DNA of 64,000 nt. It comes from an uncultured Acidobacteriota bacterium. Lineage in GTDB: Bacteria > Acidobacteriota > Thermoanaerobaculia > Multivoradales > DATKCC01. The stretch is from contig CAWIQD010000013.1 in NCBI GenBank assembly GCA_963837945.1, positions 11,707-75,706 on the forward strand. Direction: 5' to 3'. The stretch's first letter is position 1, and every line of letters begins with the position of its first letter. Made by a program: the position numbers and the translations under genes. The notes beneath the pieces were generated by a model. It was not told the origin of the DNA. It was given only the letters and a program-made list of their open reading frames with translations, and did no database searches. This document shows positions 1 through 64,000 of the stretch, piece by piece.

Positions 1-818
1 TCGCCCGCGCGGCCCTCGAGCGCCTCTGCCGGCGGGTGGAGGCGCGCGGGCTCGCCTGCGCGCGCCTCGAGCTCGGCCTGCGCCTCGAGCCCGACGGCCA
101 CGACGAGCGGAGCGTCGAGCTGCCCGCCCCCACCACCGACTCCCGCGCCCTCCTCACCCTGGTCCGGCTCTCCTTGGAGGCCCGGCCACCGGGGGCCCCG
201 GTCGCCGGCTTCTCGTTCTCCGCCCACCCGAACGAGCCACGCACCGCCCAGCTCTCGCTCCTGGGCCCCCAGGCGCTCTCGCCCGACCGCCTGGCCACCA
301 CCGTGGCCCGGCTCTTCGCCCTGCTGGGGCCCCGCCGCGTGGGCTCGCCGCGTCCCGCCGACGGGCACCGGCCCGAGCGCTTCGAGCTCGTACCCTACGA
401 GCCACCGCCGCCGCCGCCCGTGCGCCGGGAGCCGCGGCGGGGCCTGGGGCTCCTCACCGTGCGCGTCCTGCGCCCGCCGCTGGCGCTCGAGGTGCTGAGC
501 GCCGGAGGCGAGCCGCCGGACGAGGTGGCCGAGGGTCCGGCGGCCGGGGGCGGCGCGCCCGGAGACGACCGGGACACGGCCGGCCGGCGACTGCTCGAGG
601 TGCGCACCTTGGGGGGATCGACGGAGGGGGAGGCCCGGCCCCGGATCGACGGCCGCGTCCGGGTGGCCGCCGGGCCGTGGCGCCTGGAGGAGGGCTGGTG
701 GTCCGACCAGCCGGTGACCCGCGACTACTGGGACGTGGAGCTCTCCGACGGCGGGCTCTACCGGATCTACCGGGAGCGGGAGAGCGGAGAGTGGTGGGCC
801 GACGGCGTGTACGACTAG
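1..818 (+). CDS. imuB: ImuB-like (Y-family polymerase-like mutasome subunit), C-terminal part; 5' end lies outside the window
   Basis: The frame is open from the window edge. The C-terminus GPWRLEEGWWSDQPVTRDYWDVELSDGGLYRIYRERESGEWWADGVYD matches the conserved ImuB tail pattern (GWW...RDY...G..L....W..G). dnaE2 follows on the same strand. Confidence 0.75.
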   Translation, partial: ARAALERLCRRVEARGLACARLELGLRLEPDGHDERSVELPAPTTDSRALLTLVRLSLEARPPGAPVAGFSFSAHPNEPRTAQLSLLGPQALSPDRLATTVARLFALLGPRRVGSPRPADGHRPERFELVPYEPPPPPPVRREPRRGLGLLTVRVLRPPLALEVLSAGGEPPDEVAEGPAAGGGAPGDDRDTAGRRLLEVRTLGGSTEGEARPRIDGRVRVAAGPWRLEEGWWSDQPVTRDYWDVELSDGGLYRIYRERESGEWWADGVYD

Positions 819-866
819 ACATGTACAAAGGCTCACTTCGTGCGGAGCCTCGTCAGCGGCTCCGTC

Positions 867-901
867 AAAAAAAAGACGCCACAGGTCGCCCCGCGGCGTC
901 T
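867..901 (-). terminator. Rho-independent terminator candidate downstream of the OMP gene
   Basis: A GC-rich stem (A)GACGCC / GGCGTC(T) at 874-901 is followed on the minus strand by a U8 tract (A8 at 867-874 on the plus strand). It lies 30 nt past the stop at 932. The loop is rather long at 14 nt. Confidence 0.6.
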
Positions 902-931
902 CACATCATCGCATTGTTCGACGACAGACCG

Positions 932-1531
932 TCAGAACTTCCAGATGATCCCCGCGTTCACACCGAAGCCCCCGACGTTCAGGTCGTGCTTGCGAAAGCC
1001 CGTGAAGTTGACGTCGTCGGCCTGGTCGAACTCGCTCGGCTCGTGCTGGATCGTGGCGTTGATGTTGCGGTAGATCGCCTCGGCGAAGAAGCCCGTGCCG
1101 CGGCCGGCCCGCGTCAGCTCCAGGCCGCCCACGGCGTAGGCACCCGCCTCGTCGTCGATCTGGCCGCGGTCCGCGGCGAGGAAGTAGTAGCTGGCGCCGC
1201 CGCCCAGGTACGGGTTGACCCCGGATTCCGGAGCGAAGTTGAACTTCACGCCGGCGTCGAAGGGGTAGGCGGTGATGTCGTTGCTGGTCTTGGGGTCGTT
1301 GTTGACGAACGAGCTGAGATTCTCGGTCAGATCGGGCAGGTACGTGCCGCGCAGCTCGATCTCCCAGTTGGGGCTGCCGACCGGGAAGCCGGCCTTGATG
1401 CCGCCGCCGACCGTGTCGGCCAGGTCGTTCGTGTCCAGGTAGGAGCCGAAGATGGAGAAGTCACCCGCCCACGCCGGCGCGGTTCCGACCACCAACAGCC
1501 CCAGTGTGGCGAGGATGAGCGCTTTCTTCAT
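932..1531 (-). CDS. Small outer-membrane beta-barrel protein (OmpW/porin-like)
   Basis: ATG at 1531 with a GGAGG SD 8 nt upstream. Signal peptide MKKALILATLGLLVVGTAPAWA. The sequence shows an alternating beta-strand pattern and ends in the aromatic terminus GIIWKF. Confidence 0.8.
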   Translation of the reverse strand: MKKALILATLGLLVVGTAPAWAGDFSIFGSYLDTNDLADTVGGGIKAGFPVGSPNWEIELRGTYLPDLTENLSSFVNNDPKTSNDITAYPFDAGVKFNFAPESGVNPYLGGGASYYFLAADRGQIDDEAGAYAVGGLELTRAGRGTGFFAEAIYRNINATIQHEPSEFDQADDVNFTGFRKHDLNVGGFGVNAGIIWKF

Positions 1532-1810
1532 GAGAAGACCTCCTTGTCGTACCTCATTCACCTCATTCGAACCGGGCACCGCTGACCGTCCCGCCGGTGC
1601 CCTTCATCGAAAGTGCTCTCGTGAGCTGATCGACAGGACCGCCGCGATCGTTCCGCCACCGAGCCTGCCGTACGAAGTCGCATCGACCTCGTCTCGCTCG
1701 GAGAGATGCAAGGGGCTTGCCGGGATATAGCGAGAAAACTATGGGCCGGGAGGTGCGGCGTCGCGCGACCGAGGCCGTGGGCCCTGCCGGCCGCGGGAGC
1801 GCGCGAACCG

Positions 1811-2857
1811 TCAGCGCCGGACCACGCGGACCGGGACCGTGAGCTGCCCGATGGCGACGCCGTTCGAGCCCTGGAGGCTCAGCTCGAGCCGGTAGTCGCC
1901 GGGCACGAGGCCCTGGGGGGCGAACCCGAGGACGACCTGGTCCGGCCGGCCCTCGCCCCCCTGGTCCCGCCCCAGGAAGTCGAGCTTCCCGGCCTGGAGG
2001 ACCTCTCCGGCCAGGCTCTCGACCCGGCTCTCGATCCGCAGCTCACCCTCCGGCAGGCGGTAGCCCATGAGCACCAGCCGGGCCTGCTCGCCCGCGGCGA
2101 CCTCGCCGTGCACCGCCGGCAGGTAACTCTCGCCCGCCAGGACGAAGGGATAGGCCCGGGCAGCGCCCTCTCCGCCTGCCGGCTCGGCGACACGGGCCTG
2201 GCGCACGAGCAGCCAGTGCTCGTCGGCCGCCTGGATGAAGAGCGGCTCGAGCAGCGCGGACCCCTCGCCGGCCGCGGGCACGTCGACCGCCGAGCGCGCG
2301 AGGGTGACCCGGCCGGTCGCCAGGCTGCGCACCAGCACGCGGACGTCGTAGCTGCCGGCCGGCAGCTCGAGCTCACCGAAGAACTTCAAGCCCGACGGCG
2401 CCGCGGCGAGCTTGGCGCGCTCGATCGCGAGGACCTGGGCCAGGGAGCCGGCCACCTCGCCCTCGGAATCGAACGCGTAGGCCCGGATCTCGAAGGCCAG
2501 CGGCGCGTCCGGCGGCTCGGCCCCGAGCACGTCACGGCCGATCTCGACCACCGCCGGCACCCGGGCGAGCCCGGTCGCCGGATCCACCCTCAGCGCTCCG
2601 GCGAAGGCGTCGGCCCCGAGCTCCTGGACCTCCTGACCCGAGAGCAGCAGCTCGGCGCTCTCCTGGCGCCGCTCCTCCGCGGTCAGCTCGGAGAAGGGCC
2701 GGGGCACGAAGTACCCCGTGCGGTGGACCACCCGGGCGCCCCGCGGCCCGCCCTGGAGCTCCACGCGCAGGCGCCGGAACGAGCCGTCCTCGGGCAGCTC
2801 CGGGGTCTGGAAGGTGAGCAGGTAGGTGACGCTCGTCTGCAGCAGGACGCGGGCCAT
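1811..2857 (-). CDS. Hypothetical protein; N-terminus resembles the END of the acidobacterial VWFA-related domain (TIGR03436-like), with no signal peptide or VWA core
   Basis: The first residues TYLLTFQTPELPEDGSFRRLRVELQGGPRGARVVHRTGYFVP look like the YxLxY...R.GY terminus of that family. Only about 110 nt remain upstream before the next gene, so the gene is possibly 5'-truncated. The start could be ATG 2857 or ATG 2920. Confidence 0.55.
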   Translation of the reverse strand: MARVLLQTSVTYLLTFQTPELPEDGSFRRLRVELQGGPRGARVVHRTGYFVPRPFSELTAEERRQESAELLLSGQEVQELGADAFAGALRVDPATGLARVPAVVEIGRDVLGAEPPDAPLAFEIRAYAFDSEGEVAGSLAQVLAIERAKLAAAPSGLKFFGELELPAGSYDVRVLVRSLATGRVTLARSAVDVPAAGEGSALLEPLFIQAADEHWLLVRQARVAEPAGGEGAARAYPFVLAGESYLPAVHGEVAAGEQARLVLMGYRLPEGELRIESRVESLAGEVLQAGKLDFLGRDQGGEGRPDQVVLGFAPQGLVPGDYRLELSLQGSNGVAIGQLTVPVRVVRR

Positions 2858-2967
2858 CCCGGCCGAAGGTGCTTTTGGCCCTCGACGAACCGGGTCTGCG
2901 CCCCCGGGGCCTCGTCTCATGAATAGGCCAGTCTAGCGCGAGATCCCGCGGCGCAGGCGGCGCGGCG

Positions 2968-4098
2968 TCAGCGCACGATCGGCGGGCGGGTGAAGTCCTT
3001 GTCCAGGAGGTACAGGTACATCACCGCCATCGAGTCCTGGTCGGCGCCGCTGGTGTTGTCGTAGACACTCACCAGCTCGTACTGGTGGTCCCGGTAGAGC
3101 GGGATGCCCTCCGGGCTCGAGAGGTGGTCGACCCGGTCGATCCCGATCCGGCCGTCGGCGGGGTCGACGCCGGCCCGGAAGACACTCCGGCCGGTGGTCC
3201 GGTCGAGGAGCTCGAGGGACTTGGCGAAGGGGTGCAAATGCACCGCGATGTAGTGGATCGTGGTGTCGAAGGGGAGGTCGAGGAACTTCGTCACCAGGGT
3301 GTGGTTGACCTCGACGCCGGGCTTGACCACCCAGTGGGCGGTGAACCGCTGGCCGAGCGAGTCGAGGTCGGCGTCGCCGTGGACGGCGCTCATCCCGATC
3401 GCACAGCCCGGGCCGTGGACCTGCTGGTCGACGGCGCTCTCCGCCATGCCGTAGACCTGCCCCGGACCGTCGAGCGCCTTGAGCCCCTCGACCGCCGACT
3501 GGAAGAGCGGTTTCATCGGGCGGTCCTTCGGCACGTCCCGGTCGCGGACGTACTCGACGGTCACCCTGTGGCGCACCACGAGCTCCGGGTCGTCCCGGTT
3601 CAGGTTGAGCACCTGGGTGGTCAGGTCGAGCGGCTGGGTCGAGAGGACCGGGATGCCGAAGCCGGGCGGGAACTCGATCTTCTGCTGCCCCTGGGAGAGG
3701 GTGAAGATGCGCCCGGAGATGCCGTGGCGCATCCGGAGCTCCTTCATGTAGGGGGCCGGCTTGACGTCGAGGTTGGCGTGGCACATGTACTCCTGGGAGA
3801 CCTCCGAGCCGTCGGCCGGATCGACCACCTCGGTCTGGTAGCCGGTGATCCACAGCAGCTCGGGCTCGGCCGGGTCGGTCAGGTAGACCTGCTGCTGGCC
3901 GTACGGGCCTTCCATGGAGCGGTACTTCTTGTCGATGTAGTACTCGGGCGAGAGGACGGTCTTGCGGTGCACCGGCGGCGGGGCCACCCGGGAGGCCTCC
4001 CGGGCACCGGCACCCGAGGTCCCGAGGGTGGCGCAGGCGGCGAGGGCGAGGCAGGCGGCGGCGAGCGGGAGAGATCGGCGCATCGGAAGCTCCATCAT
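2968..4098 (-). CDS. Lipoprotein of unknown function
   Basis: Start MMELPMRRSLPLAAACLALAAC, with lipobox LAAC. The body is coherent and not low-complexity. It carries conserved-looking CHANLD, AVHLHPF (HxH) and DSMAVMYLYL segments. The start is ATG 4098, 4095 or 4083. Confidence 0.7.
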   Translation of the reverse strand: MMELPMRRSLPLAAACLALAACATLGTSGAGAREASRVAPPPVHRKTVLSPEYYIDKKYRSMEGPYGQQQVYLTDPAEPELLWITGYQTEVVDPADGSEVSQEYMCHANLDVKPAPYMKELRMRHGISGRIFTLSQGQQKIEFPPGFGIPVLSTQPLDLTTQVLNLNRDDPELVVRHRVTVEYVRDRDVPKDRPMKPLFQSAVEGLKALDGPGQVYGMAESAVDQQVHGPGCAIGMSAVHGDADLDSLGQRFTAHWVVKPGVEVNHTLVTKFLDLPFDTTIHYIAVHLHPFAKSLELLDRTTGRSVFRAGVDPADGRIGIDRVDHLSSPEGIPLYRDHQYELVSVYDNTSGADQDSMAVMYLYLLDKDFTRPPIVR

Positions 4099-4178
4099 AG
4101 CCGCAGCCGGCCGGGGGGGAGCCGGCGGGCGGTGCATTGCTTGATTCCGCCTCTCTACCGCTATATCCTGGCAGCGCC

Positions 4179-7100
4179 ATGGGCCGCCGCTCCACTCCCC
4201 GCTACGCCGAGCTCCGGGCCGCCTCGGCATTCTCTTTCCTGCGCGCCGCCTCGGCGCCCGAGGACCTGGTGGAGCGGGCCGCCGAGCTCGATCTGCCCGC
4301 GGTGGCGCTCACCGACCGCAACGGGGTCTACGGGGCGCCCCGCTTCTACGCCGCGGCGCGCGAGGCGGGGCTCCGAGCGCGGGTCGGGGCGGAGGTGGTG
4401 CTGGCGCCGCCGGCGGGCGCCGGGGCCGGAGCGCGCGAGGCCGGCCGGTCCGGCACCGCTTCCCCGCCCGGAGCGCGCGGCCCCCGCGGGCTGGTCCGGC
4501 CGCCGGAGCCCGCCGCCCCGCGGGCGAGCGAGCCCGAGACCCGCCTCACCCTCCTGGCCGAGAGCCGGGAGGGCTACCGCAACCTCTGCCGGCTGCTGAC
4601 CGCGGCGGCGCTCGGCCGTCCCAAGGGCGAGGCCCGGGCTACCTGGGACCAGGTGGCGGCTCACGCCCGGGGCCTCCACTGCCTGACCGGCGGGTCCGAG
4701 GGACCGGTCGCCCGGGCGCTCGTCGCGCCGGCGGGGGGCGGCGCGCCGGCGGCCCGCCGGCTCCTCGAGCGGCTGGCGGCGCTCTTCCCCGGCCGCCTGC
4801 ACGTCGAGATCCAGCGCCACCGGCTGCGCGACGAGGAGCACCGGAACGCCGCCCTCCTCGACCTCGCCCGCGGCCTGCGGCTGCCGGTCGTCGCCACCAA
4901 CGGGGTGCGCTACGCCCAGGCCGGCGACAAGCCGCTCCACGACGTGCTCACCTCGATCCGCCACGGCACGCCGCTCGACGCCGCCGGACGCCTGCTGGCG
5001 CGCCACCGCGAACGGCACCTGAAGTCCCCGGGAGAGATGGCCGACCTGTTTCCCGACCTGCCGGCGGCCCTCGAGGCCGCCGCCGAGCTCGCCGACCGGC
5101 TCGACTTCACCCTCGAGGACCTGGGCTACCGCTTCCCCGACTTCCCCGTGCCCGCGGGCGAGACGGCGGACTCGTACCTGCGCCACCTCGCCTGGAACGG
5201 CGCCCGCGCCCGCTTCCGGCCCCTGACCGCCCGCGCCCAGGCGCAGATCGAGCGCGAGCTCGCCCTGATCGAGAAGCTCGGCCTGGCCGGCTACTTCCTC
5301 ATCGTCTGGGACCTGGTGCGCTTCGCCAAGCAGGAGGGGATCCTCGCCCAGGGCCGCGGCTCGGCGGCCAACAGCGCGGTCTGCTACGCCCTCTCGATCA
5401 CCGCCGTCGACCCGGTGAAGATGGACCTCCTGTTCGAGCGCTTCCTGTCCGAGGAGCGGGGCGAGTGGCCGGACATCGATCTCGACCTGCCTTCCGGCGA
5501 GCCGCGCGAGAAGGTGATCCAGTACGTCTACCGGCGCTACGGCACGCACGGCGCCGCCATGACCGCCAACGTCATCACCTACCGGGACCGCTCCGCCGCC
5601 CGCGAGGTGGCCAAGGCCCTGGGCTACGCCCCCGCCCAGATCGACCGCCTGGCCAAGACCTTCGGCCGCTGGAGCTACGACCGGAGCCGGGGCGACCAGC
5701 GCTCGTTCGACGGCGAGCTGGCGGCCGCCGGCTTCGATCCGGGCGAGCGCCGGGTGCGCCTGTTCGCCGAGCTCTGGCAGGAGATCCAGCACCTTCCCCG
5801 GCACCTCGGCCAGCACTCCGGGGGCATGGTGATCGCCGCCGGACGTCTCGACGAGGTGGTGCCGCTCGAGCCGGCGGCCATGGAGGGGCGGGTGGTGGTG
5901 CAGTGGGACAAGGACGACTGCGCCGACCTGGGCATCGTCAAGGTCGATCTCCTCGGCCTCGGCATGCTGGGCGCGCTCCAGGAGGTGGTGCCCCTGATCC
6001 GCACCGCCGAGGGCGTCCACCTCGACCTCGCCCACCTGCCACCCGAGGACCCGAAGACCTTCCGCATGCTGCGCGCCGCCGACACCGTGGGCGTCTTCCA
6101 GGTCGAGAGCCGGGCGCAGATCGCCTCTCTGCCCAGGAACCGCCCGGAGCGCTTCTACGACCTGGTGATCCAGGTGGCGATCATCCGCCCCGGCCCGATC
6201 GTCGGCAATCTCGCCAACCCCTACTTCGAGCGCCGCCGGGGGCGCGAGCCGGTGACCTACCCCCATCCCTCGCTCCGGCCGATCCTCGAGCGCACCCTGG
6301 GGGTGCCGCTGTTCCAGGAGCAGATCTTGAAGATCGCCATGGTCGCGGCCGGCTTCACCGGCGGCGAGGCCGAGGAGCTGCGCCGGGCCATGGGCTTCAA
6401 GCGCTCGGTCGACCGCATGCGCCGGATCGAGGAGCGCCTGCGCACCGGCATGGCCGCGCGGGGCATCGTCGGCCGGGTCCAGGACGAGATCGTCCACGGC
6501 ATCACCTCGTTCGCCCTCTACGGCTTCCCCGAGTCCCACGCCGCGAGCTTCGCCCTGATCGCCTACGCCAGCGCCTACCTCAAGGCCCACCACCCCACCG
6601 CGTTCCTGATCTCGCTCTTGAACGCCTGGCCGATGGGCTTCTACCACCCATCCAGCCTGATCCAGGACGCCCGCCGCCACGGCGTCGAGGTGCTCGCGAT
6701 CGACGTCGACCGCTCCGGCTACGGCTGCACCTGGGAGGAGGGCCGGTGCCGGCTGGGGCTGCGCTTCGTCCACGGGCTGCGCCGGGAGGCGGGCGAGCGG
6801 ATCGCCGCCGAGCGCGCGGCCGGCGGTCCCTACGCGAGCGCGGAGGACCTCGGCCGGCGCTCGGCGCTGCGCGAGGACGAGCTCGCCACGCTCGCCGAGC
6901 TCGGCGCCCTGGGCTCGCTCGGCCTCACGCGGCGCGCGGCGCTCTGGCAGGCCGCCCGGGTGGGGCGCCCGGCCGGTCCCCTGCTCGCCGGCGAGCCGGA
7001 CTCGGGGCCCTCGCCGCTCGCCGAGATGACCGCGGTCGAGGAGACGGTCGCCGACTTCCGGGGCTCGTCGCTCACCACCGGCGTCCATCCGATGGCCCAT

Positions 7101-7439
7101 CTCCGCGGCTCGCTCAAGCGCAACGGCGTGGTGCGCACCGCGGACCTCGGCCGCTTTCCCCGGGGCACGCGGCTACGCACCGCCGGCGCGGTGATCGTGC
7201 GCCAGCGGCCGGGCACGGCGAAGGGGGTGCTGTTCATCACGGTCGAGGACGAGTCGGGGATGGCGCAGGCGATCTTGTCGCCGGAGCTGTTCCGGGAGAA
7301 GCGGAGCCTGGTGGTGGGGGCGGCGGGGCTGGTGGTGGAGGGGGTGCTGGAGACGAAGGACGGGTCGCTTTCTATTCGAGCGGAGAAGTTGTGGCCGCTG
7401 GCGGGGCTGGCGCGCGGGGAGAGTCACGACTTCCGGTAG
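4179..7439 (+). CDS. dnaE2: Error-prone DNA polymerase III alpha-like subunit DnaE2
   Basis: PHP N-terminus (ELRAASAFSFLRAASAPEDLV, LTDRNGVYGAPRF). Pol III alpha core segments are present (GRGSAANSAVCYALSITAVDP, FERFLSEERGEWPDIDLD, VKVDLLGLGML, FQVESR), followed by an OB-fold tail. About 1086 aa with no tau/beta-binding extension, and an imuB neighbour. Confidence 0.93.
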   Translation: MGRRSTPRYAELRAASAFSFLRAASAPEDLVERAAELDLPAVALTDRNGVYGAPRFYAAAREAGLRARVGAEVVLAPPAGAGAGAREAGRSGTASPPGARGPRGLVRPPEPAAPRASEPETRLTLLAESREGYRNLCRLLTAAALGRPKGEARATWDQVAAHARGLHCLTGGSEGPVARALVAPAGGGAPAARRLLERLAALFPGRLHVEIQRHRLRDEEHRNAALLDLARGLRLPVVATNGVRYAQAGDKPLHDVLTSIRHGTPLDAAGRLLARHRERHLKSPGEMADLFPDLPAALEAAAELADRLDFTLEDLGYRFPDFPVPAGETADSYLRHLAWNGARARFRPLTARAQAQIERELALIEKLGLAGYFLIVWDLVRFAKQEGILAQGRGSAANSAVCYALSITAVDPVKMDLLFERFLSEERGEWPDIDLDLPSGEPREKVIQYVYRRYGTHGAAMTANVITYRDRSAAREVAKALGYAPAQIDRLAKTFGRWSYDRSRGDQRSFDGELAAAGFDPGERRVRLFAELWQEIQHLPRHLGQHSGGMVIAAGRLDEVVPLEPAAMEGRVVVQWDKDDCADLGIVKVDLLGLGMLGALQEVVPLIRTAEGVHLDLAHLPPEDPKTFRMLRAADTVGVFQVESRAQIASLPRNRPERFYDLVIQVAIIRPGPIVGNLANPYFERRRGREPVTYPHPSLRPILERTLGVPLFQEQILKIAMVAAGFTGGEAEELRRAMGFKRSVDRMRRIEERLRTGMAARGIVGRVQDEIVHGITSFALYGFPESHAASFALIAYASAYLKAHHPTAFLISLLNAWPMGFYHPSSLIQDARRHGVEVLAIDVDRSGYGCTWEEGRCRLGLRFVHGLRREAGERIAAERAAGGPYASAEDLGRRSALREDELATLAELGALGSLGLTRRAALWQAARVGRPAGPLLAGEPDSGPSPLAEMTAVEETVADFRGSSLTTGVHPMAHLRGSLKRNGVVRTADLGRFPRGTRLRTAGAVIVRQRPGTAKGVLFITVEDESGMAQAILSPELFREKRSLVVGAAGLVVEGVLETKDGSLSIRAEKLWPLAGLARGESHDFR

Positions 7440-7610
7440 GGCGGGAGCGTGCACGCACACGGCCCGGGGGGCGGTGGGGTTTCGGCGGCAGACTGCGCCG
7501 GCGAAACCCCACGCGTCCCCCCGGGCCTGCGTGAACCGGACTCCGGAAGGCTCGGCCCGCGGGCCACAGGAGGGGATGGGGGAGATCGGCGGGCTCGGAC
7601 TCCGGTCCAC

Positions 7611-7831
7611 CCGGCACCGAACCCATGAAGCGGCCGAGCTCTGTCTCGGCCGGGCGAACGCCCAGAGGGGCACCGAACCGCTCCGCCGATCGGCGTTACC
7701 TCCGCCCCGACACCCCAGTTACGTGCCACATCTGGGCGAGGGGCATCGGGTCAATAGGCACCGTCGGGTGCCCCCGCGCCCCGTTCGCCCGGCCGAGACA
7801 GAGCTCGGCCGCTTCATGGGTTGGGTGCCGC
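7611..7831. repeat. REPIN/MITE-like element: a perfect 40-bp inverted pair of the REP-like family A unit
   Basis: 7621-7660 (acccatgaagcggccgagctctgtctcggccgggcgaacg) is the exact reverse complement of 7782-7821. The arms extend to about 50 bp with 2 mismatches. Each arm contains the hairpin CGGCCGAG-N6-CTCGGCCG. Confidence 0.85.
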
Positions 7832-7866
7832 GGCCGACCATGGAGGGCGGAGGGACGGGAGGGGGC

Positions 7867-8175
7867 GTCCCCTTCCCCCCCGTGGGGTGGGAAGGGGATC
7901 GACGGGATGCGGGGGCATCCGGTCAATCGTCCCTTCCCCCCGTGGGGTGGGAAGGGGATCGAGGGGATGCGGGGGGCATCCGGTCAATCGTCCCCTTCCC
8001 CCCCGTGGGGTGGGAAGGGGATCGAGGGGATGCGGGGGGGATCTGGTCAATCGTCCCCTTCCCCCCCGTGGGGAGGGAAGGGGATCGAGGGGATGCGGGG
8101 GGGATCTGGTCAACCGTCCCCTTCCCCCCCTGGGGGTGGGAAGGGGATCGAGGGGATGCGGGGGGCTCTGGTCAG
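7867..8175. repeat. Tandem repeat, 5 units of 60-63 bp (family B), each with a 9-bp hairpin and 5 G-tracts
   Basis: The unit is GTCCCCTTCCCCCCCGTGGGGTGGGAAGGGGATCGAGGGGATGCGGGGGGATCTGGTCAATC. Unit starts are at 7867, 7929, 7990, 8053 and 8116. There are no unique spacers. The last unit overlaps the stop codon of the transporter gene. Confidence 0.9.
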
Positions 8176-9584
8176 TTGAATGCCACGCCTTGAATCACCG
8201 AGGCGATGATCCAGGCGATCGCGAGGGGGCAGACGATCCGGAGCAGGAGCTTCCAGAGCCAGTGATAGCGGAAGGGGCCGCCGCCGGCCTCGAGCTCGTC
8301 CCGGGTCAGCCGGTTGCTCAGGAACCAGCCGGTGAAGGCCGAGATGAAGAACCCTCCGACCGGCAGCATCCAGTTCGATGCCAGGTAGTCCATGACGTTG
8401 AACAGCCCGACCCGCGAGTCGCCCGGCCCGTGGCCCACCGGCGCCCAGTGCGCCAGGGTCGGGCTCGCCCCCAGGGAGTACGCCGCGAAGCCGCCGAGGG
8501 CGGTGATCACCGTGCCCGTGATCCAGGTGGCGCGCCGGCGGCTCCAGCCCCGGTGGTCGATGAAGTAGGAGACCACCACCTCGAGCAGCGAGATCGTCGA
8601 GGTCAGGGCGGCGAAGGCGACCAGCAGGTAGAAGAGCGGCGCCAGGATCGTGCCCAGCGGCAGCTGGTAGAGCATCTTGGGGATCGTCGTGAACAGGATC
8701 GCCGCGCTCTTCGAGAAGGTGTCGGTCCGCTGCGCCTCGGGGACGGTGAAGATGATCGAGAACATGACCACGCAGGCCATGAGCGCGATCAACGTGTCGA
8801 GCACGCAGACCAGGGCGGCGTCGCGGCGGATGGAGTGGTCCCGCGCCACGTACGAGCCGTAGGTGATCATCGCGCCCATGCCGAGCGACAGGGTGAAGAA
8901 CGAGTGGCCCACCGCCTCGAGCACCGCCTGGCGGTCGATCGGGCTGAAGTGGAAGAGGAAGGAGATCGCCTCGTGGAAGCCCGGCGACCAGATCGACACC
9001 ACGCAGAGCAGGGCCAGGATGGCGAAGAGCACGGGCAGGAGGATCTTGGTGACCCGCTCGATCCCCCCCTTGACCCCCATCAGGATCACGCCGATCGTGA
9101 GCAGCATGAAGAACGTGTGGAAGACGAGGGGCAGCCAGCCGCTGGAGACGAACGACACGAACTGCCCCTGGAGATCGTTCGCGACCTCGGGCGGGAAGCC
9201 GCCGATCGACCATCCCACGCACTTGCCGAAGTAGTAGACCGTCCAGCCCGCGACCACCGAGTAGTAGGAGAGGATGATGAAACCGGTGAACACCCCGAGG
9301 TAGCCGACCGCGGCCCACAGCCGGCCACCGGCGACCCCGCGGGCGAGCTCGAGGAAGGCGCTCACGGGGCTCGTCCCGGTGCGCCGGCCGATCAGGATCT
9401 CGGCCATCATGATCGGCGCCCCGATCAGCGCCACCGCCGCCAGGTAGACGAGCACGAACGAGCCGCCCTGGTGGGCGTAGGTGATGTAGGGGAACTTCCA
9501 GATGTTGCCCAGACCGATCGCCGAGCCCGCCGCCGCGACGACGAAGCCCAGGTGACTGAACGAGGCCCGTTTCTGCACTTGCAT
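8172..9584 (-). CDS. Sodium-dependent transporter, neurotransmitter:sodium symporter (SNF/NSS) family
   Basis: N-terminal GSAIGLGNIWKFPY signature, about 12 hydrophobic segments, and a GGGAGGG SD before the ATG at 9584. Confidence 0.9.
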   Translation of the reverse strand: MQVQKRASFSHLGFVVAAAGSAIGLGNIWKFPYITYAHQGGSFVLVYLAAVALIGAPIMMAEILIGRRTGTSPVSAFLELARGVAGGRLWAAVGYLGVFTGFIILSYYSVVAGWTVYYFGKCVGWSIGGFPPEVANDLQGQFVSFVSSGWLPLVFHTFFMLLTIGVILMGVKGGIERVTKILLPVLFAILALLCVVSIWSPGFHEAISFLFHFSPIDRQAVLEAVGHSFFTLSLGMGAMITYGSYVARDHSIRRDAALVCVLDTLIALMACVVMFSIIFTVPEAQRTDTFSKSAAILFTTIPKMLYQLPLGTILAPLFYLLVAFAALTSTISLLEVVVSYFIDHRGWSRRRATWITGTVITALGGFAAYSLGASPTLAHWAPVGHGPGDSRVGLFNVMDYLASNWMLPVGGFFISAFTGWFLSNRLTRDELEAGGGPFRYHWLWKLLLRIVCPLAIAWIIASVIQGVAFN

Positions 9585-9700
9585 ACCCTCCCGGAGAACA
9601 ACCGGTCCCCACCCCTCGAGAGACAGAAGACCAAGACGCCCTGGAAAACGACCTCCGGGATTGTAACCGAGCCTTCGCGGCCTCGCCGTGCGGGCGGGTC

Positions 9701-10531
9701 TCAGGCTCCTTCGACCCGCTCCGGGTGAGAGTAGACGTTGAACCGTCCGTCGCGGACGAAACCCACCAGCGTGACCCCGAAGCGCTCGGCCACCTCCACC
9801 GCCAGGCTGGTCGGCGCCGAGACCGCGCAGACCATCGGGATGCCCGCCGCCACCGACTTCTGGAGGATCTCGAAGCTCGCCCGGCCGCTGACCAGCAGCA
9901 CGTGCCGGTCGAGGCGGCGCTCGGGCCCGAGATCGCCGTCCAGCACGGCCCGGCCGATCAGCTTGTCGAGGGCGTTGTGCCGGCCCACGTCCTCCCGGAC
10001 CGCCCGGCGGGTGCCGGTCTCGTCGAACAGGCCGGCGGCGTGGAGCCCCCCGGTGGCGTCGAAGCCCCGCTGGGCCGTCCGCAGCGCGCCGGGCAGCTCC
10101 GAGATCAGCGACGGGGCGAGCCGGGGCCCGGGCGCGACCGGCTCGCAGCCGGCGACCAGCAGCTCGTCGAGCGCCGCCCGGCCGCAGACCCCGCAGGCGC
10201 TGCCGGTGAAGAAGTGGCGCTCGAGCGAGCGCAGGTTGGGCAGACGGCGGGCGGCGAGCTCGATCTCCACCACGTCGCGCTCGAGCCCGGTCTCCGGGTC
10301 CACCTCGGTGCCCGCCGCGATGCCCGCGATCAGCTCCCGGTCGCGCACCAGGCCCTCGCCGTAGAGGAACCCGACCGCCAGCTCCTCGTCGCAGCCGGGC
10401 GTGCGCATCGTCACCGCCAGCGTCCGGCGCTCGCCGCCGGCCGCCACCCGGACCTCGAGCGGCTCCTCGACCGCCACCGCGTCGAGGCGCTCGAGAGAGG
10501 GGCGCGGGCCCATCTCCCGGATCGTCACCAT
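9701..10531 (-). CDS. fdhD: Formate dehydrogenase accessory sulfurtransferase FdhD
   Basis: FFTGSACGVCGRAAL and EDVGRHNALDKLIG motifs. Only the last 276 codons of the 502-aa ORF are FdhD-like, starting at ATG 10531 (MVTIREMG). Confidence 0.88.
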   Translation of the reverse strand: MVTIREMGPRPSLERLDAVAVEEPLEVRVAAGGERRTLAVTMRTPGCDEELAVGFLYGEGLVRDRELIAGIAAGTEVDPETGLERDVVEIELAARRLPNLRSLERHFFTGSACGVCGRAALDELLVAGCEPVAPGPRLAPSLISELPGALRTAQRGFDATGGLHAAGLFDETGTRRAVREDVGRHNALDKLIGRAVLDGDLGPERRLDRHVLLVSGRASFEILQKSVAAGIPMVCAVSAPTSLAVEVAERFGVTLVGFVRDGRFNVYSHPERVEGA

Positions 10532-10560
10532 CGCCGGCGCGTCGCCGGAGCCGCGCTGGA

Positions 10561-11454
10561 TCAGGGCAGGTCCTCCCGCGGCGGCGGCGGCACGGCCGCG
10601 GTCGGGAGCTCGTCCCGAGGCGGCAGGGCGACCCGATCGGTCGTGCTCATGGAGATAGTTTCTATCACTCTCCAGCGGCCGGCGAGCCGCGGCCAGAGCT
10701 CGAAGGCGACCAGCACGGCGGCGAGCGCCGCCGGGCCGCCCGCGCTCGGTCCTCCGACCGCGGCGAAGGGCGCCGCCACGAGCGCCACGGCCAGGTAGGC
10801 CGCCGCCGTCGCCACCAGCCCCCCGACGACCAGGACCACGATCCGGGCCGGAGCTCGCGGCGGCCGGAACAGGACCCGGGACAGCAGGCAGCCGGCGGCG
10901 AGCGAGCCGACCTGCGGGTAGGAGCCTCCGGCCCACCACAGGCCGAGGACGGCGACCCCGGCGGCGCGCCGCAGCCAGGGCTCCCAGAGCGGCAGGCGCG
11001 GGAGGCCGAAGCCGGCGACCAGGGCGACGGCCAGGCCCACCGCCACGCCTCCGGCCACGTCGCGCAGGAAGTGGACTCCCAGGAGCACCCGGGTCGCCGC
11101 CACCAGGGCCACGAGGGCCGCCGCCAGGGCCCACACCCACCGCCGCCGCGAGCGGAGAGCCAGAAACCCCCAGACCGCCGCGGTGTTCTGGGCGTGCCCG
11201 CTCGGCCACGAAGCCCCCGTGGCGGTGGCGCGGACCCAGCGCGAGACCGCGGCACCCCCGGCCTGAAAGGGGCGCGGCTCCCGCACCAGGGCCTTGAGCC
11301 AGGTGTTGGTGCCGAACGAGGCCGCGAGCACCAGGCCGAGGCGGCGACCGGCCTCGGGCGAGACCAGCCAGAACACGAGGGCGACGACGCCCAGGTGGAC
11401 GTAGCCCGAGCCGAGCCAGGTGAGGCCGAAGAGAATGCGGTGGGCGAGGTCCAT
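10561..11454 (-). CDS. PAP2-family membrane phosphatase
   Basis: The three PAP2 motifs are present: KALVREPRP, SWPSGHA and TRVLLGVHFLRDV. The protein has multiple TM segments. Confidence 0.85.
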   Translation of the reverse strand: MDLAHRILFGLTWLGSGYVHLGVVALVFWLVSPEAGRRLGLVLAASFGTNTWLKALVREPRPFQAGGAAVSRWVRATATGASWPSGHAQNTAAVWGFLALRSRRRWVWALAAALVALVAATRVLLGVHFLRDVAGGVAVGLAVALVAGFGLPRLPLWEPWLRRAAGVAVLGLWWAGGSYPQVGSLAAGCLLSRVLFRPPRAPARIVVLVVGGLVATAAAYLAVALVAAPFAAVGGPSAGGPAALAAVLVAFELWPRLAGRWRVIETISMSTTDRVALPPRDELPTAAVPPPPREDLP

Positions 11455-11586
11455 CGGAGCCGGGAGATCGGAGCGAGCCGGGCGGCCACTCTACCGCGCG
11501 CGGGCAGAGCCCCCGGGGCGCCCCCGCCGGATGAGAGAATCGCCGCGCCCCGGTGCACGGCCGGGCCCCCCGGAGGAGCGCGCGAC

Positions 11587-12513
11587 GTGGCGGAGAGCAG
11601 GGAGATCTCGGAGACTCGAGGCGCGGCGGCGGCGCGGCTGGCGGTCGTCGGGGCGGCGCTGCTCTTCTCCACCGGCGGCACGGCGATCAAGCTCACCTCC
11701 TTGAGCCCCTGGCAGGTCGCGAGCTTCCGCTCCGGCATCGCGGCGCTGGCGCTCGTCGTGATGGTGCCCCGGGCGCTCCGCTCGCTGTCGCGGCGGAGCC
11801 TCCTCGTCGGCCTCGCCTACGCCGCCACGATGGTGCTCTACGTGGCGGCGAACAAGTACACGACCGCCGCCAACGCGATCTTCCTGCAGTCGACCGCGCC
11901 GCTCTACGTGCTCGTCCTCTCGCCCCGTCTCCTGGGCGAGCGGGTCCACCGCAGCGACTTCGGCTGGATGGTCCTGATCGGCGTCGGGCTCGGGGCCTTC
12001 TTCCTCGGCCACCAGCCGACCTTCGCGACCGCGCCCCGGCCGTTGCTGGGAAACCTGCTGGGCGCCGTCGCAGGGATGAGCTGGGCGCTGTGCATCCTCG
12101 GGCTGCGCTGGCTGGGCAGCCTCGAGCTGCGCTCGCGGGAGGGCCTGCGCGAGCGGCCGGGAGCGGCGGCCGCGATCGCCGGCAATCTGATCGCCTGCCT
12201 CGCCTGCTTGCCCTGGGCTCTGCCGGTCTCGGGAGCCGGCCTCGGGGATTGGCTACCGGTCGTCCACCTGGGAGTGCTCCAGATCGGGCTGGCCTACGTG
12301 CTCCTGACCCACGGTCTCGAGCGCGTCCCCGCCCTCGAGGCCTCGCTCCTGCTCCTCGTCGAGCCGGCCTTCAGCCCGATCTGGGCCTGGCTGGTCCACG
12401 GCGAGGTGCCGGGGGTCTGGCCGCTCGCGGGAGGCGCGCTGATCCTCGCCGCCACCACCGGCAAGGCGGTGAGCGCCGAGGCCCGCCGCCGCAAGGCGCT
12501 GCGCGAGGGCTGA
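11587..12513 (+). CDS. EamA/DMT-family transporter
   Basis: About 10 TM segments with a duplicated EamA-like pattern (LLFSTGGTAIKL..., LLVEPAFSPIWAWLVHGE). The start is uncertain. GTG 11587 is the first plausible start before TM1; the long upstream ORF part is Arg/Pro-rich and antisense to the PAP2 gene. Confidence 0.75.
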   Translation: MAESREISETRGAAAARLAVVGAALLFSTGGTAIKLTSLSPWQVASFRSGIAALALVVMVPRALRSLSRRSLLVGLAYAATMVLYVAANKYTTAANAIFLQSTAPLYVLVLSPRLLGERVHRSDFGWMVLIGVGLGAFFLGHQPTFATAPRPLLGNLLGAVAGMSWALCILGLRWLGSLELRSREGLRERPGAAAAIAGNLIACLACLPWALPVSGAGLGDWLPVVHLGVLQIGLAYVLLTHGLERVPALEASLLLLVEPAFSPIWAWLVHGEVPGVWPLAGGALILAATTGKAVSAEARRRKALREG

Positions 12514-12555
12514 GCGCTTGTGAATGAATCATTTATTCACAAGCTCTGAGCGCTC
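12512..12555. repeat. AT-rich palindrome CTTGTGAATGAATCATTTATTCACAAG with outer GAGCGC arms
   Basis: A 9-bp perfect stem, CTTGTGAAT / ATTCACAAG, sits around the centre at 12530, inside a roughly 70% GC genome. It lies between the eamA-like stop and the L,D-transpeptidase start. The right arm plus flank (ATTYATTCACAAGCTCTGAGC) recurs at 47407-47427. Confidence 0.8.
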
Positions 12556-12650
12556 GGCACCGATCTTGCGACGACTCTCCTCCAGAAGGGTGGGCCGAAG
12601 GCGGCTCCCCGACGACCGGGCTCTGTGTTTCTTTGGTCTTGGAGGCTTCG

Positions 12651-14468
12651 TTGCGACTCTCGACACTGGTTCTCTTGATTCCGCTCACCCTCCTGCCTCT
12701 CGGCTGTGGCCGGGACGGGCAGGATCCGCCGGCGCTCGGCCGCCTCGATCGCCCGGCTGCCGGGCGGCCGGACATCGAGCCGGTGGCGCTCGATGCCGCC
12801 CGCTTCGAGACCTTCCTGCAAACGTCGGCCGGCAACCAGGACGCGCTCGCAGGTCTCGCCCGCCCGACGCCGTTGCGCCGTAGCCTCCAGAGCGCGTACC
12901 AGGCGCGGGGGTTCCGTCCGCTCTGGTTCCCGCGCGGTCGGCCCACCGGCGAGACGAGCGAGCTGGTCGCGGCGCTCGAAGCCGCCCCGCGCGACGGGCT
13001 CAAGCCCGACGTCTATCGCCCGCGGCTGCTGGCCGCGCAGCTCCGGCAGGTCCGCCGGACGGAGGCCGGCGAAGAGGCCCTTTATCCAGTCGACACCCTC
13101 TTCTCCGAAGCGTTCCTGCTGTTCTCGCAGCACCTGAGCGTCGGCCGTGTCGATCCCGCCGAGCTCGGCCCGACCTGGCACATCGAGCGGCGCCGCCCGG
13201 ACCTGGCCGCGGCGCTTGACCAGGCGACCGGCCCGGGCTCGGTGAGCGAGGTCGTCGACCGGCTCCGGCCGCCGCACCCGGAGTACCGGAGATTGCAGGA
13301 TGCGCTCGAGCGCTACCGCCGGATCGCCCAGGCCGGGGGCTGGCCGGCCGTGCCGGAAGGTCCGGTGATCGAGGCCGGCGACCGTGCGCCCCGCGACCGC
13401 CTCGTGGCGCTCGCCAAGCGTCTCGAGGCGGAAGGGGACCTGGCCGAGGGCGCCGCGGTCCTGCCGCCCGCGGCCGCCAGGGCCGAAGAGCGATCTGCGT
13501 CCCCGGCCCAGGCGGCGGCCACCGGCAGCAAGCGGAAGCCTGCGGCCGCCCCGCAGGCGCCCTACGGCGGCGAGCTCGCCCAGGCCGTGCGCCGGTTCCA
13601 GGCCCGCCTCGGGTTGACGATCGACGGCATCGTGGGCCCCGAGACGGTCGACGCGATGAACGTCACGGCCCTCGCGCGGGTGCGGCAGATCGAGCTCAAC
13701 ATGGAGCGCTGGCGCTGGCTGCCCGCCGACCTCGGGCCGCGCCGCCTGGAGGTCAACATCCCGGCCTTCATGCTGCGGGTGGTCGACGGCGGCCGGACCG
13801 TCTCGACCATGAAGGTCGTCGTGGGCAAGACGGGCGCCGCGACGCCGGCGTTCAGCGACTCGATGACCTACGTGGTCCTCAACCCCTACTGGAACGTCCC
13901 CGAGAGCATCACACGCCACGAGATCGCTCCCGAGGCCGCCCGCGATCCCTCCTACCTCGCGGCCCACGGCTACGAGGTGGTGGTGGGTGGGGGCGACGGC
14001 GACGTCCGCCGGATCGGTCCGCGCTCGATCGACTGGGCCTCGGTCGCCGCCGGCGGCAGCTTCCCCTATCGGGTGCGTCAGCGCCCCGGCCCGGACAACG
14101 CGCTCGGCCGGATCAAGTTCATGCTCCCCAACGACTACAACATCTACCTCCACGACACGCCGTCCGAGCACCTGTTCAAGAACGCGCAGCGGGATTTCAG
14201 CCACGGCTGCGTGCGGGTCGAGCACCCCCTCGAGCTGGCGCAGTGGGTGTTCCAGGACGATCCCCGGTGGACCCGGCAACGTCTCGCCTCGGCCGTCGCG
14301 AGCGGCCGCCGCGAGTCGATCGCCCTGCCGCAGCCGATCCCGGTCTACCTCCTCTACTGGACCGCCTGGGTCGACGGCGACGGCACCACCCACTTCCGCG
14401 ACGACGTCTACGGGCAGGACCAGGCGCTCGCGCAGGCCCTGGCGGCCGCCGACACGCGTCAGGGGTAG
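12651..14468 (+). CDS. Murein L,D-transpeptidase (YcbB/YkuD family) lipoprotein
   Basis: PG-binding repeat LAQAVRRFQARLGLTIDGIVGPETVDAMN. YkuD catalytic region YLHDTPSEHLF...FSHGCVRVEHP. Lipobox LLPLGC. TTG 12651 is preceded by GGAGG; TTG 12633 is the alternative start. Confidence 0.88.
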   Translation: MRLSTLVLLIPLTLLPLGCGRDGQDPPALGRLDRPAAGRPDIEPVALDAARFETFLQTSAGNQDALAGLARPTPLRRSLQSAYQARGFRPLWFPRGRPTGETSELVAALEAAPRDGLKPDVYRPRLLAAQLRQVRRTEAGEEALYPVDTLFSEAFLLFSQHLSVGRVDPAELGPTWHIERRRPDLAAALDQATGPGSVSEVVDRLRPPHPEYRRLQDALERYRRIAQAGGWPAVPEGPVIEAGDRAPRDRLVALAKRLEAEGDLAEGAAVLPPAAARAEERSASPAQAAATGSKRKPAAAPQAPYGGELAQAVRRFQARLGLTIDGIVGPETVDAMNVTALARVRQIELNMERWRWLPADLGPRRLEVNIPAFMLRVVDGGRTVSTMKVVVGKTGAATPAFSDSMTYVVLNPYWNVPESITRHEIAPEAARDPSYLAAHGYEVVVGGGDGDVRRIGPRSIDWASVAAGGSFPYRVRQRPGPDNALGRIKFMLPNDYNIYLHDTPSEHLFKNAQRDFSHGCVRVEHPLELAQWVFQDDPRWTRQRLASAVASGRRESIALPQPIPVYLLYWTAWVDGDGTTHFRDDVYGQDQALAQALAAADTRQG

Positions 14469-14498
14469 CTGCTCGAACCCGCGACCTCTCGGAAGAGG

Positions 14499-14647
14499 CT
14501 CGCGCAGAGGCGCAGAGGCGCAGAGACACGGATCGGTCGGGAAGTCCCTTGCGAAACAGGTGATGCCATGCTCGATCCGCGAACCGCCCAAGCCCACGAA
14601 CAGGCCGAGGAACGCCCTTCCTTGGCGCCTCTGCGCCTCTGCGCGAG
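14499..14647. repeat. Perfect 23-bp inverted repeat built from GCGCAGAG octamers, spacer 103 bp
   Basis: CTCGCGCAGAGGCGCAGAGGCGC at 14499-14521 is the exact reverse complement of 14625-14647. It sits between convergent genes (L,D-transpeptidase and M23 peptidase). Confidence 0.85.
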
Positions 14648-14662
14648 AACCGGGCTGGGCCC

Positions 14663-15592
14663 TTACTTCTTGCCTTCCGAGCCCTCGTCCGAGCCGAAGT
14701 GGAAGCACGAAAGCGTAGGTCGGCTCGGCTTCGCCACCTCGGCAACCAGGATCTCGGCGTCGAGGCCGGCGCCGCAATCGTCCTCCGGGACCGGCAGGAA
14801 GGGCGTCACCGGCAGTCGCCTGGCGATGGCCGAGGGCGGCCCCTGCGCCTCTCCAGCCGTCGCCTGGGCCGTCTCCTCGGGACCGGGCCCGGCCCCCGCC
14901 GGTGCCACCTCGGGAGCCTTCCCGGGCCGCAGCACCTCCGGCACCACGTCCTCCTTCGAGCGCACCGGCGGGCCGGCGATCCGGGGCGCCGGCGAGGTCG
15001 CCGGGCTGGCCTCGGCGACCACCAGGCTGGGGTAGGGGTCGACCGCCGTGCCGTCCGGGCGCCGGAGCTCGAAATGGAGGTGCGAAACGGTCTGCTCGGC
15101 GTTGCCGCTGTCGCCGACGTAGCCGATCACCTGCCCGGCCCGCACCCGTGCGCCCACCCGGATGCCGCGCGCGATGCCGTAGCCCTGGCCGTCGTCGGTC
15201 CCCGGCGTGTCGTTGTTGAGGTGGATGTAGCGCGAGCGCCAGCCGTCGGTGTGGACGATCGACAGGTCGCAGCAGTTGCCGCCGCGGGTGTCGTGCATCC
15301 AGCGCACCGTGCCGTCGGCCACGGCCACCACCGGCGTGAGCTTCGGAGCCAGGATGTCGACGCCCTCGTGGTGGCGCCCGGCCGAGCGGGGATCGCCGAA
15401 GCTCTTCGTGAGCTGGGCCTTGCCGACGAGCGGAAAGACCAGCGGGTAGATCAGGGGGGCGGCGGCGCTCGAAGGCGGCGCCGGCGCCACCGAGACGCTG
15501 GCCGCGGCGAGCAGCACGAGGAAGGCGGCGAGGCTCCTGGGGGCGCGGGAGTCGGTCACGAGAGGTCTGCCGGTCGGAGGCGGCGCCTTCAC
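14663..15592 (-). CDS. M23/LytM-family metallopeptidase (secreted)
   Basis: HHEGVDI (HxxxD) and SHLHFE (HxH) motifs, plus a signal peptide. GTG 15592 overlaps the antiporter stop in GTGA; GTG 15559 is the alternative start. Confidence 0.85.
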   Translation of the reverse strand: MKAPPPTGRPLVTDSRAPRSLAAFLVLLAAASVSVAPAPPSSAAAPLIYPLVFPLVGKAQLTKSFGDPRSAGRHHEGVDILAPKLTPVVAVADGTVRWMHDTRGGNCCDLSIVHTDGWRSRYIHLNNDTPGTDDGQGYGIARGIRVGARVRAGQVIGYVGDSGNAEQTVSHLHFELRRPDGTAVDPYPSLVVAEASPATSPAPRIAGPPVRSKEDVVPEVLRPGKAPEVAPAGAGPGPEETAQATAGEAQGPPSAIARRLPVTPFLPVPEDDCGAGLDAEILVAEVAKPSRPTLSCFHFGSDEGSEGKK

Positions 15593-16677
15593 GACGCCGG
15601 CAGGAAGTAGAACACGATCGCCAGGATCAGGTAGACCGCCAGGAGCTGCACGCCCTCGAGCCAGTTGGACCGGCCGTCGCCCGCGATCTGGCCGGTGATC
15701 AGGATTGCCAGGCCGACGGCGATCACCTCGGCCGGAGTGAACACGAGATCCATCGGCGTCGGGCCGACGAAGAGGCTCGCGAAGACCAGCAGCGGGGCGA
15801 CGAAGAGGGCGACCTGGATCGAGCTGCCGATGGCGATCCCCACCGCCAGGTCCATCCGGTTGCGCAGCGCCATCATCACCGCCGTCGAGTGCTCCGCCGC
15901 ATTGCCCACCACCGCCACCACGATCACCCCGACGAACACCTCGGTCATCCCGAGGTCGCGTGCCGCCATCTCGACCGAGCCCACAAGGATCTCGCTCACC
16001 CACCCGATCAGGGCCGCCGAGACGGTGAGCACCGCGAGGGAGCGCCGCAGGCTCCAGCCGCCGTGGGCGGAACGGTCCTCGAGCGCGGCCGCCTCCGCGC
16101 CGGCCCCGTCGAAGAGCTGCCGGTGGGTGCGCAGCGAGAAGAGCAGCATCAGGCCGTAGGTGACCAGGAGGACGACCGCGATCTCCTCCGAGAGCGCGCG
16201 CTCCGAGCCGGCGGCGCCGGGCCCGGCAAGGTGATGGAAGGCGGCCGGCATGACCAGGGCGATCGCCGCGAGCGTGAGCATCGTCGCCTGGATCCGGGCG
16301 CCTCCGACGTTGAACTCCTGGCTCTCGTAGCGCACCCCGCCGGCGAGGATCGCCGCGCCCGTCACCAGCAGGACGTTCCCCAGAATCGAGCCGGTGATCG
16401 ACGCCTTGACCACGTCGGTCAGGCCGCCGTGCAAGGCGAACAGGGCGATGATCAGCTCGGCGGCATTGCCGAAGGTGGCGTTGAGCAGGCCGCCCACCCC
16501 TTCGCCGGTGCGCGCGGCCAGGTGCTCGGTCGCCTTGCCCAGCCAGCCGGCGAGCGGCACGACCGCCAGGCAGGAGACCAGGAAGATCGGGGTGTGGAGC
16601 TCGGGTGCGAAGAGCTCCAGGCCGATCGCCGTGGGCACGAAGACCAGCAGCCAGTCGAGGGACGGTCGGACCTTCAT
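15589..16677 (-). CDS. Ca2+/H+ antiporter (CaCA family)
   Basis: Two alpha-repeat signatures, GNAAELI and GNAAEHS. About 11 TM segments, 362 aa. Confidence 0.9.
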
Positions 16678-16779
16678 GGCGAGGGCCGATCGTATCGGAT
16701 CTCCCTCTCACCCGGCGTCGTGCCGTCACGATGCGTCCCGCGGGGCGGGGCTTCGTGACCGATCCACTATACTTCCCGG

Positions 16780-17802
16780 ATGCTGCACGAGCGCCCCGAC
16801 GCGGACCTGCTGGAGCTCGCCGTCGACCTCGAAGCCTTCGTCGGCCAGGTCGAGCAGGCCCTCGCGAGAGCCCTCGACGCCGGCACCACCGCCGGCCCAG
16901 AGGGTCCCGAGGTGCTCATGGAGGCGGCCCGGAACCTGTGCCTGGCCGGCGCCGCGAAGCGGGCGCGCCCCCGTCTGACCTACCTCTTCGGCCGCGCCAT
17001 CGAGGCGCCGATCGAAGCCCTCGTCGACGTCGCCGTGGCGGGCGAGCTGATCCACGCCGGGAGCCTGCTCCACGACGACGTGGTCGACGGCGCCGAGACC
17101 CGGCGCGGGCGCCCGACCGCCAACGCCCTGTGGAGCGCCACGGCGGCGGTCCTGGCCGGCGACCTGGTGCTGACCCTGGCCTTCGTCCAGCTGCGGACGC
17201 GCCCGCGGGTCATCACCACCGAGGCGGTCGAGACGATCGCCACCATGACCCGGGGCGTGATGGCCGAGGTGCTCGCCCGGGGCCGGGTGGAGCTGCCGCT
17301 CGCCCAGTGGCGCGAGATCGTCCAGGGCAAGACCGGCTCGCTCTTCTCCTGGTGCGGCCGCTCCGCCGGCCGCCTGGTGGACGACGGCGAGGCCGCCCGC
17401 CGCTTCGGCGAGTGCGCCGGCCACCTGGGCGTCGCCTTCCAGCTTGCCGACGACCTGCTCGACCTCCAGCGGCTGGGCACCGGCAAGGACGCGTTCTCCG
17501 ACATCCTCAACCGCGAGCCCACCTTCCCCATCCTGGTCGCCGCCAGCCGCTCGGACGCGGTGCGTCGCGAGGTCACGCGCCTGTGGAACGCGCCCCGGGT
17601 GACGCCCGAGGACGCCGAGGCCCTGGGCCGCGCGGTCCTCGCCACCGGCGCTGGCGCCGAGACGGTCGACCGCCTGCGCCACGAGGTGGACCGGGCGATG
17701 GAGGCGCTCGAGCCGTTTGCCAAGCGTCCGGGCGGCCGCGAGATCGTCGCCTGGAGCCGCGAGCTCGAGGAGCGGGCGCACCGGTCGTTGATGAGCGGTT
17801 AG
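16780..17802 (+). CDS. Polyprenyl diphosphate synthase (trans-IPPS family)
   Basis: First Asp-rich motif [15 protein letters not shown] and second motif FQLADDLLD. Confidence 0.88.
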
Positions 17803-17830
17803 GCCCCGGCGCAGGCGCTACCAGCAGGCG

Positions 17831-20800
17831 CTACCAGTCGACCGGGAGACGGATCCGGCCCCGCTCCCGGTGCCGGAAGGCGACGAAACCCTCCCGCCGC
17901 CCGTGCAAGTAGAGGTCCCGCGTCAGCTCGACGTCTTTCCGGCAGTACGCCTCGACCAGGTCGAGCCGCCCCTGGCGCACCCACTCCAGGCACTGCAACC
18001 CGTCGCCCGACTTCGCCGCCCCCAGGGTCTCCTGCGCCAGGTGATCGAGACCCACCCGGAAGCCGATCCGCCGGTGCACGTCCTCCAGCAGGTCGAGCGT
18101 CGGCAGCATGCGCGCATAGTCCACCCCGGTGTAGCCGGAGAGCACCCGATAGTCGAAGCGTTTGACGTTGAACCCGATCACCCGCGTCGCCGTCGCCAGG
18201 AGCTCGGCGAGCTCCCCCACCCGCACCTCGGGAAACACCTCGAAGCGCCCCTCCTCGAGCACCAGCGCGACCCCCACGGCGATCCCCATGCGGTGGCAGT
18301 TGCCCCAGCCGCCCACCTCCTCGGCCGAGCGCAGGGTCTCGAGATCGAAGACCACGGTGACCGGCAGGACCTCGCGCGCCCCGGCCGGCCGCGGCCGTGG
18401 CGGCGCCTCCGGTCCGGCGGCGGCGGTCGACGGTGCGGGCGCCGGTCCGGGCGCCTCGACCGCGGGCGGTGTCGCCGGCATCGGCGGCCGAGCCGGCGCG
18501 GAGGGCTCGGAGGGCCTCGCCGGGGCGGGAGCGACCGTCGTCCCCTCCGGCACCGCCACCGGCTCCTCCCGGCCGAGGAGCAGGCGCAGCACCCGCGCGG
18601 CGCCCGCCTTGTCGAGCGGCCGGTTGCCGTTGCCGCACTTCGGCGACTGGATGCACGAGGGGCAGCCCGCCTCGCAGGCGCACCCCGCGACCAGGTCGAG
18701 CACGTGGGCCAGCAGCTCGGGCAGCTCGCCAAAGCCGCGCTCGGCGATCCCCACGCCGCCGGGGTGCCCGTCGTAGACGAAGACCGCCCCCTGCTCGAGC
18801 TGCGGGTGCCGGTGGTAGGAGATCCCGCCGATGTCCCCCCGGTCGCAGAGCGCCAGGAGCGGGAAGAGCGAGATCGCCGCGTGCTCGGTGGCGTGGAGGG
18901 AACCCAGGAAGTGCTCCTGGTGGCGGCGGAGCGTCTCCTCGAAGGCGCGCGGCGCGAGCCACCAGAGGCCGACGGTCTCGAAGCGCACCGGCGGCAGCTC
19001 CAGGGGCTGCTGGTCGATCACCTCTTGACTCTGGATCCGCTTGCGCTCGAAGCCGACCACCCGCTCGGTCACCCGCAGGCGGCCGAGGAAGGCATGGAGG
19101 CCGTCGCCGTCCCGCCGCTCGTCGACGGCCTCGAGGATCTCCGTCTCCTTCTCGGTCAAGGGCGTCGTGAAGTGGTCGAAGCGCCCCCGGCGGGCGATCA
19201 CGTGCCGGTGATCGAGGTCGAGCACCTCGACCTGGTACTGGCGCCCGCGGTGCAGGTAGACCGCACCCGGATGGCATTCGTGGAGCACCCGCACGCCGTC
19301 GACCGTGCCCACCATCTCCCCGGTCTCGACGTCGACGATGTCGTAGGTCGCACCGGTCCCCCTCAGGTTGACGTCGCGCTGGGGCCGGCGGCGCGGCGAG
19401 AACACCTCGGTGCCGTCGGCCGAGGCGAGCAGGCGGCTCTCGGCGACCAGCCGGTCGACCAGGGTGCCGTGGCGCCCGAGATAGCCGCCTTGGGCGCCGT
19501 CGCGCTCGCGGGTGAGGGCGAGCTCGGCCGCGGCGCAGACCAGGTGCGCCCGGGTGACCGGCTCGTTGCCCGGGTCGACGATCAGCCGCTCGCAAGGCCG
19601 CTCCAGGAACTCCTCCGGGTGGTCGAGGAAGTACTGGTCGAGGGCGTCGGGCATGGCGACCAGGGCGGTCAGGCTCTCGCGCGCCCCGCGCCCGGCCCGG
19701 CCCGAGCGCTGCCAGGTGGCCATCATGCTCCCCGGGTAGCCCACCAGCACGCAGGCGTCGAGCCCGCCGACGTCGATCCCCATCTCGAGGGCCGAGGTGG
19801 AGATCACCCCGGCGAGCTCGCCCGAGAAGAGGCGCGCCTCGATCTCGCGGCGCTCCTCGGCGAGGAACCCGGAGCGGTAGCTCGCCACCCGCCGGGCGAG
19901 CTCCGGCCGCTGCCGGCGCAGCCACGAGTACAGGAGCTCGGTCACCCGCCGGGCCTTGGTGAAGACGATCGTCTTGGCCCCCGACTCGAGGAGCTCGACG
20001 AACAGGTTGAGCGCCGTCGTGTACGGGCTCGCCTCGGGCCGGAAGAGAAGCATGTGGCGCCCCTGGCGCGGGGCCCCGGAGACGTCGACGACGTGGAACG
20101 GCCGGCCGGCGAGGGCTTCGGCGAACTCGGCGGCGTTGGCGGCGGTCGCCGAGGAGGCGATGAGCACCGGGTTCGAGCCCTCCGCTCGGCACAGGCGCAG
20201 GAAGCGCTGGAGGACGTGGTGGAAGTGCGAGCCGAAGATGCCGCGGTAGGTGTGGAGCTCGTCGACGACGATCCAGCGCAGGTCCCGGAGGAACCCCGAC
20301 CAGCCGGTCCACGAGCCGAGGATCCCCAGGTGGAGCATGTCCGGGTTGGTGACCAGCACGCGCGGCGGCGAGCGGCGGATCTTCGCCCTCTCCGAGCTCG
20401 AGGTGTCGCCGTCGTAGATCGCGGCGCGGGCCGTCTCCGGCGCCAGGCCCGCGGCTTCGGCGAGGGCGTCGAGCTTGCCCCGCTGGTCCTGGCCCAGGGC
20501 CTTGAGGGGAAAGAGATAGAGCGCCTTGCCCGGTCCGCCGCGCAGGGCCTCGACGAGCGGCGGCAGGTGGAAGACCAAGGACTTGCCCGACGCCGTCGGG
20601 GTGGTGATCAGGACGTCCTCGCCCCGCGCGACCGCCTCGAGCCCCGCGACCTGGTGGGCGAAGAGGCGCGAGACCCCGGAGGCCGCGAGCGCCCGGGCGA
20701 GAGGCTCGGGCAAGGGCGCGGAGAGCTCGCCGAAGTGGGCCGGCTCGGCCGCGAGGCGGGTCGAGTAGATCAGCTCCGGCCCTAGCCGCTCGTGTGCGCG

Positions 20801-20845
20801 CAGCGCCTCGACCAGAGTGGCCAGCGAGAGCTCGTCCGTCTTCAT
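17831..20845 (-). CDS. MrfA/YprA-like DEAD/DEAH helicase (DUF1998/MZB) fused to a C-terminal RNase H-like 3'-5' exonuclease domain
   Basis: Walker A TPTASGKS, a DELH box and SSATAAN. Four-Cys cluster CACEAGCPSCIQSPKCGNGN. A P/A-rich linker is followed by FDLETL, GFNVKRFDYRVL and YCRKDVELT, a DEDD-like pattern. Confidence 0.85.
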   Translation of the reverse strand: MKTDELSLATLVEALRAHERLGPELIYSTRLAAEPAHFGELSAPLPEPLARALAASGVSRLFAHQVAGLEAVARGEDVLITTPTASGKSLVFHLPPLVEALRGGPGKALYLFPLKALGQDQRGKLDALAEAAGLAPETARAAIYDGDTSSSERAKIRRSPPRVLVTNPDMLHLGILGSWTGWSGFLRDLRWIVVDELHTYRGIFGSHFHHVLQRFLRLCRAEGSNPVLIASSATAANAAEFAEALAGRPFHVVDVSGAPRQGRHMLLFRPEASPYTTALNLFVELLESGAKTIVFTKARRVTELLYSWLRRQRPELARRVASYRSGFLAEERREIEARLFSGELAGVISTSALEMGIDVGGLDACVLVGYPGSMMATWQRSGRAGRGARESLTALVAMPDALDQYFLDHPEEFLERPCERLIVDPGNEPVTRAHLVCAAAELALTRERDGAQGGYLGRHGTLVDRLVAESRLLASADGTEVFSPRRRPQRDVNLRGTGATYDIVDVETGEMVGTVDGVRVLHECHPGAVYLHRGRQYQVEVLDLDHRHVIARRGRFDHFTTPLTEKETEILEAVDERRDGDGLHAFLGRLRVTERVVGFERKRIQSQEVIDQQPLELPPVRFETVGLWWLAPRAFEETLRRHQEHFLGSLHATEHAAISLFPLLALCDRGDIGGISYHRHPQLEQGAVFVYDGHPGGVGIAERGFGELPELLAHVLDLVAGCACEAGCPSCIQSPKCGNGNRPLDKAGAARVLRLLLGREEPVAVPEGTTVAPAPARPSEPSAPARPPMPATPPAVEAPGPAPAPSTAAAGPEAPPRPRPAGAREVLPVTVVFDLETLRSAEEVGGWGNCHRMGIAVGVALVLEEGRFEVFPEVRVGELAELLATATRVIGFNVKRFDYRVLSGYTGVDYARMLPTLDLLEDVHRRIGFRVGLDHLAQETLGAAKSGDGLQCLEWVRQGRLDLVEAYCRKDVELTRDLYLHGRREGFVAFRHRERGRIRLPVDW

Positions 20846-20902
20846 CCCGCGATCAGTCTACCCGCGCTCGCGGCGGGCCGGGGGTTCGGAGCCCGCGTCG
20901 CC

Positions 20903-21107
20903 GGTCGCCCGGCCGAGACAGAGCTCGGCCTGGGGACCGTTTAGGGCGAGGATTCGGCGACGGCTTCGGTGGGGCGCTCGGTGCTCCCCGAACCGGTCGC
21001 CCGGCCGAGACAGAGCTCGGCCGCTTCATGGGTTCGGAGGGCAGGGGAAGTGCTTCATCCCTTCGGAGGGCAAGGGCGCTTGAAGCGGCCGACCTCTGCG
21101 TCGGCCG
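20903..21107. repeat. Cluster of three REP-like family A copies
   Basis: GGTCGCCCGGCCGAGACAGAGCTCGGCC occurs at 20903-20930. A full copy with GCTTCATGGGT is at 20995-21033. A degenerate inverted copy is at 21081-21107. Confidence 0.8.
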
Positions 21108-21110
21108 TGC

Positions 21111-21215
21111 CGCGGAGTCCGACCCGGGGCAGCGCGGTCCATGCCGAGGCGCGGCTCCTCCGCCCCGAAGTTCTGGCAAGCCGCGCCGTCCGCAAGCGCG
21201 AGAGCCCCCGCCCCG
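21111..21215. repeat. Family C repeat, copy 1 (105 bp)
   Basis: About 88% identical by eye to 22283-22387, in the same orientation (CGCGGAGTCCGA...GCGCGGTCCATGCCGAGGCGCGGCTCCTCCG...GCCGCGCCGTCCGCAAGCGCG.GAGCCCCCGCCCCG). Confidence 0.8.
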
Positions 21216-21217
21216 TC

Positions 21218-21979
21218 TCAGTACTCGAGCGCCTCGAAGAACCGATGTGGCCGAAAATGCAACCCCGCCTGGTGGTGATCCACCGAGAACGCCACCCCCA
21301 GCGCCTGGCCCAGGATCAGCCCGCGCGGCACGAACCCGATCACCCGCGAGTCCCGGCTCTCGTCCCGGTTGTCCCCCATCATGAAGTACTCGCCCTTCGG
21401 CACCGCGATCGGCCCGAAGTCCTCGAGCGGCGAGTGGAGGTCCGGCGTCACCATCACCGGGTGCTTCTCGCCATCGAGCTCCTCCCAGGCGAGATAGCGC
21501 CGCAGCGGCTGGTTCGGCCGGAGACGCGCCGCGATCGCCGGGTCGATCGCCTCGTACTGGGCCGGCTCGCCGTTGACGAAGAGGTGGTTGTCGCGCAGGG
21601 TCAAGACATCCCCCGGCAGCCCGATCACCCGCTTGATCAGCCGCCGCCCGTCCTCCGGCGAGAGCAGGACGACGATGTCGCCCCGGTGCGGATCGTCCCA
21701 CTCGGCGAGGCGCCAGGTGGTGAACGGGACCTTCAGGTCGTAGGCGATCTTGTTCACGAACACCCGGTCACCCTCGAGGATCGTCGGCTTCATCGAGCCG
21801 GTCGGCACGTCGTTCCAGTCGGCGACCGCGGAGCGAAAGGAGGACAGGGCGACCAGGAGCACGATGAGCGGCCGCGCCCAGTCCCACACCGCCCGCAGGC
21901 GCGACGGCCGGGCAGAGGGCAGCGCGGAAGGCTCGACGGGCGCGGATTCGGAGGAGGGTTCGAGGGTGGGCTCGGTCAT
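21218..21979 (-). CDS. lepB: Signal peptidase I
   Basis: S26 boxes are present: PTGSMKPTI, GDIVVL, RLIKRVIGLPGD and GEYFMMGDNRDESRDSR. ATG at 21979 (MTEPTLEP). Confidence 0.9.
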   Translation of the reverse strand: MTEPTLEPSSESAPVEPSALPSARPSRLRAVWDWARPLIVLLVALSSFRSAVADWNDVPTGSMKPTILEGDRVFVNKIAYDLKVPFTTWRLAEWDDPHRGDIVVLLSPEDGRRLIKRVIGLPGDVLTLRDNHLFVNGEPAQYEAIDPAIAARLRPNQPLRRYLAWEELDGEKHPVMVTPDLHSPLEDFGPIAVPKGEYFMMGDNRDESRDSRVIGFVPRGLILGQALGVAFSVDHHQAGLHFRPHRFFEALEY

Positions 21980-22389
21980 GAATGGGGCTCCCGGAGGCGG
22001 CGGTTCGCGCTCCACAACGCAAACGCGCGCCGGAAGATTCTCCGGCCGCCCAGCGTCCGAGTCGAGATTCCTCGACGTCAGGCCGCGCGTCGCGCGACCT
22101 TCGCTCGGAATGACAAAAAGGGGGAGGGGCGGGGGCTCCCGCCCGGAGGACGTCGAGGACCGCGCTCGACGAGACCCACCGCACGCAGCCCGCGCCGGAA
22201 CGAGGGCAATGCCGAGGAGTCCGACCCCGGAGGGGCGGGGGCTCCCGAGCGGCGGCGTCATGGACCGCGCTCAACGAGGCATCGCGGAGTCCGAGCCGAC
22301 CGAGCGCGGTCCATGCCGAGGCGCGGCTCCTCCGGCCCGCAGTGCGAGAAAGCCGCGCCGTCCGCAAGCGCGGGAGCCCCCGCCCCGGC
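21980..22389. repeat. Repeat-filled 410-bp intergenic region (family C copy 2 at 22283-22387, plus internal direct repeats)
   Basis: GGAGGGGCGGGGGCTCCCG...GGACCGCGCTC.ACGAG occurs twice, at about 22121-22185 and 22228-22280. A related copy lies at 32100-32180. Confidence 0.7.
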
Positions 22390-23082
22390 CTACCTGGCCC
22401 GCGCCTTCAACAGAATGTCCACCCGCCGGTTCTCCCTCCGCCCCGCCTCCGTCGCGTTCGACGCCGCCGGCAGGCTCTCGCCGTAGCCCACCGCGGTCAT
22501 CCGCCCCGGATCCACCCCGCGCCCGATCAGGTAGTTCTTCACCGCCGCCGCCCGACGCTCCGACAGATCCTGGTTGTGCTGCTCCGAGCCGGTCGAGTCG
22601 GTGTGGCCTTGCACCACCACCGCGGTCTTCGGGTACTCGTGGAGCACACCCGCCACCTGCTCGAGGGAGCCCTGCGCGTCCGGCGTCAGGCTCGCCGAGT
22701 CGACGGAGAACAGCACGTCGGAGTTGAAGTGGATCAGGATCACGTCCTCGCTCACCCGCTCGACCGTGGTGCCCGGGATGCGCGTGAGCTTCTCCTCCTG
22801 GGCGTCCATGTAGGCGCCCACCCCGGCGCCCACCACCGCCCCGATCGCGGCGCCCGCGAGGATCTCGTCGGCCTGCCGCTCGCCCTTGAGGATGGCGGCC
22901 GCGGCGCCGGCGGCGGCCCCGATCCCCGCGCCCTTGGCCGTCTTCTCGTGGCGGGTGTTGTAGGGCTGGCGCTGCGGCAGCGAGCTGCAGGCGGCGAGGA
23001 GCGCTCCGGCGAGGAGCAGGACGAGTGCGGCGGTGACGGTGCGGCCGGCCGTGCGGCCGCGCGGTGGGGTCGGGGTCTTCAT
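22390..23082 (-). CDS. OmpA-family lipoprotein with glycine-zipper
   Basis: Lipobox LLAAC and Gly-zipper GAGIGAAAGAAAA. OmpA_C signature VVVQGHTDSTGSEQHNQDLSERRAAAV...NRRVDILL. An AGGAG SD precedes the ATG at 23082. Confidence 0.88.
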   Translation of the reverse strand: MKTPTPPRGRTAGRTVTAALVLLLAGALLAACSSLPQRQPYNTRHEKTAKGAGIGAAAGAAAAILKGERQADEILAGAAIGAVVGAGVGAYMDAQEEKLTRIPGTTVERVSEDVILIHFNSDVLFSVDSASLTPDAQGSLEQVAGVLHEYPKTAVVVQGHTDSTGSEQHNQDLSERRAAAVKNYLIGRGVDPGRMTAVGYGESLPAASNATEAGRRENRRVDILLKARAR

Positions 23083-23249
23083 GGTCGGCTCCTGGTCGGG
23101 GGTAGCGGGGCTCGCGAGCCCCGCGGTTCGGGTCGCCCGCCGCACGCCGGCCGGCGGCTCCGAGGGAAAGCAAGCGGCCTGCCACGCGGTACCTGCCGCC
23201 GCCCCGCCGGGGGGTTCAGGCGCGCGCGGAACTGTGGTAGAACCGCCCC

Positions 23250-24473
23250 ATGATCGCCACCGACGAGCTCAAGACCACCGCCGACTTCATCGCCCTCGAG
23301 GACCGCTATGGGGCCCACAACTACCACCCTCTCGACGTCGTGATCACGCGCGCCGAGGGATGCTGGGTCTGGGACGTCGACGGGCGCAAGTACCTCGATT
23401 TCCTGGCCGCCTACTCGGCGGTCAACCAGGGCCACTGCCACCCGAAGATCGTCGCCGCCCTGGTCGAGCAGTCCGGCCGCGTCGCGCTGACCTCCCGCGC
23501 CTTCCGCAACGATCGCCTGGGCGAGTTCTACCGCGAGGTCTGCGAGCTCACGGGCTTTCCCAGGGTCCTGCCGATGAACACCGGCGCCGAGGCCGTGGAG
23601 ACGGCGATCAAGGCGGCCCGCAAATGGGCCTACACGGTCAAGGGCGTGCCCGCCGACCAGGCCGAGATCCTGGTCTTCGCCAACAACTTCCACGGCCGCA
23701 CCACGACCATCGTCGGCTTCTCGACCGAGGACCAGACCCGGAGCGGCTTCGGGCCCTTCACGCCGGGCTTCACGATCCTGCCCTACGGTGACGCCGAGGC
23801 GGTCGCCCGGGCGATGAACGAGCGGGTGTGCGCCGTCCTGGTCGAGCCGATCCAGGGCGAGGGCGGCATCATCATTCCGCCCGAAGGCTACCTGCGGCGG
23901 CTGCGCGAGATCACCTCGGAGCACCGCGCGCTCCTGGTGGTCGACGAGATCCAGTCCGGCCTCGGGCGCACGGGCAAGATGTTCGCCTACGAGCACGAAG
24001 GCATCCGCCCCGACGTGCTGATCGTCGGCAAGGCGCTCTCGGGCGGCCTCTACCCGGTCTCGGCGATCCTCGCCACCGAGGAGGTCATGGGCGTCTTCCA
24101 TCCGGGCGACCACGGTTCGACGTACGGCGGCAACCCGGTCGCCGCCGCCGTCGCCACCGCCGCCCTGCGGGTGATCGTGGACGAGCGGCTGGTCGAGCGC
24201 TCGGCGGAGCTCGGGGCGTACTTCATCGAGCGGCTGCGGCGGATCGACTCGCCCCACGTCAAGGAGGTGCGCGGACGGGGCCTGTGGATCGGGGTCGAGC
24301 TCCACCCGGAGGCCGGCGGCGCCCGGCGCTTCTGCGAGGCGTTCCAGCACCTGGGCATCCTGTGCAAGGAGACCCACGAGCACGTGATCCGCATGGCGCC
24401 GCCGCTGGTGATCGAGAAGGGCGAGATCGACTGGGCGCTCGAGCGGATCGAGAAGGTCCTGGCCGGCGCCTGA
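23250..24473 (+). CDS. rocD: Ornithine--oxo-acid aminotransferase
   Basis: Class III aminotransferase. [12 protein letters not shown]...[26 protein letters not shown] and [12 protein letters not shown] are typical of RocD/OAT. Confidence 0.88.
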
Positions 24474-24546
24474 GCGTCCGGCCGGTCGCCGCCGGGTCGA
24501 AACCTTTGCGGCCTCCTCATCGTCTTACTGGACGGAGGGCGAAACG

Positions 24547-24738
24547 ATGCTCGGATTCCTGCTCTGGTGCTTGCTGCTGATCGTCTGCTGGCCGGTGGCG
24601 ATCCTCGCCCTGATCCTCTACCCGATCATCTGGCTTCTCATGCTGCCCTTCCGGCTGGTGGGCATCACGGTCGAGGGCCTGTTCGCCTTCATCAAGGCGC
24701 TCTTCCTGCTGCCGGCCCGCGCGCTGGGCTCGCGCTGA
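24547..24738 (+). CDS. Small hydrophobic membrane protein (63 aa)
   Basis: A GGAGGG SD sits 6 nt before the ATG. There are two clear TM segments, and GC3 usage is genome-like. Confidence 0.55.
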   Translation: MLGFLLWCLLLIVCWPVAILALILYPIIWLLMLPFRLVGITVEGLFAFIKALFLLPARALGSR

Positions 24739-24887
24739 AGATCGGCCGGACCGCCCCCCTCACCCCCGATCCCTCTCCCACCCTCGGCCGGTGCTTTCCG
24801 AGCCGGCGGCGGCCTCCGTGTAGAATCTCCTCCGAGTCGGGTCCGCGGCCCGGCCCTCCGATCCTCCCTCTTCCCGGAGCCAGGCCC

Positions 24888-25829
24888 ATGACCCCGATCT
24901 CCGCGTCGCATCCATCCTCCGTCTTCCTGGGATTCGGCCTGTGCCTGATGCTCGCCGCCGGCTGCCGGGCGACCGAGCCGGCCGCCAACGGCGAAACGGC
25001 GCCGAGCACCGAGGCCGCGGGCGACTACGCCGCCGCGATGGCCCGCGAGCACAAGGACGACCGCCCCGAGCCGAGCGCCGCGGCCCAGACCGCGCCGGCG
25101 GTGCCGGTGACCGGCGACCCGGTGGTCTACGGCTCGATCGGCGACCAGGAGATCACGGGGTATCTCGCTCGGCCCACGCACGCCGACCATCCGCTCCCCG
25201 GCCTGATCGTGATCCACGAGTGGTGGGGCTTGAACGACAACATCCGCGCCATGACCCGGCGGCTCGCGGGCGAGGGCTACGTGGCGCTCGCCGTCGACCT
25301 CTACGGCGGCCAGACCGCCTCGACCCCCGCCGAGGCCCGGGAGCTCATGGGCCGGATCGACCCGGAGCGGGCGATCGAGAACCTGCGCAAGGCGCGCACC
25401 CACCTCGCCGACCGGCTGTCGTCGACCGGCGACCGGGGCGACCGGATCGGCGTGATCGGCTGGTGCTTCGGCGGCGGCTGGTCCCTGCAGGCCGCCCTCG
25501 ACATGCCGGACTCGATCGACGCGGCGGTCGTCTACTACGGCCACCTGACGACCGACCCGGCCGAGCTCGGCAAGCTCGGCGCTCCGCTCATCGGCTTCTT
25601 CGGCGCCGACGACGGCTCGATCCCGGTCGACCAGGTGCGGACCTTCCAGCAGACGCTCGAGAAGCTGGGCAAGGACGTGGAGATCCACGTCTACGACGGC
25701 GCGGGTCACGCCTTCGCCAACCCGTCGGGCACCGGCTATCGGCCCGCGGCGGCCGAGGACGCATGGAACCGGACGGTCGCCTTCCTGGAGCACAACCTCC
25801 AACACCCCGGCGGGACACCGGCCGAGTGA
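24888..25829 (+). CDS. Dienelactone hydrolase family lipoprotein
   Basis: Lipobox LAAGC, IVIHEWWGLN, nucleophile elbow GVIGWCFGG, and a C-terminal GAGHAF. Confidence 0.85.
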   Translation: MTPISASHPSSVFLGFGLCLMLAAGCRATEPAANGETAPSTEAAGDYAAAMAREHKDDRPEPSAAAQTAPAVPVTGDPVVYGSIGDQEITGYLARPTHADHPLPGLIVIHEWWGLNDNIRAMTRRLAGEGYVALAVDLYGGQTASTPAEARELMGRIDPERAIENLRKARTHLADRLSSTGDRGDRIGVIGWCFGGGWSLQAALDMPDSIDAAVVYYGHLTTDPAELGKLGAPLIGFFGADDGSIPVDQVRTFQQTLEKLGKDVEIHVYDGAGHAFANPSGTGYRPAAAEDAWNRTVAFLEHNLQHPGGTPAE

Positions 25830-26233
25830 CCCGGGTTGCGCCGCGCTCCGCGTGGGTCCCGGGCGGCCTCGCCGTCGCCCTGGTCCTGGCGGCGGCCGCC
25901 GTCGCGGGCTGCTCGCCCCCCCCGCCGGCCGGCGAGGTCCACCGCTACACCGTCCGCGGCGAGGTGGCCGCCCTCCCCCGCCCCGGCCAGCCGGGCTCGG
26001 AGCTCCTGATCCACCACGAAACGGTGCCGAAGTTCGTCGACTCCGGTGGGCAGACGGTGGTCATGGAGTCGATGACCATGCCCTTCCCGCTGGCCGACGG
26101 CGTGAGCCTCGGCGGCATCGACCGGGGCGACAAGGTGGAGATGACGTTCGAGGTCCGCTGGAACGGCGCGCCCCCCCTCCAGGTCACCGCGATCCGCGAG
26201 CTCCCGCCCGACACCCGGCTCGATTTTCACTGA
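25826..26233 (+). CDS. CusF-like copper-binding periplasmic lipoprotein
   Basis: Lipobox VAGCS. HHETVPKF...VVMESMTMPFPLAD...GDKVEMTFEV resembles the CusF family. GTG 25826 overlaps the upstream stop in GTGA. Confidence 0.65.
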   Translation: MTRVAPRSAWVPGGLAVALVLAAAAVAGCSPPPPAGEVHRYTVRGEVAALPRPGQPGSELLIHHETVPKFVDSGGQTVVMESMTMPFPLADGVSLGGIDRGDKVEMTFEVRWNGAPPLQVTAIRELPPDTRLDFH

Positions 26234-26296
26234 TCCCCTCGCATCCCGTCGGTCCCCTTCCCAGCGTCTCTCCCGGCTGCCGAATCACTCCGATTC

Positions 26297-26369
26297 CATG
26301 AAGCGGCCGAGCTCTGCCCGCCGCCCTGAGCGAGCGGAGCGAGTCGAACGGGTCGGCCGGGCGAACGGC
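26297..26369. repeat. REP-like family A copy with about 35 bp inserted in the loop
   Basis: The sequence is CCATGAAGCGGCCGAGCTCTGCC...GGTCGGCCGGGCGAACGGC. A family B-like fragment lies just upstream at about 26221-26275. Confidence 0.65.
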
Positions 26370-26532
26370 CCGCGGAGCTTCCGACCGGGGGGAAGGCCCG
26401 GGCCCTTCGCCGCGATCCGAAACGTTTCCCGGGGTCGTGCCACGCAAGAGTGGGGAACCTCTCCGGCGCAAGCCGGATCCCTTCAGTCCTCCGAACCGGT
26501 AGCCCCGGGCCCGAACCGAGTCGGGCCCGCGA

Positions 26533-29500
26533 CTACCGGTCCTTTTTTCCGGTGAGGGGCTTGACGAAGAGGCCGTCCTCGCGCCGGAACCCAGCGCCGG
26601 TGTAGAGGGCGTCGTTGGTGGCCGAGTCGCTTCCGGCCGGGGTCACTTTGACCTGGTGGTATCCATCGCGAGCGAGCGTCTCGAGCAGCTTCGTCAGGAA
26701 CTCCTCGCCGATGCCCAGCCCCCAGAGGCCGGGGGCGACGAAGAAATCGCGGCCGTGGTCCCAGGTCGCCACCTTTCCGGAGTCCGAGGTTTCCAGGATC
26801 TCGACCAAACCGGCGTGGAGATCGCCTCGCCCCGACGGCATGGGCAGGAAGAACCCATAGAGCCGGGTGCCCGAGGGTGGAACTTTGTCGCCGCGCGCCT
26901 TGCGAGCCTCCAGCTCGACCTTCCAGCAGGTGCTCGCGTGGCCCCCGGAAGCCTTGCCATGCAAGGGCTTGACGGAGCCCTTGGAAAGGTCCCAGCCGAG
27001 CCCGAAGGCTTCCGCCATGAACCTCGTGAACTCCTGCGAGTGGAACGGCGCGAGCCAGGGCCACCAACCGCGGAAGGTCGGAGAGGACGCCCAGGCGCCG
27101 AAGCGGTTCAACCAGCCCATGTACCGCGGGTTGCTCGGCGCCCAGTCGTCTTTCCCGAAGCCGGTCCGCAGACAGACGGCCTCCATGATCCGGACGGCCT
27201 CGCGCACCGCGGGAAGGGCGGCGAGCACGTCTTTCTTCGACGCGCGGGCGGCGACTCGGTCGTCCCCGAACCGGATCGAGACCTCGCGGCGGAGCCTCTC
27301 GAGCCCGGGCGCCTCGAGCCGGTCGCCGAGGCGGACCCACGCCGCGTTGAGCTCCTCGATCACGGGCTCTTCCTCGGGCAGCGGGGGCCAGCTGTAGCGG
27401 GCCCGGAGGAAGAGCCGGGCGCAACTCGGCGACTTCCCCTTCAGGTTCGCGACCAGGCTTTCGACCGGCTCGAAGGCCTCCTCGACCACGTGCTCGCCCA
27501 GGCGGCGGTACGACTCCCACTGGGCTTCGTCGTAGAACTGGTCGATGGTGGTTTCATGGGGGAAGCGGAGGTTGCGGCGGGCGTACTGAGCGATGTCGGC
27601 CGGCTCGTCGCCGGTCAGCGTGGGCTTGACGTAGAGGAGGATTCCGACATCTCCCTTCCCGCCCGGCGCTGCGGGGGGATAGTAGATGTCTCCGGCCACC
27701 ATCGGCTGGCGCGAGAGGCCGTCCCGGCCCGACCCCGGGCGCAGCGGCGAGACGTCGATCTTGATCTCGATGCCGAAGTCCTCGCGCACCCGTCGCACGG
27801 CGTTTCCGAAGTCGTCGAACGCGCGCTCCGGATCGGCGCCGCAATCGGAAAGCAGGATGAAGCGGCAGTGCCGGCGGACGAGCTCGTAGAGCGCCAGGTT
27901 CTCGAAGTGGGCGCCGTCGGAGAGATAGACCCAGGGCCCGGTCGCATGGGAGAGGCCGAGGAGCTCCTGGAGGAAGAGGTACCCCGGAGCCCGGCCCCGG
28001 CGGTCCGCATCGGGGTGGGCGAGCCAGAGCCCGAGGCGCAGCCCCAGAGCGGTGAGCAGGAAGGTCACCGCCTGGCCGAAGCGCATCGAGAGCTGGCCCA
28101 TGTGGGAGTTGAAGGCCGCACCGGAAGCGGTGATCGCGCTCCCCAGGGTCGGGCGCTCCGCGCCCTCGACCCAGGGGCGCCAGCGGTCGCCGACCTGGAA
28201 CCCCAGCTTCGACAGAACGGCGCTCGCCGCCCCGCGGTGGAAACTGCCGAGGGGATCGCCCGCCAGGTCGTTCGCGGCGCAGCAGACCAGGTGGAGCGGC
28301 CGGCCCTCGGCCAGGTCGGTGAGCGCGACGTCATCGTGCTCGCACTCCTCGGTCGCGCGCGTGTACCTCGGAGAGTTGGAAGCCCCAAGGTAGGCGCGCA
28401 CCAGGCGGCTGCGGTAGAAGGAGTGGAAGCCGATCTCGTGCGGGTCGACCGTCAGGCTGAAGAGCAGGCCGATGCTGGCGGCGATCGCAGCGCCCCCGGC
28501 GCCCCAGGGCCCCGCGGCGTGGGTGAGGAGCACCAGGCCGCTCACCACCGTGGCGACCGCCGCGCCGAGCGTCAGGTAGGCAAGCGCCTGGAGGACCCAC
28601 CGCTTGCCGAGCACGCTCAGCCGGCCACCGCTCGGCTTGCTCGCTTGCCCCGACAGGAGACGCCGCACCCAGGTGAAGACGCCGCCACCGGCGGTGCTCA
28701 CCCCGGCGGCGCTCAGGACGCCGGCCGGCCCGCCGCCGGCCAGGAGCTGGCCGAGGATCCAGACCGCTCCCACCACCGCCCAGGCGGCGGCGCAGAGCAC
28801 CATCCGGGCGAGGACCCGGTCTCGGGCTCCGCGGTGGCTGCGCGCGGCAGGAGGGAGCCCGGCCCGAACGCTGAAGAGCCTGCGGCTGATCACGATCAGG
28901 AGCACCGTCACCAGCCAGGCCACGACCGGCAGCAGCACCGCCCCGGCGCCCACCCCGAGGCCCTGCGCCTGGAGCGGGCAGAGCAGGAGCCAGGCCGGTA
29001 GCGCGAAGCCCCAGAGGAAGGACCAGACCGCCCCGGCGACGAGGGCCGTGAGGATCGCGTAGGCGAAGAAGGTGCCGGCGGCTCGGTTCGCCGGCTCCTC
29101 CCCGCGATGCCACCAGAGGTGCTCGAAAAACCACTGCACGCCGAACGTCGCGAGGGCGAGGATGAGGCCGCTGAGCGGCGCCAGGCCCCGGACGAGAAGG
29201 AGGCGGCCCGGACGTTCCCAGACCAGCAACCAGTCGAGAGACCACCAGGCGAGGAGCAGGACGACGAGGACCGCCACCGCCGTCGCGATGCAGGGCAGCA
29301 CGCCGCCCACCAGGGCGGTGACCAGGCGGCCGGTCTCGGTGCTCAAGAGCTGCAGGCGCGGGCGCAGGAAGTTGCCGAACTCGCGAAGGTGGCGGACCTC
29401 CGGCGGCTCGGGACGGTCGCGCGTCGGCCCGTCCTGCGGGAAGAGCTCGCCCGGTCGCCGGCCCTCGCGCGACCTCCAGGCACTCCAGAAGCCTCCGATA

Positions 29501-29859
29501 TAGCCACCGCCGGAGACGGTCGCGAGGTAGTGGAAGCAGGCGAGCAGCCCCTTGCGGTGAAGCTCCTGCAGGAGCCCGAGGTTGAACGTGGCGCTGCGGA
29601 TCCCGCCCCCCGACAGCGCGAGGCCGAAGAGGTCGCGAGCCGGCGCCTCGCGTCGCCACTCCGGCGGTCGGGGTGCCTCAGCGGCCTCGGGCTCCCGCGG
29701 CACGTCCTCCCCGGCGCCTACGGGAAAGAGACAGCCTCGAAGCTTGCGCCAGCGGCCGACCCTCGCCTTGGGTCGGGGACCGGCAGCAGGCCTCTCGAGC
29801 TCCCCGAGGTCCTCGAGCTCCCTCTTGACGAGCTTCCCCCAGGGTCGGCCCGCGCTCAC
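26533..29859 (-). CDS. Membrane-embedded patatin-like phospholipase fused to a C-terminal GNAT domain (1108 aa)
   Basis: LSGGGIRS (oxyanion hole) and ATVSGGGY (nucleophile) come first. About 8 TM helices follow, then YLSDGAHFENL (the Asp box). The C-terminal end carries GLWGLGIGEEFL...NDALYTGAGF (GNAT motif A). GTG 29859 overlaps the upstream stop; GTG at codon 53 is the alternative start. Confidence 0.8.
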   Translation of the reverse strand: MSAGRPWGKLVKRELEDLGELERPAAGPRPKARVGRWRKLRGCLFPVGAGEDVPREPEAAEAPRPPEWRREAPARDLFGLALSGGGIRSATFNLGLLQELHRKGLLACFHYLATVSGGGYIGGFWSAWRSREGRRPGELFPQDGPTRDRPEPPEVRHLREFGNFLRPRLQLLSTETGRLVTALVGGVLPCIATAVAVLVVLLLAWWSLDWLLVWERPGRLLLVRGLAPLSGLILALATFGVQWFFEHLWWHRGEEPANRAAGTFFAYAILTALVAGAVWSFLWGFALPAWLLLCPLQAQGLGVGAGAVLLPVVAWLVTVLLIVISRRLFSVRAGLPPAARSHRGARDRVLARMVLCAAAWAVVGAVWILGQLLAGGGPAGVLSAAGVSTAGGGVFTWVRRLLSGQASKPSGGRLSVLGKRWVLQALAYLTLGAAVATVVSGLVLLTHAAGPWGAGGAAIAASIGLLFSLTVDPHEIGFHSFYRSRLVRAYLGASNSPRYTRATEECEHDDVALTDLAEGRPLHLVCCAANDLAGDPLGSFHRGAASAVLSKLGFQVGDRWRPWVEGAERPTLGSAITASGAAFNSHMGQLSMRFGQAVTFLLTALGLRLGLWLAHPDADRRGRAPGYLFLQELLGLSHATGPWVYLSDGAHFENLALYELVRRHCRFILLSDCGADPERAFDDFGNAVRRVREDFGIEIKIDVSPLRPGSGRDGLSRQPMVAGDIYYPPAAPGGKGDVGILLYVKPTLTGDEPADIAQYARRNLRFPHETTIDQFYDEAQWESYRRLGEHVVEEAFEPVESLVANLKGKSPSCARLFLRARYSWPPLPEEEPVIEELNAAWVRLGDRLEAPGLERLRREVSIRFGDDRVAARASKKDVLAALPAVREAVRIMEAVCLRTGFGKDDWAPSNPRYMGWLNRFGAWASSPTFRGWWPWLAPFHSQEFTRFMAEAFGLGWDLSKGSVKPLHGKASGGHASTCWKVELEARKARGDKVPPSGTRLYGFFLPMPSGRGDLHAGLVEILETSDSGKVATWDHGRDFFVAPGLWGLGIGEEFLTKLLETLARDGYHQVKVTPAGSDSATNDALYTGAGFRREDGLFVKPLTGKKDR

Positions 29860-31151
29860 GGCTGCCCTCCCCAGCCGCTCGAGTCGGGCATCTGGCAGGC
29901 GAAGACGCCGGAGTCGAAGACCTGGCCGAGCACCACAATGTCGGCGGACGACCGCGGCGTGCCCCTGAGCCGAAGGGCCACCGAGGCCGCGCTGATCAGG
30001 CCGCCTTCGTCCCGGAGGATCCGGCGGCGCAGCGAGGCGCCGTCCACCACCGAGACCTCGACGACCTCGGAGGGCGACGGCACCTCCGGCGCCTGCATGT
30101 GCTGGAGGAAGCGCCGGAGGTCCGGGTGCGCCGCCGCGAGGAGCCGGGTCTTTTCCGCATTCGCCCAGGTCAGGTTGTCGGGGTTGGTCTTCCCCGGCAT
30201 CTCGATCACCCGCGAAACGAGGAGGGCCCCGTCGGCCGTCACGTCGAAGACGTGGATCGCACCGCCCGCCCCGGCGGCCACGTAGAGGCGGTCCGAACAT
30301 CCTCCGCGGACGGCGCCGGAGGAGGCTGCGGGGCAGGCTCGATAGGCGATCCCGTTCGCTTCCGGGATCTTCGGGTGCTCGCCGCCGGCGGCGACGATCG
30401 GCGCGGTCTTCCACGTGCCGCGGCACCGGCCGTCGGATCTCGCGACGCAGTCGAAGTGGTCGATCTTCGAGCTCGGCCGGAGGCCGGTGGCATCGAGCAG
30501 AGTGGCCAGCTTGCCCCGGGGCGGGTCGGTCACCCACAGGTCGCCGTCGGGGAGGGCCACGAGGTCGTTGGCGTGGGTGAGGATCGCGGGGTCGGCGAGG
30601 CGCTGGAGGAACTCCAGCCGGTACCTCCCGACCCGAAAGACCTCGACGCTCGTGATCGGTCCGCTGCCGACGCCGCGCAGGCCGGCCGCCGAGAAGCAAC
30701 CACGTTTCGGTTCCCGGTCAGCGGCGTCGTGGTGGTTGATCACGTAGAGAAGCCAGGAGCCCACGTTGCCGTTCTCGTCCTTCGCCTGGACCAGGTCGAT
30801 GCCGTGGGGATGGAAGGAGCAGTCGTCGCGACCGACGAGGGCGAGCTCGTGCGCCGTACCATCATTTTTCAGAGGCACCGACCAGATCCCGCCTCGTGGC
30901 TCAGGCTCAGTGCGCCGGTCCTGGGACGAGACGAGGAGCCGCTCGTCGGCCTGGTCGAACACCAGATCCTCGGGCCCCACGACGGAGGGAGCGAGGTTCC
31001 AGCAGGCAGGCGGCGGTGCGGGGTCGCAGGCTGCTCCGGGCCGCGTGCATGCCAGGGCCTGGGCGGCGAAGACGCCCACCAGGACGAACGCGAGAATCCC
31101 TCTCCACCCCTCGCGGGAACGCCGAGTGCTACGCGACGCAGCCGGGCTCAT
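29856..31151 (-). CDS. Paraoxonase/arylesterase (PON)-like six-bladed propeller, secreted or anchored
   Basis: Motifs FHPHGID, LYVINHH, SVEVFRV, HANDLV, ANGIAY, PDNLTW, PSEVVEV and VLGQVF...C occur in order, colinear with the arylesterase family. An N-terminal hydrophobic anchor is present, and a GGAGG SD precedes the ATG at 31151. Confidence 0.75.
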   Translation of the reverse strand: MSPAASRSTRRSREGWRGILAFVLVGVFAAQALACTRPGAACDPAPPPACWNLAPSVVGPEDLVFDQADERLLVSSQDRRTEPEPRGGIWSVPLKNDGTAHELALVGRDDCSFHPHGIDLVQAKDENGNVGSWLLYVINHHDAADREPKRGCFSAAGLRGVGSGPITSVEVFRVGRYRLEFLQRLADPAILTHANDLVALPDGDLWVTDPPRGKLATLLDATGLRPSSKIDHFDCVARSDGRCRGTWKTAPIVAAGGEHPKIPEANGIAYRACPAASSGAVRGGCSDRLYVAAGAGGAIHVFDVTADGALLVSRVIEMPGKTNPDNLTWANAEKTRLLAAAHPDLRRFLQHMQAPEVPSPSEVVEVSVVDGASLRRRILRDEGGLISAASVALRLRGTPRSSADIVVLGQVFDSGVFACQMPDSSGWGGQP

Positions 31152-31361
31152 GAAGCCTCCGTGGCGGGCTTTCGAGGTGACCGGGCAGCGGTCCCCAAAG
31201 CCCGCCTGCGCCACCTTGGACGGACCCGCCCAGCGAATTCCAACGTCTTCGTGATCGGGCGAATCACTTCCGCTTCTCCGATCCCCGGGTCAACGAGGCC
31301 CAGGTTGCGGCGGCGGGCGGTCCGATGGCACGATCGGCCGCCGAAGGGAGGCTCGCCGATC

Positions 31362-31963
31362 ATGGACGACGACAGGACAGGGCTCGATTCGAGCTCGGTC
31401 GGGGACCCGGCGCGCTACCGAGCGCTGGAGGAGCTGGAGCGGAGCTTCGCCGCCTACGGCCGCGGGCCGCGGGACGAGGGCCGGGTGGCGCTCATCGTGC
31501 GCAAGGCCGAGGGCGGCCGCCGCGAGACGCCGGAGCGGGTGGTCCTGACGCCCGAGGACGGGGTGCCGGGAGACGCCTGGGGGCGCTGGCGCTCGCCCAA
31601 CCCCGAAACCCAGCTCGCGGTCATGGAGCTCGGCGTCGCGGAGCTGGTCGCGAACGCCCAGCCGCTGGCCCTCTCCGGCGACAACCTGGTCCTCGACCTC
31701 GACCTGTCGGCGGAGAACCTGCCGCCCGGCAGCCGGCTCCGCGCCGGCGCGGCGCACCCTCGAGGTCACGCCCAAGCCCCCACACCGGCTGCAAGAAGTT
31801 CCACGCCCGCTTCGGGGCCGACGCCCTGCGCTTCGTCTCGCGGCCGGACCTGCGCCAACGCAACCTACGCGGCATCTACCTGCGCGTGGTCGAGGCCGGT
31901 GAGGTCGCGGTGGGCGATCCGGTGGCCGTGGTCTCCCGGCCGGCGGCCATCGCCGGCAAGTAG
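31362..31963 (+). pseudogene. MOSC-domain protein, disrupted by two +1 insertions in C-runs
   Basis: The N-part runs in the frame of ATG 31362 up to ...SRLRAGAA. LEVTPKP is in the +1 frame (31759-31779). HTGCKKFHARFGADALRFV...GDPVAVV is in the +2 frame, ending at 31963. The extra C residues are near 31757-31760 and 31777-31780. Confidence 0.75.
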
Positions 31964-32010
31964 GCCGGGCCGAGGGGCCGGTGTCGGGGAGGGTTTGCAG
32001 GCTCCCGAAC

Positions 32011-32049
32011 CGTTCGGCCGGCCGAGACGGAGCTCGGCCGCTTCATGGG
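32011..32049. repeat. REP-like family A copy
   Basis: The sequence is CGTTCGGCCGGCCGAGACGGAGCTCGGCCGCTTCATGGG. It is followed by family C-like sequence up to about 32290. Confidence 0.8.
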
Positions 32050-32290
32050 CCTGTTGCGGTGGGCGAAGGTGATGCCGGTTGAAGGGGTCCCTCCCGCCCA
32101 AACGGGCAACCCCGAGGAGTCCGACCCCGGAGGGCCGGGAGCCCCGATCCGGGGACGTCGTGGACCGCGCACTCGAAGGCTTGCTGGAGTGCGATCCCGC
32201 CCAAGCGCGGGCCACGCCGAGGCGCGACTCCTGCGCGCCACCGTCCGACCGAGTCGCGCCGGTCCCCAGGGCGGGGCTCCCGGCCCGGCC

Positions 32291-33172
32291 CTACCGCCCG
32301 TCGCCGCCCGGCTTCTTCTTGCCGAACAGGCGGCCGAAGGGGCTGTCGGAGTCCTGGTCCTCGCCCTCGGGCATCATCTGGGTCTCGGTGTAGCCCTTGG
32401 GGATCTCGAACGTCGTGTCCGGCACGCCGGTCGTCTCGAGCTGGGTGACCACCGTCTCCTGGGTCGTGGTCGTCTCCCGCTTGCCCTTCTGTCCCGTCGT
32501 CTTCGACACCGCCCGGGTCTTGAGCGGGAAGCCCTGGATCTGGGACATCTGGCTCGAGATCAGCTTGTCGATCTGCTCGTTGCCGGTCGCCGGCGGCTCG
32601 TTGCGCAGCCACACCCCGAGGCCGGCATCGCCGAAGGAGTCCGTGGTCCAGAGGTCCTGGACGGTCTCGACGCTGTTCTCGCGGTGCATCCCCAGCACCT
32701 TGATCTTGATCGTGTAGCTCGTCCGGTACTGGTAGTGGGTCGTGGGGTAGCCGAGGAGCGATCCGCCGTCCTCCTGGGCGAGCTTCTCCACCTGCGGGTC
32801 GGAGAAATCGAGGTTGACCAGCCCCTTCATGCCCTCCATCACGCTGCCGAACATCGCGAGCATGCCCTCGAGGTCCCACTTGGCGTAAGTCTTCTCCCCC
32901 GGGTTCACGAGGTAGAGGGTCTTGCCGCCGTCCTGGGTGAGCAGGTAGTCGTTGGCCTCGAGCATGGGCTGGTCGCTCTCCACGAACTCCACCTTGGCCC
33001 GCGGGCCGTCGACCCAGGCCTCGACCTTGGTGGCCTGGGCCTTGCCGTTCTCCGGGGTCGTCGTGGTGTCGGCCTTGTAGTGGAGGCCGGCGTGGGCCGC
33101 GGGGGCGGCGACCAGGGCGGCGAAGAGGGCGAGGGCTGCGATCGGGGCGAAAGACGAGCGACGAAGATTCAT
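32291..33172 (-). CDS. Secreted protein of unknown function (DUF4412-like, tentative)
   Basis: Signal peptide MNLRRSSFAPIAALALFAALVAAPAAHA. The body is a coherent beta-rich sequence with a Lys/Gly tail. The family name is recalled from memory only. Confidence 0.7.
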   Translation of the reverse strand: MNLRRSSFAPIAALALFAALVAAPAAHAGLHYKADTTTTPENGKAQATKVEAWVDGPRAKVEFVESDQPMLEANDYLLTQDGGKTLYLVNPGEKTYAKWDLEGMLAMFGSVMEGMKGLVNLDFSDPQVEKLAQEDGGSLLGYPTTHYQYRTSYTIKIKVLGMHRENSVETVQDLWTTDSFGDAGLGVWLRNEPPATGNEQIDKLISSQMSQIQGFPLKTRAVSKTTGQKGKRETTTTQETVVTQLETTGVPDTTFEIPKGYTETQMMPEGEDQDSDSPFGRLFGKKKPGGDGR

Positions 33173-33309
33173 GGCGTAGAGACTCCTTCTCGGCGTGTGA
33201 GATCCCGCGCCGGGACGGCTCGCCTCGGCCGCCGTGGGCGCTCGGTGCCTACAGAATCGCATAGCCCCGGACTCTCCGCAAGGAAGCACCGCCGGGCCCC
33301 ACCCGGTTC

Positions 33310-34251
<942 letters not shown>

Positions 34252-34361
34252 TCACGGCCCGGGAATGGCCGGGGCGGCCGGAGCGTTACCTGGACGGCTG
34301 CCCCCTCCTTCCGCGGGCCGACGCCCCGGACCCCTCCGACACCCCACGCCCGACCCCGACG

Positions 34362-36167
34362 ATGGCTTCCACCACTCGAGACGACCTGCGCAACCTGGCG
34401 ATCATCGCCCACGTCGACCACGGCAAGACGACCCTGGTCGACGCCATGCTCCGTCAAGGCGGCGCCTTTCGCGAGCACCAGGAGGTGGTCGAGCGGGTGA
34501 TGGACTCGATCGACCTCGAGCGCGAGCGGGGGATCACGATCATGGCCAAGAACACGGCCGTGACCTGGAACGGCGCGCGGATCAACATCGTCGACACGCC
34601 GGGGCACGCCGATTTCGGCGGCGAGGTGGAGCGCATCCTCGAGATGGTCGACGGCGTGCTGCTCCTGGTCGACGCCGCCGAGGGACCGCTGCCCCAGACC
34701 CGCTTCGTGCTCCGCAAGGCGCTCGAGGCCGGCCTGCCGCCGATCCTCGTGGTCAACAAGATCGACCGCTCCGACGCCCGGCCGGCCGAGGTGCTCGACG
34801 AGATCTACGACCTCTTCATCGACCTCGACGCGAACGAGGAGCAGCTCGGCTTCCCGGTCCTCTACACCAACGCCAGGCGGGGCCTGTGCCGGACCGAGCC
34901 GGACGGCCCCGACTGCACCCTGGCGCCGCTCTTCGAAGAGATCCTACGCACCGTGCCGCCGCCGGCCTACGACCCGGCCGCGCCGCTCCAGCTCCACGTC
35001 ACCAACCTCGACTGGGACGACTACGTCGGCCGCCTCGCGATCGGACGGATCGTCGAGGGCCGCATCGCCAAGGGCCAGGACGTGGTCCTCGTGCGCCCCG
35101 ACTCCGAGCCGCGCCCGGCGCGGGTGACCAACCTCTACGGCTTCCAGGGGCTCGACCGGGTCGAGATCGCCGACGCCGGCCCCGGCGACATCGTCGCTCT
35201 CACCGGGCCGCAGGAGATCTGGATCGGCGACACGGTGTGCGAGCCCGACGCCCCTCGGCCGCTCGCCGCGATCACCATCGACGAGCCGACCCTCGCGATG
35301 GTGATGTCGATCAACACCTCGCCCTTCGCCGGCCTCGAAGGCCGCTACGTGACCTCGCGCAAGCTCCGCGAGCGCCTGCTCAAGGAGACCCTGACCAACG
35401 TCTCGATCCGGGTCACCGAGACCGGCTCGCCCGACGCCTTCGAGGTCAACGGCCGCGGCGAGCTCCAGCTCGCGATCCTGATCGAGATGATGCGCCGCGA
35501 GGGCTACGAGCTCTCGGTGGGCCGGCCGACGGTCGTCACCCGCGAGATCGGCGGCCGCCTGCACGAGCCGGTCGAGCTGCTGATCGTCGACTGCCCGGAG
35601 GAGTTCGTGGGCGCCGTCACCCAGATGTCCGGCGAGCGCAAGGGGCGCATGATCCGGATGATCAACCACGGCTCGGGCCGGGTGCGCCTCGAGTTCCGCA
35701 TCCCGTCGCGCGGCCTGATCGGCTTCCGCACCCAGTTCCTGACCGACACCCGCGGCACCGGCATCATGAACCAGCTCTTCGACGCCTGGGAGCCCTGGCA
35801 GGGGGACATCCCGCGCCGGCCGACCGGCTCGATGGTCGCCGACCGCCGCGGCAAGGCGACCGGCTACGCGATCGAGAACCTCCAGCCCCGGGGCACCCTC
35901 TTCGTCGGCCCGACCGAGGAGGTCTACGAAGGGATGATCGTCGGCGAGCACAACCGGCCGGCGGATCTCGACGTCAACATCACGCGCGAGAAGCGGCTCA
36001 CCAACATGCGCGCCTCCTCGGCAGACGAGCTGATCCGCCTGGTGCCGCCCCGGCGCCTGTCGCTCGAGCAGGCGATCGAGTTCATCGCCGACGACGAGGT
36101 GGTCGAGGTCACGCCGGAGGCCTTCCGCATGCGCAAGAGGGTCCTCGCCGCCAACCGGAGGAAGTGA
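34362..36167 (+). CDS. typA: Translational GTPase TypA/BipA
   Basis: G1 [10 protein letters not shown]3 [14 protein letters not shown] and G4 NKIDR. The rest is full-length BipA-like sequence, 601 aa. Confidence 0.95.
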
Positions 36168-36280
36168 CGCCGCTGCCGTAGCGGACTCACGACGGAAGGG
36201 GGCGTCCCTTCCCACCTCGCGGCTGGGAGAGGGATCGAGGGGTCGAGGGTGAGCGGGGAGCGATCCGGTAGACTCGCGCC

Positions 36281-36775
36281 GTGCCCCCCGAGCAGCTCAG
36301 CCTGTTCGCGCGCCTCTTCGCCGAGCCGGCGGAGCGCTCCGCCCCCCCCGCTCCAACCCACGACCTCGAAGCGATCCGCGACCGGATCAACCACCGCTAC
36401 TTCGGCGGCCGCCTGGAGGTGGCGATCACCTGGAGCCGCTACGGGCGCCCGGCGCGCAAGCGCCGCCGCCGGCGCCTCGGTCGCCGCCGTTCCACCTTGA
36501 AGCTCGGAAGCTGGTCGTCGCACGAGCGCCTGATCCGGATCCACCCGGTGCTCGACCACCCGAGCGTGCCGGAGCTCGTGATCGCCTCCGTCGTCCACCA
36601 CGAGCTCCTGCACGCCGAGATGACCCCCGTGGTCGAGGCCGGCCGGCGCCGGCTCCACACCCCCGAGTTCCACCGCCGGGAGCGGGAGTTCGAGCACCAC
36701 GCCGAGGCCCGCCGCTGGATCCGCGAGCGCCTCACCGAGCTACTCGAGCGGCGCTCCGCGGCCGCCCGCTCCTGA
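36281..36775 (+). CDS. SprT-like / HExxH zinc metalloprotease-like protein
   Basis: VVHHELLHAE (HExxH) is followed by HTPEFHRREREF. The start is GTG, so it is uncertain. Confidence 0.6.
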   Translation: MPPEQLSLFARLFAEPAERSAPPAPTHDLEAIRDRINHRYFGGRLEVAITWSRYGRPARKRRRRRLGRRRSTLKLGSWSSHERLIRIHPVLDHPSVPELVIASVVHHELLHAEMTPVVEAGRRRLHTPEFHRREREFEHHAEARRWIRERLTELLERRSAAARS

Positions 36776-36851
36776 CCCGCGACGACATCGAGATCACGAT
36801 CCTCAACGCCATCCTCGCCAGATACCCTGGCGAGTGAAGATCGACGGACCC

Positions 36852-37406
36852 CTAGAACAAACCGACGAGGATGGGCGTGCCCGGTCGGGGGTCGTAGTTC
36901 TGGCGATTGCGGTCCGACTCGAGAGTGATGACCACCGCGTTGTAGGGCGACAGGTTGTTGTCGATCTTGAAGGTGCCCAGATAGGCATCGCGGTTGCCCA
37001 GCCGCTCGAGCACGCCGGTCGACAGGGCATAGGCGGCGTCATCGACCAGAGAGTCGATGTTGGCGTCGCCGAACGGAGTCCCGTACATTTCGTCGGCGTC
37101 GCTGACCGAGCTCAGACTTGCTCCGCCGGGTCCCCCCTCCAGACCGGGGTCGACCACCCAGCCCTCGAGCACGCTGCCCTTGGGCAGCTTGGCACCATTG
37201 AGTTTCACGAAGATGATCACCCTGCCCTTCTGAATCTGCAACCTTGCGGTTCCCGAGGCGTTCTCGAGCCCCACGTTCTCCGCCAGAGGAGTGGGCGCCA
37301 GCGATACCGTGAGGGGGGGGTTCTGCCCCTGAGAGAACATCGGGGCCGCGCCCAGGACGAGCAGAGACAATCCGAGGGTGATGGACAGTTTGTTGCGCAT
37401 GAGCAT
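36852..37406 (-). CDS. Secreted protein of unknown function (weak RskA C-terminal-domain-like pattern)
   Basis: Signal peptide MLMRNKLSITLGLSLLVLGAAPMFSQ. GC is locally lower. The ...GWVVD... and ...AVVITLESD... segments are reminiscent of the anti-sigma-K RskA C-domain. Confidence 0.65.
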   Translation of the reverse strand: MLMRNKLSITLGLSLLVLGAAPMFSQGQNPPLTVSLAPTPLAENVGLENASGTARLQIQKGRVIIFVKLNGAKLPKGSVLEGWVVDPGLEGGPGGASLSSVSDADEMYGTPFGDANIDSLVDDAAYALSTGVLERLGNRDAYLGTFKIDNNLSPYNAVVITLESDRNRQNYDPRPGTPILVGLF

Positions 37407-37516
37407 GACCTTTCTTTCAGTCGTTTTCCTTCGCGTAGACGCCTCGACGAGCTTGCGTCTGGGGTCTTTCCTCATTGGGACGCCAAGGTTTGGCGGCTGT
37501 TCCAATGCACCTTTCT

Positions 37517-38587
37517 CTAAAACCGGTACGTGTAGTTCAGCAACCAGACGTACTTCGCGAAGCTCGCCCCACCGTGTTTTCCCACGGTCATTTCCGGGAC
37601 GTTCTGCTGGCGGTCGCGTGCTACCGCCACCGGGAGCCCGAACGTGATGATGCCGTTGCCGCGTGAGTATTCAAAACCCGGTTCGAGCGACAAGGCATAA
37701 CCGGGCCGGCGGAAGCCGTTGCTGTCACCGATGAGATCGTGTACCGGGACGCCCTCGATCCTGGGACCAAACGTCAGATCCAAGCCGGGAACCTTGGGAA
37801 GTGGATAGGCGACCCCTGCTTCGGCCAGGTACGTATCGGGGATGGAGTTGTACATCAGTGGACCGGGCAGGCCGGAACGCGTGTCCGTGGTGTCCTCGGG
37901 CTCCAGGATGTAGCTGGCGTTGTAGTAAAGGACGGCTTTCTTGACAGCCCGGAAGCCTTGGGACTGAAGCACGATTCCCCAGCCTCCGAGGCCGGGCTGA
38001 ATCGAGGAATCGACCGCGATCTTCTGGGGACCGCTCTTCGTCTGAACGACATCCTGGTAGTTATCGTCGCCCGTGGGGAATACCACGCCGAAGCCGATCG
38101 CGATGTTGCCCCGGGGTTGGGCCGATGGATTCCAGATCCAGGACTGCGCCGTCAGGTTGACATCGCCGACTCCGTGGCTGCTCGAGTCCTGGTCCGGTGC
38201 GCCCGGCATTCCGGTCATATAGCCCGGCAGGTACCCTGGAAAATGGCGGGTCGCGGACAAGTACGGCACATTCGCTCCAAGACTCCAACGTGGGCTGACC
38301 TGGTAGGACACCTCGAGATTGAAGAGATGGATCCTGTTCGCAACGGCATCGCCGTCGTGCGCATCGACGATCTGCGATTGTTCTGTGCTGCCGATATAGA
38401 AGTGGTTCGAATACAGGTAACGATAGCCGAGAGTCAGCTCCCACTGGCCCGAGGAAAGGTAGCCGCCTCGCTCCTCTCGTCCGACCGGCTGGCTGGTCCG
38501 AGCCACGATGCACCCCTGGGCGTGGGCGCTCGACACGGACAGAAGAGCCAGGCCCATCACGACGATTCCTCTTCGTGCGTACGCCAT
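37517..38587 (-). CDS. Outer-membrane beta-barrel protein (MetA-pathway/transporter-like, tentative)
   Basis: Signal peptide MAYARRGIVVMGLALLSVSSAHA. Alternating strands end in the terminal NYTYRF. ATG 38620 is the alternative start. Confidence 0.75.
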   Translation of the reverse strand: MAYARRGIVVMGLALLSVSSAHAQGCIVARTSQPVGREERGGYLSSGQWELTLGYRYLYSNHFYIGSTEQSQIVDAHDGDAVANRIHLFNLEVSYQVSPRWSLGANVPYLSATRHFPGYLPGYMTGMPGAPDQDSSSHGVGDVNLTAQSWIWNPSAQPRGNIAIGFGVVFPTGDDNYQDVVQTKSGPQKIAVDSSIQPGLGGWGIVLQSQGFRAVKKAVLYYNASYILEPEDTTDTRSGLPGPLMYNSIPDTYLAEAGVAYPLPKVPGLDLTFGPRIEGVPVHDLIGDSNGFRRPGYALSLEPGFEYSRGNGIITFGLPVAVARDRQQNVPEMTVGKHGGASFAKYVWLLNYTYRF

Positions 38588-38893
38588 CCACCGCCCGCCG
38601 GTCTTCTCCGATTCGCTCATCGCTTGTTGTCCCCTCGATATGACTTGGTGAATGCCGGACCATGGTTGCTCCCAAGCGGCGAGTGGTCCGTCAACCGAAA
38701 GTGGACGGACCAAGAAACTCAGGGCCTGGGAACGCATGGTGACGCTCCGACCACGCAAGCCGCATACCAAGCGGCAGCAACCGGAAAAGGTGGGAAAACG
38801 CTTACCCGCGGCAGACCGGGTCCGCGTGTGGCCTCATAGAAATGGCGATTTCCCTCGTGACTCCTATGGGGAGCGAGCGCGATGTGGACCGGG

Positions 38894-41050
38894 TCACTCG
38901 AGGCCGCGATCTTTCAGCATCGGCTCGATCGAGGGATCGCGCCCCGCGAAGGAGCGGAACATCTCGCCGTAGTCCTCGGTATTGCCTCGCGACAGGATGA
39001 GGTCGCGGAAGCGCTGGCCGTTGGCGCGAGTCAGGCCGCCGTGGTCCTCGAACCACTGGAACGCGTCGTCGGCGAGCATCTCGGTCCAGAGGTAGGCGTA
39101 GTAGCCGGCGGCATACCCGTTGGCCCAGATGTGCAGGAAATAGCTCGAGCGGTAGCGAGGGGGCACCTGGGCCAGGAAGAGCTGATCCTTCTTGAGCGTC
39201 GCCAGCTCGAGCTCGTCGACGTCCTGCTCCGGGGCGCTCGCGGGCAGGGTGTGCCAGCCCATGTCGATGTCCGCCGCTTCGAGGAGCTCGGTCAAGGCGT
39301 ATCCCTGGTTGAACGTCGAGGCCTTCTTGATCTTCTCGACCAGGGCCTTGGGCATCGGCTTGCCCGTCTCGTAGCTCACGGCGTAATGGTTCAGGATCGC
39401 GGGATCGAGGGCCCAGTGCTCGTTGAACTGAGAGGGGAACTCGACGAAGTCACGCGCCACCGCGGTGCCGGAGAGGCTCGGATACTCCTGACTGGCGAAG
39501 AATCCGTGCAGCGCGTGCCCGAACTCGTGGAACATGCCGGTCACGTCGTCATAGGAGAGGAGCGCCGGCTTGCCCGGAGCGGGCTTGGTGAAGTTGCAGA
39601 CGTTGTAGATCACCGGCATGGTGCCCAGGAGCTTCGACTGGTAGACCAGGTTGTCCATCCAGGCACCGCCCGACTTGTTGTCGCGCTTGAAGTAGTCGGT
39701 GTAGAAGAGCCCGAGCGGCGAGCCGTCCTTGTCGGAGACCTCGTAGACGCGCACGTCCTCCTGGTAGACGGGGAGGTCGTGGCGCTCCTTGAAGGTCAGG
39801 CCATAGAGCTGGTTGGCGGCGTAGAAGAGGCCGTCGTGAACCACGTGGTCGAGCTCGAAGTAAGGCTTGATCTCTGACTCGTCGAGGTCGTACCTGGCCT
39901 TGCGCACCTTCTCGGAGTAGAAGTTCCAGTCCCAGGGTTGGAGCTCGACGTGGGCTCCCGACTTCTCGGATGTATCGATCAGGGCCTGGATGTCGGCGGC
40001 CTCGCGGCGCGCCTTCGCCGTGGCGGGGGGCACGAGCTTGGCGAGGAACGTCTCGACCGCCTGCGGGGTCTTGGCCATCTGGTCGACGAGCTTCCAGGCG
40101 GCGTAGTCCGGGTATCCGAGGAGCGCCGCTTTCTCGGCGCGGATCTTGGCCAGACGCTGGATGACGTCACGGGTGTCGTTCTCGTCGCCGCGCTCGGCCC
40201 GAGTCCAGGAGCTGTCGAAGAGCGTCTCGCGCGTCGCCCGGTTCTCGAGGGACTGGAGCGCGGGCTGCTGGGTCGTGTTCTGAAGCGGCAGGACCCACTT
40301 GCCCTCGAGGCCCCGGGCCTGGGCGGCCTGCCCGGCTGCGGCGAGGTCGCTCGCGGAGAGGCCGGCGAGCTGCGCCTTGTCGCTCACCACGAGCGCCCCG
40401 GCCTTGGTCGCCGCCAGGAGCTTGTTGGTGAACTTGGCGGAGAGGGTCGCCTCCTCTTCGTTGAGCTTCTCGAGCTTCGCCTTGTCGGTGGGAGAGAGCC
40501 CGGCGCCGGCGAGGACGAACTGTTGATGGTAATAGTCGAGGAGTCGCCGGGGCTCGGGGTCGAGCTTCAGGCTCTCCCGTTTCTCGTAGAGGGCCTCGAT
40601 CCGGCCGAAGAGCTTGTCGTTCAAGAAGATCGCGTCGTGATGGGCGGCGAGCTTCGGAGCCTCCTCCTCTTGCACCTTCTGCAAGGTCGGGTCGGTGTTG
40701 GCGCTCGACAGGGCATTGAATGTCAGGTTCACCCGATTCAAGAGCCGGCCGCTCCTCTCGAGCGCCACCAGGGTGTTCTCGAAGGTCGGCGGTGCCGGAT
40801 CGCCGGCGATCTTGCCGATCTCCTCGATCTGCTGCTTCATCCCGGCCTCGAAGGCGGGCTCGAAGTCGGCGTCCTCGATCTCGTCGAACGGCGGCGCCTG
40901 GTAGGGAAGCTTCGACGGGGTCAGGAGGGGATTCTGGCGCATATCGGCGGGTGTCTTGGCGGCGTTTCCGTTCGCCTGGGCCCCGTCGGCGGCGACCGCG
41001 GCGCCGGCCGTGCAAGCGACGAGCAGGCTCAGCATCAGAATGCGAATCAT
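38894..41050 (-). CDS. dcp: M3-family peptidyl-dipeptidase (Dcp-like), secreted
   Basis: HEFGHALHG zinc motif in an M3 context (FHEFGHALH...EFPSQFNE), plus a signal peptide. ATG 41050. Confidence 0.9.
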   Translation of the reverse strand: MIRILMLSLLVACTAGAAVAADGAQANGNAAKTPADMRQNPLLTPSKLPYQAPPFDEIEDADFEPAFEAGMKQQIEEIGKIAGDPAPPTFENTLVALERSGRLLNRVNLTFNALSSANTDPTLQKVQEEEAPKLAAHHDAIFLNDKLFGRIEALYEKRESLKLDPEPRRLLDYYHQQFVLAGAGLSPTDKAKLEKLNEEEATLSAKFTNKLLAATKAGALVVSDKAQLAGLSASDLAAAGQAAQARGLEGKWVLPLQNTTQQPALQSLENRATRETLFDSSWTRAERGDENDTRDVIQRLAKIRAEKAALLGYPDYAAWKLVDQMAKTPQAVETFLAKLVPPATAKARREAADIQALIDTSEKSGAHVELQPWDWNFYSEKVRKARYDLDESEIKPYFELDHVVHDGLFYAANQLYGLTFKERHDLPVYQEDVRVYEVSDKDGSPLGLFYTDYFKRDNKSGGAWMDNLVYQSKLLGTMPVIYNVCNFTKPAPGKPALLSYDDVTGMFHEFGHALHGFFASQEYPSLSGTAVARDFVEFPSQFNEHWALDPAILNHYAVSYETGKPMPKALVEKIKKASTFNQGYALTELLEAADIDMGWHTLPASAPEQDVDELELATLKKDQLFLAQVPPRYRSSYFLHIWANGYAAGYYAYLWTEMLADDAFQWFEDHGGLTRANGQRFRDLILSRGNTEDYGEMFRSFAGRDPSIEPMLKDRGLE

Positions 41051-41232
41051 CGGGTGAAGTCCTCGAGGTGATGGACGGAGAGTGCCGAACGGCCACGCCC
41101 GGCGGCCACCGGCATAGTCTACCGCCCTCTCGAAGTGCCCGGCACCTCCCCCGGCGGCCGGCGGCCGGACGCCCGTGGTCGGCGGCTGTGCCGGTGGGGA
41201 TCTGTCGGTACGGCCCGGTGCTGCCCATGCCG

Positions 41233-41335
41233 CTTGGCCGGCCGAGACGGAGCTCGGCCGCTTCCTGCGTCCGAGGACCTCCGGAGAAGCAATCCCGGGT
41301 GAAGCGGCCGAGCTCTGCCTCGGCCGGGCGAACGC
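41233..41335. repeat. Inverted pair of REP-like family A copies (REPIN-like, about 30-bp spacer)
   Basis: 41233-41267 (CTTGGCCGGCCGAGACGGAGCTCGGCCGCTTCCTG) and 41298-41335 (GGTGAAGCGGCCGAGCTCTGCCTCGGCCGGGCGAACGC) are in opposite orientation. Confidence 0.8.
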
Positions 41336-41435
41336 TCCCGCAGGCACCGGGACTGCCACTCCCGGCGAGCCGCCTGGCCGCGCTGGGCCGCCGCAGCGGC
41401 GGTGGCGCTCTTGGCTGGCGGCTCGACGCTCTGCG

Positions 41436-41861
41436 TCACCCGGGCCGACTCGCAGGCCGGAACGGGTTCTCGACCACGACGCCGCGGATTTCCTGCCCGT
41501 GGTCGAGGTCCTCGGTGAGGAGACGCTGGCAGCCGCCTCGCACCGCGGCCTCGACGATCAAGGCATCCCAGAGAGCGAGCTGCTGCCGGGTGGCCGTGTC
41601 GACCGCGGACAGCACCAGCTCGCGATCGACCGCCACGACCGGGAGGGCGGCGAGCTCCCGCAGCGCCGCCAGGGCCCGGTCGACGGCGAGTGGCGGGTCG
41701 AGCTTCCGGGTGACCGTCCAGTAGAACTCCGAAAGCACTTGGGTGGAGACGACGAGCCGGTCGGGAGGCGACCGGAAGAGCTCGACCGCGCGTGCGCGCC
41801 GATCCGCCGATCCGTGATCGTAGACGTAGACGGCGACGTTCGTGTCTACGAACGCGGCCAT
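41436..41861 (-). CDS. vapC: PIN-domain toxin VapC
   Basis: N-terminal FVDTNV, and LTEDLDHGQ near the C-terminus. 141 aa. It overlaps the upstream antitoxin gene by 16 nt. Confidence 0.85.
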   Translation of the reverse strand: MAAFVDTNVAVYVYDHGSADRRARAVELFRSPPDRLVVSTQVLSEFYWTVTRKLDPPLAVDRALAALRELAALPVVAVDRELVLSAVDTATRQQLALWDALIVEAAVRGGCQRLLTEDLDHGQEIRGVVVENPFRPASRPG

Positions 41862-42100
41862 CGGAGCCGCTCTTCGTAGAGGTCCTCGCGTGTCCAGCCT
41901 CGCCCCTTGCCGCGAACGCCGGAATCGGAGCCCTCGGCGATCTCCACGAACCGCCGCAGAGCCCGGCGTTCGTCCTCGACGCCTCCGTAGGAGTCCAGAA
42001 ACGTCCTCACGACCGCGTTGACCGACGTGCCTTGCTCCAGCGCGCGAATCCGCGCCCTCCTCAGGGTCCCTTCGTCGATGGTCAGCGTGAGATTCGCCAC
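41846..42100 (-). CDS. vapB: VapB-type antitoxin (RHH-like)
   Basis: VANLTLTIDEGTLRRARIRALEQGTSVNAVVR has a ribbon-helix-helix-like N-terminus. The start is GTG 42100 or ATG 42136. Confidence 0.7.
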   Translation of the reverse strand: MANLTLTIDEGTLRRARIRALEQGTSVNAVVRTFLDSYGGVEDERRALRRFVEIAEGSDSGVRGKGRGWTREDLYEERLRWPRS

Positions 42101-42431
42101 GGGATAAGTGTAGCACGGGTCCTGTGCCGTAAGCATTCTGCGCTGGATACCCGATGCAGCGGCCGAGCACCCGAGCTGACCGTGCTCGGCGATGACGTGG
42201 TGGAGCCCGACGAAACCATCGTCCTGGCCCTCGAGGCGCCCACCGGCGGCGCGGACAGCCGAACCGTAGCCGCAGTGGGCGCGAAGAGCCCCTTCGATCA
42301 TCGGCGTCCCTTCCAAACCCGAGCCGCTCGCCGGGCCACGTCTTGTCGCTCTACCTCATCGACGAGCGGGCACCGTCGAGCTCGACAGGTGCCGGCCTGG
42401 CGCGCCCCCGGAGCCGTGGTCTCGCTCGCGG

Positions 42432-43061
42432 CTATACTGCTTGCGATGTTCCTTGACCGACAACTCCTCGATGCCATCCGCTCGGTGCTCGAGTGCCATC
42501 CGGAGGTGCGCGTCGCCCTCCTCTTCGGTTCCCGGGCCCGGGGCGTGGCGGGACCGGAGGCCGACCTCGATCTCGCGATCGAGCTGTTCCGCGGCGCGAG
42601 GCTCGACCGCCTGGATCGTGGCGAGTGCGCCAATGCCCCCGCGGCGGGCCGCCCTGTCGGTGCCTAGTCCGTGAGGACCAGGAGGTGGAAGGCGTGGCCT
42701 CGAGCTTGCCGCTCGAGTCGAAGGTGTTGATCCAGATGCCCTTGTCGTTCGAGCCCGCGCGCAGGGCGAGGGTGATCTCGCCCGGGGGCTCGGTGAAGAT
42801 GCCGGGCCGGCCAAGGGTCCCCAGGTACACGCCGCCGCTGACGTCCTGGTTGAAGAGTACCTCGTACGTCCCCGTTCCCAGCTTGTGGACCGCGGTCACG
42901 TTGCGGCCCCGCACGAGCGAGCCGTCGGTCTCGACGACTGCCCAGAGCTCGCTCACGCAGCACCTCTGACAGCGCGTGACCTTCGGCTTGGCGGGAACCC
43001 TGCGGAGGGCGGCCTCGTCGAAGCGTCCCTCCGGAGCGTTGTTTAGCGTCTCTCTTGGCAT
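42432..43061 (-). CDS. Small beta-rich hypothetical protein; 3' end doubtful (probable frameshift to the stop at 42664)
   Basis: An AGGAG SD precedes ATG 43061. The first 124 or so aa are coherent (CQRCC...GTGTYEVLFNQDV...). After KLEATP the frame becomes Arg/Gly/Pro-rich and antisense to the MNT gene. The +1 frame gives FHLLVLTD-stop at 42664. Confidence 0.5.
   Translation of the reverse strand: MPRETLNNAPEGRFDEAALRRVPAKPKVTRCQRCCVSELWAVVETDGSLVRGRNVTAVHKLGTGTYEVLFNQDVSGGVYLGTLGRPGIFTEPPGEITLALRAGSNDKGIWINTFDSSGKLEATPSTSWSSRTRHRQGGPPRGHWRTRHDPGGRASRRGTARSRDRGRPPVPPRPGPGNRRGGRRAPPDGTRAPSGWHRGVVGQGTSQAV
42446..42667 (+). pseudogene. Nucleotidyltransferase (MNT-type antitoxin), C-terminally truncated
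   Basis: The LLFGSRARG...ADLDLAI (GS...DxD) motif is present. The protein is only 73 aa and ends right after GRPV. Its stop shares the tetranucleotide CTAG with the converging reading frame. Confidence 0.6.
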
Positions 43062-43244
43062 GGTCAGTCTCCTTTCGGCGCGTCCAGACCACGGGGCATC
43101 GGCAACGGTTCCAGTCCGCAGCGAAGGAAAAAGGGTGCAGGGAGCGCCCCGTCTCCGGCATGTGCCACCCACTTCCCCGGGCTCGACCTCTCCGGGCGCT
43201 GCCTCTCCCGCAAGATCTTCGACCCGGCTTGCGTCATTCAGGAC

Positions 43245-44173
43245 GTGGGAAGACCCTTGCGTTGGATGCCACCCGGCGGGCTCGTCGAGGTGACGTGCCG
43301 GACGGCCCAGGGCCGAGCCCTGCTCCGGCCGGGCCCCGAGCTCAACCGGAGGATCCTGGGCGTCATAGGCCGTGCCCAGCGGCGGGAGTCCATGAAGATC
43401 CACGCCGTCGTCGTCCTGAGCACGCACTACCACATGCTCCTCTCGCCGGATGAGCCGAGTCAGCTCGCCCGGTTCATGCACTTCGTACAGACCAATGTCG
43501 CCAAGGAAACCGCGGACCTCCATGATTGGACGGGACCGTTCTGGGCTCGCCGGTACCGCCACGTCCTGGTATCCCCCGAGACCGAAGCCCAGGTCGCCAG
43601 GCTCCGCTACCTGCTCGAGAACTCCGTGAAGGAGAACTCGTAGCTCGGCCAGGAGATTGGCCCGGCGTCCACAGCGCGCGTGCCCTGCTTGATGGCAGGC
43701 CGATGGAAGGCGTCTGGTATGACCGGACCACGCTCTACGAGGCGCGATGCCGAGGTGAACAACTCGCCCTGGAGGACGTCGCTGAGAAGGAGTCCGTCAC
43801 GCTCTCACTCCTCCCATGCTGGCAAGGCCTGCCCGACAAGGAGGCTCAGGAGTTCGTGGCAGACCTCATCGAGACGATCGAGCGGGACAACGACGAGCGC
43901 AGGAGAGCCGAAGGCCAGGGAGTTCTCGGCGTAAAGGCCATCAGCCGGCGCCATCCCCACGAGCGACCCGACAAGCTCCGCCGCTCCCCGGCGCCTCGCT
44001 TCCACGCCGCGACTCGGGAAGGGCTGAAACGGCTGCGGGACGCCTACCGGCAGGTCGCGGAGGCCTTCCGAGACGCCGCGGAGATCCTACGGTTGGGAGT
44101 TCGACGACCGCGATTCCCGGCAGGAAGCTTTCCGCCGGGAATGCCCTACGTCCCACACCAAGCGCCCGGATAG
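43245..44173 (+). pseudogene. Y1 (HUH) IS200/RAYT-like transposase, frameshifted
   Basis: HUH motif STHYHMLL and Tyr region GPFWARRYRH. ...RYLLENSVKEN-stop at 43643 continues in the other frame as ELVARPGDWPGVHSA... A 1-nt deletion lies near 43633-43641. Confidence 0.7.
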
Positions 44174-44578
44174 CGGCGCAGCTCCCGGTCACCACCGAAA
44201 ATCTGCCAGCGTGGCTCGCTCTGATCGAGGCTCGGAGTACATCAGGAGTCTGCCTCGGGAGCTCCTTCCTGAGCCTCGAAACGCGCGAGGTCCCCAGAAG
44301 GCGTCGCTGAACACCATCCGAGGCAACTCGAAAGTCACGAGATTCAGCCCAACGGCTCCCAAACAGCGGAGCCTCCCCTGGAACTCACCGGCACTTGCTC
44401 CGGGCACTTGCTCCGGGCACCTCCTCCGACCCTTTCCTCAGAGGTGGCTGGCACCTCCTCCGGGCCAGCCGGCTGCGGGTAAGCCGGACGCCGAGACCCC
44501 CGGGTCGGAGCCGGAACGCCGTTTCCAGCCCGCAAGGCTCCCGTGCGCGATCACCTGGACCTTCATCACCACGGGCTT

Positions 44579-45157
44579 CTAGCGAGAATCTCGCTCGCGC
44601 CGCTCCAGGAACCCTCTGCCCTCGAGGATCGCCGGCATCGCCTTTTCGATTCGCGCCACCCGCGTCGCCGACCGCTTGGCCGCGGCAAAGTGGTAGAGGT
44701 AGCTCCTCTGCCGTCCCGGCGTGAGCGCTTCAAAGGCGCGCTTGAAACGAGGATCCCTGCGGAACCGCTCCGTCAGCTCCTCGGGCACCGGAAGATCCGA
44801 GGTCTTCTTCCGCTCCATCCGCAGCCCGGCCTTCTCGACTGCGATGGCCTCGCGCACGTAGGCCTTGATGGTCGCCGCCTTCTCCCTGATCTCCTTCGCG
44901 CTGGTGAACTTCATCACCCGCCCGGCCTGCACCTGACCGAGCTGCACCAGCACCTTCTTGGGGTCCTTCAGAAGGGCACCTCGAAAGAAGCCCAGCCCGA
45001 AGTACTCTTTGAAGCCCTGCATGATGACGATGTTCTTCCCATCCACCGTGTAGGTGGGCTTACCCCATTTACACTCCTCCTTCATCGCCAAGCCGGCGAG
45101 CACCCGCCGCATCTCTGCGATCTCCGCTTCCCACCGCTCTCGATAGGCCATCTCCAT
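44579..45157 (-). CDS. YdeI/OmpD-associated family protein (DUF1801 + YdeI)
   Basis: KWGKPTYTVDGKNIV and the C-terminal PGRQRSYLYHFAAAKRSATRVARIEK pattern. Confidence 0.75.
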   Translation of the reverse strand: MEMAYRERWEAEIAEMRRVLAGLAMKEECKWGKPTYTVDGKNIVIMQGFKEYFGLGFFRGALLKDPKKVLVQLGQVQAGRVMKFTSAKEIREKAATIKAYVREAIAVEKAGLRMERKKTSDLPVPEELTERFRRDPRFKRAFEALTPGRQRSYLYHFAAAKRSATRVARIEKAMPAILEGRGFLERRERDSR

Positions 45158-45354
45158 GCTGGCGCCATCCTCCACGATATCTGGCACAATCAAACCCTGA
45201 GACCTCGAGCTCGATCTTACGCCCGGCATTCGTCTGCTGCCTCGAAGCCCCTGGCACCTCATCTGGCCGCCTCCGCCGACGGCCCCCTCCCGGTCGGGCT
45301 GCGAGACACGTCTACGCACCTTGTCGGCTGCCGGTGAGCCTGTCGCCTCGGCCG

Positions 45355-46107
45355 CTAACCCGCCCTTTCCAGAACGTAGATCGCCCAGGGGGGCGTATGG
45401 GTTTCCGAAACCCACTCACATGGGTCCGCGGCAGTCCCGAACGGCCGATGCAGTGCGAGGACTCTCAGCCCGGCATCCGCGTAGAGCTGCCGGTAGTCGC
45501 TCTCGGTCCACATCACGTCCTCGACCGGTCGCCGGTCGCCGACGTCGAGCATGACGATCCGTACTCGGTCACCGCCACGAGCGGTTCGATTCTCTGCAAA
45601 ATCCCGCGTAGAAAACGACGCCCACTCGTTTCTGTAGATCTCTGGAGCCGACACGAGGTTCACGATCCGGCCGGCAGGTTTCAGAAGCTGGGCCAGTTGC
45701 TCGAACAGGCGCGTTCTCGCCCCTCGCCCTGGTACGTTGTCGAAGGTGAATGCGCTGAAGACAAGATCGAACGCACCCGGGGTCAGGCGGCTGAGGTCGC
45801 CATCGGGCACGAGAAGATAGGTCCCCCGGGGGTCGCGCTCCCGAGCATGCGCCAGCATGGCTTCCGAGATGTCCACCCCGGTGACCTCGAAGCCGTGTCC
45901 GGCCAGGAACCGGCTGGATCGCCCGGTCCCGCACCCGAAGTCCAAGGCCGACCCGCCTGGAACATGGGTGCGGAGGAGCTCCGGCATGTCGCGAAAGGCG
46001 AGGTAGTACGTGCCCGGAAACTCCAACCCGGAGTATGCGAGGGCGCGGAGATCGTCGTTGTAGACATTCGTGAAGTGCTCGGCCACGGCCATCCTTTTCC
46101 CGGGCAT
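45355..46107 (-). CDS. Class I SAM-dependent methyltransferase
   Basis: Motif [13 protein letters not shown] and post-[15 protein letters not shown] 46092 is the alternative start. Confidence 0.85.
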
Positions 46108-46235
46108 CCGGCCCGCGCTCGCAGGCTACACCAAGCCGCTCGGCCGCCGACGCGGGCTGCCGGACTCGTCTCGGTGGCGCCACCCGCTGTGGATCCGGCT
46201 CAGCTCCTCGGGTCGCCCGTCGGGTTCAGCGTCCC

Positions 46236-47171
46236 TCAGCCCGCGGTTGCGTCGAGGCCGCCGCCGGCGAACGCCGCCGCGTGGTCGGCGGCCCACCGGT
46301 GGAACGTCCGCGCCGGTGAGCCGAGGATCTCTTCTACGGCCGACGTGACGAAGGCCGGCCGGCCGAGCGCCGCCCGCCACGCGGCGAGCAGCATCTCCGC
46401 GACCCCGGCCGGCCACGTCTCCGCCGTTTCGCGCCGGAACTCGTCGGGCGACAGCTCCTCGAGCCGGAGCGGACGCCCGATGGCATCGCCGATCGCGCGG
46501 ACCTGTGCCGCCTGGTCCAGCGACTCGGGGCCGGTGAGGACGTAGTCGCCGCCCGCGTGCCGCGCATCGAGGAGTACGCGCGCGGCGACTGCCGCGACGT
46601 CGCGCTCGTCGACCGGCGCGGTCTCGGCGTCCGCGTAGGGCCAGCGCACCACGTCGCCAGCCCGGATCTGCGGCGCCCACCAGTGGAGCGCGTTCGAGGC
46701 GAACATCCCCGGCCGGAGGACCGTCACCTCGAGGGGGGCGGCCGCGAGCAGCCGCTCGATTTCGGCATGGAGCTCGCGCATGGGACTGGGTTGCTGAAAG
46801 AACGGGTGCGGCGTCCGGAAGGGCGCCGAGAGGTAGACGACGCGCCGCGGCCGCCGCCACGCGTCCGCCGCGAGCCGCGCGACGACGGCCGGGGCACTCG
46901 CCGGCGCCGCGGTCCAGACGAGGAACACCGCGCCGGCCCCCTCGAGCACAGGCTCGAGCGACTCGAGGACGGTGAGGTCCCCCGCCACGACCTCGACGCC
47001 GGCGGGCAGCGCCGCCCTCTCCGGCCGGCGCGTGAGCGCGCGAACCGAAATGTCGGCGCGCAGGAGCTCGTCGACCACGAGGCGCCCGACGCGGCCCGTG
47101 GCCCCCGTCACGAGGACCGGACCCGGGCGCCGCCCGCCCGGCACGGTCCTGCGATGAATCGGAGGTTTCAT
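46236..47171 (-). CDS. NmrA-like/atypical SDR NAD(P)-binding protein
   Basis: Rossmann motif VLVTGATGRVG. ATG 47171 is preceded by GGAGG-like sequence. 311 aa. Confidence 0.8.
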   Translation of the reverse strand: MKPPIHRRTVPGGRRPGPVLVTGATGRVGRLVVDELLRADISVRALTRRPERAALPAGVEVVAGDLTVLESLEPVLEGAGAVFLVWTAAPASAPAVVARLAADAWRRPRRVVYLSAPFRTPHPFFQQPSPMRELHAEIERLLAAAPLEVTVLRPGMFASNALHWWAPQIRAGDVVRWPYADAETAPVDERDVAAVAARVLLDARHAGGDYVLTGPESLDQAAQVRAIGDAIGRPLRLEELSPDEFRRETAETWPAGVAEMLLAAWRAALGRPAFVTSAVEEILGSPARTFHRWAADHAAAFAGGGLDATAG

Positions 47172-47245
47172 GGCTCGCCCCGCAGCGAAGGAGCTCGATC
47201 GTACGCGGCGGGAGACCATCCCGCAACGGGGGGAGCGGCCCCGCG

Positions 47246-47306
47246 ACGTGCCCGGCACCTTCTCGGCCCCGCGAAGTGCCCGGCACCTTCTCGGCACCTT
47301 CTCGGG
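47246..47306. promoter_or_regulatory. Two tandem copies of the near-palindromic motif GA(A/C)GTGCCCGGCACCTTCTCGG
   Basis: Copies lie at 47246-47267 and 47274-47295, with a partial third copy. The same GAAGTGCCCGGCACCT(T)C occurs at 41132-41147 and 51261-51279. The function is unknown. Confidence 0.5.
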
Positions 47307-47568
47307 CGTCCCTCGCAAGGAGCGACGACGCAGCCGTAGCGGGGCCTACGTCGAGGAGGCGCAACGCCACGAGGGGTGATTCGGGGGCGTCCGCAGTAGA
47401 TCGGAGATTCATTCACAAGCTCTGAGCCGATCCGGGCCGCCTTCTTCGTTTCCACCGGCCGCCGTCATCTCCTCGCCACAATCTGCCCCGGCTTCGCCCC
47501 GGCGTCGGCACGGGGAGGGCCAGGGCGTCGGTTGAGATGGCGGCAGCCGACCAAAGGAGGCTCGACCG

Positions 47569-48618
47569 ATGCCCAGCGCCGCCCATCCCCGTCTCCGTCC
47601 CCGCCCCCGTCTCCATCCAGGGACGCCCACTTCGCAGACCCTACGAGTCGCCGCAGCCGCCGCCATCCTCGCCGCCGCCCTGGCCGGCGCCTCCACCGCC
47701 CACGCCGAGCTCGACGTCGTCTTCGTGCTCGACACCACCGGCTCGATGAGCGCCGAGATCCACGAGGTCCAGGAGCGCGTGCAGCAGCTCGCGGTCTCCT
47801 ACGCCAAGGCGCGCGCCGGCGAGCGGCTGCGCTTCGGCATCGTCGCCTTCCGCGACCGCGGCGACGAGTACGTCACCCGCGTGTGCCCCCTCACCGAAGA
47901 CGTCGGGATCGCCGGCGCCTTCCTCGGCTCGCTGAGGGCCGACGGCGGCGGCGACGGGCCGGAGTCGGTGGTCGCGGCGCTGGCGGCGGCGCTGCACGAG
48001 ATCTCCTGGGACCTCTCCGACGACACCGAGCGGCTGATCTTCCTGATCGGCGACGCCCCACCCCACCTCGACTACGCCGGCGAGCCGACCCCCGCCGAGC
48101 TCCTCGCCGAGGCGCGCGCCTCGCGCATCGTGATCAACACCATCGGCTGCCGCTCCTTGCCGCCGGAGGGGGTCACCTTCTTTCGCACCGTCGCCTATGC
48201 CACCGAGGGGTCTTACCAGCACATCGGCCGGGTGCAGGGGGCGCAGCCCGGGGCGCTCGCCGAGGCGCTGGAGGGCACGGTGACGGCGAGCGCGGAAGGG
48301 GCGGCGGCCGGCGGGCGCGAGGTGGACCTCGCGTGGAGCCGCCACGACGACGCCGACGCCAACGGCATCCTGGTCCGCCAAGCGGGGCCGCTGGGCACCC
48401 CTCAGAGCCGCGAGGGGGACGCCCTGGCGCCCTGCTCGCTGGAGGTGCTGCTGCCCCCCGGCTTCGGCCTCGACGGCGAGCCGCGGGTGCGCCTGGGGCC
48501 TGCCGGGCTGGAGGTCGAGCTACCGCTGGCCCACGGCGACGGCGGTCGCGACCTGTTCACCCTGGAGGAGTGTCCGCCCCTCACCACTCCCGTCCACGTG
48601 CTGCTGGGAGGCCACTGA
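47569..48618 (+). CDS. Secreted von Willebrand factor type A (VWA) domain protein
   Basis: A signal peptide ending ASTAHA, MIDAS DTTGSM, and LIGDAPPH. Its stop is 1 nt before the next ATG. Confidence 0.85.
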   Translation: MPSAAHPRLRPRPRLHPGTPTSQTLRVAAAAAILAAALAGASTAHAELDVVFVLDTTGSMSAEIHEVQERVQQLAVSYAKARAGERLRFGIVAFRDRGDEYVTRVCPLTEDVGIAGAFLGSLRADGGGDGPESVVAALAAALHEISWDLSDDTERLIFLIGDAPPHLDYAGEPTPAELLAEARASRIVINTIGCRSLPPEGVTFFRTVAYATEGSYQHIGRVQGAQPGALAEALEGTVTASAEGAAAGGREVDLAWSRHDDADANGILVRQAGPLGTPQSREGDALAPCSLEVLLPPGFGLDGEPRVRLGPAGLEVELPLAHGDGGRDLFTLEECPPLTTPVHVLLGGH

Positions 48619-48619
48619 A

Positions 48620-50399
48620 ATGCCGCGCCTAGATCGCCTCGTCCTCGCCCTCGCCGTCTCCTCCTCGCTGCTCCCGGCCGCGCCGCTGGCGGCGCAGAAC
48701 GACTGGGAGGCCGGCCTGTTCACCGAGGCCCGGCAGCTACCGCTGGTGTCGCAGTCGGTCGTGGTGCGCGTCGTACGGCGCCGAGGCGCGAGTCGAGCTG
48801 ACCCAGGTCTTCGCCAACGACGGCGACGAGATCGGCCAGGCCGACTACCGAGTGCACCTGCCGCGCGAGGCGACGGTGAGCGGCTTCGGCTTCTGGCATG
48901 ACGGCCGCTTCCTCGCCGCCGAGCTCAAGGAGCGCGAGGAGGCACGCCGCGAGCACGCCGCCGCCGCCGCCGAGGGGCGCGCCACCGCGCTGCTCGTGCG
49001 CGAGGGCACGGTCCACTCCTTCTCGGTCTTCCCGGTGCCGGCCGGCGGCCTGCTGCAGGTGGAGACCACCGTTGAGCTGCCCGTCGCCACCGAGCGCGGC
49101 CGTTCGCACGTACGCCTGCCGTTCGACGCCTTCCTCGGCCACGCCGCGGTCACCTCCACCGCCGTCGTCTACCTGGCCACCCCCGAGCCGCTCGCCGCCT
49201 TCGGGGTCGACGGCGCCTCCCCGCGCCTGGCCGGCCGCGGTCCGCGCTGGGCGCGGCTCGCCTTCACCGCCGACCATCCCGTGGATCTATGGTGGGCCGA
49301 GGAGGCGCCGCCGCTCTTGACCCGCGCCGAGGCGGTCGAGCTCGACGACGGCGAGCAGGCCCTGCAGGTGCGCGTCGCCTTGAACGACGCCGGAGCGTGG
49401 AGCATCCCGCCTGGCGAGCTGGTGCTGCTGGTCGATGCCTCCTACTCGATGCGGCGGCGGGCGCGAGCGGTCTCCGCCCTGCTCGCCCGGGTGATGGAGG
49501 CAGCGCCGGCGCCGGTGCGGGTGGTGGCGGTGGCGGAGACCGCCGTCGAGGTCACCGGCGAGCGACGCGAGATGCTGCGCCGGATCTTCGGCGGAGGGGC
49601 CGGCTTCACCGCCCGCTGGGAGGATCTGGAGCGGGCCGCCGGCGGCTACGGTTGCAGCGACCGGCGGCTCGACCCGGCCGGGGTGCGCTGCCTGGTGGTC
49701 ACCGATCCGCAGGTCGCGGGCCTGCCCGCCGAGCGGACGGAGAGCTTCGAGACCCTGTTTCTCGCCGACGCCGACGAGCTGGTCCAGTTCGCCGAGCCGC
49801 TGGGTGACGCCCCCCTCACCTACCAGCTCGACGCCGAACCGACGGCACGGCTGCTGGCGCTCGCCGACGAGCTGGTGCTGCCGGTGCTGGAGGTGCTCGG
49901 CGTCGAGCAGGCCGGCGGCAGCCTGAAGATTCCCGGCACGCCGCGCCTGCGCGTCGCCGAGGGAGGCCTCTTGCGGCTCTTCGCGACCACCCGCTCGCCG
50001 CAACCCCTGCGACTGCGCCTGCGCCTCGGCGACCACGAGGTGGAGCGCGAAGTGGCGCTCGAGGCGCTGGCGCCCGACAGCCGCGCCGGCCGGGCGCTGC
50101 GCCGCGGCCTCTACCAGGCGCTGCTCGCCGACTGGGGAAGCGCCTACCAGAAGAGCCGCGACCCCGAGCTGCGCCGCCAGATCGTCGACGTCAGCGTGCG
50201 CGAGGGAATCCCCACGCCGCTGACCGCCCTGCACGTCGCGGCTCCGGACTTCGGCGCGTCCGGCACCCTGCCGCCCACCGGGACCCCGGCGCCCTTGCTG
50301 CGCCTCCTCGGCTGGTTGCTGTTGCTCGCCGGCTGGCCGCTGCTGCGCGCCGCGCGGCACCGCAAGGAGGTCGCCGCGGCCGGGGAGGCGTGGCGGTGA
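48620..50399 (+). pseudogene. VIT + VWA protein with C-terminal LPPTG sorting signal (sortase target), frameshifted near 48770-48776
   Basis: The signal peptide and the start of VIT are in the frame of ATG 48620 (..LPLVSQSVVVRV). The sequence continues in the +1 frame as YGAEARVELTQVFANDGDEIGQADYRVHLP... MIDAS is DASYSM. The C-terminus is LPPTG, then a hydrophobic helix, then RAARHRK. Confidence 0.8.
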
Positions 50400-51574
50400 G
50401 CCGTTTGCGCGCTGCCGCGCTGGTGGTGCTGGCGGCGGGCGTCGGCTGCCTCGCCGCCGGCGCCTACATCCCCGCCAAGGCGGCCCTCGCCCAGGTGCTC
50501 CTGCTGCGCGCCTGGAACCGCACCGGCGCCGACGGCGCGCCGGTACGGCCCTGGCCGTGGGCCAAGACCTGGCCGGTGGCGCGGCTCGAGCTGCCCCGCC
50601 GCGGCGTCGACGCGATCGTCCTCGCAGGCGCCGAGGGGGCCGCCCTGGCCTTCGCCCCGGGGCACGTGGACGGCACGGCGCTGCCCGGCGAGCCCGGCAA
50701 CAGCGCGCTGGCCGGGCACCGAGACACCGTCTTCGCCTTCCTCGGCGACCTGGGCCTCGACGACGAGATCGTCGTCGAGACCCCCGACCGGCGGCGCGTG
50801 CGCTACCGCGTCGTCGACACGCGGGTGGTCGACCAGGGGGACGTCGAGGTACTCGCCCCCACCGCCGAGACCGCCCTCACCCTCGTGACCTGCTACCCGA
50901 TCGACGCCGTGCGCCCCGGCGGGCCGCTGCGCTACGTGGTGCGGGCGGTGGCGGGGCGCTCGGTGGCCGCGGGCACTCACCTCGGACTGCGTCGACGCTC
51001 CTCTCTTCCGGATTCCCTTGCCGCCGGGCGAGCGCACGGGTCTGCGCGCCGCCTCCCAAGTCATGGTGGACAAGATCATTTCCGTCCCGCGCACGGCGAT
51101 CGGCAACGAGATCGGCCGCTGCGAAGAAGGCGAGCTCGAAGCCACGGAAGACGCCCTGCGCCGCTGGCTCGAGCTCGGCTGATCGGGCCGCGCGGCAGCT
51201 CGCTCGCGGCGTTGGGTACCCTGCCCTGCCTCCGGTCCACCGCCCGGACCCGGCCACCTCGAAGTGCCCGGCACCTTCGTCCGTCCTGGGATTCGCCGGC
51301 GCGGCCGCCGCCACGCGACTCCTCCAGGGCTTCCTCCACGGTGTCGCTCCCACCGACCCATGGACTTACGTCGTCGTCGCCCTCCTGGTGCTGGTGGTCA
51401 CCGTGCTCGCGAGCTGGCTCCCGGCCCGCCGCGCCGGCGCCCTCGACCCCGTCGTGGCGCTACGGACGGAGTAGGCCGGACCGGCGTCAGGGTCTCGCCA
51501 CTGGGCCTCCCGGTCGGTCGGATGAAGGTGGAGAGGGTGAGCGTTCTCTGTACGTGCCACTTGCGGCAGCGTGA
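50396..51574 (+). CDS. Gram-negative-type (class 6/GN) sortase; only the first ~187 codons are sortase-like
   Basis: N-terminal TM, GHRDT (His), TLVTCYP (Cys) and LRYVV (Arg). GTG 50396 overlaps the target-gene stop in GTGA; GTG 50390 is the alternative start. After about 50957 the frame stays open for 205 Arg/Pro/Ser-rich codons that run across gene remnants. Confidence 0.7.
   Translation: MSRLRAAALVVLAAGVGCLAAGAYIPAKAALAQVLLLRAWNRTGADGAPVRPWPWAKTWPVARLELPRRGVDAIVLAGAEGAALAFAPGHVDGTALPGEPGNSALAGHRDTVFAFLGDLGLDDEIVVETPDRRRVRYRVVDTRVVDQGDVEVLAPTAETALTLVTCYPIDAVRPGGPLRYVVRAVAGRSVAAGTHLGLRRRSSLPDSLAAGRAHGSARRLPSHGGQDHFRPAHGDRQRDRPLRRRRARSHGRRPAPLARARLIGPRGSSLAALGTLPCLRSTARTRPPRSARHLRPSWDSPARPPPRDSSRASSTVSLPPTHGLTSSSPSWCWWSPCSRAGSRPAAPAPSTPSWRYGRSRPDRRQGLATGPPGRSDEGGEGERSLYVPLAAA
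50979..51182 (+). pseudogene. Remnant of a PemK/MazF-like toxin (C-terminal ~65 codons only)
   Basis: ..FRIPLPPGERTGLRAASQVMVDKIISVPRTAIGNEIGRCEEGELEATEDALRRWLELG-stop fits the C-terminal half of MazF-family toxins. There is no N-terminal half, no start codon and no antitoxin. Confidence 0.5.
51283..51474 (+). pseudogene. Remnant of an FtsX/ADOP-type ABC permease (last TM and C-terminus only)
   Basis: ..LLQGFLHGVAPTDPWTYVVVALLVLVVTVLASWLPARRAGALDPVVALRTE-stop is the canonical FtsX-family C-terminus. Nothing upstream is in frame. Confidence 0.7.
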
Positions 51575-51657
51575 CTCCCCGCGACGAGCCCGCGCCTGGA
51601 GAATCGCGGTAGGCTCCGGGCTCGAGAGGGCCGACAACGACGAGGAGGACCACGACC

Positions 51658-51927
51658 ATGGCCGAGGAGCTCTGTTCCCACCTGCGAGCGATCGAGACCG
51701 TCAAGGGGCCGAAGCGCCCCGAGTGCGAGGAGTGCGTGAAGATCGGCTCCAGCTGGGTGCACCTGCGCACCTGCCAGGAGTGCGGGGTGACGCTGTGCTG
51801 CGACAGCTCGCCCAACCGCCACGCCACCAAGCACGCCCACGCCTCGGGCCACCCGGTGATCGCCTCGGCCGAGCCCGGCGAACGCTGGCTCTACTGCTAT
51901 CCGGACGAGATGACGGTCGAGTATTGA
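51658..51927 (+). CDS. UBP-type zinc-finger protein
   Basis: The Cys/His pattern CEEC...HLRTCQECGVTLCCDSSPNRHATKHAHASGHP is typical of zf-UBP. A GAGGAGGA SD precedes the ATG. Confidence 0.85.
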   Translation: MAEELCSHLRAIETVKGPKRPECEECVKIGSSWVHLRTCQECGVTLCCDSSPNRHATKHAHASGHPVIASAEPGERWLYCYPDEMTVEY

Positions 51928-51941
51928 AGGCGCAGGGCGCC

Positions 51942-53011
51942 TCAGGGCGTGAAGCCGAAGCGGTCGAAGCGGCCGGGGAGCACGTCGAGCCCCGGCTGGG
52001 CGCCGTGAAGGAGGTAGTGCTTGACGAGGCCGCGCGAGAGCTGCTCGATCCAGACCTCGACCTGCGAGGTCGTGAACTTCACCATCGTGGGCCAGAGGTA
52101 CCCGTTCAGCTTCGGCCCGACGACCCGTAGGAAGACCTCCGAGCGCCCCGGGACGGCGCCGCTCACGCAGAGCGTCTCCGGGATGCACCCGGGCTCGCGG
52201 GCGCCCGCGAGCGGTCCCCCCGGGGTCGCGATCCGCACCTTGAACCGGAAGTCTGAGACCGCCGGGTCTTCGAGCCACGAACCCGGCGGCGGAGCCGGCT
52301 CCTCGCAAGTGGCGAGCTCCAGGGTGCCGGCCACCTGGAAGTCGTCGCTGCGGTGCGGCCGCGAGACGTAGGCGATCCGGTCGCCGGCTGCGGAGATCGT
52401 CGGCTCGAAGGCCTCGCGGAATGGATCGAGAGTCGCCTGGGTCAGGCCGCGGTTCTCGTCCCAGAGGAAGACCTTGGTGTCGTGGAGCGGGTTGGTGCCC
52501 GTGAGGTCGGCGTTGGACTCGATCGCCAGCCGGCGGCCATCGCCCGAGAGCGAGCGCGCGAAGCTCCGAACCCCGAGGTGAAGGCGATCCGCCGGCCGTC
52601 ACCGCTGATCGCCGGATCGAGGGCGTCCTGCAGGGTGTGGGTGATCTGCCGGAAGCCGTGGCCCTCCTGCCACAGCAGGATCTCGTTCTGGCCGTCGTAG
52701 ACCGCGATCCGTCGGCCGTCCTCGCTGATCGAGGGCGCGAGGGCGGTCGTGTCGGCGAGCAGGCTGGAGCCTTCCTGCGCGTCCCACAGGAAAAGCCAGA
52801 AGTTCCGGAAGGGCGTCGTGTCGCCGTCGAGGTCGCGGTCCGAGAGGTAGACGATCCGGTCGCCGCCACCGTCGAGGAGCGCCGTGCCCCGGCCGGTCGT
52901 GGCGACGGCCTGCGACGTGCAGACCAGGTCGGCGAACGCCGGCCACGAGGCGGCGACGAGCCCCGAGAGCGAGACCAAGAGGAGGGCTGCGGGACGGTTG
53001 TACAGCGGCAT
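51942..53011 (-). pseudogene. PD40/TolB-like beta-propeller repeat protein, frameshifted near 52560-52575
   Basis: A signal peptide is followed by repeats PSISEDGRRIAVY and PAISGDGRRIAFTS in one frame. SLSGDGRRLAIES and TISAAGDRIAYVS follow in the +2 frame, which runs on to the stop at 51942. Confidence 0.75.
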
Positions 53012-53046
53012 GTCGGCGCCCGGACTGGCGATGCTACGACAGCATA

Positions 53047-54729
53047 TCACGAGGACGGTCGGGTGGCCGCCGCCGGCGCGCCATCGCGGCGGACGAGGAC
53101 GATCGTCCGGTCGTCCGCGTACGGGCGCCCCTCGACGAAGGCGTCGAGATCGTGCTCGATCGCGCTCGCCAGCTCGGCGACGGTCAGGGCGCCGCTGGCC
53201 TGGCAGACCGCGACCAGCCGATCCAGGCCGTACTCCTCGTCCTGGGCGTTCTCGGCCTCGGTGAAGCCGTCCGTGTAGAGCACGAGGGTGTCTCCCGGCC
53301 TCATCTCGTGCTCGGAGCTCCGGTACGAGGCATTGGGGAGGATTCCGAGGGGTACGCCGGTGGCGCGGATGAGCTCGTGGCTTCCGTCCCGGCGCAGGAG
53401 GATCGCCGGGTTGTGGCCGGCGTTCGCACAGGTCAAGAGGCCGGTTCCAACGTCGATCGTGGCGATGATCGCCGTGGCGTACTTCTCCGGCAGGGTGCGG
53501 CGATGGAGGCGCGCCCCGACGGTCGTGCAGATCTCCGCCGGCATCCGATCGCTCTCGATGGGTTCGGCGGCGAGCGCCTCGAGCGACGCCGTCAGGAGCG
53601 ACGCGGCCATGCCCTTGCCGGACACGTCGGCGATGACCATCGCCAGCTCAGCCCCATCCCGCCGGGTCAGGATCTCGTAGTAGTCCCCCGAGGCTCCGCG
53701 GGAGGGGAGGTTGCCGGCGTGGAGCGAGAAGCCCGGCACCTCGGGCAGGCAAGCGGGAAGCAAGGCGACCTGGATCCGGCGCGCCAGGTCGAGCTCCTGC
53801 TGCAGGCGCTGCCGCTCCACGGACTCGCGGGTCAGCTCGATGTCGCGGAGGCGCATGGCCGCGATGGCGGCGAGCGACGCCAGCAGCTCCATGTCGTCCT
53901 CGGAGAACTGGCGGACGTTGAGCCGTGAGCCGAGGGCGATCATGCCGCGTGAGGAGCCGTCGGAGGCGAGCAATGGAGCCGCCACGAGGGACCGGACGCC
54001 GGAGGCGATGATGCTCTTGGCGGAGGCGAAGTGCTCGTCCGACTGGGTGTCGAGGACGAGGGCCGCGACGCCTTCCTCGACGACCCGCCGTGCCAGGGTC
54101 TCGGAGGAGAGGAGGCCGCCTTCCGGCGCGCCGCGGTGGGCTACTTGCTCCAGGGAACCGTCGCGCTGGCGCAGAAAGATGACGGCGTCCTCGGGCCGGA
54201 GAAGGCTACAGACGCGGTCGAGGATCAGCTCCAAAAGGTCCTCCAGCTCGACCGACTCGGCGAGGGCCCGGTGCACGTCGTTGAAGACCTCGAGACGAGC
54301 CACCAGCTGGCGCAGGGAGTCGGCGTCGGCGAGGGGGGAGGTCTCGGAGGACGACTGGCGGGCGACGAGCTCCGCTGCGTGGCGCACCACCGTGGCGCCC
54401 ATCTGCCGCGACAGCTGGTCGGGCCCGGCGGTCTCGCCACCCGCGTCGACGACCGTCAGGGCGCTCGCCGAGAGCCTCACCACGTCGCGGGCCACCAGCC
54501 GAGTCGCCTCCTCGATCGTGGTGCCGTTGACCTGGGTGCCGTTGCGCGAGCCCAGGTCCTCGATCAGGTAGGCGTCGCCCTCGCGGAAGATCCGCGCGTG
54601 GCGGCGGGAGAGGAAACGGTCGGGAAGGGCCAGGTCCGCGTCGGAGGCACGCCCGATGACCACCGAATCTTGGTCGAAGACTCGCTCGGACGAGGGCCCC
54701 TGTGGCGGCTCGACGCGAAGGCGGATCAC
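53047..54729 (-). CDS. FHA - GAF - PP2C (SpoIIE/RsbU-type) phosphatase
   Basis: FHA segment VIGRASDADLALPDRFLSRRHARI...GSRNGTQVNG. A GAF-like middle region follows. PP2C motifs GDYYEI, IADVSGKGMAASL and LYTDGFTEA are present. The start is GTG. Confidence 0.85.
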   Translation of the reverse strand: MIRLRVEPPQGPSSERVFDQDSVVIGRASDADLALPDRFLSRRHARIFREGDAYLIEDLGSRNGTQVNGTTIEEATRLVARDVVRLSASALTVVDAGGETAGPDQLSRQMGATVVRHAAELVARQSSSETSPLADADSLRQLVARLEVFNDVHRALAESVELEDLLELILDRVCSLLRPEDAVIFLRQRDGSLEQVAHRGAPEGGLLSSETLARRVVEEGVAALVLDTQSDEHFASAKSIIASGVRSLVAAPLLASDGSSRGMIALGSRLNVRQFSEDDMELLASLAAIAAMRLRDIELTRESVERQRLQQELDLARRIQVALLPACLPEVPGFSLHAGNLPSRGASGDYYEILTRRDGAELAMVIADVSGKGMAASLLTASLEALAAEPIESDRMPAEICTTVGARLHRRTLPEKYATAIIATIDVGTGLLTCANAGHNPAILLRRDGSHELIRATGVPLGILPNASYRSSEHEMRPGDTLVLYTDGFTEAENAQDEEYGLDRLVAVCQASGALTVAELASAIEHDLDAFVEGRPYADDRTIVLVRRDGAPAAATRPSS

Positions 54730-54797
54730 GAGGTCAGTCTACCGCGCAGGGTAGCGCAGCGTTTTCGCAGCAGGTCGCCCTCGGGCCGCGAGCTGTG

Positions 54798-57416
54798 TCA
54801 CTGCAACTCGAGAAGCCGAGTCCGGAGGTCGTCGGCGCTCTGGGGACGGCGGCGCGGCGAGGGGCTGAGCGCACGCTTCAGGACGTCGGCGAGCCCGGCG
54901 GGGCCCTCGCCCGGCAGGCCGGCGAGGTCGGGGAGGCGGGGACGACGCAGCCGGCGGGCGGTCTCCTCGTCGTCTGCGCCCAGAAACGGGTGGCGTCCGG
55001 TCATGGCCTCCCAGAGCACCACGGCCAGGCTCCAGAGGTCGACCGGCGGACCGGGCCGCCCGTGGGCGAGCGCTTCCGGCGACATGTAGAGCGGCGTGCC
55101 GACGATCGCCCCGGCGCCGGTGACGGCGAGCTGAGTCACGGTCTTGGCTTCCGAGAAGCTCCCCGGGTTCGGCAGGACGGCCCGGCCGCCCTCCGGCGGG
55201 TCCTCAGGGAGGCCCGACAGGATCCGGGCCAGCCCGAAGTCGAGGAGCTTGGGGGTTCCGTCGTCCGCGAAGCCGATGTTGCTCGGTTTGAGATCCCGGT
55301 GGAGGATCCCGGCACGGTGGATCCGCGCCAGGGCGCCGGCGAGGGCGATGCCCAGGTCGATCACCTCCGGCGCCGGCAGCGGCCCCCCGCCGATCCGCTC
55401 GTCCAGCGTGCCGCCCTCCAGCAGCTCGAGGATCAGGAACGGCGTGCCGCGCCAGCTCTCGACAGCATAGATGGCGGCGAGGTTGGGGTGCGCGACGGCG
55501 GCCATCGCCCGCGCCTCGCGCCGCATTCTCATCGCCCGCCCGGGCTCTATGCGTGGCAGCGTCTTGATCGCCACGGCTCGATCCAGCCCTGTGTCCCGGC
55601 CCAGGTAGACGACGCCCATGCCGCCGGCTCCCAGCCGGCGCTCCAGCCGGTACTTGCCGGCGAGCAGGATGGGCGCGCTGGCTTCTACCAGCTCGCCTCC
55701 GCACTCCGGGCAGGCCCGGGTCGGTTCGGGATGGACGGCGCTACAGGCGGAGCACTCGCGCGCCGGCCGGTCGCGCTCGCCCGGGCTCACCGCCTCCAGG
55801 GCTCGGGAGGCCGGCTTCCCACCGGCCAGGAAACGGTACTCCAGGGGCGCCGCCGCGGACTCGGCGATGGCACGGAGCAGCGACAGGTCCTCCTTCGTGA
55901 ACGGCAGCTCGCTCTTCTTCTCGCCCAGGGCGAGGACCGCCAGCGGGCGGCGGTCCGAGGCGAGGACCGGCACCAGGACCTCGAAGCCTCCGTCGGCCAG
56001 CCATTGGAGGTCTTCCTGCCGGAGGTCGTCGACCAGCGAGGGCAGTCTCGCCAGGTCGAGGACGAGGGGGGCCGGGCTCCCCGCCACCAATTCCGCCAGG
56101 GGCGAGTCGCCGGGCAGCCGGCGCACGCTGGCCGCCAGGACCGAGCGAAACTCGCCCCGCGAGCGTTCGAGGAGCAGCACGTCCTGGGTATGGAGGTGCA
56201 GTGCGCGGTCGATCTCGGCCACCAGCAGCCCGGCCCACTCCTCGGCATCCCCCGCCTGGTGGATCGAGCTCGCCAGCGCCGAGAGGATGCGCCGGGTGTC
56301 GTACTGGTCGCGGAAGAAGCGGCGGTCGAGGGCGCGCAGGATCGGCCCGCGCAAGCGAAGCGCCGCGAGGCCGGGGAGCGCCAGCAGGATCACCACCGCC
56401 GTTCCGGGGCCGGCGAGGACCTCGACGATCGGCTCCTCGCGGCGCGAGTAGACGTAGACGGCCAGTGCGACGAAGGGCGCCGCGCTCAAGGCGGCCAGGG
56501 AGTAGCGGGCCATGGCGTAGCGGATCGCCTTGCGGACCACGAGCCGGACGTCGAGGACGTTGTGGACCAGCACCGAGTAGGCGGTGGTAAAGGGGATGGA
56601 GAGCAGGAGGGGGTAGAAGACCAGGCCGCCGACGAGCCGGGAGATCGGCCGCTCCATCAGCCGGGCAAAGGGAGGGATCAGGCTGTGCAGCAGCACTTCG
56701 AGAAAGAGCGGACCGATGCCGAGCACCAGCGCCGCGATGAAGAGGCGTGCTCTGCGCTGCTCTTCGAGGCGGGCGTGGCGGCTCTTCCAAACGATGAACG
56801 GCAGGGCGCTGAGCGTCAGAAGCGAGAGGATCGCCGAGTACGCACCCGGGCCGCCGCGCGACAGGAACGTTGCCGCCGCCGAAAGCAGGGACCGGGCGCT
56901 GAGCCCCGGAGCGAGCTCCACGGCGAGAGTCGCGGCCACCAAGACGAGCGCGGCCGCTAGCGCGATGCGGGTCATCCACCTCGCCGCCTCGGCGGCTCGT
57001 CCGAACGGCCGGGCGCGGGGAAAGCGCTCGGCGAACGACCAGAAGAAGAACGGGAGGAACGCGTTGAGCTGGAGGGCCACCAGCGCGGAGAGGATGGACG
57101 ACGGGATCTCGGGGAGGCGGGCGGCCCAGGAGAACGCCAGACGGTTCGAAAAGACCGCCGCGGTGACCAGGAAGACGCCGCTCAGAGCGACGGCCCGGGC
57201 GTCGCGTCGGCCGCCCAGGAGCAGCCAGGCGGCGGCACCTCCGAACACCAGCACCTGAACGAGGTCGATCCAGAGGGGGGGCGAGGTAGGGGGGCCGGTC
57301 GAGAGCAGACCGCCGGCCACGGCCCCGAGCAGGCCGGCGACTGCCTTCAACGCCGCTGCGGAAAGGACGATCCAAACCCAAAAGGGCGCTGAGCTCCCTC
57401 TCTCGACGGCGCGCAT
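54798..57416 (-). CDS. Multi-TM - GAF - zinc-ribbon - Ser/Thr protein kinase
   Basis: Hanks kinase motifs LGAGGMGVVYLG, AIK, HRDLKPSNI, DFGLA and SPE. CSAC...CPECG lies upstream of the kinase domain. The N-terminal half has about 9 TM segments. ATG 57416 is preferred; 57536 is the alternative start. Confidence 0.85.
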   Translation of the reverse strand: MRAVERGSSAPFWVWIVLSAAALKAVAGLLGAVAGGLLSTGPPTSPPLWIDLVQVLVFGGAAAWLLLGGRRDARAVALSGVFLVTAAVFSNRLAFSWAARLPEIPSSILSALVALQLNAFLPFFFWSFAERFPRARPFGRAAEAARWMTRIALAAALVLVAATLAVELAPGLSARSLLSAAATFLSRGGPGAYSAILSLLTLSALPFIVWKSRHARLEEQRRARLFIAALVLGIGPLFLEVLLHSLIPPFARLMERPISRLVGGLVFYPLLLSIPFTTAYSVLVHNVLDVRLVVRKAIRYAMARYSLAALSAAPFVALAVYVYSRREEPIVEVLAGPGTAVVILLALPGLAALRLRGPILRALDRRFFRDQYDTRRILSALASSIHQAGDAEEWAGLLVAEIDRALHLHTQDVLLLERSRGEFRSVLAASVRRLPGDSPLAELVAGSPAPLVLDLARLPSLVDDLRQEDLQWLADGGFEVLVPVLASDRRPLAVLALGEKKSELPFTKEDLSLLRAIAESAAAPLEYRFLAGGKPASRALEAVSPGERDRPARECSACSAVHPEPTRACPECGGELVEASAPILLAGKYRLERRLGAGGMGVVYLGRDTGLDRAVAIKTLPRIEPGRAMRMRREARAMAAVAHPNLAAIYAVESWRGTPFLILELLEGGTLDERIGGGPLPAPEVIDLGIALAGALARIHRAGILHRDLKPSNIGFADDGTPKLLDFGLARILSGLPEDPPEGGRAVLPNPGSFSEAKTVTQLAVTGAGAIVGTPLYMSPEALAHGRPGPPVDLWSLAVVLWEAMTGRHPFLGADDEETARRLRRPRLPDLAGLPGEGPAGLADVLKRALSPSPRRRPQSADDLRTRLLELQ

Positions 57417-57427
57417 CCCAGCCAGCC

Positions 57428-57724
57428 CTAGGAGTCTGCGCGGCAGAAACGCGCAGTCGCGTTGCGAGCGCCCGACCAGCCTTCGGCCGGTGCCCGCCGG
57501 ATACGAGACGCCGCGACGCAGGCGATGCCGAGCCATCGTCGAGGAGCGGGAACGAAGTAGACGGCCGCACGCCGTCGCAACCCATAGGGCGCAAAGGGGT
57601 TACGGGGCGTCTCCCGCGTTGCTCGTTGTCTCCGATGTCCCTGCATCGCTTCCTCCTCGCGCCTTGGATCCACTCCGTAAGACCCTTGCGCGCGGTTACG
57701 TGTTTCTGCCACGCAGACTCCTAG
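57428..57724. repeat. 297-bp element bounded by 23-bp terminal inverted repeats (1 mismatch)
   Basis: CTAGGAGTCTGCGCGGCAGAAAC at 57428-57450 pairs with GTTTCTGCCACGCAGACTCCTAG at 57702-57724. The element sits directly upstream of the kinase start. Confidence 0.8.
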
Positions 57725-57749
57725 CCTCAATCGTGCCGGCCGAGCGCTG

Positions 57750-58187
57750 TCAGCCCTTCGGTGGTGCCGGACACCAGATGCCCGCCCCAACCGGATCGAC
57801 GCCACCTTGCTTGCGCACCGACTCCGTGACGTTGTAATTCGACTCGACCTTCCGGATTGCCCGCCGCACGTCCTTGACCTCGATCATGTGACGACCGGCC
57901 TCCAGAGCCAGGCTGCCCGCGAGCTGGCCGATGGCGCGCAGATAGTCGAGCACGCGCGGGGCGGCCTCCTCCCAGGTGGGTCCTCCTCCCTTCGCCGCGG
58001 CTCCGATGGCCTGCTCGATCGCAGGAAAGTAGTGCTGCCGGACCGCGGAGAGGGCCTTGCGGGAGATCCACTGCGGGGATCCGCCCGCACCCAGAGAGTA
58101 GAAGTACTGGTCCATGACCTGTTCCGCCGGTGACTCGAGAGGTACAGGTACGATCTTCTTCTTCGCCACCTCGTCCTCCTTCCCCAT
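57750..58187 (-). CDS. Hypothetical protein (145 aa), lower-GC
   Basis: The sequence is coherent and not low-complexity (MGKEDEVAKKKIVPVPLESP...RHMIEVKDVRRAIRKVESNYN...). I recognise no family. Confidence 0.55.
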   Translation of the reverse strand: MGKEDEVAKKKIVPVPLESPAEQVMDQYFYSLGAGGSPQWISRKALSAVRQHYFPAIEQAIGAAAKGGGPTWEEAAPRVLDYLRAIGQLAGSLALEAGRHMIEVKDVRRAIRKVESNYNVTESVRKQGGVDPVGAGIWCPAPPKG

Positions 58188-58423
58188 CGCGGGCCGCAAC
58201 TCGATGAGACGCTCCTTCCACCACGCGAGACCGGGCCCGCCCGGCCTCGACGGCGCACGACGTCTTGGACTCCATTCCAGGGTGGATTGTAGCCGACGAA
58301 GTCTCGGACTCCAGACCTCCTGACCTACCCGTCGTAACTGCCTGAAGACACAGGACCGCCCTTCGCGGGCGGTGCGGACCCAAACGTGTCCGCTTTTTCG
58401 GCGTCGCCGAGACCGAATCGGGT

Positions 58424-59838
58424 ATGGCGCCGACGACCGACGACCCCTTCCTGTTTCCGGACCTCGCCGGCCTCCCGGCGGGTGTGATCGCCATCAATGA
58501 CCGCTGCCGGCTCCAGGAGCGCGAGGGCCACCGGGTGGTGAGCGTGTGCGGGCTGGCGCTGGCGCACTTCGCCGTGGGTGACCGGGTGGGCGAGGCCCAC
58601 GCAATGGTGAGCTTGATCGACCTGCGCTGGGCGCGCCAGTGTGAGGTGGCGCGGGCCTTCGGCTACGACGTGCGCACGGTGCGGCGGCACCAGCGGCGGT
58701 TCGAAGAGGGAGGTCTGGCGGCCCTGGGGCGGCCCGGCGGCTGGGCGTCGACGAGAAGGCGGTGCGCAAGCTCGCCCGGCGCCTCGGTTGGCCGGGGCGC
58801 TCGGTCGAGCAAGAGGTCCTGCCCTTCGCAAGCGCGGACCCAAACCTGTCCGCTCCGGACGAGCCCGACGGTGCACAAGCCCAGCTGATCGGGGCCCAGG
58901 CCGTCGCGACCGAGGACGGCCTCGCGGACCCAAACCTGTCCGGTTTCGCCGCTGCGGACGACGCGGGAGCCCCCCGAAAGGGGGCGCAAGCTTGCGAGGT
59001 CGCTGACGCGCCTGCGGCCCCCAGCGTGCCCGCTCCGGCAGGCGATCCCGCCCCGGAGCCGTCCTCGTTCTCGCTCGACCGGGACCCATCCGACCGCTCC
59101 GGCGATCGGCTGTTGGCCCGGCTGGGCCTACTCGAGGACGCGGCACCGCTCTTCGGCACCAGTACTCAGGTGCCCGGCCTGGGGGTCTTGCTGGCGATGC
59201 CCGCCCTGGTGGAGAGCGGTGTGCTCGCGGTGGCCCGCGAGATCTACGGGGGCCTCGGGCCGGCCTTCTACGGGCTGCGCACCACGCTCGTGACCCTGCT
59301 GCTGATGGCGCTCTTGCGGGTCAAGCGGCCCGAGGGGCTCAAGGAGCGCTCGCCCAGCCAGCTCGGCCAAGTGCTCGGCCTCGACCGCGCCCCGGAGGTC
59401 AAGACCTTGCGCCGCAAGCTCGCCCGGCTGGCCGCCCAGGGCCGCGCGGCCGAGCTCGGCCGCGCCCTGGCCCGGCTCCGGGTCGCCACCCGGGGGCACG
59501 CCGTGGGCTTCCTCTACGTCGACGGCCACGTGCGCGCCTACCACGGCGACCGCGAGATCCCGAAGACCCACGTGGCCCGGATGCGCCTCTCGATGCCGGC
59601 CAGCACCGACTACTGGGTCCACGACGCCGAAAGCGAGCCCCTCTTCGTCGTGCCCACCGAGGCCAACCGGGGATTGGTCGAGAGCCTGCCTGGCATCCTC
59701 GCCGAGGTCCGTGAGCTCGTCGGCGAGCGCCGGGTCACCGTCGTCTTCGACCGCGGCGGCTGGAGCCCGAAGCTGTTCGCCCGGATTCTCGCCGACAGCT
59801 TCGACCTGATCACCTACCGCAAGGCGCCCTATCGGTAA
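58424..59838 (+). pseudogene. DDE transposase-like gene, frameshifted (~58738-58746) and 3'-truncated at the IS66 end
   Basis: The HTH-like N-part (..RTVRRHQRRFEEGGLAALGRPGG) continues in the +1 frame as GVDEKAVRKLARRLGW... It then shows LYVDGHVRAYHG and VVFDRGGWSP (DDE-like). The stop TAA lies inside the IS66 terminal repeat. Confidence 0.65.
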
Positions 59839-59906
59839 GCGTCCGGTGAACCCACCCCCTGGCGCTGAGCCCCGCGGCGGGAGCCCGCGGGTGTCCAGCC
59901 AGCCGC

Positions 59907-61444
59907 TCAGGCGGCGGCCCGGGCTTGCGGCTCGAGGGCCTCTGCCCAGGCGGCGGGGGTGAGCTCGGCGACGGCGTTGCGCGGGTGGGTGGGCAGGCGC
60001 TCGAAGAGATCGCGGAGGTAGGCGAAGGGGTCGAGGTCGTGGAGGCGAGCCGAGGCGATCAGGCTGTAGAGGATGGCGGCGCGGCGACCGCCCTCGTCGC
60101 TGCCGGCGAAGAGCCAGTTCTTGCGGCCGACGGCGACGCGGCGTAGTGCCTGTTCGGCGTTGTTGTTATCGATGGCGAGATCGCCGTCGGTGGTGTAGCG
60201 GCGAAGCGCCTGCCACTGGAGCTGGGCGTAGGTGAAGGCTCCGCCCATCGGGCTCTTGGGGATCACCCGCGGGGCCTCCTCCTGGAGCCAGAGGGCGAAG
60301 ACGTCGAGGACCGGCACCGAGTGAGCGCGGCGCATCTCCAGGCGCTTCTCGGGCGCCAGCTCCCGCGCCCGCTTCTCGACCTGGTAGAGCTGGCGCACGA
60401 AGGCGAGCGCGGTCAATCCCCGCTCGGGGTCCGTCGTCCGGGCGTCGTAGAACTTCCTTCGGGCGTGGGCCCAGCAGGCGACCTCGGTGACCGTGCCACC
60501 GGCATAGATTCCGTCATAGCCGCCATAGGCATCGGCCTGGAGAAACCCCGAATAGCCTTCCAAGAAGCGCGCCGGTCCGTCGCGCTTGCGATCCGGGGTG
60601 TAGTCGAAGACCGCGTGGCGGTGGTCCCGGTCTCCGAGGTAGACCCAGAGCCGAGCCGTCCGGGTCTGCTCCCGGCTCCTGTCGAGCACCGGCACCAGCG
60701 TGTCGTCGGTGTGGAGGACCTTCGAGGCCAGGACGTCGCGCTTCATGGCCTCGACCACCGGTGCAGCCAGCGCCGCCGCCGCGCCCACCCAGTCACAGAG
60801 CGTCGAGCGCGAGAGCTCGACACCGTGGCGGGCGAAGATCCCCGCCTGGCGGGCGAGCGGCAGGTGGTCGGCGTACTTGCTGACCACGACGTGGGCCAGA
60901 AGGCCCGGGCCGGGCAGGCCCTTGGCGATCGGCTGGGCCGGCGCGGACGCCGTGACCACCCCGTCCTCGCAGAGTCGGCAGGCGTACTTGCCGCACACGG
61001 TCTCGAGGACGAAGAAGGAGGCCGGGACGTACTCGAGCTGCTCCTTGACCTCCTCGCCGATGCGCACCATCGGGGCACCGCAGCCCCGGCACTGGCGCTC
61101 GTCTTCGGAGGGCTCGTGCTCGACCCGCTTCCTGGCAGGTCCTCCGGCAGCCGCCGGCGGCCGTGGCCCCGACGCCGGGGTCCAGAAGGCGGCGGCTCCT
61201 CGGGGTCGTCGGGCTCTTCCGGGAGCGCCGCGGCGGTGAGGCCCTGGATCTCTCCCAGCGCCAGGGCGAGCTGATTCGGATCGATCCGCTCCGAGCTCCG
61301 GCCGAAGACCCGCCGGGCGAGGGCGTCGATCTGATGTTGCAATTGCTCCTGGCGACGATAGCTTTCCTGGAGCTCTTGATGGAGCTCCGCGATCAATTGC
61401 TTGAGCAGGCCCGGGTCGTCCGGGAGCGTCGCGGGAGGGCTCAT
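59907..61444 (-). pseudogene. tnpC: IS66 transposase TnpC, frameshifted near 61128-61137
   Basis: The N-part MSPPATLPDDPGLLKQLIAELHQEL...GHGRRRLPEDLP is in one frame. RKRVEHEPSEDERQCRGCGAPMVRIGEE...DDT...NNAEQALR is in another frame and runs to the stop at 59907. Confidence 0.85.
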
Positions 61445-61492
61445 TCGATGGACGGATTCTACCTCGGAACCCGTCCGAAGGAAAGGTTTTTT

Positions 61493-61840
61493 TCAGCTCG
61501 CGGCGAGGCGAAATCTCTTGTGCCGGCGGGCTCCGGCGAGGTCGATGCCTTCGAGCAGCAACATCAGCTCCGAAGCCTCCAGCTCGACGCACCCGGACGC
61601 GCCGACGGGCAGGTGGAACACTCCCCGCTCGAGGCGCTTGTACCAGAGACAGAACCCCGTGCGGTCCCAGTACAAGATCTTCACCCGGTCGCCTCGACGA
61701 TTGCGAAAGACGTAGAGGTGTCCCGAGAGTGGCTCCTCGCCGAAGCTGCGCACCGTCGCCGCCAGCCCGTCGAACGAGCGCCGCAGGTCCACCGTGTCGG
61801 TCGCTACGAAGATCTGGACCGCCGGCGGCAGGCTCAGCAC
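61493..61840 (-). CDS. tnpB: IS66 Orf2 (TnpB)
   Basis: [21 protein letters not shown]...[34 protein letters not shown] is the canonical IS66 Orf2 sequence. Confidence 0.92.
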
Positions 61841-62220
61841 GAGTGGCGCTCCTCGACCACAGCCAGCAGCCGCGCGAGCGACTCCGCCTCGAAGTCCGCC
61901 GGCACCCGGAGGACCAAGCCGCCCGGCAGCTCGATCGCGAAGCCGCCGCCCGTGGGGTCCGGTCCAGGCCGGGGCGAACGCTCCACGATCCGCACCGGGA
62001 CGAACGCCGGGAGCGCCCCCGCCGGCCGGTCCTGCACTCGACCCTCAGCCGGCAGCCGACCCGGAAGGCCCAGCTTCCACTTCCACCAACGAAACGACGC
62101 CACCGCCACCCCGCGCCCGCGACAGAAGGCCGCTTGCGTCAACCCGCTCTCACGCCACTCGCCCACCAACCGCCGCCACTTCGTCCCGCGCTCCGACGAC
62201 TCGACTCGCTTCCGCGCCAT
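61834..62220 (-). CDS. tnpA: IS66 Orf1 (TnpA)
   Basis: [40 protein letters not shown] is the typical IS66 Orf1 HTH. The gene overlaps the tnpB start. Confidence 0.88.
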
Positions 62221-62290
62221 GGGTCACCTCCTGGCGCCGATCTTGTCGAGCCGGCCCGGCTGGCGGAAGGTGGGTTGGCCGGACGCTTAC

Positions 62291-62620
62291 GAAACGCTGA
62301 CTGTCAACGCTGCAATTGGTCTCGTTCGGAGCAAGGCGCGACCGGTCACAATCCCAAACATTTGTGATTGCGGAACCTGGAATGGCGGTGCCGTCAATGG
62401 TACGGCTGACGCCACGCTTGTGGTGAACATGGAGCCCACCGGTTCAGAAAGCACTACGGTGCGTGTTTCTGTTGAATGCGTTACCAATTTCTCTGGCCAG
62501 AACCTCTACGGCGCTACAACACGCCGCGAGACGTACGCATGCGCTACGAGAGGGGCGATTGAGAATGAGTTCTGGTCTACGCTCAAGCGTGTCGTTGCCG
62601 CCACGTCCGGAACGCACTAA
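62291..62620 (+). pseudogene. 3' fragment of an unknown gene, abutting the IS66 right end
   Basis: The frame is open from the IS boundary: ..NICDCGTWNGGAVNGTADATLVVNMEPTGSESTTVRVSVECVTNF...EFWSTLKRVVAATSGTH-stop. About 55% GC, with no start codon. Confidence 0.45.
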
Positions 62621-62728
62621 CTCTGCGCGTTCGTCGCCTAACCATTCGTTTGAGCCGACGCGCCAAGTACGCTGCGGCTCGCTTCGCTCGATAGCCGTTG
62701 CGGGGCGCGCGGCTCAACTCAGGATCCG

Positions 62729-62908
62729 TTAGGCGCTTGAGCGCCGGCGGGGCGTTGGCTCGTCGGCAGTGACCTTGCCGGCCAACCTCTCCTGGATGTA
62801 TCGTTGCTGCTCCTCATGGGTCATGGTCATCAGGTTGCGGCTCAGGTCGTCGCGGATCTGGCGCATCATTGCGATGGCGTCAAGACTCTTGTTCTTCGTT
62901 CTTGGCAT
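62729..62908 (-). CDS. Small protein downstream of the PIN gene (putative antitoxin-like partner)
   Basis: The sequence is MPRTKNKSLDAIAMMRQIRDDLSRNLMTMTHEEQQRYIQERL... It overlaps the PIN gene's 3' end. ATG 62923 is the alternative start. Confidence 0.55.
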   Translation of the reverse strand: MPRTKNKSLDAIAMMRQIRDDLSRNLMTMTHEEQQRYIQERLAGKVTADEPTPRRRSSA

Positions 62909-63359
62909 AAGCCACCACCTCACGAGGGGTCCGTATCTCGAGGAGTGGATACTCCTCTCGTAGGTTTACCGAGTTGAAGCCATGAATCCTTCGAAGATTC
63001 ACGATGTGCTTGAAGTTCCAGCTGACCAGCACGTCGGCGCGATGGACGGTAGCTGCCGCGATGTGCTGGGCGTCGGCAAGCATCGGGGCTCCAACAACGC
63101 CGGAAGCGATGTAGAGATCCGCCAGACTTCGCGCATCTTCTCCAAGCTCGATCATCTCGACCGAGCTGGGGGGCAGGGAGTCAACCAACCGAGCGACGCG
63201 ACCGGGAGCACCGAGAAGCTCCAGCCGAGTCAGATCCGACAGGAGAAGCAGGTCGGAGCCTTCCTTGAAGCGCTTGAAGAGTTGCCGCGAGGCCTCACGA
63301 AACTCCTCGTCGTAGTAGCCGCCGAAGACAGCGGTGTCGGTGTAGATTCGTCGTCTCAT
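62880..63359 (-). CDS. PIN-domain protein
   Basis: MRRRIYTDTAVFGG (first acidic residue), DAQHIAAATVHRADVLVSWNFKH. About 159 aa. Confidence 0.7.
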   Translation of the reverse strand: MRRRIYTDTAVFGGYYDEEFREASRQLFKRFKEGSDLLLLSDLTRLELLGAPGRVARLVDSLPPSSVEMIELGEDARSLADLYIASGVVGAPMLADAQHIAAATVHRADVLVSWNFKHIVNLRRIHGFNSVNLREEYPLLEIRTPREVVAYAKNEEQES

Positions 63360-63531
63360 CGATTCTCGCCAAGGCGACAGCGTATAACCCATCGCTGCAG
63401 CGGTCGCCCGTCTGGTCGCGTGGCCCCCATGGCGCCCTCTATGCTAGCATCTCCGGTGATCGTTGAAGTGCTGGTGGGCGGACGCCGCTGAGCTCAAACC
63501 CGTGTGCGCACATCGAGCCCGAGAGTATATC

Positions 63532-63972
63532 ATGATTATCTACAGCATCGAAATTGATCGGCCTCCCCGCGAGGTCTTCGCCTATATCGACGAACTCGAT
63601 CGTCATAGCGAGTGGCAGGACGCCATTCTCAAGGCGCGCAAGGAACCGAGCGGTCCTACCCGCCTCGGCACCCGCAACTTCGAAACACGTCGGATTCCTG
63701 GTGGACCGCGCGAGTTCGTATCCGAGGTGATCGAACACGATCCACCCCGGCGCATCGTCGCACAGAGCCTGAGCGGACCGGTGCGCCCGAAGGTAACGGT
63801 CACCATCGAACCACTCGACAACAGTTCCCGATCGCGATTCACCCTGCAACTAGAGGTGAAGGGGTATGGGATCGGGAAGATCTTTGCGCTTTTCGCACGC
63901 CGGTCCGCCCGGGATCAGATCCCGCGTGACCAGGCGCGACTGAAGCAGATCTTGGAGGGTCGGGCGGGATGA
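63532..63972 (+). CDS. SRPBCC (START/polyketide cyclase-like) family protein
   Basis: IEIDRPPREVFAYIDELDRHSEWQDAI... is the typical SRPBCC N-terminus. 146 aa. Confidence 0.75.
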   Translation: MIIYSIEIDRPPREVFAYIDELDRHSEWQDAILKARKEPSGPTRLGTRNFETRRIPGGPREFVSEVIEHDPPRRIVAQSLSGPVRPKVTVTIEPLDNSSRSRFTLQLEVKGYGIGKIFALFARRSARDQIPRDQARLKQILEGRAG

Positions 63973-64000
63973 ACGTGAATTCATTGCGTCGTAGGTCGAT

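Follow-up and report, generated by a model that had tools for sequence, protein, structure and literature searches.

A paraoxonase-type β-propeller translationally coupled to a polytopic cPLA2/patatin-type hydrolase with a GNAT-fold domain in Thermoanaerobaculia

What are the products of two overlapping minus-strand genes, here called A and B, in an uncultured Acidobacteriota genome, and do they act together? A sequence-only reading of the locus had described a paraoxonase (PON)/arylesterase-like protein followed by a giant patatin-GNAT fusion, and had taken the two for a dedicated lipid/lactone module. Here, we examine both genes, their families and their neighbourhood, starting from the 64,000-nucleotide window (the whole stretch of DNA that was analysed) in which they lie (Table 1).

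The two reading frames share the tetranucleotide GTGA at 29856-29859, in which the GTG start codon of B (29859-29857) overlaps the TGA stop codon of A (29858-29856), and a Shine-Dalgarno motif, GGAGGG, is found at 29865-29870, 5 nt 5' of the GTG. Coordinates and frames are as originally read, and the 4-nt overlap and the motif agree with the translational coupling proposed at the time. Both ORFs carry a high-GC coding signature (GC3 of 0.88 and 0.90, GC2 of ∼0.53), and the genes on either side in the window are of housekeeping type (DUF4412, MOSC, CusF, DLH, aminotransferase, BipA and similar). A MOSC-like gene in the same window is broken by frame changes.

Table 1. Features of the A-B locus, in window coordinates.
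Feature	Position	Strand	Description
Gene A	29856-31151	minus	431 aa; PON-family six-bladed β-propeller, predicted to be exported
A, N-terminus	31044-31151	minus	residues 1-36: Arg-rich stretch followed by a hydrophobic helix and ALA-C35
A, propeller core	29892-31004	minus	residues 50-420
Coupling junction	29856-29870	minus	GGAGGG, 5-nt spacer, GTGA (read in the sequence)
Gene B	26533-29859	minus	1108 aa; polytopic membrane protein with a split cPLA2/patatin-type hydrolase, an insert of 8 TM helices and a GNAT-fold domain at the C-terminus
B, hydrolase N-terminal half	29350-29637	minus	residues 75-170: oxyanion loop, nucleophile S116
B, 8-TM bundle	28450-29340	minus	residues 174-470, inserted between S116 and D648
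B, hydrolase C-terminal half	27460-28428	minus	residues 478-800: D648 in S-D-G-A
B, helical region	26980-27459	minus	residues 801-960, leads into the GNAT core
B, GNAT-fold domain	26536-26979	minus	residues 961-1108; divergent

Gene A encodes a genuine member of the PON family, a six-bladed propeller in which the catalytic set is complete. The motif series from which its kinship had been read is present in full and in the given order: FHPHGID (113-119), LYVINHH (135-141), SVEVFRV (168-174), HANDLV (193-198), ANGIAY (265-270), PDNLTW (324-329), PSEVVEV (360-366) and VLGQVF..C (407-419). Searched alone against Pfam, A gave weak matches to NHL and SGL only and none to PF01731 at E ≤ 1; a profile of its family (A1) matched PON1 in the PDB at E 1e-36 over residues 31-351 of 355, a profile built from its own clade without the PF01731-positive members (A3) did so at E 7e-20, and relatives found at E 1e-25 to 1e-33 carry PF01731. 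The AlphaFold2 (AF2) model of A (pLDDT 89) returned PON1 as all of the ten top Foldseek matches (E ∼1.5e-17, TM 0.75-0.79), with the next fold family ten logs below at E 1e-7. The paraoxonase/arylesterase assignment is thereby upheld by profiles, fold and catalytic residues, and not by a direct PF01731 match. In the alignment with PON1, the Ca2+ ligands E53, N168, N224, D269 and N270 correspond to E61, N195, N266, D325 and N326 of A, the structural-calcium residues D54 and D169 to D62 and D196, and the His dyad H115/H134 to H116/H140, each kept in 61-64 of the 65 family members. The counterpart of the PON1 disulfide C42-C353 is the pair C50/C419, with C50 present in 57 and C419 in 60 of the 65 sequences. 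The N-terminal anchor seen earlier was recovered as a hydropathy peak at residues 18-36 and an AF2 helix at 16-33; a Cys follows this segment in 40 of the 65 relatives, many of which have clear lipoboxes. We thus predict from the sequence a signal peptide, lipobox-like or of the signal-anchor type, and export in most relatives.

In gene B, the catalytic elements of a patatin-type hydrolase are split as had been described, into a Ser half and an Asp half, at a distance of 532 residues and not the ∼600 first estimated (SGGGIRS at 83-89, TVSGGG at 114-119 and YLSDGAHFENL at 645-655). The oxyanion loop S83-G84-G85-G86-I-R88, which aligns with the GGGxR loop of cPLA2, and the candidate nucleophile S116, which sits between a strand (111-114) and a helix (117-130) in the AF2 model, are invariant in 69 sequences; the nucleophile motif is a variant, T-V-S-G-G, with an invariant Thr in place of the first Gly of G-x-S-x-G. 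D648 and many residues around it are likewise invariant, S647-D648-G649 following a strand at 643-647 in the model. The equivalence of D648 with D549 of cPLA2 comes from Foldseek superposition, as the sequence alignment covered the N-terminal piece only. The Pfam Patatin profile (PF01734) matches B just over its cut-off, in line with the earlier assignment (28.8 against 27.7 bits; residues 80-134, profile positions 1-53 of 191), and the best PDB match of the B-family profile is cPLA2-delta (E 0.0011, N-terminal piece only). Foldseek with the whole 1108-residue model placed cPLA2-alpha and -delta at the top, over ∼790-810 columns and with probabilities of 1.0 and 0.99, in a match that is weak by E-value (0.011-0.03) and TM-score (0.33-0.39). 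Among relatives that lack the transmembrane (TM) bundle, one aligns to both hydrolase halves, and such relatives carry PF01735 matches. Together, the evidence supports placing B in the cPLA2/patatin superfamily, as a hydrolase with Ser116 and Asp648 for its catalytic pair and with cPLA2 and patatin as its nearest kin.

Between the two halves lie, by AF2 and hydropathy, the eight hydrophobic helices that had been counted approximately before (174-213, 221-250, 261-285, 298-330, 337-375, 378-404, 413-449 and 451-470). In all 69 sequences the Lys and Arg are concentrated in the even-numbered loops, with a mean of 13.8 against 2.2 in the odd-numbered ones, and we predict from this pattern that both termini of B, and with them the lipase and GNAT domains, are cytoplasmic, with A outside. 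Since in this prediction the membrane separates A from the catalytic domains of B, any joint action would have to cross or use it; the predicted periplasmic loops of B are very short, and a direct hand-over of substrate between A and B is not obvious.

The helical region that follows the hydrolase contains a conserved motif, HPxYxGWxNRFGxWA..PxFRxWWPWL, modelled as helices by AF2 and with N918, W923 and W933 invariant; for residues 801-960 we found no database match. The GNAT fusion claimed for the C-terminus stands as a fold, by Foldseek and motif A, and falls short of the curated sequence thresholds: Acetyltransf_7, _1 and _10 remained below their Pfam cut-offs (E 1e-3 to 3e-2, 17-20 bits against 20.7-27), and sub-threshold GNAT matches recur in 6 of 13 B-family members. 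Foldseek returned SSAT, GCN5, NatC and Tb11.01.2886 with probabilities of 0.99-1.0, and the W-G-L-G-I-G-E stretch of B aligns with the G-x-G of RimI and 1Y9K. The domain has a motif A-like PGLWGxGIGE, in which the leading R/Q of R/Q-x-x-G-x-G/A is replaced by L/W, and a motif B-like LYxxAGF, with G1044, L1045, W1046, G1049 and G1051 kept in at least 90% of sequences.

At E ≤ 1e-30, the B family comprises 5,964 clusters (50% identity level), which are spread over Acidobacteriota, Gemmatimonadota, Myxococcota and further groups. A is not a general companion of this family: it stood beside B in none of 80 metagenome loci, was not found with the Myxococcota and Gemmatimonadota examples or at loci L004-L006, and is absent even at L098, a close relative. 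As B is overwhelmingly found without A, it does not need it. Adjacency of A and B with the overlap of 4 nt is essentially confined to Thermoanaerobaculia. There, B lies downstream of A at all 7 assessable Thermoanaerobaculia/Acidobacteriota genome loci, L097 and L099 likewise carry the pair, and an NTGA overlap with a Shine-Dalgarno-like motif is kept in 7 loci, including L001, L002, L003, L008, L010 (as TTGA) and L011. Co-location in related genomes extends over 38-70% identity of A with differing flanks (unrelated ones at L001, L002 and L003), the identities of A and B fall together from locus to locus, A is the sole recurrent neighbour of B, and the clade of A is almost only found adjoining B. 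The expectation that the two genes would be conserved as neighbours is therefore borne out in related Thermoanaerobaculia genomes, not in the B family at large. Independently of this pair, distant PON-like genes adjoin patatin-type genes at L100 and L101; those at L102/L103 and L015 have no patatin neighbour, and PF01731-positive relatives of A also occur without B.

With moderate confidence, we read A and B as a Thermoanaerobaculia-specific two-enzyme operon for membrane-lipid processing, in which an exported PON-type enzyme is paired with a polytopic inner-membrane acyl hydrolase. Carrying at its N-terminus a signal for export, either a signal anchor or a lipobox-like Cys, A would fold outside the cytoplasm into a disulfide-bonded, Ca2+-dependent propeller with the full PON1 catalytic set; its substrates are most likely lactones or esters of lipophilic character, hydrolysed on the outer side of the inner membrane. 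As B starts inside the stop codon of A, ribosomes finishing A would re-initiate on B. The eight-helix bundle, standing where relatives have a soluble segment, would clamp the active site of B onto the membrane from the cytoplasmic side, and its GNAT-fold domain would presumably bind acyl- or acetyl-CoA. For B, the most likely activity is the removal or transfer of acyl chains from glycerolipids or lysolipids of the membrane, with its GNAT domain N-acylating a product or regulating the enzyme, and in Thermoanaerobaculia A may add a periplasmic step to an otherwise autonomous lipid remodelling or repair by B. Both the substrates and the placing of A and B in one pathway are what we infer from these data; of the dedicated two-gene module proposed before, coupling and co-location hold, within one clade and for a B family that mostly does without A.

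Several other explanations bear on this reading. The 1108-residue ORF of B could be two or three genes joined by an assembly or frameshift error, as the broken MOSC-like gene and frameshifts at some related metagenome-assembled loci (L012, L016) might suggest. The probability of this is negligible, and we rejected it: the same succession of parts recurs in over 100 independent full-length homologues (1050-1250 aa), drawn from many different phyla and sources, the genomes of Corallococcus and Archangium isolates among them, in a family of thousands of clusters; AF2 joins both hydrolase halves into one domain (pLDDT 84.9, pTM 0.86); and GC3 is uniform along the ORF. The assembly-error test set for B thus leaves one genuine gene. 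With thousands of full-length homologues of B, and the PON1 profile matches of A, the features of both proteins are far beyond chance. Patatin domains serve as CBASS effectors and secreted toxins, and with B embedded in the membrane the locus could serve in anti-phage defence or abortive infection, or form a toxin module, with a patatin that destroys membranes when triggered (CapV-type) or is delivered to other cells (ExoU-like). We consider this very improbable, as a PADLOC search with A and B gave no defence-system match, no cyclase, sensor, immunity or secretion/chaperone genes were found among their housekeeping-type neighbours, the B family is very large, its members occurring widely among phyla as lone chromosomal genes, and secretion of B is implausible given its eight TM helices. 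The likeness to membrane-attacking effectors drawn from the sequence alone accordingly finds no support for this polytopic inner-membrane protein.

A closer competitor, though in our view still unlikely, is that A and B share an operon and not a function, an independent periplasmic lactonase and an independent membrane lipase having only a promoter and the translational coupling in common since a Thermoanaerobaculia ancestor, with A engaged, for example, in quorum quenching or lactone catabolism as for bacterial PON relatives. The solitary state of B in nearly all lineages, the PF01731-positive relatives of A that lack it and the different predicted compartments of the two proteins would all fit; against this, the two genes still adjoin with the 4-nt overlap where A has fallen to 38-41% identity, in wholly different flanks, the clade of A is nearly always beside B, and two unrelated PON-like genes also adjoin patatin-type genes. 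A bolder version of the membrane-lipid reading, which we find doubtful, would make A-B a trans-membrane two-enzyme machine whose eight-helix bundle, more than an anchor, forms a lipid conduit or scramblase-like groove, passing a lipid or lysolipid between the periplasmic PON-type site of A and the cytoplasmic Ser-Asp and GNAT sites of B. If true, this would be a device of a new kind, repairing or remodelling envelope lipids, and the ∼6,000-cluster B family would stand for a major class of bacterial enzymes for membrane-lipid editing that has so far gone unrecognised.

Within the two-enzyme membrane-lipid reading, the coupled PON-type partner is a rare clue to the role of the B family, for which we found no characterised member and most entries of which are annotated as hypothetical only. 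Animal PON1 is a membrane- or lipoprotein-anchored lipolactonase tied to the handling of oxidised lipids, and enzymes of the cPLA2/iPLA2 type cut out acyl chains that are damaged; a PON-type and a cPLA2-type enzyme paired in bacteria would open to testing the idea that such a partnership in lipid repair is ancient. The present result also corrects any annotation of A and B in terms of toxins or defence.

All three catalytic folds are already known, and their arrangement, which a literature search did not find described, is new as far as we could find. With PON1 (PDB 1V04; PF01731) and bacterial PON-like lactonases A has in common the propeller, the Ca2+ ligands, the His dyad, the disulfide and the N-terminal anchor. 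It differs from PON1 in sequence (∼20% identity), in length (431 against 355 aa, with extra insertions), in an often bacterial lipoprotein-type signal and in the translational coupling of its gene to that of a membrane lipase. B shares with cPLA2-alpha and -delta (PDB 1CJY and 5IZ5; PF01735) the GGGxR loop, the Ser between strand and helix, the D-G-x motif and a large insertion between Ser and Asp, which is an 8-TM bundle in B and a soluble cap or lid in cPLA2; unlike cPLA2, it has no C2 domain, has T-V-S-G-G instead of G-x-S-x-G/S, and is fused to a C-terminal GNAT domain. Bacterial patatin-like proteins (ExoU, VipD, PlpD, CapV and RssA) have the superfamily and the logic of the catalytic dyad in common with B, and PlpD, VipD and ExoU are weak Foldseek matches to it, but they are soluble, secreted or autotransported proteins of 300-700 aa without a TM insert in the catalytic domain and without a GNAT domain. 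The latter shares with GNAT N-acyltransferases (SSAT 2FXF, RimI 5ISV) the β4-α3-β5-α4 core, the GxGxG-type motif A and LYxxAGF, and is set apart by the unique Trp-rich helical region that precedes it and by its sub-threshold sequence matches. Finally, LplT-Aas and MprF, the synthase domain of which is GNAT-like, both link events on the two faces of a membrane. Their chemistry is that of acyltransferases or aminoacyl-transferases, as opposed to the cPLA2-type hydrolase of B, to whose TM bundle neither has detectable homology; by analogy only, they likewise join a polytopic domain in the membrane, through fusion or coupling, to acyl-handling domains that face the cytoplasm.

The two genes are arranged on the minus strand as the sequence-only reading had described, and every motif it quoted was found in its place. 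In both gene A, which encodes a PON-like propeller, and the downstream gene B, GC3 (0.88 and 0.90, respectively) is high against a second-position GC of ~0.53, and both are therefore genuine coding regions. The GTG start of B (29859-29857) and the TGA stop of A (29858-29856) have three bases in common, and the motif GGAGGG lies 5 nt 5' of the GTG. Scans around the pair for promoters and terminators returned no consensus sites, which is uninformative at the GC content of the window (~72%).

Coordinates of the features discussed, in the window and in homologous loci of other genomes and MAGs (L-numbers)
Feature	Sequence	Coordinates	Strand	Remarks
Gene A	window	29856-31151	-	ORF, 431 aa
Gene B	window	26533-29859	-	ORF, 1108 aa
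Secreted dienelactone-hydrolase-family protein	window	24888-25829	+	PF01738, E 1e-54
CusF-like protein	window	25829-26233	+	
MOSC-domain gene	window	31360-31963	+	divergent from gene A
REP/MITE-like and longer repeats	window	7612-7830, 20884-21037, 31993-32053, 41213-41349; also 21111-21215, 22204-22387, 32104-32288		
Tandem array	window	7866-8174		five 63-nt units
Classical patatin	L101	3870-4796		308 aa
PON-like gene	L101	4802-5749		
Double patatin	L101	7461-10749		>1,290 aa
T2SSE/PilB-type ATPase region	L002	11605-12783		
T2SSE/PilB-type ATPase region	L098	9318-11685		
T2SSE/PilB-type ATPase region	L097	12726-15382		
T2SSE/PilB-type ATPase region	L099	13694-14847		

Against Pfam and NCBIfam profiles, the A protein alone gave weak NHL, SGL and 6-phosphogluconolactonase/YbhE-type matches and none to PF01731, the family of mammalian serum paraoxonase (PON1); as it could not be named by direct search, family profiles and structure were needed. 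Only 70 relatives are detectable in 5.8 billion proteins, the more distant of which carry PF01731 and SGL matches (E 1e-25 to 1e-33). It is at the level of family profile and structure that the paraoxonase assignment made from motifs held: a profile of 65 relatives matched PON1 end to end (E 1e-36), one of only 18 close, PF01731-negative relatives matched it at 7e-20, with DFPase a distant second, and the ten best PDB matches of the AF2 model (pLDDT 89) were all PON1 (Foldseek, E ~1.5e-17, TM 0.75-0.79), other propellers reaching E >=1e-7. In the alignment, A residues E61, D62, H116, H140, N195, D196, N266, D325 and N326 correspond to PON1 E53, D54, H115, H134, N168, D169, N224, D269 and N270, each kept in 61-64 of 65 sequences. 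By alignment and model, A is a true PON-family member with a complete catalytic residue set. Its C50 and C419 occupy the positions of the PON1 C42-C353 disulfide, and its N-terminus comprises, in order, an Arg-rich stretch, hydrophobic residues 18-36 and ALA-Cys35; a cysteine is found at the latter position in 40 of 65 relatives, many with clear lipoboxes, and others have a signal anchor. The conserved disulfide and the signal imply a protein that would be exported, folded outside the cytoplasm and tethered to the membrane.

An origin of B in two genes joined by an assembly error is ruled out by its full-length homologues (1050-1250 aa), its family size and its AF2 model (pLDDT 84.9, pTM 0.86). 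More than 100 such homologues are among the matches listed, from Thermoanaerobaculia, Gemmatimonadota, Longimicrobiales and Rhodothermales as well as isolate genomes of Corallococcus and Archangium. When 1.84 billion cluster representatives were scanned exhaustively with HMMER, 5,964 reached E<=1e-30 and 11,217 reached E<=1e-10. Invariant positions in a 69-sequence alignment include S83-G-G-G-x-R88, T114, S116-G-G-G, S647-D648 and dozens more. Ser116 and Asp648 are separated by 532 residues, rather than the ~600 first estimated.

The Pfam Patatin profile matched B above its cut-off (28.8 against 27.7 bits), covering only its first 53 positions, and the nucleophile motif is a variant, T-V-S-G-G. 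The best PDB match of the family profile was cPLA2-delta (E 0.0011), for the N-terminal Ser piece only, while the Asp half, the TM bundle and the helical region found no meaningful match there, only ion-channel and GPCR noise. With the whole model, Foldseek placed cPLA2-alpha at the top (prob 1.0, 787 columns), then cPLA2-delta, followed by many GNATs, among them SSAT, GCN5 and NatC, over the C-terminal 150 residues (prob 0.99-1.0); MhsT and Nramp, retrieved for the TM bundle, had prob <=0.1 and were discounted. Together with precomputed matches to the cPLA2-type PF01735 on TM-less relatives of the catalytic core, the threshold Patatin match and the cPLA2 profile and fold matches make a cPLA2-like member of the patatin superfamily the best description of the hydrolase. 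For the tail, all Pfam GNAT matches, whether of the protein itself or of the C-terminal sub-alignment of the family, fell below cut-off, and its GNAT assignment rests on the fold and on conserved segments resembling motif A (PGLWGxGIGE) and motif B (LYxxAGF).

The roughly eight hydrophobic helices noticed in the sequence were borne out by the model, in which residues 174-470 form eight long helices; hydropathy supports seven, helix 6 (380-402) being Gly-rich and weakly hydrophobic. As the hydrolase halves meet in the model, the number of spans must be even. Across the 69 aligned sequences, Lys+Arg averages 13.8 in loops 2-3, 4-5 and 6-7 and 2.2 in loops 1-2, 3-4, 5-6 and 7-8, the former exceeding the latter in every sequence, and the N-terminus is charged, with no signal sequence. 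These features put the Ser-Asp and GNAT domains, by prediction, in the cytoplasm, where acyl-CoA would also be available; the predicted periplasm-facing loops are very short (4-16 residues). In many proteins of the B family, 1300-1480 aa long (P0207, P0209, P0214, P0230, P0232, P0240, P0245, P0248, P0262 and others), the N-terminus is extended by a further module of ~250 residues, which comprises four TM helices and a conserved D..EN motif and preserves this orientation; no Pfam match was found for it. One relative, P0062 (1364 aa), has a metallo-beta-lactamase-fold domain, another hydrolase fold known for lactonases, in front of its patatin half (PF00753, E 6e-26). A scan of 14 extended relatives revealed no second such fusion, and this one appears to be an isolated case that carries no weight as evidence.

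On the long contigs L001, L002 and L003, which differ entirely in their flanks and where A is 69%, 39% and 41% identical to that of the window, the A homologue ends 4 nt inside the B homologue. We searched 185,579 species-representative genomes for A-specific peptide patterns from 18 sequences, which may have missed distant relatives, and obtained 10 loci. Eight belong to MAGs of Thermoanaerobaculia or Acidobacteriota; in all seven of these that could be assessed, B lies directly downstream of A and in the same orientation. The remaining two, in Myxococcales and Enterobacterales MAGs, are more distant PON-like genes without B. The window, L001-L003, L008, L010 (as TTGA) and L011 share an NTGA overlap that is preceded by a purine-rich, SD-like motif, and equal-sized contigs or adjacent locus tags link at least 20 A matches to B matches. 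From locus to locus, the identity of A to its counterpart in the window drops in parallel with that of B, as expected from co-inheritance. Among close B relatives, A is present in L097 and L099, shortened or overlooked by gene callers, and absent from L098. In the MAG contigs L012 and L016, A and B homologues are split over several frames, which suggests assembly indel errors and not real pseudogenes. In several Thermoanaerobaculia loci, T2SSE/PilB-type ATPase genes lie downstream of B, with T2SSF and PilS too in L098; they are absent from the window, and their recurrence is probably lineage synteny.

The conservation of the pair as neighbours is confined to this clade. B genes are solitary in Corallococcus, Archangium and Gemmatimonadaceae, no A-like gene lies near any of 80 metagenomic B loci, and all-against-all neighbour clustering of 90+ loci revealed no recurrent neighbour besides A in its clade. 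This makes B an enzyme in its own right, with A as an addition in one lineage.

A wider link was examined on a few long contigs with more distant, PF01731-positive A relatives. In L100, the product of the next gene, 28 nt downstream of the PON-like gene, is 584 aa long and has a lipoprotein signal but no GNAT domain. It aligns to both hydrolase halves of B (residues 78-168 and 567-795), and a soluble segment of 146 residues replaces the 398-residue stretch of B that contains the TM bundle. At the level of the alignment, this relative shows the bundle to be a true insertion into a pre-existing soluble core. In L101, a classical patatin gene lies 5 nt upstream of the PON-like gene, and a second, very large double-patatin protein with a hydrophobic middle region is encoded 1.7 kb downstream of it. 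No patatin neighbour was found at L102/L103 or L015. Two cases in four, though anecdotal, independently support a functional link of PON-type with patatin-type enzymes.

The dienelactone-hydrolase-family and CusF-like genes converge on the 3' end of B. This synteny is present in L001 and not in L002 or L003, and these genes are therefore probably unrelated to the pair. The MOSC-domain gene, not found at the equivalent place in L001, the closest relative, is readable only with two frame changes near 31740-31790 (from the frame of 31152 to that of 31153 and on to that of 31151), its C-terminal piece matching PF03473 at 26.4 bits. This gene is a pseudogene, or else it contains homopolymer errors of the kind typical of long-read MAGs. 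Interspersed in the window are also copies of a REP/MITE-like repeat family, whose hairpin core is GGCCGAGACAGAGCTCGGCC, and of a longer repeat of 100-200 nt; the intergenic stretch that separates the DUF4412 gene from the MOSC remnant, immediately upstream of the region of the A-B operon, is filled by one copy. In the tandem array, the G/C-rich palindromic units (94% matches) repeat whole and without spacers, which rules out a CRISPR.

While we hold the identities of the parts of A and B to be highly probable, we regard a shared pathway as an even proposition. In such a pathway, the exported PON-type propeller, catalytically complete by its residues, would work at the outer face of the inner membrane as a hydrolase of lipophilic lactones or esters, and the predicted cytoplasm-facing cPLA2-type Ser-Asp hydrolase, fixed in the membrane by its 8-TM insert, would act from the inner face to deacylate or transacylate glycerolipids or lysolipids of the membrane, its GNAT-fold tail N-acylating a product or sensing acyl-CoA; in Thermoanaerobaculia, both might thereby serve the repair or remodelling of one lipid pool. 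The translational coupling of the pair is conserved. The main difficulty for a shared pathway is that the catalytic sites, by prediction, lie on opposite membrane faces. The TM bundle of B might convey the lipid, the products might flip spontaneously, or, in the main rival reading, A and B share no more than their regulation. The analogy to membrane-attacking effectors drawn in the sequence-only reading found no support: neither A nor B has a PADLOC match, for which a defence system was rejected, and against a defence or secreted-toxin role also stand the polytopic architecture of B and the housekeeping flanks (DUF4412, MOSC remnant, CusF-like, dienelactone hydrolase, aminotransferase, BipA).

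We found no literature on a TM-interrupted patatin/cPLA2-GNAT protein or on its pairing with a PON. The interest of the pair lies mainly in flagging a very large uncharacterised family of membrane enzymes, with the partner gene A as a clue to its function. Bacterial PON-like lactonases are already known as such and were reportedly described by Bar-Rogovsky et al. (2013). PON1 is tethered to HDL through its uncleaved signal helix, and the predicted membrane tethering of A resembles this arrangement.
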